From assembly GCA_050013255.1 (NCBI GenBank), contig JBEKFP010000002.1, positions 512,001 through 576,000 on the forward strand: a DNA stretch of 64,000 nucleotides. The letters are read 5' to 3'. Below, in pieces: positions 1 through 64,000 of this stretch. Position numbers and translations under genes: made by a program. Every line of letters starts with the position of its first letter. Position 1 is the first letter of the stretch. The DNA comes from Candidatus Bathyarchaeia archaeon. GTDB lineage: Archaea; Thermoproteota; Bathyarchaeia; 40CM-2-53-6. Under the pieces are notes generated by a model, which was not told the origin of the DNA, searched no databases, and worked only from the letters and a program-made list of their open reading frames with translations.

Positions 1-1
1 C

Positions 2-658
2 TTCAGCGGCCTTCTGCGGGTTCCCCTCCAACTCGACTACTCCACCAGATTCCTTCGCGAGCTTCCTCGCCCTCTCAAGCATGGATTCGTCCGGCTCACA
101 GCCCTTCGGAGAGGAGACGACCAAGCTCATCCCCATGCTCGCTCCCCCAATCAACCACGAATTGCAAACATTGTTTCCGTCTCCGACCCACACAAACTTC
201 AGGCCCGATAACTTACCCTTTGCCTCAAGGATCGTGAGCATATCCGAAATAATTTGAGTCGGATGCTCCAAGTCGCAGAGAGCGTTGATGATGGGAACGG
301 GTGCATATTCAGCAAACTCCACCAAGGTCTGGTGTGCGTACGTTCGAATAACAATACCGCTCAGGTAGGCTCCTAGCACTCTGGCGGTGTCCTTCAGGGG
401 TTCGCCCCGTGTCAACTGCAGCTCGTCAGCGCGAAGATACATGGCCTGCCCGCCCAGCTGGTAGACCGCAGTTTCGAAACTAGCTCTAGTTCGGGTTGAG
501 GGCTTCTCAAACAGTAGACCAATGACCTTGCCGGACAATGAATGCTTGAGCGTCCCCTGCCTTGCGTCCGATTTGAGTCTAACCGCGAGCTCCAACAGGG
601 ATTGAGTGTCCCCGCGCGTTAGGTCGCCTATAGAAAGGAAGTCTCTACCTGATAACAA
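2..658 (-). CDS. argF: Ornithine carbamoyltransferase, N-terminal part (runs off window edge)
   Basis: Manual translation from TTG 658: MLSGRDFLSIGDL...FEKPSTRTRASFE (carbamoyl-phosphate motif), INALCDLEHPTQ, VGDGNNV. Not in the ORF track. Confidence 0.93.
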   Translation of the reverse strand, partial: MLSGRDFLSIGDLTRGDTQSLLELAVRLKSDARQGTLKHSLSGKVIGLLFEKPSTRTRASFETAVYQLGGQAMYLRADELQLTRGEPLKDTARVLGAYLSGIVIRTYAHQTLVEFAEYAPVPIINALCDLEHPTQIISDMLTILEAKGKLSGLKFVWVGDGNNVCNSWLIGGASMGMSLVVSSPKGCEPDESMLERARKLAKESGGVVELEGNPQKAAE

Positions 659-727
659 CCAAGACCACGGCCTCGGTTTGCTCAGGAGCCATTGAAAAAC
701 GCTTCAGCCTAATTCCGTGGCCGAGCG

Positions 728-1138
728 TTACGCTCGTTTCTTTGCCCTTACGACGCCACGATATCTTGGGGGAGCTTTCTTCGTCGGGTCGATTAGGAAT
801 CGTCCTGACTTCAGTATGTCCATTCCAATCAGCACAGGGTACCTCATGTCCGAGCGATCGTTAACCGTCACAGGTAGGGCAAACCTTTCACCAGCAATTT
901 CGACAATCCCTCGCACTAATGGCCGGGTGCGTACTTCGTCTAGAAATGCGGACTTGACCTTGGCAACGTCCACCGTGGGCCCCAGGCCTATGTTTGCCGC
1001 CAGCCATACGTCCACTGAAGTTCTAGTCGCGCCTGTGTCGACTTTCCCTTTGACCCGAGCCTCGCCGTGGTGTCCTATGACCTTCACATATTCAATCGGG
1101 CCGATAACGATCTGCTGTTTCCCATTCAATGAAACCAC
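728..1138 (-). CDS. RimK-associated retropepsin-like protease (RimB / putative ATP-dependent zinc protease family)
   Basis: KVDTGATRTS aspartic-protease motif and DRSDMRYPVLIGMDIL; divergent from a RimK ligase. Confidence 0.85.
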   Translation of the reverse strand: MVSLNGKQQIVIGPIEYVKVIGHHGEARVKGKVDTGATRTSVDVWLAANIGLGPTVDVAKVKSAFLDEVRTRPLVRGIVEIAGERFALPVTVNDRSDMRYPVLIGMDILKSGRFLIDPTKKAPPRYRGVVRAKKRA

Positions 1139-1203
1139 TGTGGTGGCGAGCGCTTTATGAGCAAACCAAGTATTAAGCTCACATCGGTAAGTGGCCGAAT
1201 TTC

Positions 1204-2076
1204 ATGAAAATCGGAGTCCTATCAAAGAACCCAGAATTCTGGGCGACAACAGAAATCATGAGTGCGCTGAAAGAAAAAGGCGCTGAACCAATCTACGTCA
1301 GGACGCCTGAAGTCCACCTCATGTTGGAAGGCCCGAAGGTTGATGCAATTTACGAGAAGCAATCACTATCTCGCCTAGACTCAGTGATACCCAGGATTGG
1401 GCGCAGCCTCACGCAGCTTGGCGTTATGATCCTGAAACACTTCGAGCTCATGAAACTCCCCTCAACGCTCTCTATGAACGGCCTCTTGACCGCGAGGAAC
1501 AAGTACCTTGCCCTGCAAGCGCTCCATGGAGCGGGAGTAAAGATTCCCGAAAGCGTTCTAATCGCTTCTCGCAACAAGAACGAAGAACCAACCGAATACC
1601 TATCGCCCCCACTTGTAATGAAACTGCTGAGCGGAACTCAGGGCATTGGGGTGATGCGTGTAAGAGATGCAAAGGAAGCAGGTCCCATAATTGACACTCT
1701 CTCCGAGCTCGACCAAATGATCTGCCTGCAAAAATTTCTACCCAACCCAGGTGAAGATATTCGAGTCTTTGTTATTGATGGGAAAATCATTGGTGCCATG
1801 AAGCGTAAAGCAGCTCCCCACGAGTGGAGAAGCAACATCCACATAGGTGGACAGGGAATACCACACAAACCCTCCAAAGCAGAGGCTGAAACTTCCGTCA
1901 GGGCAGCCGAAGCAGTTGGTGTCGAAATCGCCGGCGTCGATTTAATCTCGGTCGACGAAGACCCCTATGTAATCGAAGTAAATGCCTCACCAGGTTTCCG
2001 CGGTCTTCTAGGCGCAACCGGCATAAACGCGGCTGAAGAAATAGCAAAGTATGCCATTGCAAAAAGCAAACATTAG
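1204..2076 (+). CDS. rimK: RimK-family ATP-grasp alpha-L-glutamate ligase
   Basis: GTQGIGV, DIRVFVI, WRSNIHIGG, GVDLI...IEVNASPG motifs. Confidence 0.9.
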   Translation: MKIGVLSKNPEFWATTEIMSALKEKGAEPIYVRTPEVHLMLEGPKVDAIYEKQSLSRLDSVIPRIGRSLTQLGVMILKHFELMKLPSTLSMNGLLTARNKYLALQALHGAGVKIPESVLIASRNKNEEPTEYLSPPLVMKLLSGTQGIGVMRVRDAKEAGPIIDTLSELDQMICLQKFLPNPGEDIRVFVIDGKIIGAMKRKAAPHEWRSNIHIGGQGIPHKPSKAEAETSVRAAEAVGVEIAGVDLISVDEDPYVIEVNASPGFRGLLGATGINAAEEIAKYAIAKSKH

Positions 2077-2260
2077 AATTACCTTAGTCCTGACTCCATA
2101 ACACTCATTGGAATCATCATCGTACAGGGACTTCGCCTGTTGGCAATGAAGACAGTCACAAATACGATGCTCAAATGACATGAACCTGGGGTATCGGAGC
2201 TGACAGGCCTACACGCTCGAATCTGATGACCCTCTGTTCGACATGAAATGATTTAAGACA

Positions 2261-2869
2261 TCAGAACGCCTTGGGCCTTGTGTCAATAATTCTGCTCTCG
2301 GTCACAATTCTGTCCACCCGTCGGTCGTACCGCGACCTTGGGACATTTGAGACGCATTGGAAGTCGTAAGCTAAGCCCACGGTCGCCACGTGTGTTCGGA
2401 GCGCGTTTACGCTTCGGTCATAGTATCCGGCGCCGTATCCTATTCTGAACCCTCTCAGATCCCATGCGACACCTGGAACTAGGATTACATCGGCTTGCTC
2501 CAAGGCTACGGGTCGGCGAAACTCGCGTTTGGGTTCTGGGATTCCATAGTCACCCCTTTCAAGTTCCTCGGGTGCCTTGAACTCCGAGAATATCAGGCGC
2601 TTGTTGGCTCGGTCAACCACGGGCACGATTATTCTCTTACCATTCCAGAGTGCCCACTCGACAAAACCGCGTGTTCTTACTTCGCTACCGATGTTTAGGT
2701 AGGTCGATATTGTTCGCGCTTCCTTGACAGTTGGGAGTTCAAGTAATCTAGCGGTGATCTCGGAGCTTAGTTGGTCCAGTTCTGAGGCGGGCTTACTGTT
2801 TCTTAGTGCGAGCATTTGGGCTCGCAGCATTCGCTTCCTTTCATAACCTTCCAGGAGTACCCAACTCAT
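2261..2869 (-). CDS. ygfA: 5-formyltetrahydrofolate cyclo-ligase
   Basis: YGIPEP, VPGVAWDLRGFRIGYGAGYYDR motifs. Confidence 0.93.
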   Translation of the reverse strand: MSWVLLEGYERKRMLRAQMLALRNSKPASELDQLSSEITARLLELPTVKEARTISTYLNIGSEVRTRGFVEWALWNGKRIIVPVVDRANKRLIFSEFKAPEELERGDYGIPEPKREFRRPVALEQADVILVPGVAWDLRGFRIGYGAGYYDRSVNALRTHVATVGLAYDFQCVSNVPRSRYDRRVDRIVTESRIIDTRPKAF

Positions 2870-3743
2870 CGGGGTTGTACGCCAATTTCACACCGCTCTG
2901 GGAACACGCCGAGGTCAACGTGTTGTACATGATCATTGCAATCGTCATTGGCCCCACTCCACCCGGCACGGGCGTCACAAGCGAAGCAACAGGAATGACC
3001 GCATCAAAATCAACATCCCCCACTAACACTCCTCCAATGCTACTCGTCCCAATATCGACGACAATAGCCCCTGCTTTGACCATGTTCGGGCCAACTTTGA
3101 ATTCGGCACGATGACCAATACCTGTCAAAAGGATGTCAGCTTCCTTGGAGATTTCCTCAAGCTGTTCAGTCTTTGAATGGCAGATAGTTACCGTGGCATC
3201 TTCGTTTAGTAGGAGTTGGGCGAGAGGCCTACCTAGCAGCTTACTCCGGTTAATCACGACTGCGTGCTTGCCGGCTATTTTTACACCGTAATGTTTCAGC
3301 AAGAGAACGACCCCCTTGGGGGTGCACGGAACGAGCTTCGCCGTCCCTTTCTGATAGAGTAAGCCGAGGTTGCATGGGTTCAACCCATCAGCATCTTTCT
3401 CTTGACTTATAGTTGCGCAAGCTGCAACATCGTCCAAACCCTTCGGCAAGGGCAACTGGAGTAGGATCCCTGTTACCGAACGATCAGAATTCAGTTCGGA
3501 AACGGCTTCCTCCAACTTGGTCTGGGCTATGTTGGAAGGTAGCTCAATGCTGCGCGACTTTATTCCAACATCGGTGCATGCTAAATGCACGCTTCGTAAG
3601 TATGCCTTCGAAGCTGGACTTTCGCCAACAAGTATTGTTGCTAAGTTGGGTTCCACTTTCGCACTCAAAGCTCTAACCTGTTCTCTAATCTTCGACCTTA
3701 TCTCTTGAGCTACGGCGCGTCCCTCCATCGTTTTGGCAGGCAA
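2841..3743 (-). CDS. folD: Bifunctional methylene-THF dehydrogenase/cyclohydrolase
   Basis: GILLQLPLP, KDADGL, PCTPKG, TPVPGGVGPMT. Start re-assigned to TTG 3743 (GAGGA upstream); the longer ORF overlaps FTCD antisense. Confidence 0.93.
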   Translation of the reverse strand: MPAKTMEGRAVAQEIRSKIREQVRALSAKVEPNLATILVGESPASKAYLRSVHLACTDVGIKSRSIELPSNIAQTKLEEAVSELNSDRSVTGILLQLPLPKGLDDVAACATISQEKDADGLNPCNLGLLYQKGTAKLVPCTPKGVVLLLKHYGVKIAGKHAVVINRSKLLGRPLAQLLLNEDATVTICHSKTEQLEEISKEADILLTGIGHRAEFKVGPNMVKAGAIVVDIGTSSIGGVLVGDVDFDAVIPVASLVTPVPGGVGPMTIAMIMYNTLTSACSQSGVKLAYNPDELGTPGRL

Positions 3744-3861
3744 ATTCCTCAACCCTAGGCGGTTCCGAGTATTGTTGTTCCGCCTTATAGAACGATAGAG
3801 TCTGTGAAAACTGACCGAAACGAAATTAGCCCGGACGAGCCATTTTCGAGCTCGATGAGTT

Positions 3862-5397
3862 TTGAAGCTAGTTGAGTGTGTCCCGAATTTCAGCGAAGGC
3901 AGGAGAAGGAAAGTCATCGACGCGATTGTTGCAGAGGCAAAGGCGAGAAACGTAAAGGTCCTCGATATTGAATCGGACGCGGACCACAACCGCTCCGTCC
4001 TAACATTCGTCGGTGACCCTGAAGCGGTTAAGGAAGCGGCCTTGGCAGTCAGTGCCAAGGCGATTGAGCTTATAGACCTGAACAAGCACCAGGGCCAGCA
4101 CCCGCGAATGGGTGCAGTCGACGTGATACCCTTTATCCCGATCTCCGATGTAACTATGGCTGAATGTATTCAGTTAACCAAGGATTTCGCCAGCGAGTAT
4201 GCATCACGCTTCAAGGTTCCAGTATTCCTCTACGAGGAAACCGCAACACGGCCCGATCGGCGGAACTTGGCCGACGTAAGGAAGGGTGAGTTCGAAGGCC
4301 TGAGAACTGAGATTGGAAAGAACCCGGAAAAGAAACCTGACTTCGGCCCTAACGCAATTCATCCAACCGCCGGAGCTACCGCCATAGGAGCAAGACAGGT
4401 TCTCATAGCCTACAACGTGAACCTCGCAACGAACAATCTCGACGTGGCCAAGAAGATAGCTAAGCAAATTCGAGGAAAAGACGGGGGCCTAACCGCCGTG
4501 AAGGCACTAGGTTTCGAATTGAAGGACAGGGGCATCGTCCAAGTTTCCATGAATATGGTTGACTACAAGGCTAGCCAACTCTTCAAAGCCTTTGAACTAA
4601 TCAGAACCCTAGCAGAGAGCTACGGCGTTCAAGTTCTTGAAAGCGAAGTCGTGGGGCTCGTCCCAATGGAAGCCCTCACCGACAGCGCACAGTTCTATCT
4701 GCGGCTGCGGGGCTTCAACAACGGTCAGATTCTCGAACGCAAGCTAACTGAAACCAGCGGGAACAGGTTAATCGAAAAGAGCCTTTCGGGTTTCGTGACT
4801 GAAGTAGCCTCGGAGAAAGCGGTTCCGGGCGGTGGAAGCGTATCAGCTTTAGCTGGAGCCTTGGCGGCCAGCCTAGTTGGTATGGTCTGCCGCCTGACGG
4901 TCAAAAAACCCGGGTACGAGCAGCATTGGGCGCGTGCCAATGAAATTCTTACGGAAAGTGAGTCCGTCCAGAACACCCTTCTCGCCTTGGTCGATGAAGA
5001 CTCGAGAAGCTTCACGGAACTGCTGCAAACCTACCGCTTACCCAAGGAGAGTGAGGAGGAGAAACGCAAGAGGTCTGAGGAAATTCAAAAGGGATTGAAG
5101 GGGGCAGCGGAGGTACCGATGAGAACGGCTGAGAAGGCTGCGAAGGCATTGTCTTTAGCTAGAACTCTAGCCGAATTCGGCAACCAGAATGCACTTTCCG
5201 ACCTCCAAACCGCAATCCACCTAGCCCACGCAGGCGCGCTAGGCGCAATATCCAATGTGACCATAAACCTGGCAGCGATAAAGGATGAAAGTTACAAGAA
5301 ACAAGCGGGCGCCAGGCTTGAAGCCCTCCAGAAACAAATTGAAGCAGACAAGTCAGCTGCGCTCGCAGTATTGGCAAACAGAAATGTGAAAAATTAA
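3862..5397 (+). CDS. ftcD: Fused glutamate formiminotransferase / formiminoTHF cyclodeaminase
   Basis: ECVPNFSEG, DHNRSVLT, HPRMGAVDVIPF, C-terminal PGGGSVSA cyclodeaminase domain. Confidence 0.93.
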   Translation: MKLVECVPNFSEGRRRKVIDAIVAEAKARNVKVLDIESDADHNRSVLTFVGDPEAVKEAALAVSAKAIELIDLNKHQGQHPRMGAVDVIPFIPISDVTMAECIQLTKDFASEYASRFKVPVFLYEETATRPDRRNLADVRKGEFEGLRTEIGKNPEKKPDFGPNAIHPTAGATAIGARQVLIAYNVNLATNNLDVAKKIAKQIRGKDGGLTAVKALGFELKDRGIVQVSMNMVDYKASQLFKAFELIRTLAESYGVQVLESEVVGLVPMEALTDSAQFYLRLRGFNNGQILERKLTETSGNRLIEKSLSGFVTEVASEKAVPGGGSVSALAGALAASLVGMVCRLTVKKPGYEQHWARANEILTESESVQNTLLALVDEDSRSFTELLQTYRLPKESEEEKRKRSEEIQKGLKGAAEVPMRTAEKAAKALSLARTLAEFGNQNALSDLQTAIHLAHAGALGAISNVTINLAAIKDESYKKQAGARLEALQKQIEADKSAALAVLANRNVKN

Positions 5398-5429
5398 CTC
5401 GCATCGATAACAACAAAAACCAACTCAGA

Positions 5430-5462
5430 AATTAAAGAGAGAAGGCGGGAAATCAACCCGCC
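5430..5462 (-). terminator. Hairpin plus pyrimidine tract after the 24-aa ORF
   Basis: Minus strand GGCGGG-TTGATTT-CCCGCC followed by TTCTCTCTTT. Confidence 0.6.
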
Positions 5463-5475
5463 GTAATCCCGACAC

Positions 5476-5550
5476 TTAAGCTACGTATTCCGTAGTGTCC
5501 CTTGCTTCACGACCTTCAAGCTTCATCTTGACCTTGCGTTTCTTCGCCAA
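5476..5550 (-). CDS. Small basic peptide, 24 aa (MAKKRKVKMKLEGREARDTTEYVA)
   Basis: GGAGGTGA SD 7 nt before TTG; TTAAATA box at 5596-5602; downstream terminator. Confidence 0.7.
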   Translation of the reverse strand: MAKKRKVKMKLEGREARDTTEYVA

Positions 5551-5694
5551 CTTCTATTCACCTCCAACGATTAGCTAGAGCTAAGGCACTCATGGTATTT
5601 AACACGGCTTGGAGAAAAAAGGCAAAAGGGCGAATGTTCCACATTTCTACCGAAGCGAGCACAACGAAGTAAGCTTAGGCGCACAAGGGTTGAC

Positions 5695-6279
5695 TCATTT
5701 CTTGCCGCCTGTCTTTTCGTACATTCTTCGGAGCGTCCACCTTATGGCATTTTTGAGTTCGAGGAGGCGCCGGTCGTCACCGTAGTTCTGGATGTGAATT
5801 GCCCTCAGGCGGCCGTCGTCCTGTTCGACACTGTAAGTGAGAATGGCTTCCGGCGGAATCGTTCCAGCCGAGGCCGCTTCCTTATCCTTCGTTTGCATAG
5901 GCTCAAGGACTTTGGCTAGAAGAAATGACCGTAGGGGAGGCGAATTGGAATCCAAGTTGATGTTGGCCTCCGAAGTTACGTGAAGGGCGCCTTGCCCAAC
6001 CTGAATGGCCCCAATGCGGACACCGTCAACAGTCAGAACCGGAACACTATCAGCACCTTTAGGAATCATTTTGGGTTTTGCTGCGGGTTCGGGTTCGCTT
6101 GGCGAACTGATTTCAACCGGCCTGAAACTTCTCTCTGCAAGAAGCGAATCAACAACTTCTATGAAGGAACGCAGGTACGTCACTTCTTCTTCCTGTTGCT
6201 TCAAGCGCCGCTCCAAGAACGTCTTCATTTCTGCAAGTTTCTTGGTTAACTGTTGGTCAGACGAGGACAAAACGACCAC
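5695..6279 (-). CDS. Hypothetical protein with N-terminal coiled coil
   Basis: 194-aa ORF filling the interval; heptad-rich N-terminus. Confidence 0.75.
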   Translation of the reverse strand: MVVLSSSDQQLTKKLAEMKTFLERRLKQQEEEVTYLRSFIEVVDSLLAERSFRPVEISSPSEPEPAAKPKMIPKGADSVPVLTVDGVRIGAIQVGQGALHVTSEANINLDSNSPPLRSFLLAKVLEPMQTKDKEAASAGTIPPEAILTYSVEQDDGRLRAIHIQNYGDDRRLLELKNAIRWTLRRMYEKTGGKK

Positions 6280-6456
6280 CCGTACCTTTCGCCATTAGTC
6301 TGATCAACAATTAAAGGCCGCTCATGTAGCCTAACGGGCCTTCCCTGAATCCAGTTCCTTTTCAACAATACTTACTTTCCCCTCCCCTGTGCCTAAATGA
6401 ACGGTGCGAGACATAACCCACTTTAGTGAAATCAATTAAGTCTAGGTTGATACCGA

Positions 6457-8316
6457 TTGTCGTCCCCACTAAGTATGAGCGTCAAGAGACTCGGGCAGAT
6501 TCTCAAGGATGGGGCCGAAGGCCAAGTTGCAGAAAGTGAAGGTCGACTCCAGACTGCAAGCGATAACTATTGGCCTCTAGTCAAAGACTTGTTGATTACA
6601 GAGTTCAAGTTTGACAAATCACATGAAACAGCTCTGAAACTGTTCAGCAAAGACAAGGCCCGGTTCGCGGCAGTGGACGGCTCGGAAGACCAGAGGTTGT
6701 TAGGAGGTTTGGCGGTGTTTTGGGCTGGCTCGTACGCCGCAACAGGGTCGATTACATTCTACAAGGATCAACAACCAGACGTGGAATACGATACAGGGTT
6801 CGTTGAAAGAGGTCAAGGCCTAGCGAGCTGTGTTCCGATCTATGTGGACTCACTCCCGGAGGTCGACCCGCAGTCAACATTACACAAGAGCGGGCAACAG
6901 TTCACCATATCGGGACCGATGACGGAGCAGTCGACTGTTGACAATTCGACGATAGCAGATTGGATAATGTTGTTCTCAGAAATTTACCTCGCTCATCAGC
7001 TTGCGGCGTCAAAGCAATACGAAATCATTCTCCTTGATAGGTCGCTCTCTGGGACGCTGAGCAATCTGATATACGATACAGCAAAGCGACCCTTGTGGAA
7101 ACGTCAATGCGCAATCTTCGGTTTTGAAATTGATAATGTCCCAATCGACGAAACAGAGCTAGCTTATGGTAGATATCACACACCAAAACTGGACGGCTCC
7201 TTACCTCCCCGTGGAGATTACCTGCGCTATTCCACCATCTTTCTCTTGCAGAAACATAACAGAGCGCTCAGTCTCTCTGAGATTGCGAATGAATTGAATT
7301 ACTCTGCCGAGGATCAGCTTACCCGATTGACCCGTTTTGTTAAGAAATCAGCAGAGGAGGGATACCTCCAAGAATCAAATGCGAAGTACAGCGCGACCCC
7401 CCGCTATTCAAACACTTGGAACCGCCTGCGTAAACTAGTCGAATTGTTCGGTGTCCGGTTCTTTACCGGCAGCACAGGAAATCCACTCCGCATCGCAGAT
7501 GGTAGCGAACCTCGGTGGATAACAACACTTGACCTTGCTTTCCTCTGCCTTTTCGCTTTCAACCTTCTAATTGAAGAATCACAAGAAAACCATATTCTCC
7601 TGCTCGGCATCACAAAAGACACAACGGCAAGGGATCTCATCAGCCACCTCATTCCCGTATCACTCAAAGAAGGAATTTGGAAGCAAAAAGTCCAACACGT
7701 CGCGACAACCGACAGAATGCTATTGCAAGCGATCAGCATGTTTCATCACAGCGACCTACCCATACCCTGGGCTACGCTTGAGTACGACACTGCCTTTCAG
7801 ACAATAGTCCCAGACTTTCAGCATAGAGAGGGCTATGTCTCGGGGGCAATCAGCAATCGTATCATTCTTGAACAACGCTTCGTAAAATCCTACATTCAAC
7901 TTGATAAAGCCAAATCTGACGACCAGTTCAGAAGCAACGTATTGTTCATTGACCGTTTGTATCATGACCTCGAGAAGGCGCCCGCGTTAAAGCTCAAACA
8001 TGATTACGCAAGCACAATAGAGGAAATTCAGCCAGTCCTCTGGGATTCGAAACTGTCGCCGAACCGGGTCCAAGAACTCACTATGGTAACTCTGAAGGCG
8101 ATGACACAGCAAAGCCTTCCGGAAGTTTTTGGCCACAATAAACCGCTCTACATTGCTGACAAGATCGTCAAGGCTCAGAGGGACCGCGCAGCAGAAATAG
8201 TCAAAGCCACTGGCCACTGGCTAGTAATACATCCAAAGCTGAGGAAGTTCTCATTCTACATGAACACTTTCCGGGCACGAAGGAGCGAGGTTGAGAGTGC
8301 AAGAACCAGGGCTTAG
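6457..8316 (+). CDS. nurA: NurA-family nuclease, enlarged (619 aa) with probable wHTH insertion
   Basis: FAAVDGS, IILLDRSL, LLGITKD, C-terminal PLYIADK; overlaps a HerA-like gene. Confidence 0.75.
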   Translation: MSSPLSMSVKRLGQILKDGAEGQVAESEGRLQTASDNYWPLVKDLLITEFKFDKSHETALKLFSKDKARFAAVDGSEDQRLLGGLAVFWAGSYAATGSITFYKDQQPDVEYDTGFVERGQGLASCVPIYVDSLPEVDPQSTLHKSGQQFTISGPMTEQSTVDNSTIADWIMLFSEIYLAHQLAASKQYEIILLDRSLSGTLSNLIYDTAKRPLWKRQCAIFGFEIDNVPIDETELAYGRYHTPKLDGSLPPRGDYLRYSTIFLLQKHNRALSLSEIANELNYSAEDQLTRLTRFVKKSAEEGYLQESNAKYSATPRYSNTWNRLRKLVELFGVRFFTGSTGNPLRIADGSEPRWITTLDLAFLCLFAFNLLIEESQENHILLLGITKDTTARDLISHLIPVSLKEGIWKQKVQHVATTDRMLLQAISMFHHSDLPIPWATLEYDTAFQTIVPDFQHREGYVSGAISNRIILEQRFVKSYIQLDKAKSDDQFRSNVLFIDRLYHDLEKAPALKLKHDYASTIEEIQPVLWDSKLSPNRVQELTMVTLKAMTQQSLPEVFGHNKPLYIADKIVKAQRDRAAEIVKATGHWLVIHPKLRKFSFYMNTFRARRSEVESARTRA

Positions 8317-10162
8317 CCGCCACTTCACCGACCTGAACAACCGGTTCGACGCGAGGTTATCGGCCGTCTTGGCCATAAGGAGAGCTGAGGTCTCCGCTGA
8401 GACTACAGGCTTCTCAGCAAAATACGAATGCCGTGCGAAGGCCCAGTATCAGAAAGACCTGATGGGCCTCCTCGAAGAGGGCATGCTATTGGCTGTGCGC
8501 AATTTCAAAGCAAAGAAACATAACGGCAACCGCTTCACGCTCCTCGAAATTTCCCGCATCGGACCAGAACACTTTGGGCTCAGAGGGTTGTCTGACCAGA
8601 GCTACTACCCTTACCAGTTTGAGATAATCGAACAGAGCGTTTCAGACTGGGATACTGACGATAAGGCAACGATGATGATTCAACTAGGAGCTATTCCCCT
8701 TAACTACGATTTGATTCTCGACGGCGTAGACCAACAGTATACGAAAGGGTTCACTTACCCAATAGTTGGCGAACGAGTATTCATCCTAAGTAAGAACACC
8801 ATCCATAGGATGTACAACCGACGGCTGCTCGAGGAACTTGGCCTAACCTGGAACGAGGATAGAATCTCAACCTTCGGCGACGCTCGAAAGGATCCACGGA
8901 TTGGCGTCATCAAGATGTTCCAAGAGGAGAAGGATCCAATTCCAATTTACGTTAGCTTCGAAAGGCTGGCTAGATACCACTTCGGAGTATTCTCTTTCAC
9001 AGGTGGCGGGAAGAGCAATCTCGTTTCCAACATCCTAAGAAGAATAATGTACCATACGAAGACCACGAAAATTGTCATATTCGACATATCGATGGAGTAT
9101 CCCTTTCTGCTCCAAGACGTTTTTTCCGACAAGACGATAAACAGCAAAATCATCACCGACGTCCCCATCGCCGACGCTGAACATTTCAGGAAAATCATCG
9201 TGACTCCGAGAAAATTCGAAAAAGCGGACATCTCACCGACACTAAAGTCGATCCTCACCTTAGGCCGCGTGGGCCATTTCGCAGAAGGAAGCGAGCATCC
9301 CCCAACTTACGAAGATATTCTTGAAGAAATCAAACTCCTTGCGCTGGACGACATGAAGAAGGTTGTAAACCTAAACGCGATCAACCAAATCAAACTCAAG
9401 ATATTGCAATGGATCAAGGATAATCATGCAGAACGTTCACAAACGGTCACGCAAGCATTTCTTCAATATTTGCAAACTGAAGCCGTAAGCACGCTTGACA
9501 GATTCAAGGTGTGGAAGAATAGCGGACTCTACGCATGGGCTTCAACCCGATCAGAACTAGCTCCACTCCTTCAGCCCGAAGAGAAGGTGAAGGACGATAA
9601 ATCCTTTGGAGCAGAAAAAATAGTCCAGCTTCTCGAAGGCGACACGAGGCTACTGTGTCTCTCAATCGCAGAACCGAGCGTCGTGAAACAACTCGCCATC
9701 ACGTTAACCTCCGACATGTTGCGACATAGGAAACGCGAATTTCAGGTAGAACCGCAGGTTCTCTTCGTCTTCGATGAAGCTCAAGAATTCATCCCAGCCT
9801 ACGATAAGGCCAGGGGCATAGACTCCACTTGCACACAACGCATAGAGACATTGCTAAGACAAGGAAGAAAATACGGACTGGGGGGATGCGTTGCCACTCA
9901 ACGAATTGCTTACCTTAACACGAACGCCTTGCAACAATTGCACACATACTTCGTCGGCCCCTTGCCGCGGCCTTACGACCGAAGCCTCGTGAGCAGCACG
10001 TTTACAATTGATCAAAGCATTCTTGAGAAAACGCTTGAGTTTGCCCCTGGTCAGTGGCTGCTATCTAGCTATATTGCGACTGGGATGGAAAATGTCCCAA
10101 TATTCATAACCGCTGATAACTCGGAGATTGAATTGGAACGAGTCATACCCATGAAACGCTAA
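8291..10162 (+). CDS. herA: HerA/FtsK-family ATPase
   Basis: Walker A variant FSFTGGGKSN, Walker B FVFDEAQEF, RQGRKYGLGGCVATQR arginine-finger motif. Confidence 0.85.
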   Translation: MRVQEPGLSRHFTDLNNRFDARLSAVLAIRRAEVSAETTGFSAKYECRAKAQYQKDLMGLLEEGMLLAVRNFKAKKHNGNRFTLLEISRIGPEHFGLRGLSDQSYYPYQFEIIEQSVSDWDTDDKATMMIQLGAIPLNYDLILDGVDQQYTKGFTYPIVGERVFILSKNTIHRMYNRRLLEELGLTWNEDRISTFGDARKDPRIGVIKMFQEEKDPIPIYVSFERLARYHFGVFSFTGGGKSNLVSNILRRIMYHTKTTKIVIFDISMEYPFLLQDVFSDKTINSKIITDVPIADAEHFRKIIVTPRKFEKADISPTLKSILTLGRVGHFAEGSEHPPTYEDILEEIKLLALDDMKKVVNLNAINQIKLKILQWIKDNHAERSQTVTQAFLQYLQTEAVSTLDRFKVWKNSGLYAWASTRSELAPLLQPEEKVKDDKSFGAEKIVQLLEGDTRLLCLSIAEPSVVKQLAITLTSDMLRHRKREFQVEPQVLFVFDEAQEFIPAYDKARGIDSTCTQRIETLLRQGRKYGLGGCVATQRIAYLNTNALQQLHTYFVGPLPRPYDRSLVSSTFTIDQSILEKTLEFAPGQWLLSSYIATGMENVPIFITADNSEIELERVIPMKR

Positions 10163-10338
10163 CAGAACTGCGTCAGTCTCATTCCCCTTGGTATCCATCG
10201 AATCGACTTAAATACAAATGAGAGCGTTCATTTGCTCGGTGCCTGACACATGGGTGACGGCTTTAACAAGGCAAACCTTGGCACGTAACTCACCTACAGA
10301 ATCCGCGTTATCGACATTTTCTCTGGGAGGATCATGCG

Positions 10339-11655
10339 TTGGATGAAGTGCCCACCATCGTGGATATTTTCGCGGGAAAGCTCGACGGTGCACATGTCGT
10401 CTTTAGAGGGTGGCTACACCACATTCGAAGTAGCGGAGGCATTCTCTTTCTTCAACTGCGCGACGGGACGGGCGTTATACAGTGCACGCTGAAGAAGGAT
10501 AAGACGGATCCGACGGAATTTGAGCGCTTAGCCGCTACGCCTATCGAGAGTACGATAGAAATCTCAGGGGAAGTTAGGAAAGACCCCCGGGCACCCCGCG
10601 GGTACGAGATTCAGGTTGAGAAAGTCACAGTGGCTTTTCCGGCCGAAGATGGCTATCCCATTGCGGATGAGAAGAGCCGCCGTCATCACGGACCCGACTT
10701 TCTACTCGACCAGAGGCACCTGTGGCTGAGAAGCCAGAAGATGCAGGCAATTATGCGAGTGCGGGGCCGCCTGATAGACGAAGCGAGAAGATGGCTCATA
10801 GATCACGGTTACCTTGAGGTCCAAGTTCCGATACTTGTCACCGCGGCTGTGGAAGGTGGTTCGACACTTTTCCCAGTCAAGTATTTCGATCAGAAAGCCT
10901 ACCTAACCCAGAGCTGGCAGTTCTATGCTGAAGCAATGATCTCCGGCGTGGGAAAAATCTTCACGCTAGCACCATCGTTTCGAGCGGAAAAGTCAAGGAC
11001 AAGAAGACACCTGACCGAATATTGGCACCTAGAAGTGGAAGAACCCTGGTTGGAACTCGACGGCCTAATGCACCTCGAGGAAGAACTGGTAACGCAAATG
11101 TGCCAACAGATGCGAGAGAAAATGCCCGAGGAATTGAAGTTCATCGGGAGGGATCCCGAACAAATTGCGAAGGTTAAGCCGCCATTTCCAAGAATAACAT
11201 ACGACGAGGCTGTTGACCTAGTCCAAAAATCAAACCCCAGCTTCAAATGGGGAATCGACCTAGCTTACGAGGAAGAGAAAGTTCTCACCGAGCACTTTGA
11301 ACTGCCATTCTTCGTCAGCCACTACCCAAAAAGCGTCAAAGCATTTTATCATATGCCCGACCCGAAAAACACCAAGGTAACACTATCAACGGACCTGCTC
11401 GCGCCCGAAGGCTACGGGGAGATCACGGGCGGCGGCCAACGCATCCACGACGCAAAGCTTCTCCTCGCAAGAATAAAGGAAGAAGGATTGAGCGCTGAAG
11501 ACTACAAATGGTACATCGACCTCCGTCGCTATGGAACCGTTCCGCATTCGGGTTTCGGAATGGGAATTGAGAGGACTTTGGCGTGGATTTGTAAGCTGGA
11601 ACACATCAGAGATGCAATTGCATTCCCACGATTGATAAACCGCATCTACCCCTAG
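10339..11655 (+). CDS. asnS: Asparaginyl-tRNA synthetase
   Basis: OB-fold start, YLTQSWQ, FRAEKSRTRRHLTEYW, GTVPHSGFGMGIER. Confidence 0.92.
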   Translation: MDEVPTIVDIFAGKLDGAHVVFRGWLHHIRSSGGILFLQLRDGTGVIQCTLKKDKTDPTEFERLAATPIESTIEISGEVRKDPRAPRGYEIQVEKVTVAFPAEDGYPIADEKSRRHHGPDFLLDQRHLWLRSQKMQAIMRVRGRLIDEARRWLIDHGYLEVQVPILVTAAVEGGSTLFPVKYFDQKAYLTQSWQFYAEAMISGVGKIFTLAPSFRAEKSRTRRHLTEYWHLEVEEPWLELDGLMHLEEELVTQMCQQMREKMPEELKFIGRDPEQIAKVKPPFPRITYDEAVDLVQKSNPSFKWGIDLAYEEEKVLTEHFELPFFVSHYPKSVKAFYHMPDPKNTKVTLSTDLLAPEGYGEITGGGQRIHDAKLLLARIKEEGLSAEDYKWYIDLRRYGTVPHSGFGMGIERTLAWICKLEHIRDAIAFPRLINRIYP

Positions 11656-11676
11656 CCACAACCAAGCTGTGAGCTA

Positions 11677-12507
11677 ATGCTGCAAATCAGGAGAATGCGA
11701 TTTGACGACATCCCATACGCCCTCCGACTTACAGACCAAGAAAAGTGGGGGGTAACGCGTGCCGACCTTCTCAGAATTCTGAAGCTTGACCCGAGAGGTT
11801 CCTTCATTGCCGCAAAGGGTTCACGGAGAGTCGGCCTTATCACAACAACTCGATACGGCAGAAAACTCGCCTGGATTGGGAACGTCATAGTTGACCGAAA
11901 CTACCGTGGGGCACACATAGGCCAGTCCCTCGTCCAAATTGCGCTAGAACACCTACAGAAATCAAACGTCAAACATATCGCACTTTACTGCTTCGATGAA
12001 AACGTCAGATTCTACCGCAGGCTCGGGTTCATTCGCGACGCCCCATTCGTCAGGCTCAGAGGTAAATCAACACGTGCAGCTTCCCTTGCACATATGGCTC
12101 AGCAAACGCTCCCCCTAGGAGGTGTGCTATCCTTGGATAGGAGAGCATTCGGAGCTAACCGCTCACAGCTAATACGCATGACACTACGCTCCAAATCTGG
12201 ATGGTACCTGAGTTCATCAAACTCCTACATGCTGGTCAAGGAATCCAAGGAAATGTGCGAGATTGGACCGTGGGTTTCCAGCAAGCAGCCCATGGACCAA
12301 GCAAGTGAATTGCTTGACCTAGCTGTACGCGTGATCGGGGAAAAGCCGATAGAGGTTTCCTGCCTACGAAACCACCCAGCTTACGGACTCTTCAGGAAAC
12401 ATGGTTTTCGAGTGATGAGCCACGGCTACCGCATGTATCTCAGTAGGATCGCTAGAATTGGGGACCATGCAGCCAACTTCGCGCTCGGGTTCTTAGACAA
12501 GGGATAA
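11677..12507 (+). CDS. Double-GNAT acetyltransferase (YitH-like)
   Basis: VIVDRNYRGAHIG acetyl-CoA motif, FYRRLGF, DRRAFGANRS, IGPW. Confidence 0.8.
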   Translation: MLQIRRMRFDDIPYALRLTDQEKWGVTRADLLRILKLDPRGSFIAAKGSRRVGLITTTRYGRKLAWIGNVIVDRNYRGAHIGQSLVQIALEHLQKSNVKHIALYCFDENVRFYRRLGFIRDAPFVRLRGKSTRAASLAHMAQQTLPLGGVLSLDRRAFGANRSQLIRMTLRSKSGWYLSSSNSYMLVKESKEMCEIGPWVSSKQPMDQASELLDLAVRVIGEKPIEVSCLRNHPAYGLFRKHGFRVMSHGYRMYLSRIARIGDHAANFALGFLDKG

Positions 12508-12515
12508 TTGCCGAA

Positions 12516-14174
12516 CTAAGCGGCCGCCTTTTGTAGTAAGGGCATTAGTTCCGGTGCGGGTTTTCCCAGCTTCTTGTCGAGTGCAGCTTTAATCAAGCCG
12601 TAGTATGGCGGTGAGGCCCTGCTTGGCCGAGATTTGAATTCAGCGTGGAACTGAGTTCCCATGTAGAAGTACTTGTCTGGCAACTCAAAGATTTCCATTC
12701 TCCTCCCGTCCATGCTACAGCCAGAAAATACTCCGCCACCCTTCACAATCCGGTCGATATAGTCGGGGTTGACTTCATACCTGTGCCTGTGCCTTTCAGA
12801 GATTATTTCGCGTCCGTACAGGAAGCTGGCGGTCGTATTCGGCGTGATGCGTATTTCATGCGCGCCGAGCCGCATCGTTGCACCTTTCGAATCCACCCCC
12901 AGCTGCTCAGGCATAAGGTCAATGATAGGTTGAGGAGTTTTCGGATTGATCTCTGTGCTATTCGCGTTTCTCAAGCCGAGATGCCTGGCAAATTCAACTA
13001 CCGCCAGCTGGAATCCGAAGCATATCCCCAGTGTGGGGATGTTCTTCTCTCGAGCGTACGACAGAGCAGCGATCTTTCCTTCGGTGCCACGCGATCCGAA
13101 TCCTCCTGGTATCAGGACCCCATTGAATTGTGATAGCATTGTGCAATTGTTAGGGTCCCTCTCGAATAGTTCTGTTTCGACCCATTCAATCTCAACTCGC
13201 GCGTCACAGGCCCCGCCAGCATGTTTCAAAGCTTCGTTTACACTCACGTAAGAGTCTGCCAGCTCGGCGTACTTTCCGCAAAGTGCGATCCGAATGACTT
13301 CACGCGGGTTTGATATACGTTCAACAACTCGTTTCCACTGTGCCCAATCGACCTCGTGTTTCGCGAGGGCGAATCGGTCGGTTAGAAAATCTCCCATTCC
13401 CTGCGAATCAAGTTCAAGGGGTGTTTGATATATGGTTGGAAGGTCGGGCGCCGCGAAGACTGCACGTTCCTCAACATTACAGAAAAGCGCAATTTTCTTT
13501 CGAGGATTCGGATTGAGAGGCCCTTTAGTCCGGGCAACGATCAAATCGGGCTGAATACCAATTCTACGCAGCTCTTGTACGCTATGCTGCGTTGGTTTAG
13601 TTTTCTGTTCGCCCACGACGTCCAATGCGGGAACTATAGTGACGTGAGCGAAGAGAACGTTTCGGTGTTCCTCTTCGAACTTTAGTTGGCGAGCGGCCTC
13701 GAGGTATGGGAGGCTTTCAATATCTCCTACAGTGCCGCCGATTTCGACGAGAAGAACGTCCGGCTGCACCTTCGAAGCGATGCCTCTAACAACCAACTTA
13801 ATTTCATCCGTGATATGAGGGATAATTTGGACGCATTGTCCAAGAAAGTCGCCGCGCCGTTCTTTGTTTATGACCGCCGTGTATATCTGGCCGGTAGTTG
13901 TGTTGTGGCTCCGGGACAGGTTGATGTCGAGGAACCTCTCATATGTCCCCAAATCCATGTCGATTTCCCCGCCATCGTCTGTGACAAATACCTCTCCGTG
14001 GGCAACTGGATTCATTGTTCCAGCGTCAACGTTCAGGTAGGGGTCAATCTTCATTGCAGTGACGTTGAAGCCCCTCATTTGCAGGAGCTTTGCAATCGAA
14101 GCGGCGGTAATGCCTTTCCCTATTCCGGACATGACGCCGCCGGTGATGAACAAATACCTCGTATCTGTCGGCAT
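12516..14174 (-). CDS. pyrG: CTP synthase
   Basis: [46 protein letters not shown]. Confidence 0.97.
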
Positions 14175-14271
14175 AAATCACACGAACCAGTCGTGCAACT
14201 TAAAGCTTCTCCGATAGGAAGCCGGAGAAAATTGAGGAAGAGCTGAAGGAAGCGGAGCTGTTTGTATTCTG

Positions 14272-14952
14272 CTACTTGGGTACCTGGGTTTTCAGTTTCC
14301 TGATTTCTTGGTTTATCAGGTTCAGGGCGATTCGTGCGGTTGAGATTGCCTGATCCAGGGATTGTGAACTCTCAGCAGCCCAGATCTTAGCGGCACCTTG
14401 GGCGGTCTGTGCTCCGAGCTGGCTAAGGTAGAGGCTTCCGTTGTTTTCGAATACTAGGCCAGCACTCACGAGTCCCTTTACAGCGTCCGTCTCGTGCGAG
14501 GATAGTTGTAGGTCTCCCCGTTGTTTTGCAGTGTCCGCTGAGGTTGCATTGGTTCTCAAGAGCTTGACCAGAAGGCTCGGTCCAGCGGGCACGGTTTCTC
14601 CGAATTCGGACCTTGCCGATTCCTGTAGGTTGCGTAGTTGCTCTATTCTCGAGACTGCGTCAGTAACTGTCGTGAGGCTTTTGGTTATGCTAAGGAATGA
14701 TTGTACGACCGGGCTTTGCGGGTTCATTCGGTATAGGGTTACTGCGCCAACATGCCGCGAGGGTGCGATTGCTTTCATTCGTTCGAGGTCGTTCCACACT
14801 CGGTAGAGTGTCGTACGCCCAATTCCGGCCCGTTGCGCAATCTCGGTCTTCGTTAGCTCCTCTTGGGGTCGTTGCGCGAGGATTGTGAGGACTTTGAATT
14901 GCGGGCTCTTCGATAGTACTTCCATGAATGCGGTGGCTTCGTCTGCTGCCAT
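14272..14952 (-). CDS. Winged-helix DNA-binding protein (two wHTH-like segments)
   Basis: LTKTEIAQRAGIGRTTLYRVWNDLERM HTH; second GLVSAGLV...LYLSQLG wing; start taken at MAADE. Confidence 0.75.
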   Translation of the reverse strand: MAADEATAFMEVLSKSPQFKVLTILAQRPQEELTKTEIAQRAGIGRTTLYRVWNDLERMKAIAPSRHVGAVTLYRMNPQSPVVQSFLSITKSLTTVTDAVSRIEQLRNLQESARSEFGETVPAGPSLLVKLLRTNATSADTAKQRGDLQLSSHETDAVKGLVSAGLVFENNGSLYLSQLGAQTAQGAAKIWAAESSQSLDQAISTARIALNLINQEIRKLKTQVPK

Positions 14953-15030
14953 GGACTTGTCAAGTCGAGTAAGGAAGTTGGATGGTATATTAATGTTCGC
15001 TTTCCCACACACCATAGTTTCATATGGAAG

Positions 15031-15342
15031 ATGGATAAATCAGAGGGTCCAACCATGCGACCTATGCCCGAACCGAACATGCTCTCCGAACTTGAGGAGA
15101 GAACCCTGTTAGCCATCTGGAAGCTCAAAGGGATAGGCAAGAATGGGGTCGAGGAGAGCAACCTCCAAACGGAATTGACGAATGAGACGCCTCAAAATCT
15201 AGCCGCTGCACTGGAGGCTCTTCAAAACCAGGGATTCATAGAGAAGGCGAATTCTAGCGATCGCAAATTCCTTTCCTTGACTCCACTCGGCTTGGCAATT
15301 TTGCGCAAGCTTGAGGAGGACAGGCTGCAAGAGCTGAAATGA
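15031..15342 (+). CDS. Small winged-helix (MarR-like) protein
   Basis: ALEALQNQGFIEK...LSLTPLG wing motif; start may be 15055-15079. Confidence 0.7.
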   Translation: MDKSEGPTMRPMPEPNMLSELEERTLLAIWKLKGIGKNGVEESNLQTELTNETPQNLAAALEALQNQGFIEKANSSDRKFLSLTPLGLAILRKLEEDRLQELK

Positions 15343-15642
15343 CACCAAGAAATCCCGTTCAATTTTATCAGAGCAGTCCAAGACTTTCAATCGTATAGAT
15401 TGAACAATAGATTGTGACACTCCACCGTTCTGATCAGAAGGAATGCCAGCTAACTCTGTGTCATGAGTTTGCCAAACACTAGCCATTGCCATTTCAAAGC
15501 CAATCGTTCACTCACACCTGGACCTTTTCTGACTATTTCGCTTGTGGATCGACCGAATCACAACCGCTAGATTATTGGGAGTGCTCCGCACGAAAACATT
15601 TACTGCGAGCTTGGCGTTATCTTTCACCTCGAAGGATTCCAA

Positions 15643-18600
15643 ATGAAGGGCAAGACTATATTCCATCGAAGAAAGAGCCCTCATGAGAAAGCAACCAAGC
15701 TCATGAGCGAAAAATCAAGGGGCAAACCACCCGGCTCTCTAACTCGAAGAAAACACGTGGGGAAAGCGCTACGAGAGTCTGAAGCCTACTATAGAATGAT
15801 TTTCGATAATGCGAACGATGCGATCTTCATACGGGACTTACACGGCCGTTTTCTTGAGGTTAACCAAGTTGCTTGTGATCGTTACGGCTACAGTCGAGAC
15901 GAGTTCCTCCAAATGAGTACCCGGAACATCAACAGCCCTGAAACTGAGGCGTTGACCGCCCAGCGGACTAAGGAACTTCTCAAGAAAAGCCATGAAATCG
16001 TCGAGTCTACTCACGTCCGTCGAGATGGAAAAATCATTCCAGTAGAAATGAGTAGGCGACTCATTACATTCAGAGGAAAGCAGGCTATACTGAGCATAGC
16101 CCGTGACATCACAGAACGCACACGTATGGAGAAAGCGCTCCAGGAGAGTGAGGAGAAGTATCGGGCGATTGTTGAGAATTCGCCCAACATGATCGGTATT
16201 TTCCAGGACGGAGTGCTGAAGTACATCAACAATGTTGCAATCCTCAGGTTAGGTTGGACTTACGAAGAGCTAATATCACCTTCTTTTGACCCAATAGAGA
16301 ACGTCGTGTCGCAGAAATCTAAGAGTTTGCTAAAGGAAAACGTTGGCAAGAGGCTGCGTGGCGAAGACGTCGCTCCTTATGAGATAACCCTGACCAGGAA
16401 GGACGATTCAGAAGTCCCAGTCTTGGTTAGAGGAACGAAAATCATTTACAATCAGAAACCAGCTATTGAGTTCGTTTTCGACGATATTACTGAACGCAAA
16501 ACAGCTGAGCAGATGCTCCGGCTTAGAAGCGAAATAGTAGAAACCATCCTAGAAGGGCTTCTCCTCATCCGGGCCTCCGACGGAATGATTGTCTATGCCA
16601 ACCCGCAAATTGAGAAAATGTTCGGGTATGATTCAGGCGAGTTAATTGGAAAGAACATAACAACAACCAACGCTCCAACAAATGGCCAAAGCCCCGAAGA
16701 TGTTGCCAAAGAAATCGAGGAGCATCTAAGGAGACTTGGAAGATGGAGCGGAGAGGTTCTAAACAAGAAGAAAGATGGAACGCCTTTCTGGTGTCGATCT
16801 AACTTGTCGACGTTAAAGTCTTCCGAGTATGGTACGATTTGGATTTCCGTTAAGGAAGACATCACTGAACGCAAACTTGCGGAGAATACGCTGACGAGGA
16901 GCGAGAAACGCTTCCGTGAAGCAATGGAAGCCACGAATGATGGGTTATGGGATTGGAACGTTGAAACTGGCGAGACGTACAACAGTCCAGCCTACTATCG
17001 AATGCTCGGCTATGAACCGGGCGATTTCTCCAATAACATACAATTTTGGTTGGACCACATCCATCCTGAGGATCGGACCCAAGCCGTCAAGGTTAACCAA
17101 GATTGCATAGAGAACCGAGCCTCGAACTTCGAAGTAGAATTCCGCATGAGAACTAAGAGCGGCGGCTGGAAATGGATTCTAGGCCGAGGAAGAACAAGCG
17201 CCCGAGACGCCAATGGTCGAGCACTCCGAATGATCGGAACCCATCAGGATATCACCGAACGCAGGAGGGCCGATGAGAAGCTTCGTCAATCGGTAGAGCG
17301 TTACCAGTCTCTCTTCGGTCGGATGCTTGATGGAATGTACCGTAGCACGCACGAGGGTCGATTTGTTGATGTCAATACGGCTTTTGTAAAGATGTTTGGA
17401 TTTACAAGCAAGCAAGAAATGTTGGACATTACGGACATCAAGAAAGAACTGTATTTCTCACCCGAAGAACGCGGCAGCCATCTGCTGGATACAGGTCAAG
17501 AAGAAGTGGAAGCATACCGCATGAGGCGAAAGGATGGGTCCGAGATCTGGGTAGAAGACCATGGCCATTATGTTCACGACAAACAGGGGAACATCATTTA
17601 CCACGAGGGAATACTGCGCGACATAACCGAACGCAGGTTGATTGAGCAGAGGCTCCGATTTCGAGGCGAGATTGTAGAGAACATTTCCGAGGGCGTTGCC
17701 GGTATTCGAGTCAGCGATGGCGTGATCGTATATACCAATCCACGTTTTGAGGAAATGCTTGGATATGGTTTAGGCGAGTTGATCGGGAAGAACATAGCGA
17801 CCGTGAACGCTCCAGTTAATGGCAAAAGACCTGCGGAGATCGCAGCAGGAATCATTAGGCGTCTTGGGGAATCACGTAGATGGAGTGGAGAGATTCAAAA
17901 TATCAAGAAAGATGGCACTCCTATCTGGTGCCGAGCCAGCGTGTCGACGTTAGAATCCTCTGAATACGGAAGGATTTGGGTAGCGACACATGAGGACATC
18001 ACTCAACGCAAGCAGATGGAGGAGACACTGAGTCGCCGGGCTGAAGAGCTACAGGCGCTTCAGGCAACCGTCCTCGACATTACTCGTCAACAAGACCTGC
18101 CCACGCTGCTCAACGCCATCGTGGAACGAGCTGCAGGACTGTTCGGCGCTCCCAGCGGAGGAATGTATCTTTGTGATCCTGACAGGCAGGAAGTGCGTTG
18201 TGTGATCAGTTACAACACTCGAATAGACACTGTCGGGACAGTGCTCAAGTATGGCGAAGGTGCGGCAGGGACAGTGGCGCAAAATGGGAAACCCCTGATC
18301 ATTGAGGACTATCGCACATGGACGGGGCGTGCAGCTGCCTATGAGAAAGACCAACCTTTCAGCGCTGTCCTTAGCGCACCCATGATCTGGCAAAGTCAAG
18401 TTATCGGAGTCATCCACGTCCTAGACGATAATGAAGCACGGCATTTCACGGAATCCGATCTCAGGTTGCTCGAACTCTTCGCCAACCACGCCGCGATTGC
18501 TATCGAGAACGACCGCCATTCCGAGAACCTGGAACGCATGGTTGCGGAAAGAACTTCCAAATTGGCCGACAGCCAACATCAGCTTCAACTCATGGCAGAC

Positions 18601-19623
18601 TCCTTACCAGCGCTGATAAGCTACATTGATCCACAACAGAGGTACAGATTCAACAACAAGGCATACGAAGAATGGTTTGGCCAGTCGCCCAACGAGATTC
18701 TCGGACGACCTGTTAGAGAGGTATTGGGAGACAATGGCTACGAGAGAACTCACGGGCGGATGGAAGCCGCACTATTGGGAGCGAGACAGTCCTTCGAATA
18801 TGAGCTAACGTCAAAATCGGGCACGCGACAAATCAGCGCCACCTACATTCCAGACTTCGGAGAACAGGAACAAGTCAAAGGAGTTTTTGTTCTGGGCATT
18901 GACATTACGGAACGCAAAAAGATGGAGGAGCGTCTTCTCAAGGCTGAGCGACTCGCTGCAATCGGCGAGACAGCGGCAATGGTTGGCCACGATCTTCGCA
19001 ACCCACTACAAGCAATTTCTGTAGCAGCATATGTCTTGGAGAAGAGGCTAGGCCCAGAAGCGGACATGCAGACCAGGGAGATGCTCGAATCTGTCAAGAA
19101 CAGTGTCTCCTACTCGGACAGGATCGTAGAGGATCTGTTAGAGTACTCTGAAGAGACACGATTGGAGCTCTCAGAAACAACCCCCAAAACCATCGCGTTA
19201 GAAGCATTGCTCAACGTGAGAATTCCGGATAACATTTCTGTTTCAAATTTGACATCAGACGAGCCGAAGATACGAATCGACCCTGTAAAGATCCGGCGTT
19301 TGTTCCTTAACCTTATCGAGAATGCAGTTGATTCTATGCCTGACGGCGGCAAACTTACGATAATTAGCAACAAGTCAAATAACTATGTCGAACTCAAGTT
19401 TATCGATACGGGAGTAGGTGTTTCTGAACATGTGTTGCGTGAACTCTGGAAACCTTTCATCACCACGAAGCCCAAAGGAATGGGGTTAGGCTTGGCTATC
19501 TGCAAACGGATTACGGAAGCACATGGCGGTTCCATTTCCCTGGACACTAGGAAGGGTGAAGGCACGACCTTCACCGTGAGACTTCCTCTTACAGCGAACC
19601 ACGAAGGAGACAAGAACGCATGA
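15643..19623 (+). CDS. Cytoplasmic sensor histidine kinase: 6 PAS + GAF + PAS + HisKA + HATPase
   Basis: Seven DITERK-type PAS/PAC ends, GAF (LFANHAAIAIEN), H-box GHDLRNPL, NLIENAVD, DTGVG, GMGLGL. Confidence 0.93.
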   Translation: MKGKTIFHRRKSPHEKATKLMSEKSRGKPPGSLTRRKHVGKALRESEAYYRMIFDNANDAIFIRDLHGRFLEVNQVACDRYGYSRDEFLQMSTRNINSPETEALTAQRTKELLKKSHEIVESTHVRRDGKIIPVEMSRRLITFRGKQAILSIARDITERTRMEKALQESEEKYRAIVENSPNMIGIFQDGVLKYINNVAILRLGWTYEELISPSFDPIENVVSQKSKSLLKENVGKRLRGEDVAPYEITLTRKDDSEVPVLVRGTKIIYNQKPAIEFVFDDITERKTAEQMLRLRSEIVETILEGLLLIRASDGMIVYANPQIEKMFGYDSGELIGKNITTTNAPTNGQSPEDVAKEIEEHLRRLGRWSGEVLNKKKDGTPFWCRSNLSTLKSSEYGTIWISVKEDITERKLAENTLTRSEKRFREAMEATNDGLWDWNVETGETYNSPAYYRMLGYEPGDFSNNIQFWLDHIHPEDRTQAVKVNQDCIENRASNFEVEFRMRTKSGGWKWILGRGRTSARDANGRALRMIGTHQDITERRRADEKLRQSVERYQSLFGRMLDGMYRSTHEGRFVDVNTAFVKMFGFTSKQEMLDITDIKKELYFSPEERGSHLLDTGQEEVEAYRMRRKDGSEIWVEDHGHYVHDKQGNIIYHEGILRDITERRLIEQRLRFRGEIVENISEGVAGIRVSDGVIVYTNPRFEEMLGYGLGELIGKNIATVNAPVNGKRPAEIAAGIIRRLGESRRWSGEIQNIKKDGTPIWCRASVSTLESSEYGRIWVATHEDITQRKQMEETLSRRAEELQALQATVLDITRQQDLPTLLNAIVERAAGLFGAPSGGMYLCDPDRQEVRCVISYNTRIDTVGTVLKYGEGAAGTVAQNGKPLIIEDYRTWTGRAAAYEKDQPFSAVLSAPMIWQSQVIGVIHVLDDNEARHFTESDLRLLELFANHAAIAIENDRHSENLERMVAERTSKLADSQHQLQLMADSLPALISYIDPQQRYRFNNKAYEEWFGQSPNEILGRPVREVLGDNGYERTHGRMEAALLGARQSFEYELTSKSGTRQISATYIPDFGEQEQVKGVFVLGIDITERKKMEERLLKAERLAAIGETAAMVGHDLRNPLQAISVAAYVLEKRLGPEADMQTREMLESVKNSVSYSDRIVEDLLEYSEETRLELSETTPKTIALEALLNVRIPDNISVSNLTSDEPKIRIDPVKIRRLFLNLIENAVDSMPDGGKLTIISNKSNNYVELKFIDTGVGVSEHVLRELWKPFITTKPKGMGLGLAICKRITEAHGGSISLDTRKGEGTTFTVRLPLTANHEGDKNA

Positions 19624-20099
19624 GCAGCGTGGCTAGAATTCTTGTCATCGATGATGATCGCGAGATTCTGAAGACATTCTCTGCAGCGCTAAAGGGAACT
19701 GGGTATGTGGTCGAAACTGCGGAGACTGGGAAAGACGCGATTGAGAAAGCTAAGGCAAACTTCTACAACCTGGCTCTCATAGACATTCGCCTCCCAGACA
19801 TGGAAGGCATCGAACTGCTAACGGCCCTAGTAGAGACAACTCCGAAGATGGTCAAGATCATTGTGACCGGATACCCGAGCCTGCAGAATGCAGTTGAAGC
19901 AGTCAACAAGGGTGCCGACGGCTACATAATCAAACCCGCAAATATGGCCGACCTGCTGACGAAAGTGAAACAACACTTAGAGAAACAAGAGAAAGCAAAA
20001 CGATACGACCAAGAAAAGATCAAAGAATTCATCGAGACCCGTATCAAAGAATCAGATACAAGAGAGAACGTTTCGCCGTCGAAGAGAAGCGATGGCTAA
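19620..20099 (+). CDS. Response regulator (REC plus helical tail)
   Basis: ILVIDDD, LIDIRLPDMEG, TG, YIIKP; ATGA overlap with kinase. Confidence 0.92.
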   Translation: MSSVARILVIDDDREILKTFSAALKGTGYVVETAETGKDAIEKAKANFYNLALIDIRLPDMEGIELLTALVETTPKMVKIIVTGYPSLQNAVEAVNKGADGYIIKPANMADLLTKVKQHLEKQEKAKRYDQEKIKEFIETRIKESDTRENVSPSKRSDG

Positions 20100-20207
20100 G
20101 CAGCGTAATTAGCATTCGAATTAAAGTTTAGGAACAATCCGAGTAGAAGACTCTGATTCAAAGCGCTTCCAAAACCAAACATTAAGTGAAGGGGGTCAAA
20201 CCCGTCA

Positions 20208-20540
20208 GTGACTTCTGACAGGAAGCCTTTGAGCTTCAACGAGATTGTTTCCCATTGCGTGAAAGAGGGCTTAACGGAGGCACTTGGCAGTATTATCGTT
20301 GATGCATTGTTCGATCAGATGTACGAGCACTATGACATTACCTTAGAGAATCTGCCCAACCGCCTCGACACATTTTTCTCAGTTTTGGAAGGTGCGTTTG
20401 GCCAGAAGGTCAGCCAAGTCTTGGGCAGAGTTATCGCAAGAAGACTGTATGCTTACCTGTCACTTGAATTCGTTGAAAGCCCTACGAAGGGGCTTCCTGA
20501 ATATGTTGAAGAAATAAGAAAGAAACTTGCCAAGTCATAA
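20208..20540 (+). CDS. NitrOD5/DUF3227-like small helical signalling protein
   Basis: EALGS...F...LEGAFG...LGRVIARRLY..L.LEF pattern; homologous to the N-terminus of the 34914 ORF. Confidence 0.65.
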   Translation: MTSDRKPLSFNEIVSHCVKEGLTEALGSIIVDALFDQMYEHYDITLENLPNRLDTFFSVLEGAFGQKVSQVLGRVIARRLYAYLSLEFVESPTKGLPEYVEEIRKKLAKS

Positions 20541-20732
20541 TCGCATGAAAGGAAGAGAGAGAAGTTTATCGGTTTTCCCAACTTGACAGGAGATTGAAAA
20601 ATGCTATGGGACATTTGCATACCAAAGGAGGAGATGTGAACTGTGGTTTTCGTGTGTGCGCGCACCACTGGGCTCGTCAGTTGCACTCGTTTCGTACGAG
20701 TGTCTTCAACTCGACCCCTCAGCGATGCTTGT

Positions 20733-20946
20733 TCATTGTCCCTCAAAGCCCAATGCTAGGCTGATGTATCCCCAAAGCCAGTGCAACTTGATTGGATAAC
20801 TTGAATAGCACCAACCCCCTAGGGTCCCCAAACTGAAGGAAATATCGGACATTAGCACCAGAAGTTTTCCCAATTGCTCTGCAATCAAGTATACTAGGGC
20901 GACAGCAATTGCGTAGGCTCACTGCACTGATGTATCTTCGTTCCAT
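20733..20946 (-). pseudogene. Internally deleted, frameshifted paralog of the membrane domain of ORF 34914-36023
   Basis: AGGTGA SD + ATG 20946; after a frameshift reads AYAIAVALVYLIAEQLGKLLVLMSDISFSLGTLGGWCYSSYPIKLHWLWGYISLALGFEGQ*, matching MADLAFSFGTLSGWYYSGHPIELLWLWGYIGLTLGFNAQ. Confidence 0.8.
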
Positions 20947-21050
20947 CGGATCACCTACATCACGAAAGATCGGTAAGGAATAGCTGGCCGCTTCCTTTCG
21001 AGCCATGTCTCGACTTTGGACAGAGCTTTCTGATCTTGCTCCTTCGCCTT

Positions 21051-21455
21051 CTACTTGCTTTGATCCTGTTCTTGCAGCTCGGCCTTCTTTCTGTTTAGCC
21101 AGCTGAGGAATTGGAATAAAGCTTCGTTGTCCTTCTCCATCGAAACGTCTAGAATCTGAGAACCAAGACGAGCAAAGACGTGAATTACGAGAGCGTAATG
21201 CACCACGACATCTTCGACTTCCTTCAAGTACTTGGAATATTTCTCGGCCACACCTAACACTGTGAGTGGACCTAACGTAATGAACTCTTCATCAACCTCA
21301 GTTGGCGTATGCGACCTAACATTAGGGCGCATCTGGTTCAGTACTACCTCTCCACCCGCCGTTGTCAATCCCACCCAACGTATCTTGTTGCTTACGGCGA
21401 AGACTTCTTCTAAACGTAAAACAGGGCGCACAAATGTCACTCCTTTGACTTCCAC
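21051..21455 (-). CDS. Roadblock/profilin-like protein (DUF6659-like)
   Basis: KIRWVGLTTAGGEVV..MRP and VVVHY...ILDVSMEK pattern of TACK roadblock-like proteins. Confidence 0.6.
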   Translation of the reverse strand: MEVKGVTFVRPVLRLEEVFAVSNKIRWVGLTTAGGEVVLNQMRPNVRSHTPTEVDEEFITLGPLTVLGVAEKYSKYLKEVEDVVVHYALVIHVFARLGSQILDVSMEKDNEALFQFLSWLNRKKAELQEQDQSK

Positions 21456-21928
21456 ATTAGACTGGCTTTCAGTTGATTCCTCTCCTGATCATAAGTCAAA
21501 CTCGCTACCTCCAGGTCCCGACCGAGCAACGCACCTAACGCTCCACGCCACCAAGAGACAAGGAACGCTCTATGGGCTCCGATATTTCCTTTCACGCTGG
21601 GATTCGATATCTCCAGCAAGATTGGGTCGAGAGCGGATGGAGTTGGAGGGATCGTTACCTGAGTGATACCTGCCCCTGACATGGATTCCGACACAGCGAG
21701 GAAATCGATGATTTCGTTAACAGAGGCTCCCGGTCTCTCCTTCCGGATGTTTTCCGCATCAAGTTTTCCGAGGCGGGATTCCAAATTATTCATTATGACT
21801 TCTGCTACTTGTTGACCCACCAGGGAGTTAAGATGGTCACAAAGGGCTTGTGCATCAATTGCCGTATGACGCTTCCCGTTGATGATGAGCTCCCCTTTCT
21901 CCTTGTCCCACCACGTTTCCTCACTCAT
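21437..21928 (-). CDS. V4R/XylR_N-like ligand-binding protein
   Basis: WDKEKGELIINGKR...L...VG..VA..IM..LG and WWRGALGALLG; start at MSEET. Confidence 0.65.
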   Translation of the reverse strand: MSEETWWDKEKGELIINGKRHTAIDAQALCDHLNSLVGQQVAEVIMNNLESRLGKLDAENIRKERPGASVNEIIDFLAVSESMSGAGITQVTIPPTPSALDPILLEISNPSVKGNIGAHRAFLVSWWRGALGALLGRDLEVASLTYDQERNQLKASLMWKSKE

Positions 21929-22187
21929 TAAGACGCCATGCTCCTTACGTTTCTTACTCCAGTTCATGGGTGTCTTAGCTGCAGATCGATGAAAGCGGGT
22001 AGTTGAACCGCGCCCCGCATGACTTCTCATAGTCCAATATCGCCTTATGGTTGGCGTATTGCGTTAGCATTACCTTCAGGTATGCGCCAAAGACCCCAGC
22101 CCGATCTTGCGGGTTCTCATACAGGAAGACGGCGTGGTCTCTAAGCGATAACCCACGCACGTATTCCTCGACCGCTGTGATGACCAA
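21929..22187 (-). pseudogene. Degenerate MEDS domain
   Basis: DHAVFLYEN..R...F..YLK start, LDYE and ICS*D (normally ICxYD) end; central part missing, in-frame stops. Confidence 0.7.
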
Positions 22188-22851
22188 TGCCTACAACAGT
22201 CCGCGTAATACGTATGACAGTTCGTGTAATATGCATGCTGTCACCCGGCACCATCGTTCGTCGACTAGGCGTTTTCGAAATAGTCTTCGCCTAGGTTCTA
22301 ACAGCACTTGGAAAGGCCCGACCTAGAGCCAACACATGGTCCTACTGCTTGCCCCGCTCTTGCTACAATGAGAGAATTATCGTTTGGAGAGATTAGTCAA
22401 CGCCCAGCCTCAACCAACAAAACTAATTGGTACAGACAAGAATTTGTACTTCTGGATTCGGAATGAAACCGCTCCAATAGCGGAAAGGGGCTGATTGGAC
22501 GTGGGAATCGTGTGTAGATTAATGATGAATTCTTTAACTTCAGAGCGATCACAGATTCTCATCTAGTTTGTATCGTTGGAAGGAGACTCGGGCGTCGCCC
22601 GGGACGAGACACTTGTTATGTTCTTGTCCTGAACAAATTTAGCGTTCTGCAACATAGAAAGAAAAGGCACCCATGAAAGAGAACATGAGACTCTCAACAC
22701 ACTCCCCCACTCGTTTCCATTGTAATTCATAGGAGCTCTGCAGAAAAACAAAGCAGCAAAACCCAAATGCCAAGGCACAAGGCACTCCCGAAGGTTTAAT
22801 GGATGGAGATCTTCAAGCGGTTTGGAAGTGGACTGCGTACGCGAAAATGAT

Positions 22852-22930
22852 GTGTCCATTAAGTGCAGAGCGCCCTCAGCCGGCGCTGTGATGTTTCGAC
22901 GGGCAGACTGATTCATTATCTCCCGTCGAC
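22852..22930 (+). repeat. Copy 1 of duplicated TATA-like + double-hairpin element
   Basis: AGCGCC-CTCAGCC-GGCGCT and TCGACGGG...CCCGTCGA stems; similar to 23010-23092. Confidence 0.85.
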
Positions 22931-23009
22931 TACCCCCTCGGAGATTCTCAGCCAATTTAACAGGAAAATTGCGTCCCTTAAGTGGGGAAAAGTGGTCATG
23001 GAAGATAAC

Positions 23010-23092
23010 GCGTCCTTTAAGTTCAGAGCGCTCTCAGCCGGCGCAGTGATGGCATTCGACGGGCAGACTGAATCCCATTCTCTCCCGTCGAA
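23010..23092 (+). repeat. Copy 2 of duplicated TATA-like + double-hairpin element
   Basis: GCGCT-CTCAGCC-GGCGC and TTCGACGGG...CCCGTCGAA stems. Confidence 0.85.
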
Positions 23093-23189
23093 CCCGTATA
23101 CCGAAGGGTCCCGGTCACATGAACTACCCCTGCCGTGAATTGTGTCAAAGCTTAAATTTGCATCTCGAGCCTCGTCATGGGGAAACTGT

Positions 23190-24446
23190 GTGACGTGCAC
23201 TGTAGTCGTCGGAGCGCAGTTCGGCGACGAGGGAAAAGGGCGAATTATAGATTACCTCGCTGCCCAAGCCGATTTTGTTGTTAGGTTTCAGGGGGGCAAT
23301 AATGCGGGGCATACGGTGGTGAATGATTTTGGCACATTCAGGCTTCACCTGGTTCCGTCCGGAATCTTCTATCCTCGGGTTGTTTGCATAGACGGGGCAG
23401 GAACGGTAATTGACCCGTCCTCCCTGATAGAGGAAATTGAGACGTTAGAGAAAGCCGGAGTTAAGACCAACAACCTCTGGATTGACAGAAGGGCACATAT
23501 CGTCTGGCCTTACCACCGACTCCTTGACGGGGCAGGCGAGCAGAAGGGCGGCCTTGGGACAACTCGCCGCGGCATCGGGCCCGTATACGGCGACAAGGCG
23601 GCTTACCGAGGCATTCGAGTGGGGGACCTTTTACATCTCGACTTCCTGCAAACAAGATTGAAGGCGGTTCTTCCCCTCAAGAACCACGAATTGGCGTACT
23701 ATGGCCTGAAGCCGCTTCAACTTGAGGACCTCATACAGCAAGCCAAGGAGTGGAGCGATAAACTGGGAGCGAGGATCGTTGATTCGCTTCCGATCTTGCA
23801 CGAAGCACTCTCAAAGGGGCGGAAAGTCCTGCTCGAAGGACAATTGGGTGCAATGCGAGACCTTGACTGGGGAATTTACCCTTACAGCACCGCTTCATCG
23901 CCTACCGCTGGCGGTGCCTGTGCCGGCGCCGGCGTATCGCCCCGTTCAATTGAGAGAATTGTTGGTGTTGTGAAAGCGTACACAACGGCAGTTGGGGGCG
24001 GTCCATTTCCCACAGAACTCTTTGACAAAGACGGAGACCGTCTCCGCGAAATCGGCGACGAATACGGGGCAACCACTCAGCGGCCTCGACGGTGCGGCTG
24101 GTTAGATGCGGTTATCCTCCGCCATGCCGTATCACTAAATGATATCACAAGTCTTGCAGTCACGAAACTTGACGTTCTAGACTCATTGGAGAAGGTGAAG
24201 GTTTGCACTGCTTATCGTCTTGATGGAAAGGAAATAACGGAAATGCCGGACACAGTGAACCTTGGAAGAGTGCAACCTATCTACGAAGAATGGGCAGGCT
24301 GGAAAAAGCCAACAACGAGCGTCAGAAAGTGGGATGACCTTCCAAAGGCAGCGCAAGATTACCTGAAGCGTATCGAAGAACTGACTAAGGTGCAAATTCA
24401 GTATGTGTCCGTTGGCCCTGAACGAGAAAACATCGTAATACTCTAA
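23190..24446 (+). CDS. purA: Adenylosuccinate synthetase (long form)
   Basis: GAQFGDEGKG, GGNNAGHT, EYGATTQRPRRCGWLD, TKLDVL; start GTG 23190 with CTTAAA box at 23151. Confidence 0.96.
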   Translation: MTCTVVVGAQFGDEGKGRIIDYLAAQADFVVRFQGGNNAGHTVVNDFGTFRLHLVPSGIFYPRVVCIDGAGTVIDPSSLIEEIETLEKAGVKTNNLWIDRRAHIVWPYHRLLDGAGEQKGGLGTTRRGIGPVYGDKAAYRGIRVGDLLHLDFLQTRLKAVLPLKNHELAYYGLKPLQLEDLIQQAKEWSDKLGARIVDSLPILHEALSKGRKVLLEGQLGAMRDLDWGIYPYSTASSPTAGGACAGAGVSPRSIERIVGVVKAYTTAVGGGPFPTELFDKDGDRLREIGDEYGATTQRPRRCGWLDAVILRHAVSLNDITSLAVTKLDVLDSLEKVKVCTAYRLDGKEITEMPDTVNLGRVQPIYEEWAGWKKPTTSVRKWDDLPKAAQDYLKRIEELTKVQIQYVSVGPERENIVIL

Positions 24447-24488
24447 GCTGGACTAAAGGGGGATCTAGAAGGTAGTTCTAGGTAGTGA

Positions 24489-25184
24489 TTAGCGCATGTT
24501 TCGAGCTAACCAGGCCTCGAAGGAAGTGATGTGCTTAAACGAACTCGCGATAGGCGAAGCGATCAGCCCTGCTGGTATGGCTGCCACGAGAAGGTTCACA
24601 ATATTATACAGGGCCGTGAAGAGCAGCGTGTAACCCAAAACCATACCCTCGCTACCGAACTGCCACCCTGTCGACTTCTCCAAAGTTGCCTTTGCGAAGC
24701 CCAAGTAATCTACGCCAAAGAAAATTGGTCCAATGTATAGGAGGACCACATAGTTAACAACGGTCATCGCAGCTACACGCCATACAATACCACTTCCAAA
24801 CATCATAGAGATCGCGAGAGATGGATGAGCCATCTTTCCCTTTATTCGCCCGTAGATCGCACTGCCCAGCCACAAACCTCCGAGAGTTGACACGACGGCG
24901 ACGAACTTTATCGCAGGGCCTAGTGGCGCATCGCTACCGGTCACGTTTAGGAATATCCATTGAACAACCGAGGTGATCAGGGCCGCCAAGGGGCCGAATA
25001 GAAAGAAGGCAATATAGATTGGAATTTCGGAGAAGTCTATTTGGAGGTACGGGATTAACGGGAATGGTACCGAAGCCTTCGCGAGAGCCAAGATCGCTGC
25101 GAGTGCTGCGAAGACTGCTGCCCCTGCGAGAGTAACGGTTACTTTCTGTGCTGCCGTGCGCTCTGCCAAAGTTGTTCGGGCCAC
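24489..25184 (-). CDS. ECF transporter S component (RibU-like)
   Basis: FPLIPYLQIDFSEIP signature, multiple TM helices. Confidence 0.8.
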   Translation of the reverse strand: MARTTLAERTAAQKVTVTLAGAAVFAALAAILALAKASVPFPLIPYLQIDFSEIPIYIAFFLFGPLAALITSVVQWIFLNVTGSDAPLGPAIKFVAVVSTLGGLWLGSAIYGRIKGKMAHPSLAISMMFGSGIVWRVAAMTVVNYVVLLYIGPIFFGVDYLGFAKATLEKSTGWQFGSEGMVLGYTLLFTALYNIVNLLVAAIPAGLIASPIASSFKHITSFEAWLARNMR

Positions 25185-25260
25185 ACTCCGAACCTACTTA
25201 TAATAGAGTTTCTACCAGTTTACGAGTAGGCAAAACTCAAAGGAATTGTGCTTCGCGGAC

Positions 25261-27084
25261 TTAGTGCACGGTAACTGATTTTGCCAAGTTTCTAGGAAAG
25301 TCTGGGTCGTAGCCTTTCCGAACAGACATGTAATACGCGAACAGTTGGAGTGGTATGATGTATACGATTGGTGTGAGAAGTGAAGGGATGCCCGGCGGAA
25401 GAATGATCTTCTCATCAGAGAGGCTTGTTATTTCCCCGTCCTGTTCGTCGACTACGCTGATAATATGCGCGCCTCGCGCTTTCATTTCCATAACGTTGCC
25501 GATAACCTTCGAATAGACTTCATCCTTCGGGGCAACGAAGATGACTGGGTAGCCTTCCTCGACGACTGAGATGAAACCGTGTTTCGATTCTCCTGCAGGA
25601 TAGGCGATCGCCGGAAGATAGGACAATTCAAGTAGTTTCAACCGTCCCTCGAGGGCGGTTGCGACGCTCATCCCCCTGCCGAGAAAACAGAAACTCCTTC
25701 TGTCTGAATACTTCTCTACGATGGACTTGACATGTTCCTGCTGAGTGGATAGGAAAGTGGAGATCCACTCGGGCAACTGGTCAAAACCACTCTCCAAGGA
25801 CTCTAGCTCGCTCTTGCGAATCACTTCGCGTTTCTTGGCCAAGGCCACGGCCAGTTTTAGAAGGAGCGAAACCTGAGCTGTGAAGGTCTTTGTCGCTGCC
25901 ACGCCCATTTCGGGTCCTGAATTCTGACCTATGTAAACATCTGATAGCCTAGTGAGCGTGGAATCCATTACGTTGCTAATTCCTAGGATTGTTGCGCCTC
26001 TATCCTTTGCGCCCCTCACAGCACTAAGCGTGTCCGCAGTCTCACCAGACTGGCTAACCGCAACAACAACCGTCTCCGCGTCAATCAACGCGCCGTACCC
26101 GTCTATGAATTCAGAAGCAATTACCGGCGTTACAGCAACCTTAGCCAGATTCGAAAAAGCGTATGCCGCGGCTAGGCACGCATGGTGTGAGGTCCCACAT
26201 GCTAGCAGGAAAACTCTTTTCGCATGATTGATTGCCGAAGCCATCAATTCAAGGTAGATTGGATGTGTTCTGAGAGCGTTGCGGACGCTGAGCGGCTGTT
26301 CATGAATTTCCTTGAGCATAAAATGTGGGTAGCCAGTCTTGATGGCTGTTTCCACACTCCAATCGACCTTGAAAGATTCTCTGATTACTTCCTCGCCTGA
26401 GTCTACCATGTACAACCTCACTCGATCGGCCGTTAACACAGCCATCTCGTTGTCCTCAAGAAGGACAGCCTGCTTAGTTCTTGAGAGAAATGCAGGGATA
26501 TCCGAAGCACAGTAGTTTCCGTCTGTTCCGGCACCAACGACCAGCGGGCTTTCCCTTCTTACTCCGATTACTTTGTCAGGTTCGAGGGAGCAAATGAATG
26601 CGAGAGCGTACGCGCCTGTCAGCCTGTTGGCAGCCAGACGAACGGCTTCGACAAAACCAACTCCCGATTTCAGAATATCTTCGACGAGGTGAGCAACAAC
26701 TTCTGTATCGGTTCTAGATTTGAATTGGTGGCCGGCTGCCTCCAGCTCTTGCCTCAGGGGCATGTAGTTCTCGATTATTCCATTGTGTACAACTGCCACC
26801 TGATTCTTGCAGTCAGTGTGGGGGTGGGCATTTTCCTGGGCCGGCCTTCCGTGTGTTGCCCAACGTGTGTGTCCAATCCCGATGACTCCGGTTAGATCAC
26901 TAATGTGGAGTTTGCTCTCAACCTCGTCAATCTTTCCTTTGTCTTTCTTAACAACGATTTTGCCGTCGTTAATTACGGCCTCACCGACAGAATCATAGCC
27001 CCGGTACTCCAATCGCTTCAGAGAATCATATAGAACTGCCCCAACCTTGCCGTTTTTCAAAACACACGCTGCTATTCCACACAT
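25261..27084 (-). CDS. glmS: Glutamine--fructose-6-phosphate aminotransferase
   Basis: MCGI start, EYRGYDS, GHTRWATHG, SQSGETADT, PRNLAKSVTV. Confidence 0.97.
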   Translation of the reverse strand: MCGIAACVLKNGKVGAVLYDSLKRLEYRGYDSVGEAVINDGKIVVKKDKGKIDEVESKLHISDLTGVIGIGHTRWATHGRPAQENAHPHTDCKNQVAVVHNGIIENYMPLRQELEAAGHQFKSRTDTEVVAHLVEDILKSGVGFVEAVRLAANRLTGAYALAFICSLEPDKVIGVRRESPLVVGAGTDGNYCASDIPAFLSRTKQAVLLEDNEMAVLTADRVRLYMVDSGEEVIRESFKVDWSVETAIKTGYPHFMLKEIHEQPLSVRNALRTHPIYLELMASAINHAKRVFLLACGTSHHACLAAAYAFSNLAKVAVTPVIASEFIDGYGALIDAETVVVAVSQSGETADTLSAVRGAKDRGATILGISNVMDSTLTRLSDVYIGQNSGPEMGVAATKTFTAQVSLLLKLAVALAKKREVIRKSELESLESGFDQLPEWISTFLSTQQEHVKSIVEKYSDRRSFCFLGRGMSVATALEGRLKLLELSYLPAIAYPAGESKHGFISVVEEGYPVIFVAPKDEVYSKVIGNVMEMKARGAHIISVVDEQDGEITSLSDEKIILPPGIPSLLTPIVYIIPLQLFAYYMSVRKGYDPDFPRNLAKSVTVH

Positions 27085-27277
27085 GCACGCCACCTTTTGC
27101 GAGAGAATTCGGCGAGCTGTCCAGATTTGCGTGATAAGCATTCCTGTGGCTTGGATTTGATGAATTGAGGACGTTGAACTCATCCCACGCTAAGAATGCA
27201 CCCTGATTGGGCAAATATTGCTTTAATAGTCAAAACGCGCCTTTATTAATCGTGCAACAAAACGGAGCTTCACAGCC

Positions 27278-28222
27278 ATGTCATACCTGATCCTGAAAGA
27301 ACGACGTTCAGATCAACTCGTACCCACACGTGTCTTCTCAGACCCGAAGTTAGCACAGTCAGTCCTCCAGCCCACACGCTGGAGAATTCTAACCGAGCTT
27401 GCAGGAAAAGAGAAATGTGCGAAAGACCTCGCACAGGAATTCAACACAAGCGAGCAAGTAATCTGCTACCACCTAAGAGAGCTTGAGCGAACCGGATTCA
27501 TTCGCTTAGAGAGAACGATGAAGAAAAGAGGCGCAATGGCGAAGTACTACAAAGCCGAGCAAAAGGCAATCACTATCATTCCCAAACTAGTCGCCACCGC
27601 GAATGGCAATCAGGGCCTGCCTGAACAAACCCTCACAGAAGCATCCTCCAAACTTCTTGACCCCTTCATATCCTCAGGCCACTTGAATGGGCACATTGTC
27701 CTTGGCAGCCCAGATACACATGGAGTTTTCCGAGGCCGCGCAAGGTGTGGTGACAGAGCCACAGACCTCGCCTTATTTCTAGGGTCATTGCTGCCGCTTA
27801 CTAGGGAGAACATAGTACGTTTGGATACTGAGATTTCACAGGAGGAAATGCTCCGGAACCTCATCACAGTCGGTGGCCCAAAGGTGAACACGGTCACAAT
27901 GGCCGTGAATGAATTCCTTCCAATAACGTACGAGCTCACTGGCCATAACATTATGATTTCGCGAATCTCCGGCAGAAGTTACGCAGGAGAAGATGAAGGC
28001 GCAGTTCAATCAATCGTAAATCCCATGAATCGGGAAAAGCGCGTCATAGTTGTTGCTGGGAACACATATCAGGGCACGAGAGCGGCAGTACTCGCGTTCA
28101 TCAAGTACACAGATGAAATCGCTAAGGGCAACTCAATGAACCAGAACGTTGTCGCTCGGGTTGTCAGCGGATTGGATGTTAACAGTGATGGGCTGATTGA
28201 CGATGTGGAATTCCTAGAATGA
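27278..28222 (+). CDS. ArsR-type wHTH regulator fused to an S-layer-C-terminal-like domain
   Basis: RWRILTEL...CYHLRELERTGFI HTH; NLITVGGPKVN, IVVAGN...GTRAAV. Confidence 0.75.
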   Translation: MSYLILKERRSDQLVPTRVFSDPKLAQSVLQPTRWRILTELAGKEKCAKDLAQEFNTSEQVICYHLRELERTGFIRLERTMKKRGAMAKYYKAEQKAITIIPKLVATANGNQGLPEQTLTEASSKLLDPFISSGHLNGHIVLGSPDTHGVFRGRARCGDRATDLALFLGSLLPLTRENIVRLDTEISQEEMLRNLITVGGPKVNTVTMAVNEFLPITYELTGHNIMISRISGRSYAGEDEGAVQSIVNPMNREKRVIVVAGNTYQGTRAAVLAFIKYTDEIAKGNSMNQNVVARVVSGLDVNSDGLIDDVEFLE

Positions 28223-28230
28223 TTAACGAC

Positions 28231-30138
28231 CTATTTTCCAACCGCTTTGGCCAATCTTTTCTTTAGCGTCTCAGTAACCTGTTTGGGCTCGATGGAGCCT
28301 CTTACCTCCGACATAACCGACCCCATTAGCGATGAGAAGGCGCCCTCGCCTCTCTCGTCGATGAGTTTCTTGTTCTTCTCTATGTGACGGTCGATAATCT
28401 GTTCAAGCTCACGCTCACTGAGCATTCTCAGGCCGAGCTTCTTGACTCCGTCGACAGGGTCTTCGGCTAGGTTGGCTGCCTGCCATTTCAACAGGTCCAC
28501 CACAGCTTCCTTTGCGACCGCTCCTTCGTCCACTAATCGGAAGATACGTTGGATTTTGTTGTCTGGGACGGAGTGGATTGGTACGCCTTCACGTTCTAGG
28601 CTCTTGCAGGTCTCAGTGAGTACGGTGGCGATGAATGTGGGCGGCACCTTACTGGCGGCCGCAATCTGCTCAAACAATGCAAGATAATCTGAGTCGACCA
28701 GTTGTTTTGACAGTTTTTGGTTCAGTGAGTATTGGTCGACAAGTCGTTTGGTTAGTTTCTCAGGGGTTTCAGGGAGGTTTGCCTTCAACGTATTGACGAA
28801 TTCCTGCGTGATGGGTGTTTGCGGCACATCGGTTTCGGGATACATTCTGGCGGCGCCGGGCCTTGGCCGCATGTACCTCGTAGTTCCGTCGGGCATCGCT
28901 GTTCGCGTTTCTTCGGGCACACCAGAAATGGCTTCAACGGCCCGATCAACGACGGCGTCCAAAGCATCATTTGCTTTACCTTTCTCGTCAGCGACTAGGA
29001 CGAAAGCATCGTCGCCTGCGACACCCAACCGGTCCTTCACATAGTGCACCTCCTCTTCCGTGACACCGTAACCCGGAAGTTCATCAGAGTGAAATATCCC
29101 GCCAACACTTGCCCAGAATGAAGCGCGGTTGGACAGCTCCGTTCCAAGCCGCAACCCAGGCGCAAGCTCCTTTCCCAAGAGCCCCCTGAATTTAGGAAGC
29201 TTAAGCGCAAACACCACGCCGCCTTTCGAGATTGCTTCCTTAATTATCCGAGCTTTTGAGGCCGCAAAAGCACTGGTTACATCGTAATACTTCCTTTCAA
29301 TCGACTCGGGTTTCGTCCCTCTCTTTGAAAGTTCGCCCCTTATCTCAAGTAGCGTCAGCTGCCGGTTGACTTCTGTTTCAACCGCTTTGCTGAGGATATC
29401 AAGTTCCTGAACGCCCTTGATCTCCATGAGGGCCCCCCCAGGAGTTGAGATGTTCAAGTCTTGCCGAATACTTCCCAAACCCCTCTTTACCTTTCTCGTC
29501 GCCCTCAGAATGGTGCCTATGGCGTATGCGACCTTCTCGACTTCAGCCGCAGAATCCATTACGGGCGCGGTCGTTACCTCTATCAAAGGCACACCGAGCC
29601 GGTCTATCCTATACCCGACTGTTTCGCTCGATTGACCGGTTTTACGTGCCGCATCCTCTTCTAGCGAAATCTGCTGGATCGGAATTTCCTTCCCGTCAAC
29701 CTTGAGCGCTCCGTTCAGCGCGACGACGCAAGTGCGTTGAAACCCCGTCGTATTAGAACCATCAATGACGACCTTGCGCATCACGTGAATTTCATCGACC
29801 GGTTTAGCGTTCATCAACAAGGCTGCGGTCAAACATACTTCAATAGCTTCCCCGTTGAGTTTTCCAGGTGGCTCCTCATCCATCTCGACGAGGCATGAGG
29901 TTTCATCGTCTTCTTCGTAGATTACGCTTCTGCCGCGGTGGAATTCGAACAATGCCGCCTGGTCGACTTGACCCAACTCGCTTTGCGTCGGCCTAAGCCT
30001 ACGCATGAACTTCTCCTCAGGTTCCGACTCAGCAAAATCGGTTGGGCAGCCGCAGAACAATTTGTGCTCCGTGTCGAGCTGCCTGTGGATTTCCAGCCCG
30101 ACCTTAATTCTAGGTTGGACCTTTGATTCAGCACTCAT
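28231..30138 (-). CDS. gatE: Glu-tRNA(Gln) amidotransferase subunit E
   Basis: GLEIHRQL, DGSNTTGFQRT, RPGAARMYPETD. Confidence 0.96.
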   Translation of the reverse strand: MSAESKVQPRIKVGLEIHRQLDTEHKLFCGCPTDFAESEPEEKFMRRLRPTQSELGQVDQAALFEFHRGRSVIYEEDDETSCLVEMDEEPPGKLNGEAIEVCLTAALLMNAKPVDEIHVMRKVVIDGSNTTGFQRTCVVALNGALKVDGKEIPIQQISLEEDAARKTGQSSETVGYRIDRLGVPLIEVTTAPVMDSAAEVEKVAYAIGTILRATRKVKRGLGSIRQDLNISTPGGALMEIKGVQELDILSKAVETEVNRQLTLLEIRGELSKRGTKPESIERKYYDVTSAFAASKARIIKEAISKGGVVFALKLPKFRGLLGKELAPGLRLGTELSNRASFWASVGGIFHSDELPGYGVTEEEVHYVKDRLGVAGDDAFVLVADEKGKANDALDAVVDRAVEAISGVPEETRTAMPDGTTRYMRPRPGAARMYPETDVPQTPITQEFVNTLKANLPETPEKLTKRLVDQYSLNQKLSKQLVDSDYLALFEQIAAASKVPPTFIATVLTETCKSLEREGVPIHSVPDNKIQRIFRLVDEGAVAKEAVVDLLKWQAANLAEDPVDGVKKLGLRMLSERELEQIIDRHIEKNKKLIDERGEGAFSSLMGSVMSEVRGSIEPKQVTETLKKRLAKAVGK

Positions 30139-31496
30139 TCTACTGCGGCCCCAAGCCATCGCCTATCCGAGAGTTCATTCGCAATATTCGTGACCATCAA
30201 CTTGCTAACCTTCTCGGGATCCTTCTCTTGGCCGAAAGCCCACATCATCTTCACGAGCGCAGTTTCAGCAAGCATGTCACCTAGAGGTAATACTCCAATC
30301 TTTAGCAGGTCCCGTCCTGTGGAGTAGACGTTCATGTGCACCCGTCCCCAGATGCACTGAGAGCACATGCCGACAACGATTCCATTCTTTACTGCCCTTT
30401 CAAGGGCCGGAAACAGCACATCGCTAACATGGCCTAACCCCGTCCCTTCAAGAACAATGCCCTTGTAACCTGTGGCGGTCGCCCAGTCAATCATACCCAC
30501 TGAAAGCCCAGGGTGGAATTTTATGAGAGCAACGTTCGGGTCAAACTTGGAGCGGACCTCCCAATCTGAACGCCGGTTCCTTTCCACGTACTTCTCGCTG
30601 TTCAGTTGGAGGGCGCGATTTGCAAGGTCGTAGTATGCGATGGGGCGAGCGTTAACGCTCCTGAAGGCGTCTCTTCTGCTGGTGTGGCACTTTCGCACTT
30701 TTGTCCCCCTGTGGAAGGCGACCTTTTCATCCGAAACCCAATCATGCATAGCGACCACAACTTCCGCGAAAGGAGCCTGGCCCGCAACTGCAGTCGCCGC
30801 AATAAGGTTGGTCGCTGCGTCCGAGCTGGGTCGATCAGACGAACGTTGCGATCCTACTAACACGATTGGCGCCGGTATGCCTTGCAAAGCGAAGCTGAGT
30901 GCAGCCGCCGTATAGCCCAGAGTGTCAGTTCCGTGCGCTATCACCACTCCATCTGCCCCTGCACGAACTTGCTCTGCCGCCGACTCCGCAATCTTGGGCC
31001 ATTGTTGCGGCCCTATGTTCTCGCTGAAGACGCTCAGGAGGACTTTCGCGTCAATCTTGGCAAGGTCAGCTAACTCAGGGACTACGCTGTACAAGTCTTC
31101 TGAATCGAGCGCGGGTTTAACGGCCCCAGTTCTATAATCGACTTTACTGGCGATCGTGCCCCCCGTGCTGATGATGGAGACTTTCGGTAGACCTGCTTTC
31201 TGGTGTGGGAGTGCGGGGCGGGTGAAATGGGGCGTTTCGCCCTTACCAAGAACGCTTACCTTTGTGGCGGCGTCTACTCGAACGCCCAGATTGTATCCAG
31301 TCTTCAATTTTACGACAATGTAATTTTCTTCACGGCCGAAGTGGTATCGCGGAATCAGAAGTCCCTCGACTACCTCCTGGCCTCCAATGCGTTTCAGCTC
31401 GACCCTAACTTTATCCCCAATCTGTGCTCCCGCTTTGGCCAGTATATCGCGTGAGATACCGGAGTATCCGGGCAAATCTTCTTGGGACAAAGCCAT
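30135..31496 (-). CDS. gatD: Glu-tRNA(Gln) amidotransferase subunit D
   Basis: KLKTGYNLG, TGGTIAS, HGTDT, SQRSSDRPSSD; coupled to gatE. Confidence 0.96.
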   Translation of the reverse strand: MALSQEDLPGYSGISRDILAKAGAQIGDKVRVELKRIGGQEVVEGLLIPRYHFGREENYIVVKLKTGYNLGVRVDAATKVSVLGKGETPHFTRPALPHQKAGLPKVSIISTGGTIASKVDYRTGAVKPALDSEDLYSVVPELADLAKIDAKVLLSVFSENIGPQQWPKIAESAAEQVRAGADGVVIAHGTDTLGYTAAALSFALQGIPAPIVLVGSQRSSDRPSSDAATNLIAATAVAGQAPFAEVVVAMHDWVSDEKVAFHRGTKVRKCHTSRRDAFRSVNARPIAYYDLANRALQLNSEKYVERNRRSDWEVRSKFDPNVALIKFHPGLSVGMIDWATATGYKGIVLEGTGLGHVSDVLFPALERAVKNGIVVGMCSQCIWGRVHMNVYSTGRDLLKIGVLPLGDMLAETALVKMMWAFGQEKDPEKVSKLMVTNIANELSDRRWLGAAVE

Positions 31497-31562
31497 CTCA
31501 GCCCAATCTTTGGAAAAAGAAAGCTGGGACCCTTAAGACGTTAGCTATGCCAGCTCGTTTGG

Positions 31563-33161
31563 TCAGTTCAGCATCTTTCCCATGTAGGGACCGACATAAT
31601 CGTAGCCGGCACGCCTGTAGTAGCCCTTCGTCCCGAGCGCGCTTAGGACAAGAATCCTGGCCGCCCCGCGTTCCTCTGCCAGTGACTCGGCTTCAGATAG
31701 GAGTTTGCGGCCTAAGCCTGTGTGCTGCCAGGCACCCGCGTACCTTAAGCCGACTGGCACCTCTTGGCCGTAAACGTGTAATTCTCGGATGATGGCGCTG
31801 GCTGAGTCAACCTCAGGCCTCTGTGCTTTCTCGGATGGAATTCTCAGACGTAAATAGCCTATCAAAACGTCTGCTTCAGGTTCTTCTAAGGCGATGAAGA
31901 TTTCCTTCCCCTCCGACGCCTCGAATTCTTGTGTGGTCAGGCGAATTTGGCTGGGTTGAACGGTAACGTTGTCCTTCAATGCTTTGTGCCCTACCTCGCG
32001 GCATCTGATGCACCTACACTTCTTCCCTTTCTCACTGAGCCGCTTTAGGGCGAGTTCCCGCAGGTTACCTTTCTTCGGCCCCGCCAGTATAAGTTGGACG
32101 GGGAACTCCCTTTGCACGCGCATTATCCTAACCCAGGGTGGCACAAACTCCTTCACCCTTGCGATGAGTTCAACGGCTTGCTCGGTATCAAGGGCCTCGT
32201 ATACGCCGCGCTTCCACCACTCATACAGTTCCGTGCCTTCCATAACTAGGCAAGGATAAATCTTCACCATGTCGGGACGAAAACGAGGGTCTTCGAACAG
32301 CATCCTGAATGAGTCTAGGTCCTTCTGAAAGTCCGAGCCCGGCAGCCCAGGCATCATATGTGCAACTATCTTGTATCCCGCGTCTTTCGCAATCCGAAAA
32401 GCCTCGACGACATCTTCCACCGTGTGGCCGCGATTCGTAAGCTCGTACACGTAATCATTGATGACTTGCACGCCAATTTCCACGCGCGTAGCCCCAAACC
32501 TGAGCATTTGGTCAACGTGAGTCTGCTTACACCAATCTGGCTTTGTTTCGATGGTTAAGCCTACATTTCTAGTTTCGCTGACCTCAGCTCGGGATTTTGC
32601 TTCCTCCAGCGTAGAGGAGTTCACACCGTTAACCGCGTCAAGGCAACGCATCACAAAATGTTCCTGGTATTCGGAGGGCGCCGCTAGAAATGTGCCGCCT
32701 TGAATCACCAGTTCGACTTTCGAAGGCACATGCCCGATGGCTCTCAGCTGCCCCAGTCGGCTGGTAATCTGGAGGTACGGGTCGTATCCAGACTGAAAGC
32801 CTCTCATCGCGGCGGGTTCGCCTGATGTGTAACTCATCGGGAACCCTTTCTCCATGGGGCAAAATACGCAGCGGCCGTGTGGGCAGCCGCGTGGTGAACT
32901 CATTACTCCAATGACGTTTACCCCAGAAATGCTGCGGACCTTCTTCAAACGCAGATTGGGGCCGAACTTTTCCTTCATTTGAGGAGGCAAGGCGCTGAGA
33001 ATATCGGAATTGCGAGGCATCCAGCTCAGTGCATGTTCCTTGCAGAATTCCAACTTTAGTTTGTTGAGGCTAGCCGGGTCTATTGCCCCGACCTCAATTA
33101 CACGCGAGGCCAGCTCAGATAGGAGTGAGGCTTCAAGGGGTGACTCGAACGGGGCACCCAT
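31563..33161 (-). CDS. elp3: Elp3 radical-SAM/GNAT tRNA U34 carboxymethyltransferase
   Basis: CPHGRCVFCP, SYTSGEP, GGTF, IRCREVG, RELHVYG, QHTGLG. Confidence 0.94.
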   Translation of the reverse strand: MGAPFESPLEASLLSELASRVIEVGAIDPASLNKLKLEFCKEHALSWMPRNSDILSALPPQMKEKFGPNLRLKKVRSISGVNVIGVMSSPRGCPHGRCVFCPMEKGFPMSYTSGEPAAMRGFQSGYDPYLQITSRLGQLRAIGHVPSKVELVIQGGTFLAAPSEYQEHFVMRCLDAVNGVNSSTLEEAKSRAEVSETRNVGLTIETKPDWCKQTHVDQMLRFGATRVEIGVQVINDYVYELTNRGHTVEDVVEAFRIAKDAGYKIVAHMMPGLPGSDFQKDLDSFRMLFEDPRFRPDMVKIYPCLVMEGTELYEWWKRGVYEALDTEQAVELIARVKEFVPPWVRIMRVQREFPVQLILAGPKKGNLRELALKRLSEKGKKCRCIRCREVGHKALKDNVTVQPSQIRLTTQEFEASEGKEIFIALEEPEADVLIGYLRLRIPSEKAQRPEVDSASAIIRELHVYGQEVPVGLRYAGAWQHTGLGRKLLSEAESLAEERGAARILVLSALGTKGYYRRAGYDYVGPYMGKMLN

Positions 33162-33223
33162 CTTTCGGCCACCTCCACGAAAAACTTGGATTGCTCTTTC
33201 AAGGCAGAAGGTCTTGAGTGGCC

Positions 33224-33475
33224 TTAAGCTTGTTTCTTGCCAGCTTCCACGCAAATGTAGAGGATGTTGCTTCCGCGAAGTATTATGTTACCATAATTCG
33301 CCGTTGGAGAATTGCCACGGTACTCGGTCGCCCCTTCCAGAATTATGTTCATGTGGCTGTCGGCATCAATCATCTTGCCATGGTATTCCACATCACTCTT
33401 TAGCCTAATGTTGACTTCCGCGTTCAGCTTCTTTACGAGCAAGTTGAGAGGTTTTCTGGAAGGCTCCACGTGCAT
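33224..33475 (-). CDS. Sm-like (Lsm) RNA-binding protein
   Basis: G...DSHMNIIL (Sm1) and IILRGSNI (Sm2). Confidence 0.9.
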   Translation of the reverse strand: MHVEPSRKPLNLLVKKLNAEVNIRLKSDVEYHGKMIDADSHMNIILEGATEYRGNSPTANYGNIILRGSNILYICVEAGKKQA

Positions 33476-33563
33476 CACTGAATTGCTGCGCAACTTTCTC
33501 CTTTACTCTAAATAAGGTTGCCCCAAGCCCAAATAATTGGCAAACAACTACCAGCCCGTCCTA

Positions 33564-34334
33564 TCAGGCCATGAAATGGCTCAGTTTCATGTCTTTACGG
33601 CTTTTCAGCACGCTGAAGCATTTATCCGGGGCTAGCCTCACGTACTCAAGCTTCAGGCTATCTAACGTGGGTTGTGCGCTCTTGCGAAGTTCAGGTGCGA
33701 CTACGATGCCCCTGAGGGGCCTGTCCACCTTTCTTCTCAGAGTATCCAGGTACCTTTCAAGCTGCAACACCGCGTCCTTTGATGCTGCGTTCCTTTTGAT
33801 TTCTACAACAACGAGTCTGCCCTCCTTGTCCTCTGCGAAAATGTCTGTGAAGCCGGCTTCGCCCAGACTCTTCTCTTCCTGCAACGGCTTCAATCCTGCC
33901 TCCACAAGGTCGGGCGCAGTTAGAATCGCCTGCTTCATTTGTTCCTCGGTTACGTAAAGCGCGAATTCGCCAGAGTCAGCAAGGTTCCCGGTTACCGTTA
34001 GGCTGATTTGCTGGAATTCTATGGAGACGTTCTCTTTCGGCTGGGAACGAGACGCACTGAGCACCATACCAAAGTCGTTGAGCTTGACCTTGACGACGCA
34101 CTTCGGTGGTTGCCAATTAACCGGTTCGTAGCCCGTTGGCCTGTGAACTAATACGGAACCGTCTTGCTTCACCATCGTCATTCTCTCGCCCCATTCCAAA
34201 GTCGACGACGCCCGCCCCTCATAGTCAACCCTGCAGTTGCCAATTACGAGTGCGAAGCTTCTTGACCGGAATGCTTTCTCGAGGATCTCTGCTGCCTCAG
34301 AAAGCCGAGGATCAACTTTCACTAAAAGAACCAT
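33564..34334 (-). CDS. nucS: Mismatch endonuclease NucS/EndoMS
   Basis: YEGRASS, KQDGSVLVH, PVNWQP, D...EIKR, QLERY. Confidence 0.93.
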   Translation of the reverse strand: MVLLVKVDPRLSEAAEILEKAFRSRSFALVIGNCRVDYEGRASSTLEWGERMTMVKQDGSVLVHRPTGYEPVNWQPPKCVVKVKLNDFGMVLSASRSQPKENVSIEFQQISLTVTGNLADSGEFALYVTEEQMKQAILTAPDLVEAGLKPLQEEKSLGEAGFTDIFAEDKEGRLVVVEIKRNAASKDAVLQLERYLDTLRRKVDRPLRGIVVAPELRKSAQPTLDSLKLEYVRLAPDKCFSVLKSRKDMKLSHFMA

Positions 34335-34913
34335 TTTGAAATTCCTGCAATCCTAATGTCTGGTTGCTTCAACTTTTTCGCCGTCCTTTCGTCCTGCTCT
34401 ACGTTATACGAGCAAATTCTCCTAACTCTAGAAAGAGTTGTCGGCGTGTTGTTGAGTCCCGTGCCTGAAGGTACGGTTCTGAGGAAGAAGCTTTGGGTTC
34501 CGGAGTTGTTCGGTTACCCCCGCGGAAGATACATGTGGTATCGGCCACGGTTACCCGTGATTCCCGAGCGTGGGTTGGCCATTCTACGTGTTAATGACGT
34601 CACGTCAACCCGTTTCGTTCTTGGGTTTTCGTATCTTTCTAATGGGGCGAATACTACAAGCTGTCACTAACGAAAGGCAAGTTCGGAAACATCACATTAT
34701 CATCATGCCTTGGGCAGCGTACCGCTATGGATTGACCACTCATCCGACTAATGGTGCAGAAACGGGGTTAGATCAGCTTGGAAGATAGTGGAACTCGATC
34801 TAGGGTAGCGTGAAGCATTGATGTCGAACCATGAAAAGGACAACCGTCCAGAAAGGGTGTCCAATCATCCTCTTCAAATCAAATCTTGGAAGAACAGGAT
34901 TCGGCTTCATAGC

Positions 34914-36023
34914 ATGGACTATAACGACTTACTTCTTGAGTCCATAGATGAAGTGTTCGTGGACCTCCTAGGCACGCGAGTTAGGGATGCGTTCTACGAT
35001 GCACTAGAAAGAAACCAACGCATTGCAAGAGAGGAACTCTCTCAACACTTGGATAAATTTCAAGAGGCGCTTGAAACGGTGCTCGGGAGTGGCGGTGACA
35101 CCGTAGGTAGAACTATTGCCAAAAGATTGTACGCAAAGCTCGCATTGGATTTTACGCCAAGGAGCGATTACAGGCTCACAGATTACGTCGAAGCCGCGAA
35201 GCCGCAATCGAGACCGCGGGAAGAGTTCGCGACGGTAATATTGCGAAATTTTCCCTCAATTGTAAACGCAAAGGTTGTGGCTTTGACTGCCGCAATCGTC
35301 TTCACAGTATTCTATTGGGTTGCTCAGACATGGGGTTCTGATCTTGTGGTGTTCACGGACGCTCTCTTCATGGTTGTTTCAGGTGTTTGCGCATTTGTTG
35401 CATTCCTGCCAGCTCGCAAATGGAAGGAACAAGGTAGGCTGGGTGTTGTTCATTTAGGCCTCTTCCTGGCCGTTTTGTTATGGTTCCTCGGCGAGTCAGT
35501 TTGGGGAATTTACGAGTTGTTGCTGGCCGTTGAAGTACCTTACCCATCGGCTGCTGACATTTTCTATTTAGCAGGGTACCTTCCCGCGTTGTTGGGAATC
35601 ACATTCTTCTTGGTCCGTGTGAAAACCGCGATCAAAGGCATTGCCTTTCAAGCAGCGATTCTATCGGGATTGGTCATCATAGGATCGGCGGTCGTCTTTC
35701 TAATCAATCCCATAATTGCATCAAGTTCTTCCAATCTGGCTAAAATATTCGATGTTGGATATCCAAGCCTTGATGCAATCCTCCTAGTTCTCGCCGTCAC
35801 AATGTTGATTGCCTTCGCAGATGGTAAGATAGGGCAATCATGGTTTTGGATTTCGTTCGGAATGATTCTTACCACCATGGCTGACTTGGCGTTCAGTTTC
35901 GGCACGCTGTCAGGTTGGTACTATTCTGGGCATCCTATAGAATTATTGTGGCTGTGGGGATACATCGGCCTCACTTTGGGATTTAATGCTCAAAGAAAAC
36001 AGTTGAACTCCTTTTCAATGTGA
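34914..36023 (+). CDS. NitrOD5-like domain fused to a multi-pass membrane sensor-like domain
   Basis: N-terminus similar to ORF 20208; membrane part has PYPSAADIFYLAGY and YPSLDAILL motifs; start could be 34818. Confidence 0.75.
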   Translation: MDYNDLLLESIDEVFVDLLGTRVRDAFYDALERNQRIAREELSQHLDKFQEALETVLGSGGDTVGRTIAKRLYAKLALDFTPRSDYRLTDYVEAAKPQSRPREEFATVILRNFPSIVNAKVVALTAAIVFTVFYWVAQTWGSDLVVFTDALFMVVSGVCAFVAFLPARKWKEQGRLGVVHLGLFLAVLLWFLGESVWGIYELLLAVEVPYPSAADIFYLAGYLPALLGITFFLVRVKTAIKGIAFQAAILSGLVIIGSAVVFLINPIIASSSSNLAKIFDVGYPSLDAILLVLAVTMLIAFADGKIGQSWFWISFGMILTTMADLAFSFGTLSGWYYSGHPIELLWLWGYIGLTLGFNAQRKQLNSFSM

Positions 36024-36152
36024 CCACAGTCCGTCTCTGTTGGGAACGAATCGCACTGACCACACGGAACGACCAGGTGGATTTGCAGGTCATCAAGAAG
36101 GAGTATTCAACATTTAGAAGTCTCTGACGAGCTTAGCCTCACTGGACTGGAA

Positions 36153-37016
36153 ATGGATATTCAGAAATTGCGATTTGGACTTTACCTTCCGAATTTCGGC
36201 GAGGTAGCTTATGCTCGCACGCTAGCTGAGCTCGCGGTTGAGTCAGAGGACGCGGGCTGGGATGGGTTCTTCCTTTGGGACCATGTCATGCACAGCAAAA
36301 CTCAACGTTCCCCGATGGTAGACTCCATCACCGCACTCGCCGCGATTGCTGTCAAGACTAAACGAATTCGCTTAGGAACGACGATAACGCCACTCGCCCG
36401 ACGGCGCCCTTGGACAGTAGCCCGTCAAACGGTAACTCTGGACCACCTTTCGAACGGTCGCCTGATATTGGGAGTAGGGTTAGGTGATCCCGCTTACGCA
36501 GATTTCCAAATGTTCGGCGAATCAGGCGAAAAGAGGGATCGCGCCGAGAAACTAGACGAGGGTTTAGAGATTCTGACAGGACTCTGGACAGGAAAACAGT
36601 TCAGTTACAAGGGTAAGCACTACGCGATTGAGAATGCTAGGTTTCTACCGGCTACGAAGCAAAAGCCCCGAATCCCGATCTGGGTGGGAGGGTTCTGGCC
36701 GAACAAGGCGCCCTTCCGTAGAGCGGCCAAGTATGATGGGGTAATACCACTCAGACTGGCTAGCCCAATCAAGCCTGAGCCAAGGGACCTCCGCAACATC
36801 CTCGCCTACATCATGAAGCACAGAAAAAACACGGGCCCATTCGACGCCGCGGTAATCGGGTGGGGAACCGGAAAAAGCCACTTGGAGATTGCGAGAAAGA
36901 TTCAACCCTTTGCTGAGGCGGGCATGACATGGTGGCTAGAAAGCCTGTTCTTGCAACGAAATTCAATGAAGGAAATGAAGAAAAGGATCCGGAAAGGCCC
37001 GCCTACAATCTCTTGA
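36153..37016 (+). CDS. LLM-class flavin-dependent oxidoreductase
   Basis: GWDGFFLWDH, LDHLSNGRLILGVGLG, PIWVGG. Confidence 0.9.
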   Translation: MDIQKLRFGLYLPNFGEVAYARTLAELAVESEDAGWDGFFLWDHVMHSKTQRSPMVDSITALAAIAVKTKRIRLGTTITPLARRRPWTVARQTVTLDHLSNGRLILGVGLGDPAYADFQMFGESGEKRDRAEKLDEGLEILTGLWTGKQFSYKGKHYAIENARFLPATKQKPRIPIWVGGFWPNKAPFRRAAKYDGVIPLRLASPIKPEPRDLRNILAYIMKHRKNTGPFDAAVIGWGTGKSHLEIARKIQPFAEAGMTWWLESLFLQRNSMKEMKKRIRKGPPTIS

Positions 37017-37037
37017 AATAACCGCCAACGATTCAGT

Positions 37038-37874
37038 CTAGACAGAGGCACCGGGGTAGGAGCCGAGAATTTTCAAGAAGGTTGTTGACTTTTCAAGTGC
37101 TTCGAGTGCATCGGAGCAAGTAGGGTCGGTTCGGTGTCCTTCAAAGTCTACGAAGAAGTGATACTCCCAGGGCGTTCCTTTGATGGGCCTGGACTCAATC
37201 TTTGTGAGATTAATTCCTCGCGTTGCTAGTTCATTGAGCGCTCGCTGAAGAGAACCAGGAGAATGCTTTGTACCGAAAACAATTGATGTCTTGTCTCTTC
37301 CAGTTCGCGCCGCTTCATTTTCGCTAATAACCAAGAATCGCGTGAGGTTCTCAGGAAAATCCTCAATCCCCCTGCGCAATATCTCTAGGCCGTAGAGTGC
37401 TGCGGCTTTCTCACTTGCTATTGCAGCACTACCTCGCATGTTTTTCTCTCGTATTAGTTTCGCACTACCAGCCGTGTCATAGACTGGTTCGCCCACGACC
37501 TGCAGGCTCTCCAGAAACACTGAGCATTGAGCCAGCGCCTGCGGGTGAGAATAAACAGCCCGGATATCGCCAAGTTTTGATCCAGGTAGCGCCAATAAGC
37601 AATGGCTGACCCTGATTTTCACTTCAGCACATATCTTCATCGATGTTTGCAGCAGCAAATCATAAGTCTGATTTACGCTCCCCTCTAGAGAGTTTTCTGC
37701 AGGCAGCACGCCGAAATCAACCGACCCATCCTCAACAGTTCTAAAGACTTGTTTGAGCGTCTTGCACGGCTTCGTTAGGATTGATTCCCCGAACAAAAAC
37801 TGCGCCGCTAGCTCACTATAGGCGCCGTGTTCACCTTGAAACGAAACATCGATGCCGTGCGACTCACTAGCCAT
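37038..37874 (-). CDS. pheA: Prephenate dehydratase with ACT domain
   Basis: FQGEHGAYS, ENSLEGSV, SHPQALAQC, TRF, NLTKIESRP; start may lie up to 37928. Confidence 0.93.
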   Translation of the reverse strand: MASESHGIDVSFQGEHGAYSELAAQFLFGESILTKPCKTLKQVFRTVEDGSVDFGVLPAENSLEGSVNQTYDLLLQTSMKICAEVKIRVSHCLLALPGSKLGDIRAVYSHPQALAQCSVFLESLQVVGEPVYDTAGSAKLIREKNMRGSAAIASEKAAALYGLEILRRGIEDFPENLTRFLVISENEAARTGRDKTSIVFGTKHSPGSLQRALNELATRGINLTKIESRPIKGTPWEYHFFVDFEGHRTDPTCSDALEALEKSTTFLKILGSYPGASV

Positions 37875-38031
37875 GTTCCCTTCTCCTTTCATCGGTTCAA
37901 CCACTCTTGCTCGCACCATTGGTGCCACCGAGAGTAGGTATCACAATATTTCATTCACTCATCTCTCTCCGTTATATCGAACCGGGGTAGTAGAAGAACT
38001 AGTCAATATTGAAATAAGCAGGTTGTTATTG

Positions 38032-39102
38032 TTGGCATCGGCCCAAGTCTTGAAAGAGAAAGCTGAAGAAACCGAGGAAGACTCGGAGGAAGACTCGGAG
38101 GAAGAAAAACCCGAGGCAACAGTTGAGAAGAAGAAGTACGAGTTAATCGAAGATATTCCAGGCGTCGGCCCCGCGACAGCTGAAAAACTCAGAGAAATGG
38201 GTTACCAGACAGTCGAATCCCTGGCCACCGCCACAATTAAGGAACTAACCGAAGCCGGGGTTGGCGAAAAACAGGCTGGCAAAGTAATTGCGGAAGCCCG
38301 GGACAGCATCGCCCTTAGTTTTATTCGAGCTGACGAGCTCATTAAGATGAGACAGAACGTGAGGCGACTCACCACTGCAAGCAAACAGGTTGATGAACTG
38401 TTAGGTGGAGGCCTCGAAACTCAAACAATAACTGAATTCTACGGAGAATATGGAGTCGGCAAGAGCATTCTATGCCATCAACTTGCAGTCAATGTCCAAC
38501 TACCTGAAGAGAAAGGCGGCCTCAACGGCGCAGCCCTCTACATTGATACGGAGAACACGTTCCGCCCTGAATGGATCATTCGCATGGCAAACGCAATTGG
38601 ATTAGACCCAACGGAGACAGCGAAGAAGATCATATACTCAGAAGCGTTCAATTCTGATCATCAGATACTCGTACTTGAGAAGGCGGATAAGGTCATTCAG
38701 GAAAACAATGTGAAGTTGATAATCGTCGATTCCTTGACGGCTCATTTTCGAAGTGAATATCTTGGTCGTGAAATGCTTGCAGAGCGGCAGCAGAAGCTTA
38801 ACAGCCACTTGCACAGGTTGGTTAGGCTTTCCCGTGCCTTCAATGCATGCGCCGTTGTGACAAATCAGGTTATGTCGAGGCCGGACGTGTTCTTCGCTAA
38901 TTCCGTGGAGGCAGTCGGAGGACATATAGTATCCCACACCACCCATACGAGGATATTCCTGAGGAAAACATCCAGTGGCCCAGTCAGAATTTGCAAGCTC
39001 ATCTCCAGCCCCTACCTACCAGAGGGAGAACGCATATTCAAGATAACTGAGGAAGGTGTCAAAGATATCACCGAAGAAGACGAAGTCAAACGCCGACGCT
39101 GA
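38032..39102 (+). CDS. radA: DNA recombinase RadA
   Basis: HhH IPGVGP, GEYGVGKS, YIDTENTFRPE, VDSLTAHFRSEY; start TTG ~38029-38050. Confidence 0.95.
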   Translation: MASAQVLKEKAEETEEDSEEDSEEEKPEATVEKKKYELIEDIPGVGPATAEKLREMGYQTVESLATATIKELTEAGVGEKQAGKVIAEARDSIALSFIRADELIKMRQNVRRLTTASKQVDELLGGGLETQTITEFYGEYGVGKSILCHQLAVNVQLPEEKGGLNGAALYIDTENTFRPEWIIRMANAIGLDPTETAKKIIYSEAFNSDHQILVLEKADKVIQENNVKLIIVDSLTAHFRSEYLGREMLAERQQKLNSHLHRLVRLSRAFNACAVVTNQVMSRPDVFFANSVEAVGGHIVSHTTHTRIFLRKTSSGPVRICKLISSPYLPEGERIFKITEEGVKDITEEDEVKRRR

Positions 39103-39484
39103 AAAACCACAGCCCACCCTAAACATAAGCACTGAGAAATTCTTTCAAGCCGTGAACGACAGAAGGATTTCCGACGCAGAAAAAGAACTGGACGCTATAC
39201 GAACAAACATACCCGCAACCGAATCGGCGAATGGCTACCTCAAAGCCCTCGAAGGCCTGCTCCTAGCCGCCAAGACCACCGACGACAAATTCCTCTACCT
39301 TTCGAAAATTGAAATGACACCCACCAAAGTCAAGGCATTGAGGAAAGAGTTCGCACAGCACGGGACAAACGGGTTACATTCAGACTACGACCGCGGCTAC
39401 TTCCAAGCGGTTGAGACCTACCTGAGGAAATTGGAACGGGACGGGCCGCCTCCAGAGCCCAAAAATTCCCAAAAGACAAAGTAG
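39056..39484 (+). CDS. Hypothetical helical protein
   Basis: 142-aa ORF with GYLKALEG and YDRGYFQA repeats; co-oriented with radA. Confidence 0.7.
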   Translation: MSKISPKKTKSNADAEKPQPTLNISTEKFFQAVNDRRISDAEKELDAIRTNIPATESANGYLKALEGLLLAAKTTDDKFLYLSKIEMTPTKVKALRKEFAQHGTNGLHSDYDRGYFQAVETYLRKLERDGPPPEPKNSQKTK

Positions 39485-39492
39485 GAACGCGG

Positions 39493-39828
39493 TTAACCCA
39501 ATAGGGTGTACAGAAAGACCGACACGACGATCCACAGAACTATGAATGTCCCGCCGCCTAGGGTTATGTGCCGATTCTTCCCTTTCAGCTCGACTTCTCC
39601 GAAATGCAAGACGCGTCGAATAATCAAAATCGAAAACGCGTAGATGACGATTCCTAGGCCGATGCCTATGAATAGTGCGAAATCGCCGAAGCTGGCTTGG
39701 TCTATGTGTAGGAACTGGTTCGCAAATCCGGCAACAACTGCCAAGAGGACACGCATCCAGTACACAATTGATGTCGGCTTGAATCTCCTTGCGGATGATG
39801 TTTGAACCTGAGACTGAGCGCTGCTCAA
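39493..39828 (-). CDS. Three-TM protein resembling EMC6/Rab5ip
   Basis: VYWMR..L....G, 3 TM helices, G.GTFIVLW...LYTL C-terminus. Confidence 0.6.
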   Translation of the reverse strand: MSSAQSQVQTSSARRFKPTSIVYWMRVLLAVVAGFANQFLHIDQASFGDFALFIGIGLGIVIYAFSILIIRRVLHFGEVELKGKNRHITLGGGTFIVLWIVVSVFLYTLLG

Positions 39829-39974
39829 CTATCTTCCAAACCTCATTGGCTCTTGATTCCGCGGAGCATACCTACACTCGCTAGATAACCCTTCCCTGCC
39901 CCTGCCAGACCGCTCCCGGAAATGCCCCGCAAAGCCCTTAAGGCGTTGGAAAAACACTGAAGTTGGGATAACGA

Positions 39975-40553
39975 TTGGCAACAAGGTCAGCAACTCCTGA
40001 CGTCAAAATTGAGGATGTCATGTCCAGCCCCGTGGTCACCGTCAAGGACACGGATACCGTGCTCGCGGCAACCAAACTGATGAAGAAAAACGAAATTGGC
40101 TGCGTTGTGGTTGTAGACAAGTCGGACAAACCATTAGGGCTCATGACGGAGCGCGACGTTGTAAGAAGAGTCGCAGCGTTGGACCTGCTGCCAAGTAAAA
40201 TCAAAGCTGCCAACACAATGACCAAACCGCTCGGAACAATTGACCCTTCCTCAAACGTCACAGATGCTGCCAAGAAAATGCGAGAGATGAAGGTTAGACG
40301 CCTGGTCGTTGTTCAAGGAGGCAAGGTCAAGGGCATCATAACCAGCAACGACATTGTGGACATGATGCCGGCCTTGATTGACGTAGTGGCTGAGAAATCC
40401 CAGATAGCGCCTGTGCAGAAGATCAAGGAAACCGCCCCGCTCTCAGGCTATTGTGACAGGTGCGGCTCATGGGCTGACGAGTTGAAGTCGCATGATGGAC
40501 AATTCCTCTGCGACGACTGCGCGTCCGATATGGGAGAAACTGAAGAAGAATAA
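39975..40553 (+). CDS. CBS-pair protein with C-terminal zinc ribbon
   Basis: Two CBS repeats; GYCDRCG...LCDDC. Confidence 0.9.
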   Translation: MATRSATPDVKIEDVMSSPVVTVKDTDTVLAATKLMKKNEIGCVVVVDKSDKPLGLMTERDVVRRVAALDLLPSKIKAANTMTKPLGTIDPSSNVTDAAKKMREMKVRRLVVVQGGKVKGIITSNDIVDMMPALIDVVAEKSQIAPVQKIKETAPLSGYCDRCGSWADELKSHDGQFLCDDCASDMGETEEE

Positions 40554-40611
40554 TCAACGACCTTAACCTGCTGAAGGGCGTGAATAGTCAGCAGGCGGTG
40601 CATCTGAGTCC

Positions 40612-41952
40612 ATGCCATCTTTACTCATAGAATCAGCCCAGGTCCTGGCAGGCGACGAGTTAACCACTGCTCACATCTTCTTGGAGAATGGCATGATCAA
40701 GAGCATATCTAAACTTCGACCAACAGAGACCGCTGACTCAAAGATAGACGCAAGCGGCCTCATCGCCCTCCCCGGAATGATTGATGCTCACGTTCACCTT
40801 CGAGATCTGGAATATTCATACAAGGAGACATTTGAAACCGGGACCCGCGCTGCGGCCGCTGGCGGGTACACTACAGTGTTCGATATGCCAAATTCCCGCC
40901 CCCCTACAGTAAGCAGCTCTAACTTGGCTGATAAGATGGCGAAGGCGGAAGGAAGACTCTACTCAAATGTAGCGTTCCAGGGCGCACTAGTTGAGGACTC
41001 GAACGAACTGAGAAGAATGGTTGAAAGAGGCGCGATCGCATTCAAACTATACCTAAACAAGGCGCTCGTAACATTTGACTCGAGCAGCCAGGCCAACTTG
41101 AAGAATGCGCTTCAAGCCGCAAAAGAGGCTGATACGATAGTCACCGTCCATGCGGAAGACGGCGATAGCATCAGAAAGTCTCAACAAGAGAGCGTCGCTA
41201 GGGGAAAAGTGTCTATCAATGATTTTCTTAGGGCGCACGCGCCGCAAATCGAGGTATACGCCGTCCGGAAGATTCTAGGGCTCGGGAGCAAGCTGGGGTT
41301 ACGGCTTCACATCTGCCATATCACCGTTCCCGAAGCGGTTAAGCTCGTTCGAATGACGCCGAACGCAACATGCGAAGCCTCCCCCCACCACCTACTTCTG
41401 AATCAAACGGTTTTCCGAGGACAGAAGACCTTAGCGATCTGCGTCCCCCCGATCAGAAGCGAGGTAAACAGGAAAGGCCTGTGGAAGCTGTTCGCAAAAG
41501 GGCAAGTGGACATACTCGCTAGTGACCACGCGCCGCACACGCTAGAAGAGAAGACGAAGCAAAACGCCTGGGAAGCGGCTTCGGGAGTTCCAGGGCTCGA
41601 AACATCCCTCCCATTAATGTTCACACAGGTTTCATTAGGAAAACTGTCTTTGCGGAGACTCGTCGAGGTTACGGCCACGCTTCCGGCTAAGCTCTTTCAC
41701 TTGTCAAGAAAGAGCGAACTCAAGAAAGGTTACGATGCAGATATCGTCCTCGTTGACCCGAAAGCCAAGACACGAATTATCCCAGAGGCATTTGAGAGTA
41801 AGGCAAAGTATTCTCCCTTCAAGGGATACCGATGCACTGGGACGGCGGCTTACACGATTGTTAGTGGAGCATTGGTCGCTGAGAGGGGAAGAATCGTTGG
41901 ACCTGCTGTTGGAAGAGTCACGAAGAGCGATAGGGCATGCGGTTCCTCTTAG
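40612..41952 (+). CDS. pyrC: Dihydroorotase
   Basis: PGMIDAHVHLR, DMPNS, HAED, SDHAPH, GVPGLET. Confidence 0.88.
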   Translation: MPSLLIESAQVLAGDELTTAHIFLENGMIKSISKLRPTETADSKIDASGLIALPGMIDAHVHLRDLEYSYKETFETGTRAAAAGGYTTVFDMPNSRPPTVSSSNLADKMAKAEGRLYSNVAFQGALVEDSNELRRMVERGAIAFKLYLNKALVTFDSSSQANLKNALQAAKEADTIVTVHAEDGDSIRKSQQESVARGKVSINDFLRAHAPQIEVYAVRKILGLGSKLGLRLHICHITVPEAVKLVRMTPNATCEASPHHLLLNQTVFRGQKTLAICVPPIRSEVNRKGLWKLFAKGQVDILASDHAPHTLEEKTKQNAWEAASGVPGLETSLPLMFTQVSLGKLSLRRLVEVTATLPAKLFHLSRKSELKKGYDADIVLVDPKAKTRIIPEAFESKAKYSPFKGYRCTGTAAYTIVSGALVAERGRIVGPAVGRVTKSDRACGSS

Positions 41953-42464
41953 ATGGAATGCTAGGAAAGTTGGCGAGGTGGCTACGTATGCTCGGATACG
42001 AGACGCTTTACCTCAAGGACAGCTCCGACCAAGAACTGCTTTCCTTAGCCAAGCGTGAATCCCTGACCCTGTTAACTTCGGATGAAGAACTCTATAGAAC
42101 CGCGGCCATGAGAAACATCGAGACCTCACTAGTGCAGGGACACACTGAACCTGAGCGACTAGCCGAACTCGCAGAACGCTACAACCTCAGGCTGGAGATC
42201 GATACGACCATCTCGAAATGTCCGATGTGCGGTTCCTCTATCAGAGAGGTTTCGAAGGAGAATGTGGAGAAGTTGGTTCTTCCAACAACGTTTAAACTGT
42301 ACCAAAGTTTTTGGGTTTGTACTAATGCGAAGTGCGCAAAAGTTTACTGGCACGGAAGCCACTGGAAAAAAATAGAACAAACACTTGAAAGCGCGAGGAA
42401 AATTCTTGACGCGAAGGGAAACGGCACAGCTAGCACAGAGCAACCTGAACCTCGAAGAAGGTAG
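41937..42464 (+). CDS. Mut7-C PIN-like RNase domain protein
   Basis: FLLDGMLGKLARWLRMLGY, CPMC...C..C.KVYW.GSHW. Confidence 0.88.
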   Translation: MRFLLDGMLGKLARWLRMLGYETLYLKDSSDQELLSLAKRESLTLLTSDEELYRTAAMRNIETSLVQGHTEPERLAELAERYNLRLEIDTTISKCPMCGSSIREVSKENVEKLVLPTTFKLYQSFWVCTNAKCAKVYWHGSHWKKIEQTLESARKILDAKGNGTASTEQPEPRRR

Positions 42465-43059
42465 GATGCTGGTCCAGCTCGCACGCTTAGCTGCCGCAAG
42501 TTACATCGAGAGCAAAACGATAATCAAACCGCCCCAGGATGCTCCTGAAAAGCTGTTCAGGAAGTCCGGCGTCTTTGTAACGCTTAACGCTACGAAGCCC
42601 ACCCACGAATTGCGAGGATGCATTGGCTTCCCCTACCCCGAAGAGCCCTTGGTGAACGCCACCATCAAGGCCGCGATCTATGCGGCCACGGAGGACCCGA
42701 GATTTCCGCCAGTCTCCTTGCGCGAGCTGAAGAACTCCATTGTCGTGGAAATCACCGCCCTCACCGAACCCCAGGCCTTGAAAACGAGTAATCGCAGATC
42801 CCTTCCCGAACTCATTCAAGTAGGCCGGCATGGCCTCATCGTCGCCCGGGGTAGAGATTCAGGCCTGCTCCTGCCGCAAGTGGCGACTGAGTGGAAGTGG
42901 GACGCATCCGAGTTTCTGATGAATTGTTGTCTAAAAGCGGGGCTCCCGCCCGACTCGTGGCTACTTGAGGGAGTTGAAATCAAAATCTTCGAAGGCGAGA
43001 TCTTCGAGGAGGTAGAACCAGCAGGCGAGGTTAGGAGAAAAAGCGTTGGTGGAACATGA
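42385..43059 (+). CDS. AMMECR1-domain protein (TIGR00296-like)
   Basis: GVFVTL, LRGCIG, DPRF, SGLLLPQV, KAGL; true start probably downstream. Confidence 0.9.
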   Translation: MKARGKFLTRRETAQLAQSNLNLEEGRMLVQLARLAAASYIESKTIIKPPQDAPEKLFRKSGVFVTLNATKPTHELRGCIGFPYPEEPLVNATIKAAIYAATEDPRFPPVSLRELKNSIVVEITALTEPQALKTSNRRSLPELIQVGRHGLIVARGRDSGLLLPQVATEWKWDASEFLMNCCLKAGLPPDSWLLEGVEIKIFEGEIFEEVEPAGEVRRKSVGGT

Positions 43060-44276
43060 GGTTGCGCGTCTATTTGGCCCCCTGCGGTATAGGCTTAGGC
43101 CACATAACAAGGGCACACCCAATCGCCAACGAACTGAAACATCGAGGAATCGAAACCGTATTCTCGACTTACCTTGACGGACTCGATTACGCGAAACGCA
43201 ACCATTTGCGCACCTATGAAGCCGTACCAATCAACTTCAGAGTAACAAACGACGGAACAATAGACTTCAAGAAAACAGCCGCGACCAGCGGTTTCTCGCT
43301 GGGCATCAGAACATTCCTTAAGCAGGTGGTCGGTGAGATTCAGTTCTTGAAGCAGTTCAGGCCGGACGTTGTTCTATCGGACTCTCGGGCCTCTTCTCTT
43401 GTAGCAGCCTGGCTGCTTAGAATTCCAGTCGCCCTAATGCTCAACCAGTTCAGAGTTGAAATAATAAGTCGCCCGTCAGGCCGCTCGTTGACGCCGCTCG
43501 ACCGGCTATTTTTTCTGATCGCAAACGTGGGATGGCTGTTCGTCCGAACTGCTATTCAACTTGTGTGGGGCCGAAGCCAAGTCATACTCATTCCAGACTT
43601 GCCATCACCATACACTATTTCGTTGGGGAACCTTGCAATCCCTAGACGATATAGTGAAAAGGTGAAGTTGATTGGCCCCATAGTTGAGCGGCAACACGAC
43701 AAATCGAGCACGCGAAGCGATGATATCCGGCGCAAGTTAGGCCTCGGATTGAAATTTCCCTTCATCTACGCTGCGGTGAGCGGGCCGAAGGTTGAACGCG
43801 AAATACTAGCTAGGATACTTCTTGACTCTTTCAAAAATATGTCCGGGGATTATAAAATCGTACTTTCCAGAGGCAATCCTGATGGAAAAAGAACAATGCA
43901 TTCTGTGGGCGGAGTAGTGATTTACGATTGGATTGAGAATCAGGATGATTTCATCAAAGCCAGCGACCTAGTCATCGGCAGGGCGGGCCACGGAACCATC
44001 ATGAAATCCCTCGCTTACGGTAAGCCTATGGTACTTGTGCCCATCCCTGACCATACTGAACAATATGGTAACGCACGCCGCGCCGCGTCCCTTCACGTCG
44101 CCGAAATGATTGACCAAAACATGTTGAACCATGACTCCCTGAAGTCTAAGGTCGAGAAAGTGCTCGAATCCCACAAATACATCACGAATGCATCGCGAAT
44201 TGGCAAGGAAGCTGCAGCAATGGACGCAGTTGCAATGGCCTGCGATATCGTTGAGGGTTTAGCTAGCCGGTCCTAG
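43056..44276 (+). CDS. GT-B glycosyltransferase (GT28/MurG-like)
   Basis: GIGLGHITR, GRAGHGT, EQYGNA. Confidence 0.85.
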   Translation: MRLRVYLAPCGIGLGHITRAHPIANELKHRGIETVFSTYLDGLDYAKRNHLRTYEAVPINFRVTNDGTIDFKKTAATSGFSLGIRTFLKQVVGEIQFLKQFRPDVVLSDSRASSLVAAWLLRIPVALMLNQFRVEIISRPSGRSLTPLDRLFFLIANVGWLFVRTAIQLVWGRSQVILIPDLPSPYTISLGNLAIPRRYSEKVKLIGPIVERQHDKSSTRSDDIRRKLGLGLKFPFIYAAVSGPKVEREILARILLDSFKNMSGDYKIVLSRGNPDGKRTMHSVGGVVIYDWIENQDDFIKASDLVIGRAGHGTIMKSLAYGKPMVLVPIPDHTEQYGNARRAASLHVAEMIDQNMLNHDSLKSKVEKVLESHKYITNASRIGKEAAAMDAVAMACDIVEGLASRS

Positions 44277-45406
44277 AGAGATATTTGCTCCACCTGAACT
44301 TGGTTAAGATGCTTCGATGCCTCGGCCGCCGAGGGCTGTATCCAAGGTTCGGAACCTTCCTCAAGTAATGACTCTCTACCTGAGATGCATGCCAAGCTAG
44401 CCATCTCCGATAGGTCTTCTTTTGTCAAACCTATTAGGGGGGTGAAAACCGCTACGTTTGGCGCTGCGGCCCTTAGCGTTTCAGCTAATGCGATTTCGCC
44501 AGCGACGTCTGCGAAGATTATTCCTTTGAATCTTTTTTCTTCAGCAAACTTGGCGGCCACCAACCTTACGAGGAATTTCGCGGTTGACTGATTCGGTTGG
44601 TCTTTGGGGATGTCTTCGATGAGCTGGTCACAGTTGAAAGTGTATGCCTTGTAGTTTGGGCGAGTTACAAGCCGTCGCAGATTTCGGGCGAGAGCTAGTT
44701 GATTCTCAATCTCGAAGGCTGGGTTGATGCTTGATAGTGGGATGATTAAGTGCGCCAGGCATCCTCTCCTCATCATTGCATATGCTGCGAGAAGCGTGAG
44801 AGGCCCCGAGTCCAAAACTGCCAGCATCTTCCATTGCGAAGACAGAGGGAGCCCGCCAGGTCCCTCCAATCTCTCCGCATAGAGGTAGGCATCTTCGCCC
44901 ACGAGGTCAACATGAATCGTAACATCGGCAGCCTCCAAGTCAACTGTGACACCTTTGCCCTTCAAGGCAAGGAGGACTTCAGACCCACCCTTGAGTTCAA
45001 CCTCACGACGAGACAAGGACCCTGACTCTGATCGGTGAGCCCGAATCGCGAATGACTGCCCCGATCGTAATTGTTCGTCCGCAAGTTCCACAACCGATTG
45101 GAGTACGGACTCTAATGAAGCGGACAGCAAGGTCGCGGGTGCAGCGTAAGCTACACCGAAGACTCCACTGCATGACTTGGCGCCATCCTTCGCCTCTCTC
45201 ATCGACTTTAAGCCACGTATCACGACCCTGGCGGCATGTTTCTCAAGCCGAAAACCTGTGAACCCTGCGCGAGAGAGAGCGAATCTAAGGTCATCCACTA
45301 GGCGTTGCTCTAGGGTGCGCCTGACCGGGGAACTCTTCAACGTGAATTCGGCTGAAGCTACGAGTATAACTGGTTCCGTCAGATGGGACAAGTAGGCTTT
45401 CCCCAA
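44273..45406 (-). CDS. ThiI-like THUMP protein with degenerate PP-loop
   Basis: EFTLKS..VRR, VFGV, THUMP, GPGGLP; SGGxDS replaced by DSGPLT. Confidence 0.75.
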   Translation of the reverse strand: MGKAYLSHLTEPVILVASAEFTLKSSPVRRTLEQRLVDDLRFALSRAGFTGFRLEKHAARVVIRGLKSMREAKDGAKSCSGVFGVAYAAPATLLSASLESVLQSVVELADEQLRSGQSFAIRAHRSESGSLSRREVELKGGSEVLLALKGKGVTVDLEAADVTIHVDLVGEDAYLYAERLEGPGGLPLSSQWKMLAVLDSGPLTLLAAYAMMRRGCLAHLIIPLSSINPAFEIENQLALARNLRRLVTRPNYKAYTFNCDQLIEDIPKDQPNQSTAKFLVRLVAAKFAEEKRFKGIIFADVAGEIALAETLRAAAPNVAVFTPLIGLTKEDLSEMASLACISGRESLLEEGSEPWIQPSAAEASKHLNQVQVEQISL

Positions 45407-45475
45407 ATAGGGAAAGTGGAGGATGGCGTTCGTCCTACTTAGGTTGACGGAGATGGAAGAAAAATGGGAAGTGGT

Positions 45476-47140
45476 TTAGTAATCGTCTCCGCCAGGCATT
45501 CCACCAGGCATGCCGCCGGGCATTCCGCCGCCTGGGGGCATGGGTGGTCCTCCCTTGCCTCCCTTGGAGGCCACGACATCATCGATGCGTAGAATCATTG
45601 ATGCTGCTTCAGTCGCGGACTTGATAACTTGGAGTTTCACGCGTAGCGGCTCGATTACGTTTAAGCTGCGCATGTCTTTGACTTCGCCGGAGAAGACGTC
45701 GACGCCGTACCAGCGGTTCTCATGGTTCTCATGCTTGGCGCGCAAAGCAACCATAATGTCGATTGGGTCTAGGCCAGCGTTCTCAGCGAGGGCTAGGGGT
45801 ACGCTTTCGACGGCATCTGCGAAGGCCTCTATGGCCAGTTGCTCACGGCCGCCGACTTTGACTGCGTAGTCGCGTAGTTTCTTGGCTGTCTCGGCTTCAG
45901 CCGCGCCGCCGCCAGCCACTATCTTCCCATCCTCGATTGCGTCCCGAATAACGCATAGAGCGTCGTGGAGGGAACGTTCAGCCTCGTCCACAACATGCTC
46001 AGTTCCCCCTCGAATAACAACCGTCACAGCCTTCGGGTTCTTGGCATCCCTTACGTAGGTTAGTTTGTCATCCCCGATCTTCGTCTCATCGATTACCTTG
46101 GCTTCACCAAGGGATTCCCTTCCTACGTCCTTGACGTTCGCTACGATTTTGGCGCCCGTAGCCTTGGAGAGCTTCTCCATATCACCGCTGCTCACGTTCT
46201 TGACCGCGGCAATTCCCTTCTTTGAGAGAAAGTGTAGCGCCATGTCGTCGATGGATTTTTCGCAGAATACGAAGTTAGCACCGCTCTTTGTGACATCATC
46301 AACCATTTCCTTCAGCATACGTTCCTCTTCATCAAGGAAGAGCTTGATTTGATCCGGATTGTCGATGTTGATCTTCGCGTCGAACTCGGTTTTCTCGATT
46401 TCGAGCTTCGCGTTGAGTAAGGCGATCTTGGCGTTTTCGGTGCGCTTGGGCATCTGAGGATGAGCGACTTCCTTGTCGATCACTATGCCGCGAACGAGCT
46501 CCGTTTCTTCCAGGCTCTTGCCGTGTTTCTTCAATACCTTGACGAGGTCGACGTCAACCTTGGTCTTGCCGTCTTTCGTTTCTTTGATTTGAAGGGCTGC
46601 ATTGACTGCTATCTTTGCTAGATGGTCCTTCGCACCCGTTACTCCCTTGGTGCTCATCGCCGTCATTGCAATCTTTGTGAGGGTTTCCGCATCCTCCGTG
46701 TTGATCTTCTCGCTGAGGCCCTCGAGAATATCCTTCGCCTGTTCTGCTGCCTTCTTGTAGCCTTCAACAATCACAGTGGGGTGCACGTCTTTGTCCAGGA
46801 GTTTCTCAGCCTTGTCGAGTAACTCGCCAGTTAGGAGTACGGCAGTTGTGGTTCCATCGCCCACTTCATTATCCTGTGTTTTAGCAACTTCGACCAGCAT
46901 CTTCGCCGCGGGGTGCTGGATATCAAGTTCTTTCATGATCGTGGCGCCGTCATTTGTGATAACAACATCCCCGATCCCGCTGACGAGCATCTTATCCATT
47001 CCGCGTGGCCCGAGAGTTGTCCTGACTGTTTGAGCAACGACCTTGGCTGCGAGGATATTGTTTCGTTGCGCGTCTCTACCTTGAGTTCGTTGAGTTCCTT
47101 CCTTCAATATTATGACAGGTACACCTTGTTCCGACATCAT
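45476..47140 (-). CDS. Thermosome (group II chaperonin) subunit
   Basis: [34 protein letters not shown] tail. Confidence 0.97.
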
Positions 47141-47270
47141 AGGTCACCGATTTTGTTACTGCAGGTAAAAAATCCCCTATATAAAATTGCTGGGCCGGTC
47201 CTGTTACTTCTTCGGTTGACCATTTTAGGTCGGTTTAGGGGTTTTGGCTGTTACCTTTCGGTTGATTGGG

Positions 47271-47930
47271 CTAGCTTACCTGTGACATGGATTCGTTGAT
47301 GTGCCCGTCAGGTAGAACAAATACAAGGAATGAGTGAGTGACCACATATTCATCAACGCCGGTTCCGCGAACAAGATATCCACCATCCTGTAGTGCAGGC
47401 TCAACACGGACCTCCCAATTCCGTAGCCTTAATCCCCGCCTATCCGTAATCCAATCTATGGCCCTTTTAACTGCCAGTTCGCGGTCGATCTCCTTCGTGG
47501 CGAACGAACTAGGTGGTGGTGGCAGATATGGGTAGTACGATCCTCGTGGCTGCCGATTCTTCACTTGTGACTGAACGAGGTTTACTGTACCGCTTGAGGC
47601 GGGAACAAAAGTATCCAGCTTGCTTTTCAACCCTGCTGCTACATCTCTGAACCATAAAACGAGACCCAAAGTAGTTAGAAATTGGGCGGTGGATAAGGCA
47701 GGGTTATTTGTTTGAAACTGAGATGCGACAGAAATAGCAGAGGCACATGACAAAGCCACAAGACCCGTTCTGATTAAGAATTCCTCTGAATTCCACGCGA
47801 TGCTTACTTTGCTTCGATGTGATCTAACAAACAAGTACGCCACAGATAATCCTCCTATAACGAGCCACACCAGCAAATCAATGAGGTATAGCGAAGTGAA
47901 AAAATCGAGAAAGCCCAAGGTCAATCCCAA
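47271..47930 (-). CDS. Cargo membrane protein (4 TM + Pro linker + small C-terminal domain)
   Basis: Hydrophobic N-half; YPYLPPPPSS linker; start TTG 47930 probable. Confidence 0.65.
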   Translation of the reverse strand: MGLTLGFLDFFTSLYLIDLLVWLVIGGLSVAYLFVRSHRSKVSIAWNSEEFLIRTGLVALSCASAISVASQFQTNNPALSTAQFLTTLGLVLWFRDVAAGLKSKLDTFVPASSGTVNLVQSQVKNRQPRGSYYPYLPPPPSSFATKEIDRELAVKRAIDWITDRRGLRLRNWEVRVEPALQDGGYLVRGTGVDEYVVTHSFLVFVLPDGHINESMSQVS

Positions 47931-48073
47931 AATTGTTGAGCTACCAAACCTCCCGCGATCGCGCCTAGCGCAGCCCAAACAACATTTTGACCAAGAAACA
48001 CGTAGATCATTACGCCAGCAACTATTGCTCCTATTATGAAATGATTTCTTTGGCGTTCCGCTCTGTTTGACAT
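47921..48073 (-). CDS. Small 2-TM cargo protein (50 aa)
   Basis: MSNRAERQRNHFIIGAIVAG...GGLVAQQFWD; AGGAG upstream. Confidence 0.6.
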   Translation of the reverse strand: MSNRAERQRNHFIIGAIVAGVMIYVFLGQNVVWAALGAIAGGLVAQQFWD

Positions 48074-48129
48074 TCGTTTCTCCTTTCTGATATATTCACC
48101 TCTCTCCATCTTTAACACTATGCGAAAAA

Positions 48130-49260
48130 TCAGGTTGATTCTTGGCTAGCGTTTTGGATTAGGGTTAGCCACTTATCTTTTCCTTTGACTTTGATGCCCG
48201 CTAATTCGGCTGGGGTTTTTCCGTTTATTCCCATGTGTGGGCGAATGTAGTTGTGGAAAATTTGATAGCCTGTTAAGATTGGCGTGTCCTCTTTCTTGAG
48301 TGAGCGCATGACCTTCTCTCTGTCCCTGATTTCTCCGTTCATGCGTTCCATCTTGTTATTGTTCAAGTCACCTGACATACGAACATGTCGAATGTGTTGA
48401 ATCATCAGTGCCTTATTTTCACGCCAAAACGCTTTCTCGTAAGCCGAACTGAAGTTGAACGCTCCGTCTGTGATGAGTGTACTTGGTGCTTTCTCTGCGA
48501 ACTTCTTTCCTTCGCGGAATAGTGGTGTTATGTCGGCTGTGTATTTCGAGTCTGTGACTTGTTGAGCTATCCAGAACCGTGTCTCATCATCCATGAGAGC
48601 ATAGAGGTACTTCATATCTCCACGCACTTTCAGGAATAGTTCATCAGCTCTCCACGTGTCCGAGACTTGCGGCGTTATCTTGTCTAGGTACTTCTCCATC
48701 AATGCGGTGTACTTCTTTATCCACATGAACACGGTTTTGTGGCTAACTTGAACGCCAAGCAACCGAAGCGATCTTGCCGTGTTCCGTAGGCTCTCACCGG
48801 AAAAGTATAGTTGCATGGCGGTTGTGACACCATGCGGGTTATGCTTCATCTTTTCGAAACCGAGATTCACGCTGAAGGTTCTCTCACAATCGGCGCATAA
48901 GAAGCGTTGTAGGTTGCCACACTTGTTCCAGCGAACACCATATTTCTTCAAGTTACGTGAATGGCAGAAAACACATGAGTTGATTTCAACGGGTTGAATT
49001 ACGAATTCTCTGACTTTCTCACGTAGCTTTAGACTAAACTCAACGGCCCAGATATGCTTACATTTGACTTCGCGATGCGTGAAGTCGGGGCAGTTGCATA
49101 TCCAGCCAATAGCGAACGATTCTGTTCGAGCTACGTCGTACGTTATCTCGCGTGATTGGGAAGCTACCTTGTAGAACTTTTCGCTTAATCGTTGAACTTG
49201 GTTAGGCTTCTGCGCTATTGCTTGTCCTCTTTCCTGACGAGAGAGCATAGCTGTTTGCAT
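48130..49260 (-). CDS. IS6/IS240-like DDE transposase with N-terminal SWIM and zinc-ribbon domains
   Basis: CNCPD...CKH SWIM; CVFC...CADC; WRADE, ITDG, NNKMER triad; HNYIRPH...TPAE. Confidence 0.9.
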   Translation of the reverse strand: MQTAMLSRQERGQAIAQKPNQVQRLSEKFYKVASQSREITYDVARTESFAIGWICNCPDFTHREVKCKHIWAVEFSLKLREKVREFVIQPVEINSCVFCHSRNLKKYGVRWNKCGNLQRFLCADCERTFSVNLGFEKMKHNPHGVTTAMQLYFSGESLRNTARSLRLLGVQVSHKTVFMWIKKYTALMEKYLDKITPQVSDTWRADELFLKVRGDMKYLYALMDDETRFWIAQQVTDSKYTADITPLFREGKKFAEKAPSTLITDGAFNFSSAYEKAFWRENKALMIQHIRHVRMSGDLNNNKMERMNGEIRDREKVMRSLKKEDTPILTGYQIFHNYIRPHMGINGKTPAELAGIKVKGKDKWLTLIQNASQEST

Positions 49261-49271
49261 GTGTTTCGCCT

Positions 49272-49327
49272 ATGCTTTGATATTACAGCATAAGGCGTAT
49301 ATAACGATTACTGTGATATTACAGCAT
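49272..49327. promoter_or_regulatory. Divergent promoter with two near-palindromic operator-like boxes
   Basis: TGATATTACAGCAT at 49278-49291 and 49314-49327 flanking GTATATAAC. Confidence 0.65.
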
Positions 49328-49542
49328 TGGGAAAGAACGTGGTCAGAAAGCAAATTCTGGGCGATTGGGAGCGTAAGATACTCGTATCCTATCTCAAAGA
49401 TGAACGACTGAAAGGCTACACCGCTCTACTGTTTCACATTCGCAAGATGGGGTTAAAAGCAATCATAGACGGGTGCGAGAACGACCTCAAGATTCTGCGG
49501 CAACTAGCGACCAAGGAGGAAAAGAAAACTGAGCGCACTTAG
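49327..49542 (+). CDS. Small basic protein divergent from transposase (putative regulator)
   Basis: 71 aa, leaderless position downstream of the TATA box. Confidence 0.6.
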   Translation: MGKNVVRKQILGDWERKILVSYLKDERLKGYTALLFHIRKMGLKAIIDGCENDLKILRQLATKEEKKTERT

Positions 49543-49585
49543 ACATTTTAGGAGCGTTTTCCTCGCTTTTCCTTTTTCAATCCTT

Positions 49586-50005
49586 GTGATGCTTATCTTT
49601 GCCGCGATTTCAAGCGATGTTTGGATTTTCGTTGTCTCTGCTCTCTTAGCTTGGGTTATAGCAGATACGATATTCAATCTGTTAATTCGTGGTGGCGAGG
49701 GAATATTTCAAACGCGGCTCGCTGGCACGACTCACACACAAGCCGTTGGATACGGCTATCTTGTGTTCCTATTCGTTGTAGGTTTTGCCACGCTGATGGC
49801 TACCAAGTTCACTGAGTGGCTCATGCTGATTATCCCATTCTGGCTTAACTCATATGATGGAATGACTGGAGCCATAATCAATATTGCGAACATCCGGTAT
49901 GTCTCAGCGAGTTGGTTCTTCAGTACGCTGATAATCAGTTCCGCTGCCGGAATCGCTGCTTTGATTGATCTTTTCGTGAGATTCTATCAGCGGCATGAGA
50001 GATAG
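49586..50005 (+). CDS. Cargo membrane protein, paralog A1
   Basis: WIFVVSALLAWVIADTIFNLL; similar to ORF 50284. Confidence 0.7.
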   Translation: MMLIFAAISSDVWIFVVSALLAWVIADTIFNLLIRGGEGIFQTRLAGTTHTQAVGYGYLVFLFVVGFATLMATKFTEWLMLIIPFWLNSYDGMTGAIINIANIRYVSASWFFSTLIISSAAGIAALIDLFVRFYQRHER

Positions 50006-50189
50006 CTACGAAAACGCCCACGAGAGTTCCGAGAACTATCATTGGATTGACTCGAAAGTAGGCTGCGCACAACAGGAACACAATATCGCATAGAACGGTC
50101 ATAACAAGCATTTTTACAGGTATGGGCATCAGCAGGAACGGCTCACTCGCCCCACCAAGGAAACGCCTTACTACATCGCTAAATCTCAC
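49935..50189 (-). CDS. Small 2-TM cargo protein B1, convergent/overlapping with A1
   Basis: Hydrophobic hairpin; AAGGA-free start but clean 84-aa ORF. Confidence 0.5.
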   Translation of the reverse strand: MRFSDVVRRFLGGASEPFLLMPIPVKMLVMTVLCDIVFLLCAAYFRVNPMIVLGTLVGVFVAISHAADRISRKDQSKQRFRQRN

Positions 50190-50283
50190 TTGACTTAACC
50201 AAAGGAAAAATGCTTGTTATCCGACAAAAAGTAACACCAAATACCATCAGATAACAAGGTAACAGACCCCAGCTGAACCGTGA

Positions 50284-50646
50284 ATGTCACGAGACTTCTG
50301 GAAAAATGCGCTGATCGCTTTACCTATAGCAATAGGCATGTTGACTGCCCTAGAATGGTATAATCAGCAGTATTGGTTGTTTGCCGTTACGGGATTAGTC
50401 GGTTGGTGCGTCGCTGACTTTTTGTTTCGCATTCTTCAAAAACAAGGAGCAGTAAATGTCATCGACTTTGTTGGCTTCATAATCGTTGTCATCATGGCTA
50501 CCGCCGCAGGTGCTTACGTAAGCAACGCATTAGTGAATTCGCAGAAGACAAGCGAAAACCAGCTGATTCCAGCATTAATGGTCAACTTTGTTGCTGCCTC
50601 TCTCGCTTATGTTGAATCGAGTTATGAAATACAAGAGCACCTATAG
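50284..50646 (+). CDS. Cargo membrane protein, paralog A2
   Basis: WLFAVTGLVGWCVADFLFRIL; similar to ORF 49586. Confidence 0.7.
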   Translation: MSRDFWKNALIALPIAIGMLTALEWYNQQYWLFAVTGLVGWCVADFLFRILQKQGAVNVIDFVGFIIVVIMATAAGAYVSNALVNSQKTSENQLIPALMVNFVAASLAYVESSYEIQEHL

Positions 50647-50770
50647 TTGCAACAACATACGACACAACGCAAGCTATCAGAGTGATATGGGCATCAAGAT
50701 GTAAAACTAGGGCAATCCCAAGGAATAACGCTTCTAAAAGGGCAATCGCGATAGCTAACTGAACATCCAA
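50582..50770 (-). CDS. Small 2-TM cargo protein B2, convergent/overlapping with A2
   Basis: Hydrophobic hairpin; ATAAATA box ~20 nt upstream. Confidence 0.5.
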   Translation of the reverse strand: MDVQLAIAIALLEALFLGIALVLHLDAHITLIACVVSYVVATIGALVFHNSIQHKRERQQQS

Positions 50771-51027
50771 CCGTAGACGTCTGAAGATATTTATTGGTCC
50801 TATCAGTGATGGTCAGTTGTCTCCGAGATAGTGCCCTGTCAACCGAAAGGTAACAACGGACAAAATAGCCACAAAAATGCGCCCGTTAGAGCCTTTCAAC
50901 CGCAGAGGTAACACCACCGCTGGGCCGGCTCTTTTGCGTTCGTGGGACACGGCAAAAACGCCCTCGAAAGGGTTTGCAAAGCGGGACACAGACTTTTACC
51001 TGTCAAACTGCGGGACATGGCTAGGTA

Positions 51028-51915
51028 ATGCGCTTGGTAGGTTTGCGGCAGCGCATACGCGATTTCTGGATTACGTTAAGAGTGCATCGTATTGCGTGGG
51101 CTCTCACCCTTGGAAGCTTGTGGATTCTGTACTCGTGGATTATAGCCGAATGGTTTTACAGGCATGGAATAACGCGACGGTCAATCAGGTATTTCGTTCA
51201 TCGCCTTGCCAATGTTCTGCTCTGGCTAATTGGAGGACTAGTAGTGCTTCTCGTACTCGCCTATGGTCCGTCCTATGTCTACGAATTGGTACGATCATGG
51301 GTTGCTGAAAACTTGGTTAATCCAGCGCAATTCTTCACCGAGGCGCTCGTGCTGCTAATAGTTGAGCTACCAATACTGTACTTGGTCAGTCGCGTTGCAG
51401 GTGAATCCAAGTCACCCGTAGCAAGACTTCAGGTCAACGCCTCAAGACCAACTGAGAATAAAGATGGAAGTCTAATTCTCGGAGTAAATGTCACAAATGT
51501 CGGCGAAGTTGCAGCGGTTAGTTGTGAAGCGAGGCTCACCTTTGAACTCAAGTCAGGTGATTTAGTTGATTCAACCACAGACACAGTTTTCACTAGGGAC
51601 ACATTCAAACCGCCTTTGAGGACCAAGGTTCCTTGGAATAATGCAACACTATACACGCACTTAAGAGTCGGTGATTTGGGAGAGATTCCAGTCGTTAAAG
51701 TGTCGTTAGATTCAGAACATTTTGAAATACCGAGCGACCAAGGATGGACTCCTATCAGTCTTTCAGTGAGACCTGACCATTATTTCGGCTCAGTTAATGT
51801 TGTTCCGTTTAATGGAAGGCCCACTCTAACTCGTTTTGTCTTGAGACAGGTGGAGATTCCAGATCGCTATGGTAGGCCCACAGGGTTGTTGCGGTGGGGG
51901 GTACAGTTACTATGA
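51028..51915 (+). CDS. Membrane protein with C-terminal Ig-like beta domain
   Basis: 3 TM segments then V.VTNVG..AA..CEA beta-sandwich-like pattern. Confidence 0.65.
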   Translation: MRLVGLRQRIRDFWITLRVHRIAWALTLGSLWILYSWIIAEWFYRHGITRRSIRYFVHRLANVLLWLIGGLVVLLVLAYGPSYVYELVRSWVAENLVNPAQFFTEALVLLIVELPILYLVSRVAGESKSPVARLQVNASRPTENKDGSLILGVNVTNVGEVAAVSCEARLTFELKSGDLVDSTTDTVFTRDTFKPPLRTKVPWNNATLYTHLRVGDLGEIPVVKVSLDSEHFEIPSDQGWTPISLSVRPDHYFGSVNVVPFNGRPTLTRFVLRQVEIPDRYGRPTGLLRWGVQLL

Positions 51916-51916
51916 A

Positions 51917-52054
51917 TCATAGTTGCTTAGTCTTGAAGTATTCTCCTAGTACGGCTCTTACTGCTTCTGGGATGGATTCTAGTTTTCGTGCTTTGCGTTC
52001 TTGGTCTAGTGCCTTTACCATTTCATCGGACATGGCTACCATTATCTTGTTCAT
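51917..52054 (-). CDS. Ribbon-helix-helix (CopG-like) protein
   Basis: MNKIMVAMSDEMVKALD...SIPEAVRAVLGEYF. Confidence 0.8.
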   Translation of the reverse strand: MNKIMVAMSDEMVKALDQERKARKLESIPEAVRAVLGEYFKTKQL

Positions 52055-52296
52055 TGCCAAGTTTGACACGCTACCATTGTAGCGCAGCTCAGAATGGGGG
52101 AATCTGCCAAAATCTAGCGATCTAAACGCTTGGCAGCTAAAAAAGGCCAAATAGACAGGATTCGGCATTCTGGTTCACGCTGGAATCAAAAAGCCTCTCT
52201 TATCCTCCTAAATTGAACTTCCTTACGTAAATACGGCTTAACTTAGCACTCCAGGCAGGATTCTGCTAGCAACGGTGTGCTCTAGAGGACATATTC

Positions 52297-53634
52297 TTGA
52301 AAGCCGTCTTATCGATAGCGTTACTGGTTCTCATCTCCGCGATCTTTCTGCCCGCTGCGATGGGTTACATTTCTCCCACAACTACGAGCAGTCATCTCCA
52401 GGCAACTAATCCGTTAACGGTATGGTTTAATGGCGCTTTTCAATTGACCTTGGCGTATCCACCAGCGTATGAGTTCAATGTAGCGGCTAATACTGCTTCT
52501 GGGCTCTGGATAACGAGTCTACACTGGGACTTTGGAGACGGCGCCACCCGTGATGTTTCCTTCTCAGGTCAAAGCCAAGTTAGCGACATAGAAGACCACC
52601 AGTACTCAAGCCAAGGAAACTTCTGTGTTACCGTTACGGCGTACGACAGCGCGGGGAACGTGGCAAGCGTTAGTCAACCCCTGATGACAAATTATGATTT
52701 CACGTTGACGGCGACTCCGGCTGCGCAGAACGTTACACCAGGAGCATCTGCTACTTACAATGTAATCGTTGGACAATGGCCACTGGCGTGTGGTAGCGGA
52801 GTGTCCGTCAGCCTAGCCATATCCTCCCCGGCTCCACAAGGAGTTACGTGGACACTGAATCCTGCCTCCGGAAAGACACCTTTCACTTCCACCCTTAAGG
52901 TACAGACAGCAACTACGACACCTACCGGAACCTACACGATTAACATCGTTGGAACTAGCTCCAACCTAGCGCACACAACGACAGTAAATCTCGTCGTGGG
53001 TCAACCATACTTTGCGCTCTCCGCCGCTCCAAGTTCGTTGTTCGTGCCCCCCCAACCAAACGCGCAACCGGGGATAATGAATACGACCACGGTGACGGTT
53101 CAGTCCTTCAATGGGTTCAACAGCCCGGTGACCCTTACCGATTCGGGACTACCAAATGGAATGACGGCATACTTCCTTCCACCAACAATTACGCCTCCCC
53201 CGAACGGACAAGTTGCGACTCTGCTTACATTCACGACCCCATGCAGTGTATCCCCTGGATCGTACGTAATAGTCGTTCAAGGAACTGGCGGCGGAGTAAC
53301 GAGGCAGGTGAATGTCAACCTTACAGTTGCTTCCTGTGCTGCGGCGCAAGGCTCCGGAGGTTTCGGAATTTGGCCATGGATCATAGGAGGGGTACTTGGA
53401 TTGCTCATTCTTCTCCCAATCCTTCTCATCCTTCTCTACATGCGGAGACCAGTTCTCGCTCCTGCAGTCGTTCCAGCTCCCGCGGTGGTTCCAGCAGTCG
53501 TTCTTTTCCCCGTCCCTGTCACACCTATTCCGCCTCCGCCGGCAATTGCAACAATGCCTTGCCCTGTTTGTGGCAACCCTATGAGACCTGTAGAGGTGAG
53601 ATGGTATTGCGACCTCTGCCAGAGATACGTGTGA
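52297..53634 (+). CDS. Cell-surface protein: signal peptide, PKD, two Ig-like repeats, TM, Pro-rich tail, zinc ribbon
   Basis: WDFGDG; FTL.A.P...GTYTI.I.GT repeats; TM; CPVC...WYCDLC. Confidence 0.85.
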   Translation: MKAVLSIALLVLISAIFLPAAMGYISPTTTSSHLQATNPLTVWFNGAFQLTLAYPPAYEFNVAANTASGLWITSLHWDFGDGATRDVSFSGQSQVSDIEDHQYSSQGNFCVTVTAYDSAGNVASVSQPLMTNYDFTLTATPAAQNVTPGASATYNVIVGQWPLACGSGVSVSLAISSPAPQGVTWTLNPASGKTPFTSTLKVQTATTTPTGTYTINIVGTSSNLAHTTTVNLVVGQPYFALSAAPSSLFVPPQPNAQPGIMNTTTVTVQSFNGFNSPVTLTDSGLPNGMTAYFLPPTITPPPNGQVATLLTFTTPCSVSPGSYVIVVQGTGGGVTRQVNVNLTVASCAAAQGSGGFGIWPWIIGGVLGLLILLPILLILLYMRRPVLAPAVVPAPAVVPAVVLFPVPVTPIPPPPAIATMPCPVCGNPMRPVEVRWYCDLCQRYV

Positions 53635-53740
53635 ATCCATCCCAAATAGTCCCCCTCGCCATCCACTTCTTGGGCGTTTTGGACGCCCGCCTTTTCTAAT
53701 GAAGTAGCAGTGGAAAAGTTAGAGACAGTTCTATCTTTGC

Positions 53741-53804
53741 TGTTACCTCTTCGGTTGACCAGGTTCGTTCAGTTTGGGGGTTTTGGCTGTTACTTTTTGG
53801 TTGG
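53741..53804. repeat. Second copy of the transposon end (two TGTTAC motifs)
   Basis: Aligns with 47202-47265 including the GGGGTTTTGGCTGTTAC spacer and 47-bp motif spacing. Confidence 0.8.
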
Positions 53805-54074
53805 TGGAAGTAACTTGCAATCAGGATACTCCGAAGTTAGAGGGAAGAACTTAGTCTACAAGCTTAGATGCTTTCTTAAAAAGCCAAAGCGCCCCTAAAG
53901 CTTGAAGCGGCAGCGACACCCATACCATTAACATTACGAGACTCATTTGTAGGTTCTCTGTGTCTACGTAGGATGATGTTGAGATAAGATCAACATCCAG
54001 TTCTCTTGGAAGCATTGTTTACTTGTGAGCCAGCTATTGTCACAAGTAGTCACATGTAGCAACAGCTGTTAGAG

Positions 54075-54362
54075 TTACTTTTGACTTGCGTTCTGGATAA
54101 GAGTTAGCCATTTATCTTTTCCCTTAACTTTGATTCCAGCAACTTCGGCTGGTGTTTGTCCATCTAGGCCCATGTGTGGTCGTATGTAGTTGTGGAAGAT
54201 TTGGCAACCCGTTAGGATTGGGCTGTCTCCTTTCTTCAAGGAACGCATGACCTTTTCTCTGTCGCGGATTTCTCCGTTCATTTGTTCCGTCTTATTATTG
54301 TGAACGCTTCCATCAATGCGAATGTCTTGAACATGCTCAAGTGCGAGGGCTTTCTTTTCCCT
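54075..54362 (-). pseudogene. 3-prime remnant of IS6-like transposase
   Basis: REKKALALEHVQDIRIDGSVHNNKTEQMNGEIRDREKVMRSLK...KWLTLIQNASQK, closely matching the 48130 gene. Confidence 0.9.
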
Positions 54363-54428
54363 CCCTTCTTTTCCTTCTGCCCTTTGCTGTTACATGTCGG
54401 GACTTCGGCTCACACTATAGATTGGAGG

Positions 54429-54896
54429 CTACATTTTCGAGGTGGTTGGTGGCTTCCAAGTCAAAGCGAGTATTCCACCGAGAACTCCGAGGACCAAGCC
54501 TACTCCGAAGCCTGCCATAGCACTGCCAAATATGCTCAGAACCGAGAAGATTAGGATGAGCAGCCCCCATTTTGAGTGGTCAATTGGGTTGTTGTAGAGC
54601 ATTAGGCTGCTGACCATGACCACAATTCCGAACACTATGCCCGCAAGGCCGAATATTCCACCGAACCCGTATCCTCCCATCATTCCGAACCCGGGACCAT
54701 ACGAGTATCGGCCCATCATCCCCCATCCATATCCACCGTATCCTCCATACCCTGAATAGCCATTCATCATCCCGCCAAACCCGAACGGCCCCACCATTGA
54801 CATCATTCCTCCCCCCAACAGAATGAAGATGCCCCCAATCAGTGAGAGCACGAAAGCAATCGTAGGTTTCTCTTCTGCTGACATGTTTGGTTTCAC
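54429..54896 (-). CDS. Membrane protein with Gly/Met/Tyr-rich loop
   Basis: AFVLSLIGGIFIL, GGMMNGYSGYGGYGGYGWGMMG, G..LG..GGILAL.W. Confidence 0.75.
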   Translation of the reverse strand: MKPNMSAEEKPTIAFVLSLIGGIFILLGGGMMSMVGPFGFGGMMNGYSGYGGYGGYGWGMMGRYSYGPGFGMMGGYGFGGIFGLAGIVFGIVVMVSSLMLYNNPIDHSKWGLLILIFSVLSIFGSAMAGFGVGLVLGVLGGILALTWKPPTTSKM

Positions 54897-55180
54897 TGGC
54901 TGCTAAAGCCTAGCTCAGGTTTCCATCTGACCCTGAGGGTTTATAGTTTTCGTGTGTGAATGGATGAAAAGTCTCTAGTCTGGTTGCGTGTAGGTTCTCC
55001 GCGGTTTCAGATACAGTTCATCGGCTCGCGAAGTATCGCTTACTTGAGGCTGAATCTGCTCTGAAGAGATTCTGTTACATCCTAGGGACACGGGAAAAGG
55101 TGTTACAAAACGGGACATTTTCAATTAGCCGGATGGCTTAAAGATGGTTTTCTGACACCCGTGATCCAAAAAACAATGTA

Positions 55181-55813
55181 TTATCTTCCTCTCCTAATTG
55201 ATGCGGTTTTTGGTGGCCTCGCAATCGTATGGATGTTAATGGAAAGTGGCAGCTTTGCGATGGTTAAGCCCACGGGGCAAGTCTGGGGGTCTACTGGAAT
55301 AGTGGTGTTAATTGTTCGGCTTACCGTCTCACCGAGTTCTAAAACGAATACGGAAATTGTGATACTAGCGGCTGTGATTCTAACGTTTGTGGATAAGGTA
55401 CCTCCATGTAATGCGATGGCGAACGCGCGATTAGGTGCTGTAAACATTTGGGTGTCATACGGATGAGTTCTGTTGGCATAAATGGTTGTCCCGTTAGAGA
55501 AGGTTAGTGCGTCGTACGTGATAGATGAATTAACCATGTGAACTGATTCATTGAGACGGTTCACGAAATTTGTGAGCAAAACCGGAAAGGGAGGAGAAGT
55601 CGCATTCCTCCAGCAGATGTACGTATCAACTAAACTGAAATCACTGTCGTGGAGTGGTATGTACGTCGAAGTTGCTGTCGTCGGTATGCTTGGTGGCGAC
55701 TCATAGTATGAATAATAAATGTACCAAGAGATGAAAACAACAATGCCCAGTAAGGCTATGGCTTTCCCATATTTGAGATAGCTACGTTTCTTCGTTTTTT
55801 CCGAGGTACTCAC
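55181..55813 (-). CDS. Membrane-anchored secreted protein
   Basis: Basic N-terminus + one TM, Ser/Thr-rich beta domain with several N-x-S/T sequons. Confidence 0.65.
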   Translation of the reverse strand: MSTSEKTKKRSYLKYGKAIALLGIVVFISWYIYYSYYESPPSIPTTATSTYIPLHDSDFSLVDTYICWRNATSPPFPVLLTNFVNRLNESVHMVNSSITYDALTFSNGTTIYANRTHPYDTQMFTAPNRAFAIALHGGTLSTNVRITAASITISVFVLELGETVSRTINTTIPVDPQTCPVGLTIAKLPLSINIHTIARPPKTASIRRGR

Positions 55814-56041
55814 CTAGAATTACTACTCTAGCGGTTTCAGGTATCGTTCCTAACATACGTTTCTTACGTTCTTTCTCAAGAGTCTTCCCCCACGTCCTCA
55901 GTTATGGAGAGCATGAAACGCTTCATTGCCAACGGTTGCACCTATTGATTCCTATTGATTGATGGACTCCCTTGTGGAGAATATGCTCACTATGATTACG
56001 TCATCATCTTCACGAGACATATGGGGATTAGGTTATTTTGC

Positions 56042-56122
56042 CTACTTCTTACTTGCGTTCTGTATCAGTGTAAGCCATTTGTTCTCGCACTTGACCTGAA
56101 TTCCTGCCACTTCGGCTGGCGA
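56042..56122 (-). pseudogene. Third, short 3-prime remnant of IS6-like transposase
   Basis: Manual translation SPAEVAGIQVKCENKWLTLIQNASKK*. Confidence 0.85.
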
Positions 56123-56265
56123 GCTGCTGTTAAGTTCGTGTTTGGTGTTCAGGGCTGTCAAAAGTCGTTGGGTGGAGCTACTGTAGCTCTTTGAGGCCCT
56201 TGACGAGTTTTTCATAGTCTCTCTCTAATCTGCTGGTCAATCCAGAAGCGGGTTTTATCGCTTCA

Positions 56266-57999
56266 CTACTGATGGGCAAAGTACAAAGTGGCAAGGTTAG
56301 GGGCGACTTTGTCCACCCTGCCGAAACCAAACCTGACGAATTGGATGACGGAGCCAACGGGTTCGGAGCAGAAGCCGCTCTCAACGAAACCGCGCTTAGT
56401 GGACGCATCAGGCATTACGACGTCAGCTGGAAGGGTTTGCTCAGCGGGAACCCACTGTAAGATCGGAGTGCTCTCGTGACCTTCGACGGTTTCGCCAAGA
56501 AATTCGGCCTTAAGTTCGCCATCCGAGAAATTGAGAGGCTTGACGTTGAACAGCCCCATCAATCGGATCATTTTGCCTGACTCGAGAATTTGCCTGTCGC
56601 TCCCTGCGAGGAAGAGGGAGGCTACGCCGTTCTGTGGCTGCAGTTTCAGGGTACGGGTTCCCATTTCTGGACGTTGCGGGTGAAGCGCGGCATGCACTTC
56701 GAAGACCTTCTCAACGCCACTGACGCTCGCCCTAATGGGGTCCGGTACGAAGTAGTATCGGTGAGATGTTGAGTCGATGATTTTTCGGTTTAGAGCGTTG
56801 ATGTTGTCCCAGCTTATCGTCACGTCCACGGGTTTAGGGCCGACGTCCCATATGAGTTGTCTTATTGTTTCTGGGCTGAAACCCCGCCTTCTTAGTGCCG
56901 CTAATGTTCCGAGCCTTGGATCATCGATACCTTCGTATTCGCCTGATTCAACACCTTTCATAAGTTTGGATTTGCTGAGTTCCATTCCTTCAACCTTGAG
57001 CCGTCCGTAATGAACAGCGTCCGGATACTTCCAGCCCAAGTGTTTGTACATGTAGATCTGGCGGGCCATGTTTGTGAGGTGTTCTTTTCCTCGGATCACG
57101 TGCGTTATGCCCAGGGTGTGGTCGTCAACACCAGATGCCAGGTTGTAAAGCGGCCACACATGGAATCTTGATCCCACGCGGGGGTGGGGGTTCTTGTCTG
57201 TGTCTATGATTCGGAAGGCCGGCCAGTCCCTAATGGCTGGGTTAGGATGCGATAGGTCCGTCTTAACACGGACAACGGCTTCGCCCTCCTTGTACCCACC
57301 ATCGAGCATCTTCCTCCAACGTTTCGTTTGGGTGTCCGCATCCAACTCTCGGTCGGGGCAGGCGGAATTGCTGTTGACGAGTTCTCGAAATCGTTCTGGT
57401 TTGCATTCACAGACGTACGCGGCCCCTTTCGTGATAAGAGTTTGAGCTACCTCATAGTAGAGTGGAATTCGGTCGCTCTGGATGTACTCTTCGTCCCAGT
57501 TGCAGCCTAGCCACCTCAAATCTTCGCGGATGATGTCGTAGTATTTCAGTTGGGCTTTCTTGAGGCGGGGGTCAGTATCTTCGAACCTAACAATGAATTT
57601 CCCTTTATACATCTGAGCGTAGTCGTGGCTTAGGATAACGGCCCGCGCATTGCCTATGTGAAGGACGAAGTCGGGGTTAGGTGCAATACGCGTCACTATG
57701 AGCGAATACTTGTCGGCGTTTGGGAGGGGCGGCAGCTTTCTTTCCTCCTCAGGCCGTTCCTTAACCAGCTCCTCCGGCCACCGTTCCGTTGCTATGGCTG
57801 TAAGTTTCTCCAATGGCATAGAGTTAATTTCTTCAACGACTCCCCGCACTTGTGATGTTAGTTCCCTTGCCTTTGGTTTCAAGTCGGGATTTTCCCCGAG
57901 CAAGTTCCCGAGAACTGCGCCGGGTTCGGCTTTGCCATTATGCTTAATCGCATTGAGTATGGCAGCCTTCCTCATCTTCTCGGTTAGCTCGTTTGACAT
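56266..57999 (-). CDS. gltX: Glutamyl-tRNA synthetase
   Basis: RIAPNP...HIGN, RFEDTD, THVIRGKEH, LSKS, QFVRFGF. Confidence 0.96.
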   Translation of the reverse strand: MSNELTEKMRKAAILNAIKHNGKAEPGAVLGNLLGENPDLKPKARELTSQVRGVVEEINSMPLEKLTAIATERWPEELVKERPEEERKLPPLPNADKYSLIVTRIAPNPDFVLHIGNARAVILSHDYAQMYKGKFIVRFEDTDPRLKKAQLKYYDIIREDLRWLGCNWDEEYIQSDRIPLYYEVAQTLITKGAAYVCECKPERFRELVNSNSACPDRELDADTQTKRWRKMLDGGYKEGEAVVRVKTDLSHPNPAIRDWPAFRIIDTDKNPHPRVGSRFHVWPLYNLASGVDDHTLGITHVIRGKEHLTNMARQIYMYKHLGWKYPDAVHYGRLKVEGMELSKSKLMKGVESGEYEGIDDPRLGTLAALRRRGFSPETIRQLIWDVGPKPVDVTISWDNINALNRKIIDSTSHRYYFVPDPIRASVSGVEKVFEVHAALHPQRPEMGTRTLKLQPQNGVASLFLAGSDRQILESGKMIRLMGLFNVKPLNFSDGELKAEFLGETVEGHESTPILQWVPAEQTLPADVVMPDASTKRGFVESGFCSEPVGSVIQFVRFGFGRVDKVAPNLATLYFAHQ

Positions 58000-58032
58000 T
58001 TCAAAAGCACTCTCGAGGGATCGGTTCCGCTT

Positions 58033-59010
58033 CTAGAAGAGATGGTCTTCGATTGTGCGAGCTGGCCCTCCGACTTTGCTCTTGAGGACTGGAAAGTTCG
58101 TGTACTCGCGAATTTCTGCGCAAACGGCATCGATGGATTCCGTCTTGGTATTGATGTAGACCGAAGGGCCTGTGTCAAGTGAATACCAAACTGGGATGTG
58201 TTGGCTTTCCCTCAGGGCTACTATTCCCTGTATAATGCCAATTGTTTCCTGAGCCATGAGAATGAGCCCGCTCTTCCCGGTCATTGTAACGGCGTGTAGA
58301 CTGAGTGATTCCGCTTCTGCGAGTCGACCGATTTCGTCGACCTCTCCGGACTTGATGGCTCTCTGCATTCTCCGCAAAACATTCCCTACCTCCTTCAACC
58401 TGGCAGAGAAGAAAGGTGATGTGACTGATTCTTCATGGGCCATGTCAGTTCTGACTTGTGAGGGTACGGGAACAATCGCCATGGCTAGATTCAGATTCTT
58501 ACTTGTTGGTAGTTGTTCTGCATATGAGCTGCCGTACTTGTTGGCGTACCAAATTGAGAAGCCGCCAACAAGGCTTCGGCTTGCTGATCCTGCCCCGAGT
58601 CGGGCGATTTCGCTGAGGCGTTCCGGTTGCATTTTCAGGTTCAAGGCTGAGCTTGAAGCTTGAGCGATGGATGCGAAAGCCGACGCTGAGAATCCAAGGC
58701 CTTTCCCTTTGGGAAGGTTGTTCTTGCTTGAGAGTTTGAAGTGCTCCTTAGTTTTCGCAAGCGTTCTCAGCGGTGAGACCACGGCCAGTACTCGGGCGGC
58801 TTCCGTGTCGTTGGCGTGGTTACCGTTTATCTCAATGGCATCCTGCTTGTGTTCGCTACTAAATTCGATAGTCGCTTTTGTAGTTAGCTCTTCAACGCAG
58901 ACCGATATGCTATCATGGTATGGGATTCTTCGTTTGCTGTCCTTTAGCCCATGATATTTCACGAGGCCCTGAATCGCGTGCGCTATTGCAGTTGCTTTAG
59001 CCAAGATCAA
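58033..59010 (-). CDS. mvaD: Phosphomevalonate/diphosphomevalonate decarboxylase (haloarchaeal-type N-terminus)
   Basis: AHAIQGLVKYHG...PYHDSISVC, GLGFSAS, GSASRS, DTGP. Confidence 0.88.
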   Translation of the reverse strand: MILAKATAIAHAIQGLVKYHGLKDSKRRIPYHDSISVCVEELTTKATIEFSSEHKQDAIEINGNHANDTEAARVLAVVSPLRTLAKTKEHFKLSSKNNLPKGKGLGFSASAFASIAQASSSALNLKMQPERLSEIARLGAGSASRSLVGGFSIWYANKYGSSYAEQLPTSKNLNLAMAIVPVPSQVRTDMAHEESVTSPFFSARLKEVGNVLRRMQRAIKSGEVDEIGRLAEAESLSLHAVTMTGKSGLILMAQETIGIIQGIVALRESQHIPVWYSLDTGPSVYINTKTESIDAVCAEIREYTNFPVLKSKVGGPARTIEDHLF

Positions 59011-59028
59011 AAGCCAACCAAATGTGGG

Positions 59029-60099
59029 TCACTCAATCACGCCTGTGAGCTTTGCGACCCTTTCTGCGGCCTCCTTAGTAAGGCCGGTTTCCCCCAGAAT
59101 TGTGTAGCGTTCAGGCCTGATGGAATGGGCCATGGTTAACGCCTTTATGATATATTCGGGTTGGATTTCAAGTTCCTTCGCGGTTGTAGGGCCACCTATT
59201 GTGTGAAGGACATTCTTGATTAGTTGCCAGTTGGCCCCATGCAGGTAAGCGCACATTATCGTCCCGACCCCGCATTGTTCGCCGTGAAGCGCCGGTTTGG
59301 GGGCAATCATCGCTAATGCATGGCTGAACAGATGCTCTGCACCGCTGCAAGGCCGGCTGGTACCGGCAATACTCATGGCAACCCCACAGCTAATCAATCC
59401 CTCAACGAGGGTCTGGACTCCTGAGTTTGACATCGTTCGTATGCTGCTTGCGTTCTTCATTACTAGGCGCGCGCTCATGAGCGCAAGCTCAGCCGCATAA
59501 TCTCCGTAATACTCATTTTTGATTCTGTGGGCAAGCTTCCAATCTCGAACCGCAGTATACTTCGCGACTACGTCGCCACATCCGCTTCTGATGAGTGGAT
59601 AGGGGGACTTGGAAATTATCGAAATGTCAGCGACTATTGCAATGGGTGCATGTGCGACGTATGAGTAGGGTCTGTCCAACCCTTTCATGGAAACTAGTGG
59701 GCTTGCTATCCCGTCATGGGATGCTGCGGTTGGGACGCTTACGAACCTCGTCGAAGCCTTCATACTGCTCATTTTTGCGATATCAATGTCCTTCCCACCG
59801 CCAACCCCAACGACTATGTCAGGCTTGATCCTTCGAATTTCATTTTCTACTCGAGCGACCTCCTCGGTTGTTGCGTTATCTACAAGCATGGTTGAAGATT
59901 TGAAACCGGCGTTCTGTAGCGATTCTTGGATTGTTCCACCGGCAATCGATACGACCTTGTGGCCTGTGACGATTAACGCTGGCCCGTGAAAACCAAGACG
60001 GATGAGTATTTCACCAATTGAAGGCGCGACGTTATTCCCAATCAAAACCTCCCTCGGCAGTTGCATGTAATGCGAATCGCGGGAAATGGCCGGGATCAT
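59029..60099 (-). CDS. egsA: sn-glycerol-1-phosphate dehydrogenase
   Basis: GGGKDID, PTAASHDG, SRPCSGAEH, HGEQCG, RPERYTIL. Confidence 0.95.
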   Translation of the reverse strand: MIPAISRDSHYMQLPREVLIGNNVAPSIGEILIRLGFHGPALIVTGHKVVSIAGGTIQESLQNAGFKSSTMLVDNATTEEVARVENEIRRIKPDIVVGVGGGKDIDIAKMSSMKASTRFVSVPTAASHDGIASPLVSMKGLDRPYSYVAHAPIAIVADISIISKSPYPLIRSGCGDVVAKYTAVRDWKLAHRIKNEYYGDYAAELALMSARLVMKNASSIRTMSNSGVQTLVEGLISCGVAMSIAGTSRPCSGAEHLFSHALAMIAPKPALHGEQCGVGTIMCAYLHGANWQLIKNVLHTIGGPTTAKELEIQPEYIIKALTMAHSIRPERYTILGETGLTKEAAERVAKLTGVIE

Positions 60100-60102
60100 G
60101 GT

Positions 60103-61917
60103 CTACACCAAGAAGAGTAATGACAGAACGGTTATTGCAACGACAATCGGGAAGAGGGTGAGCGCGGTTAGTTTTGATATCCTGTAAACAAGGCCCATGA
60201 CGCGACGAAGCGACTTTGATCCAAGCGTGGTTACAATGATTTGGCCGGAAACTGCCCCAACCTCACAAGTCTCCAAGTTGGCTAACGCTTCGCGGCAAGC
60301 TTCGGTGACCTCGCCGAGCAGATGAGTCCTTGGCACTGCTTCGCCTACCGTGTGGTATCCTAGGCGGGCAGAAACGATTCCATTCACCATATGTGTATCA
60401 GAGGTCATGACTTCTCCATCATCAAATCCAACGGCTTTGATGGCGCTTAAAATCTCCTCCCTAAGGCCTGTGACCATGTTGTTTCCATCTACGTTCACGT
60501 AGGCGAACCGTTGTCCGGAGACTTCGATTCCCATTACACTAATCCCGCTAGGGCCAAATCCATCCTTTAACGTACACCCCGCGGGCATTTTGCGAGCCAC
60601 ACCTACCCTGAACGGGCTCACCGGCTCTTCGGCGGTAACTTGTAGACTTGATAACGCCGCTTCTTCTAAGGCCCCAATCTTTTGCGAAGTCATGGTCGTG
60701 GGACCGGTTAGGGAGTTATGGGCGTCAACTAACGCCAAATGCCGGAACCTTCCATGAGTGAGGCCTGACAACCTGTGGGAGACCTCGGACGGAACATCTT
60801 CCATATCGTAAGGGGAAGTGGTCATCGTTACGAGGGCGCACCCGTCGAAGGCTTGGGAAGTGGCTGTGGCAATTTCGTTACTCATTCTCGTTACCCTGCT
60901 GGCGCTACCATCGTAACGCGCATGCTCCAAACCTTCAAGTACCCACCGAATAATTCTAGCGTTCTGTTCTTGAGAAACCAAGTTCAATTCGTGGCCTGAA
61001 ACCCCGTGTGGAACGAGGGTCACCGCATTGAACCTTCTGCTCATCACGGAATGCATGAGGTACGGGAGAACGCTGCTACCGACGTTCAAGAAAGGCCCAG
61101 GGTGAAAGTTAGAGACAAACATAACACCCTTGACATTATCGGAACCTTTCTTGCGAAACGCAAGAGCGGTCGCTTCAATTTCGGCCTCAACGCCCAGCTC
61201 ATTCAGGTAAGACTCAATTTCACGGTTTTCACTCTCAAGCCAATCTGTCAGAAACGCCCTAAACATGCGGATAGGCGAGAAGCCTATGGCTCGCCGTCCA
61301 TAAACCTCAACGACGGCGATCAAAGCAAAAGCGAATGTTAGCCCCACAATCGAAGACAGTACCAAACCAGTCGCCATCCGAGCATACGGCAGACCGAACA
61401 CGGCGACCACTGAGAGGACGGTTAGGCTCGGTTCCATGAGCGTGAAGAGAGTTCTCTTAGCGAAGCTAGATCTGGACATTGAAAATATTGCGAGGGCACG
61501 CGGTGGGATAACCGCGAACAGCCCCAGTATGACAGCGAAATCAGGGAAAATGAACCTCCCATCCAAGATCGCTACGAAAGCAGAGAACAAGAAAATCAAC
61601 ACCCAGGTAGTTGTGGTGAAAAACGAGAGCGCCAGGCACCTTCTCAGATAGAACAATGGATCCTCCTTCATTATCGTGAAATACAGGATGATATCAGACG
61701 CAAAAGATGGCAGGGTGAAGGCAATAACTCCCCACGCCGCGCCAAATAGAAAGGATGCCATTCCACGCTCGACCAATGAGAAGGACAGACCGAATCCGAA
61801 GGTCGTGAAAAATATCGAGGCGATGACGATAGTTCTGGTCGATGGAAAGGCGAAACGCCTGATAAAATTATAGTAAGGGGTTGTCCCCCTGATGCGTTTG
61901 GAGAAGGAACGAGCCAA
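60103..61917 (-). CDS. DUF2070-family membrane protein
   Basis: N-terminal TMs, HPGPF, HG..GHE, DAHN, DGNNM, TSDTH. Confidence 0.85.
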   Translation of the reverse strand: MARSFSKRIRGTTPYYNFIRRFAFPSTRTIVIASIFFTTFGFGLSFSLVERGMASFLFGAAWGVIAFTLPSFASDIILYFTIMKEDPLFYLRRCLALSFFTTTTWVLIFLFSAFVAILDGRFIFPDFAVILGLFAVIPPRALAIFSMSRSSFAKRTLFTLMEPSLTVLSVVAVFGLPYARMATGLVLSSIVGLTFAFALIAVVEVYGRRAIGFSPIRMFRAFLTDWLESENREIESYLNELGVEAEIEATALAFRKKGSDNVKGVMFVSNFHPGPFLNVGSSVLPYLMHSVMSRRFNAVTLVPHGVSGHELNLVSQEQNARIIRWVLEGLEHARYDGSASRVTRMSNEIATATSQAFDGCALVTMTTSPYDMEDVPSEVSHRLSGLTHGRFRHLALVDAHNSLTGPTTMTSQKIGALEEAALSSLQVTAEEPVSPFRVGVARKMPAGCTLKDGFGPSGISVMGIEVSGQRFAYVNVDGNNMVTGLREEILSAIKAVGFDDGEVMTSDTHMVNGIVSARLGYHTVGEAVPRTHLLGEVTEACREALANLETCEVGAVSGQIIVTTLGSKSLRRVMGLVYRISKLTALTLFPIVVAITVLSLLFLV

Positions 61918-61937
61918 GAGGCTTCCTCAGCTAGAGT

Positions 61938-62702
61938 TCAGTGTATGGCTCGAATTATGGTTCGCAATCTTGCTAGAGAAGCTTTTTCGGCTATCGTACC
62001 AGTGACGATCAGGCGCGCTCCCGCGTCGACTAATTCCTTAGCTTGAGACGAAGTTTTGATGCCGCCGCCGGCGATTATGTTCACATGGCATGTCCGGTCG
62101 ACCGCCCGGACCATTTCAGGTGAAACGGCTTTTCTCGCCCCGGATCCCGCTTCCAAGTAGACAAAGCGCATCCCGAGGTATTCGGCTGCAAGTGCGTAAA
62201 TTGCTGCGAGCTCCGGCTTATCGTAAGGAATCGGGTTGGCGTTTCCGACAAACCCGGCGGCACCACCGTGTTCACCAACGATAAGGTACGCGAGGGGTAT
62301 AGGTTCCAGGCCGTAGCGCTTCACTAAAGGCGCGCCAAGCGCTTGCGCGCCCGATAGGTAATATGGGTTAATAGAGTTCAGCAAGGACATGAAGAAAACA
62401 GCGTCAGCGTTCTGACTCAGGCCCGCAACATCGTTTGGAAACAAAATCACGTACAGCCCTGCAGACTTAATCGCCTTTACAATCGCGTCAAGCTCATAGA
62501 CCGATGTAGCAGTTGAACCGCCAACCATTGCGGCAGCAGTACCAGCCTTCTTGGCCTCCAGAGCCAGGTTCCTTGCGGCCAATGGTGTGAGTTTTTCCGG
62601 GTCAAACAAGGTAAGGTGGGCGGCGCCGTCCTTCCTGATCACGTTTTGCAAGTGATTTTCTACATTACCAATCCTGATTTCGCCCAAAGGATGAGGTCCC
62701 AA
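61938..62702 (-). CDS. Geranylgeranylglyceryl phosphate synthase (group II)
   Basis: HLTLFDPEK, VGGS, FMSLLNS, YLEAGSG, GGGIK. Confidence 0.93.
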   Translation of the reverse strand: MGPHPLGEIRIGNVENHLQNVIRKDGAAHLTLFDPEKLTPLAARNLALEAKKAGTAAAMVGGSTATSVYELDAIVKAIKSAGLYVILFPNDVAGLSQNADAVFFMSLLNSINPYYLSGAQALGAPLVKRYGLEPIPLAYLIVGEHGGAAGFVGNANPIPYDKPELAAIYALAAEYLGMRFVYLEAGSGARKAVSPEMVRAVDRTCHVNIIAGGGIKTSSQAKELVDAGARLIVTGTIAEKASLARLRTIIRAIH

Positions 62703-62878
62703 CCGACTTGTAGTAACGAAGGTTGTGAATTGAGCTGAGAAACTGGCGAGATACTATTAAAAGCGTCGGGTTTGGCTTTGGTGGCCTATAGCTCACATAC
62801 GCTTCCATCTGAACGCCGTGTCGATGTGGGCAAGTGATATAACCGCTGGAATGAAAGACTCGTTCAGGGTATGTACCC

Positions 62879-63175
62879 TTGTCCCACCGTAGAGGTTTCC
62901 TGAAGAGAGGATTGGGTGTCCTGCTGGGAAGTGCGCTTGGCTTCTTGATTGTGCCCAACCTCAAACCGAGTGCAACGGTTGATGTGTCCGCTATTGGCAA
63001 CAAGCAACTGCGGCTGCTCCTAGCCTCGAAGGCCCTTCTGGAGAAAGCTGGAATGCTCCGGGCCTCATCCATTTTCCACTACACGCCCGACACAGGGGAA
63101 ATAGAGATAGACTGGAGTGTTGTGATCCCACCGGAAAACCGCATACCCTCACAGATTGATTCTCTCGCACAGTAG
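62879..63175 (+). CDS. Small protein with twin-arginine (Tat) signal
   Basis: SHRRGFLK followed by hydrophobic stretch. Confidence 0.6.
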   Translation: MSHRRGFLKRGLGVLLGSALGFLIVPNLKPSATVDVSAIGNKQLRLLLASKALLEKAGMLRASSIFHYTPDTGEIEIDWSVVIPPENRIPSQIDSLAQ

Positions 63176-63250
63176 GTCTTGGCGCTCGTTAACAGCTAGA
63201 GAGAAGTATTTCTCAACCTCGTCCCCTAAGTAACTTAGGCCTAAGGTTCG

Positions 63251-63649
63251 TTACGCTGCACACCCAAGCCTCGACGGATTCTGATCGAGTTTACGCTTAA
63301 CTTTCTCGAGCGCCACTATTGTTCTCTCAATAATTCCAGTCAGCGCTACTCTCGTCCGGAATTCCGCCTTATCTAAGAGCGCTTTGGCATCATGTTCGAA
63401 TTTGTTTGGTAGTGGTTCGATTCGCCTTATGATTGGTTTGGCGCGGGGACCATTTAGAGCCTCCCTAACATTGGTCCAGGTGGGCCTCAACCTGACGTTT
63501 GCCTTCGCCCTTGTCTCTTCAGTTATCGCAAGCGCATTCCGTTTTAGACGTTCGACGCATTCCTCAACCTTCACGGCTCTGGAAACCAAGACACCCAATC
63601 TAAACTCCTTAGGTTTCTTTTGACCCAAAGGTGATAAAACTAGTTCCAC
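63251..63649 (-). CDS. Hypothetical basic/coiled-coil protein
   Basis: 132-aa ORF, no recognised motif. Confidence 0.4.
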   Translation of the reverse strand: MELVLSPLGQKKPKEFRLGVLVSRAVKVEECVERLKRNALAITEETRAKANVRLRPTWTNVREALNGPRAKPIIRRIEPLPNKFEHDAKALLDKAEFRTRVALTGIIERTIVALEKVKRKLDQNPSRLGCAA

Positions 63650-64000
63650 TGGGTAGAATTATCGACCGCGTGTAACGATTGCCACACGCTCCACCAAGCG
63701 TTAAGTGCCATTTAGCGCGAGCTATTGGTACTAAGGCAAAATCTGGCTTGGAAGGTGATTTGAAACGCTGAATCAAATTGTGCAAACAGCGACTGTCCCC
63801 GCAGAAGTGCAGCATGTTCCGCGGAACGTATGTCAGCACAGCCAAGTGCGTGAAATAGGCCAGGATTTTGACGAACAGGGAAAGTTGCTAAGGCTCATAA
63901 GATGCCAGCGCTGCGGCCTTCTAATGCGTGAGTATCTGCCGTCACTGTAACAGCTTAGTCACTGCAGACGCAACTTCACACGCATCTCGAGTCTTCATTT

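Follow-up and report, generated by a model that had tools for sequence, protein, structure and literature searches.

The segment 47197-50918 of the analysed DNA (64,000 nt, referred to below as the window) is very probably an intact, single-copy member of a large and undescribed Bathyarchaeia family of IS6-related, passenger-carrying transposons ('tIS' or unit transposons). The transposon is 3,722 bp long, and both of its tips have the form GG-N3-TGT in the style of IS6/IS26 (Table 1). Its termini, GGTCCTGTTAC and GGTGGTGTTAC, start with GG, carry TGT near position 6-8 as in IS6, and are identical at 19 of 24 positions from end to end; other sub-types of the family have tips such as GGTAACGT. 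An 8-bp target duplication, GCTGGGCC, lies on both sides, and its left copy touches the GG tip. The preliminary description had reported a 10-bp flanking repeat instead, and this 10-mer, GCTGGGCCGG, does occur exactly twice in the window (47189-98 and 50919-28; 0.14 expected), 3 nt and 5 nt beyond the outer motifs, but the true duplication is the 8-mer. A 10-bp duplication was rejected because the extra GG on the left (47197-98) is the element's own IS6-like tip, and the extra GG on the right (50927-28) is the tip of an adjoining relic element. Thus, a duplication of 8 bp rather than 10 bp places the element closer to IS6, whose hallmark is the 8-bp duplication and which also has GG tips and a cTGTt motif (PMC7986276; the GG/TGT criterion for the inverted repeats is also given in PMC6807381).

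Table 1 Features of the transposon and its immediate surroundings (window positions)
Feature	Position	Strand	Remarks
Target context, thermosome promoter	47155..47186	-	TATA box 47178-86; palindrome TTTTAC-CTGCA-GTAAC 47155-70; duplication ends 18 nt upstream of palindrome
Target-site duplication, left copy	47189..47196	.	GCTGGGCC; adjoins GG tip; 8 bp is the length across the family
Terminal inverted repeat, transposase-3' side ('downstream end')	47197..47220	+	GG-TCC-TGTTAC-TTCTT-CGGTTGA; outer site 47202-47219
Inner (subterminal) site, left end	47249..47265	+	TGTTAC-CTTT-CGGTTGA; 53 nt from tip; spacer 1 nt shorter than in outer site
Passenger gene, 217 aa (235 aa from upstream TTG at 47978)	47271..47924	-	Membrane protein, no Pfam family
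Small passenger gene, 50 aa (65 aa from 48118)	47921..48073	-	One hydrophobic helix; accompanies 217-aa gene
Transposase, 376 aa	48130..49260	-	SWIM C55, C57, C67, H69; zinc ribbon C96, C99, C122, C125; HTH ~135-195; D206, D265, E305, R312
Divergent promoter region	49275..49327	+	17-nt direct repeats CTKTGATATTACAGCAT at 49275-91 and 49311-27, TATA-like sequence between; putative operator
Small conserved gene, 67 aa	49339..49542	+	MVRKQILG...; divergent from transposase; putative regulator or accessory DNA-binding protein
Passenger gene, 138 aa	49589..50005	+	Multi-pass membrane protein, no family
Tip-like segment	50221..50269	-	GGGTCTGTTACC at 50246-50269, 17/24 to a family inverted repeat; GTAACA motif near 50231
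Passenger gene, 120 aa	50284..50646	+	Membrane protein; weak local similarity to 138-aa gene
Inner site, right end	50839..50855	-	64 nt from tip
Terminal inverted repeat, transposase-5' side ('upstream end')	50895..50918	-	GG-TGG-TGTTAC-CTCTG-CGGTTGA; outer site 50896-50913
Target-site duplication, right copy	50919..50926	.	GCTGGGCC; 8-bp repeat
Tip of older decayed family member	50927..50950	+	GGCTCTTTTGCGTTCGTGGGACAC; adjoins duplication; arm runs on with 295-aa ORF and RHH gene (51917-52168, -)

The transposase consists of a SWIM finger, a four-cysteine zinc ribbon and an HTH-DDE core of the IS6/IS240 type. Pfam DDE_Tnp_IS240 (PF13610) matched it with 56.1 bits (cut-off 27; E 5.6e-15) and the Pfam SWIM model with 22.2 bits (cut-off 19.6), which confirms the earlier reading of an IS6-like SWIM-DDE enzyme. 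The catalytic residues are intact: D206, D265, E305 and R312 do not vary among 17 sequences, nor do the four SWIM and four zinc-ribbon ligands, and R312 is the K/R found seven residues past the glutamate in IS6. The best of all transposase models was the NCBIfam IS6 model NF033587, with a full-length match at residues 135-337 and a score of 102.1 bits, which is below the NCBI IS6 equivalog cut-off of 125; the C1 paralogue reached 114.8 with the same model. A Mutator-like (IS256-related) identity was rejected, as the IS256 model gave 17.3 bits against a cut-off of 150.

As first noticed in the preliminary description, each end carries two motifs in inverted orientation, the outer pair being identical at 16 of 18 positions and the inner pair at 17 of 17, with 0.01-0.03 matches per window expected by chance for such patterns. 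The outer site of each end is bipartite, with a 6-nt half A, a 5-nt spacer and a 7-nt half B, and the inner copy has a 4-nt spacer. Outer and inner sites with this 1-nt difference are present in every delimited family element, and are weak at three ends (9/14, one of these off-series at 97 nt); the association of motif and transposase in other genomes, on which the earlier proposal had made itself depend, is therefore found. The shorter spacer gave the best inner-site match at 47 of 54 ends. Apart from the off-series end, the distance between inner site and tip ranges over 31-64 nt, most values being 34, 43/44, 52/53 or 64 nt, in roughly 10-bp steps. Half-site B changes in step at the outer and inner sites of the same lineage (CGGTTGA, CGTTTGG, GGGACAC, CGTCGG, CGGGAGA, GTCACC). 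A third outer-type motif in the window, at 53741-53758, is part of a relic element.

The transposase is present in 19 of the 22 genomes of the genus, and a big protein database holds 5,402 protein clusters of it. In relatives, 25 of 30 full-length copies have GG...CC ends, inverted repeats that agree at 17 or more of 24 positions, and flanking 8-bp duplications without mismatch, which delimits elements of 2,031-4,966 bp; the identity at these loci was 17-24/24, versus 13/24 for the best GG/8-bp-repeat/CC pair in 150 trials of a block-shuffle control. Two elements of one genome (L054 and L055 in G011) are identical over 2,748 bp and have unrelated flanks and different duplications, so the whole unit, including the non-transposase ORFs, moves. 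For the window copy, whole-unit movement is supported by its duplication alone, and the identical copies are supplied by relatives. Non-transposition genes and one transposase gene lie within one pair of ends, which, together with movement of the whole unit, is the definition of a tIS or unit transposon. The preliminary description had suspected a poorly described archaeal family of this kind, and the relatives with their like ends, the co-varying sites and the identical passenger-bearing copies bear this out; our literature search for such elements found no description. This genome contains only one intact copy of the window sub-type, which gives no direct sign of activity of the window copy.

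The window element has a single, central transposase gene with other ORFs on either side, as had been described. A composite (IS-flanked) transposon was rejected, since there is only one transposase gene and the ends are site pairs of ~70 bp and not IS copies. Homologues of the 217-aa gene (51-53% identity) occupy the equivalent position in two other elements, the 50-aa protein has 65-68% identity to those of L115-L117, and the pair of both genes is present in two other elements. In each element a small gene for a putative DNA-binding protein diverges from the transposase, its slot being filled by RHH or AbrB-like proteins in other lineages, and the CTKTGATATTACAGCAT repeat region between the two genes is a putative operator. 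All 26 elements share a layout in which passengers lie between the small gene and the end, but the identity of the passengers varies from lineage to lineage, and a few have NYN, glyoxalase or C39-like domains; an element with a 90%-identical transposase has the same ends and different passengers. The tip-like segment at 50221-50269, judged by its sequence, suggests accretion.

Precise promoter-proximal placement is what is new here. The preliminary description placed the element just upstream of the thermosome TATA box, and only 2 nt indeed separate the duplication from this box. This position represents a precise preference across the family, a pattern that is observed and whose cause we infer: on its upstream side, a T(G/T)TTAC-N5-GTAAC palindrome is separated from the end of each such insertion by 17-18 bp. 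The palindrome is itself downstream of the TATA box, and the insertions lie 2-5 bp upstream of TATA. The promoters hit are of thermosome, Hsp20 and HtpX type (genes identified as Cpn60_TCP1, HSP20 and Peptidase_M48). Across 23 genomes, the pattern ACANNNCC-N25/26-TKTTAC-N5-GTAAC had 12 matches versus 0 for a control pattern; TTTATA occurs just 156 times in this genome, and a family tip lies at the fixed offset at 4 of these. Because the offset is fixed, successive elements stack tip-to-tip, parted by nothing but a shared 8-mer (GTGAAGGA three times in L042, TTACGTAA in L044), and in about 20 of the 26 elements one of the two tips is followed, exactly 8 bp further out, by the tip of another family member. 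The window element also has such a neighbour, whose 24-nt end matches the inverted repeat of another family member at 21 positions. The 8-mers of non-array elements are unrelated (ATCCCGAG and CTTTCTTA), and 3 of the 26 delimited elements (L053, L054 and, in part, L041) are at sites where neither a promoter nor a tip is obvious. The thermosome-gltX spacer is ~9.1 kb here, ~0.4 kb in G001 and ~1.1 kb in G011. No empty thermosome site was found, and metagenome contigs contained no match to the exact-junction pattern; the 8-mers beside orthologous thermosome TATA boxes vary among genomes more than re-use of one 8-mer predicts.

How this placement arises can be explained in several ways. Tentatively, and with somewhat less than even confidence, we propose that the transposase uses its SWIM/zinc modules, or an operator half-site that resembles its own end, to dock on the TATA/heat-shock-operator complex in a small stress regulon, and integrates at a fixed distance; the tip-to-tip arrays would then be a platform for passenger exchange by decay and re-use of ends, and sub-types with GGTAAC tips would rebuild the split operator-like palindrome. 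It could be argued that there is no targeting, and that random insertions survived only just upstream of core promoters or beside old elements, where nothing is disrupted. An element that inserts immediately before BRE/TATA and duplicates 8 bp spares the promoter and is plausibly neutral, and a few elements do sit elsewhere (L053, L054), but selection would permit any intergenic position, whereas the 17-18-nt palindrome offset recurs in at least 12 insertions of different elements at thermosome alpha and beta, Hsp20, HtpX and other promoters. As the control pattern had no matches and TTTATA is expected at offset 2-5 by chance at only ~3e-4 per site, we consider random insertion improbable. We regard as rather unlikely, though deserving some weight, that the transposase, while bound to a resident end or to a native GGTAAC half-site upstream of TATA, guides insertion to the adjoining 8 bp, with the TATA box and the downstream palindrome playing no role. 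The frequent tips exactly 8 bp away, the relic tip at 50927 beside the window element and GGTAAC at the equivalent position in the native-looking promoters of G001 and G011 all agree with such guidance. However, the HtpX promoter of this genome (C3:26305) has no tip-like sequence there, although its G002 orthologue carries an insertion at the usual offset, and among thermosome promoters with small indels the distance to the downstream palindrome varies less than that to TATA. Native promoters seem to bear an upstream palindrome whose half-site GGTAAC resembles a family tip, and targeting and insertion beside resident tips are not cleanly separable.

Two further alternatives concern the mobile unit itself. 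If the unit were a shorter core, the right arm (50270-50918) would be a neighbour's leftover and its cargo array debris. Elements do stack tip-to-tip, yet the perfect 8-bp duplication is at the outermost ends, both ends have matching outer and inner sites that belong to one sub-type, with the inner pair fully identical, all 26 elements share the layout, and the identical pair moved whole, which makes a shorter core highly unlikely; accretion may explain the history of the element, yet the present ends were used in the last insertion. It is scarcely credible that a site-specific recombinase integrates the elements at an 8-bp att core in the manner of integrons and gene cassettes, with the DDE protein as a passenger. 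Array members do have one 8-mer in common (TTACGTAA, GTGAAGGA), but the elements contain no integrase gene, the 8-mers vary by locus and are unrelated outside arrays, and the ends are inverted repeats with IS6-type tips next to the 8-bp duplication typical of IS6 (PMC7986276).

During transposition, the transposase would engage the outer as well as the inner site of either end, its zinc modules and HTH reading the two half-sites, and the bound ends would form a synaptic complex that cuts the target with an 8-bp stagger. By analogy with IS6, whose members transpose only via cointegrates, movement may be copy-in via a cointegrate, and the simple insertions with duplications are compatible with this or another pathway. 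The small divergent protein would repress or assist, acting at the repeats of the shared promoter, and stacking followed by decay of inner tips would account for the gain and swapping of passengers.

Transposons of the Tn7, Mu, IS21 and Tn402 type have several repeated, phased transposase sites per end; repeated, phased site-like motifs are also found here, but they are two per end and symmetrical, and the elements carry no ATPase or target-selector gene. The yeast retroelements Ty3, Ty1 and Tf1 insert at a constant position ahead of transcription start sites to which basal factors bind, which provides a safe haven, but they are eukaryotic and use integrases, so the analogy is functional only. 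To our knowledge, fixed-distance promoter targeting by an archaeal transposon would be the first case. For TnGBS/ISLre2/ISKra4 elements, the insertion point in sigma-A promoters lies 15-17 bp ahead of the -35 box (PMC3942029). These prokaryotic Mutator-like elements also keep a fixed distance upstream of promoters and can carry large cargo, but they are bacterial, with a transposase of another superfamily and another promoter type, and only the behaviour is alike. With its precise insertion ahead of thermosome, Hsp20 and HtpX promoters, the present family would be to archaea what TnGBS is to bacteria and Ty3 to yeast.

The DDE core fitting IS240/IS6 models, the K/R at E+7, the 8-bp duplication, the GG tips and TGT at 6-8 are shared with the IS6/IS26 family, which includes archaeal and long clostridial clades, and an N-terminal zinc-finger extension is likewise present in the clostridial clades h and i; two IS6 reviews make no mention of a SWIM module. 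However, IS6 members are 0.7-0.9 kb long (clades h/i to ~1.8 kb), with a single ORF and, at each end, a single inverted repeat of 15-20 bp, whereas the present family measures 2.0-5.0 kb, has two sites at each end and carries passengers as well as a second conserved gene, and so departs from the small single-ORF form. IS6 has been described as a family of minimal elements, the sole passenger-carrying exception being ISDsp3 of Dehalococcoides (PMC7986276), and passenger-carrying transposons have been reported as undetected in archaea (PMC6563490). ISDsp3 is likewise an IS6-type element with a non-transposition gene, but it is single-copy with one hypothetical gene, whereas here passengers on both sides, with turnover between lineages, are the rule family-wide. 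The family thus breaks both generalisations, and it is abundant, with thousands of protein clusters in metagenomes. The co-varying two-site ends offer a ready-made system in which to study DNA recognition by a zinc-finger/HTH transposase, and the same analysis brought to light a candidate heat-shock operator in Bathyarchaeia.

Pfam SWIM (22.2 bits, cut-off 19.6) and DDE_Tnp_IS240 (56 bits, cut-off 27) both match the transposase of the element beside the thermosome promoter, which bears out the SWIM-DDE, IS6-like assignment of the preliminary description. Across 17 aligned family members the SWIM finger residues C55, C57, C67 and H69, a 4-Cys ribbon (C96, C99, C122, C125) and the DDE triad D206, D265 and E305 are invariant, with R312 at +7; the ribbon is similar to the zinc domain of IS1/IS1595, at a score slightly below the cut-off. 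The best NCBIfam match is the IS6 model, aligned over its full length to residues 135-337 at 102 bits, below the cut-off of 125, which marks the C-terminal 240 residues, as judged from sequence, as a complete but divergent IS6-type transposase, to which the N-terminal 134 residues are predicted to add a SWIM-plus-ribbon module. A search of PDB sequences with the transposase profile returned no related solved structure. An AlphaFold model built from 17 sequences had a mean pLDDT of 54 and was confident only at about 10-80 and 100-135, and with this low-confidence model Foldseek found nothing in the PDB below E 0.03.

The outer and inner end motifs of the preliminary description were recovered with the same coordinates and identities (see table), and shuffles of the window gave only 0.01-0.03 chance matches for these patterns. 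The flanking repeat had been described as 10 bp long, and the sequence concerned, GCTGGGCCGG, does occur exactly twice in the window, at 47189 and 50919, but the true duplication is 8 bp. Read from the outside inwards, both ends have the form GG-N3-TGTTAC (GGTCCTGTTAC, GGTGGTGTTAC), matching the IS6 signature of GG tips and a cTGTt motif (PMC7986276), and placing the tips at 47197 and 50918 leaves a direct repeat of 8 bp, GCTGGGCC, a length typical of IS6. The longer repeat was dropped because its two extra G's are tips of separate origin, the left pair being the element's own tip and the right pair that of a decayed neighbour, whose first 24 nt (50927-50950) match the inverted repeat of another family member at 21/24 positions. 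A third outer-type motif, at 53741, is part of a relic consisting of one end and a 68-104-aa C-terminal transposase fragment (about 54075-54368).

Coordinates of the end motifs and transposase gene of the window element
Feature	Position	Strand	Remark
Outer motif, left	47202-47219	+	16/18 identity to right outer motif
Inner motif, left	47249-47265	+	17/17 identity to right inner motif
Transposase gene	48130-49260	-	376 aa
Inner motif, right	50839-50855	-	17/17 identity to left inner motif
Outer motif, right	50896-50913	-	16/18 identity to left outer motif

The same architecture recurs well beyond this locus. The source genome (2.46 Mb, three contigs) contains one further full transposase copy (contig 1, 57% identical in protein sequence) and ten transposase fragments, all C-terminal. 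In the contig-1 copy the ends have a sequence of their own (GGTTCTGTCAAA...CGGGAGAT), the second half-site is repeated inward, the 8-bp duplication is CGCATCAG and ORFs lie on either side. Among the sampled relatives, 19 of the 22 other genomes of the genus have the transposase, often in many copies, and a large protein database held 5,402 transposase clusters at E <= 0.001, the few named ones coming from 'Candidatus Bathyarchaeia archaeon' MAGs with only generic annotation. A search of 20 loci around full-length copies, which required GG...CC ends and the same 8-mer on either flank, delimited 25 of 30 copies, 2,031-4,966 bp long, with inverted repeats of 17-24/24 and perfect 8-bp duplications, compared with inverted-repeat matches never above 13/24 in block-shuffled controls. 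The proposed association of motif and transposase therefore holds elsewhere, with paired-site ends in these copies of relatives.

The two-site pattern was found at the ends of all delimited elements (54 ends) and is weak at three. The outer site starts 5 nt from the tip and consists of a 6-nt half-site, a 5-nt spacer and a second half-site of 7-8 nt, and at 47 of the 54 ends the best match is an inner copy whose spacer is exactly 1 nt shorter. Inner copies start 31-64 nt inward of the tip; the usual positions are 34, 43/44, 52/53 and 64 nt, in steps of about one helical turn. The three weak ends (both ends of one element, L059, and one other) reach 9-10/14, one with its best match at 97 nt. 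The second half-site differs by lineage (CGGTTGA, CGTTTGG, GGGACAC, CGTCGG, CGGGAGA, GTCACC or CGTCTGC) and within a single element outer and inner sites share it, at one end as at the other. Among the sequence evidence, this co-variation argues most strongly for a role of the motifs as putative protein-binding sites, and it fits a transposase that would have two DNA-reading modules.

Gene order is constant in every element and, with the transposase placed on the plus strand, runs from the upstream end through variable ORFs, a small ORF on the opposite strand, the transposase and further variable ORFs to the downstream end, in agreement with the earlier view of a single transposase with cargo on both sides. 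At least four unrelated types of small ORF occupy the one slot: a helical 60-67-aa protein (the window type; 11 aligned, 67% mean column identity, no Pfam match), ribbon-helix-helix (RHH) proteins, an AbrB/MazE-like protein (weak match) and other RHH proteins. That one fixed slot holds such varied DNA-binding folds suggests that its product regulates the divergent promoters or serves as an accessory factor. The window element has two 17-nt direct repeats around a TATA-like sequence between transposase and small gene; in parallel, the contig-1 element has a 17-nt palindrome, TGCCACAATATTGTGGC, twice in the same interval (L009, the locus around it, 2641-2694), which is likely to serve its small regulator as operator.

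Most of the variable ORFs are orphans, many of them membrane proteins; domains of NYN, glyoxalase, Ig-like or C39-peptidase-like type occur in a few, and PADLOC matched none of the passengers to a known defence family. Each window passenger occurs once in its own genome, and independent metagenome assemblies of the locus give the same gene calls (120, 138, 67, 376, 50 and 217 aa). The 50-aa and 217-aa pair also lies downstream of the transposase in two other elements with different end types, and a further element, 4,014 bp long and with a 90%-identical transposase, has the same end motifs, its own duplication CCTGCCGA and wholly different passengers. Paralogy of the two membrane-gene modules was rejected: the 138-aa and 120-aa proteins match only over 29 residues, and the antisense ORFs, which are left uncalled by gene callers, show no match.

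Direct evidence that whole units move comes from one relative (G011), with two 2,748-bp copies that are identical throughout, non-transposase ORFs included, and lie in unrelated flanks (23-30% identity) with the duplications ATCCCGAG and TTACGTAA. Mobility of the window copy as a unit is suggested by its perfect duplication around matched ends. Arrays also occur, as at L042, where element-GTGAAGGA-element is bounded by the same 8-mer at both outer flanks, and at further loci sharing TTACGTAA (L043-L045, L055, L115); same-8-mer arrays would be the expected outcome of repeated insertion at one fixed spot. Tip-to-tip arrays suggest a route for gain and exchange of passengers, in which neighbouring elements would fuse once their inner tips decay, and the outermost compatible ends would then be used. 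At L045 (G017:C4:831053-846840) two identical 2,644-bp elements lie inverted around a third with a truncated transposase, TTACGTAA is present at all junctions and a perfect 584-bp inverted repeat reaches into the flanks; the arrangement points to a recent inversion or duplication in the array. In the window, 50927-53634 is a relic arm of a second sub-type, made up of a tip, an ORF for a 295-aa membrane protein and an RHH gene (51917-52168); in the expected place of the transposase it encodes a secreted protein of 445 aa with a PKD domain and a CxxC...CxxC motif at its C-terminus (52297-53634).

The most interesting property of the family is its promoter-proximal position. Beyond the duplication, most elements adjoin either another family tip, at exactly 8 bp, or a TATA box, at 2-5 nt, behind which a gene directed away from the element starts after a further 45-70 nt. 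The position just upstream of the thermosome TATA, already pointed out for the window copy, is one instance of a precise, family-wide preference. Target genes encode thermosome subunits (two paralogues), Hsp20, an HtpX-type M48 peptidase, ribosomal protein S17e and a few others. Most target promoters have a T(G/T)TTAC-N5-GTAAC palindrome just downstream of TATA, and it lies 17 or 18 nt downstream of the end of the duplication in all cases examined, even where indels shift TATA. The pattern tip(ACANNNCC)-N25/26-TKTTAC-N5-GTAAC has 12 matches in 23 genus genomes, involving various elements and various 8-mers, and none in the reversed control. TTTATA occurs at 156 sites on both strands of the 2.46-Mb source genome, whose length would predict about 1,200. 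Outside a small set of promoters the genome thus strongly avoids consensus TATA boxes; four of the 156 sites carry a family tip at the fixed offset. Among about four such promoters in this genome, those of thermosome and Hsp20 are occupied, whereas that of HtpX is empty but occupied in the relative G002. Across the genus the palindrome lies 5-11 nt downstream of TATA in thermosome, Hsp20 and HtpX (M48) genes (window 47155-47170; source-genome contigs C1:106318, C3:26305 and C1:1104026; flanks of loci L042-L061), often with a second GTTAC-N5-GTAA just upstream of TATA, and it looks like a candidate operator of a small Bathyarchaeia heat-shock regulon.

Active targeting of insertions to the heat-shock-type promoter region is, in our view, likely. 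Pure survivorship, by which the promoter-proximal position would be explained without directed insertion, is unlikely, as the insertion offset is precise to 1 nt. The sequences fit any of three candidate determinants, namely the complex of TATA box and palindrome, a tip already resident there and a native half-site upstream. Native-looking promoters have GTTAC-N5-GTAA upstream of TATA, and the outer half of this palindrome (GGTAAC on the other strand) equals the tip of many family members; tip plus 8-mer therefore rebuilds the palindrome. A first count of the Hsp20-promoter pattern (19 matches, 0 in the control) was set aside as confounded by this resemblance. At orthologous thermosome promoters the 8-mers are more varied than simple re-use predicts. 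The preliminary description had looked to an empty site in relatives, and none is clean: the exact junction pattern had 0 matches in metagenome contigs, and the relatives G001 and G011 have a short thermosome-gltX spacer but retain GGTAAC at the critical position and were rejected as clean empty sites. The right-flank ORF has almost no homologues among relatives.

The element shares with IS6 the catalytic domain, K/R at +7, the 8-bp duplication and the GG/TGT tips and differs from it in its score below the NCBI cut-off and its more than minimal architecture; it would work like an IS6-type DDE transposon. IS6 elements are 0.7-0.9 kb long, apart from long clostridial clades with zinc-finger extensions (IS6 reviews, PMC7986276), and a single member is listed with one passenger gene (PMC7986276). 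These reviews mention neither SWIM, Thaumarchaeota/Thermoproteota members nor bipartite ends, a thaumarchaeal mobile-element survey reported that passenger-gene transposons were not detected in archaea (PMC6563490), and a 2026 archaeal IS survey mentions neither Bathyarchaeia nor passenger genes. Our searches for literature on SWIM-IS6 in archaea, Bathyarchaeia IS elements and archaeal TATA-box targeting found no such elements described, in keeping with the earlier proposal of a poorly described archaeal unit-transposon family. Fixed-distance promoter placement is shared with the bacterial TnGBS, ISLre2 and ISKra4, which insert 15-17 bp upstream of the -35 box (PMC3942029), whereas a promoter preference of the archaeal ISH6 is speculation only (PMC3942029). 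We conclude that the window element is very probably an IS6-related, passenger-carrying transposon with two-site ends, and that it and its relatives form a distinct branch of IS6-like elements, probably of family rank, whose architecture and behaviour are new; the feature first described is real and its interpretation supported, with the duplication corrected to 8 bp.

Transposase fragments in the source genome and 22 relatives are mostly C-terminal pieces of 40-150 aa, which far outnumber N-terminal ones; in the window they lie at 54075-54368 and 56045-56152. The transposase 3' end faces the promoter in 9 of 13 cases, and the excess may arise because deletions would be one-sided, being tolerated only away from the essential promoter. 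Between thermosome and gltX the window has a spacer of about 9.1 kb (47188-56266) occupied by the intact element and relics; the corresponding distance is about 3.7 kb in G013, about 1.1 kb in G011 and about 0.4 kb in G001. The MAG G004 has two versions of the thermosome locus, L104 (C40) and L105 (C10), with different element remains and 94-96% and 81-83% identity to the window, which indicates either two binned strains or paralogous loci; on C40 a truncated transposase is fused directly to the 3' side of gltX.
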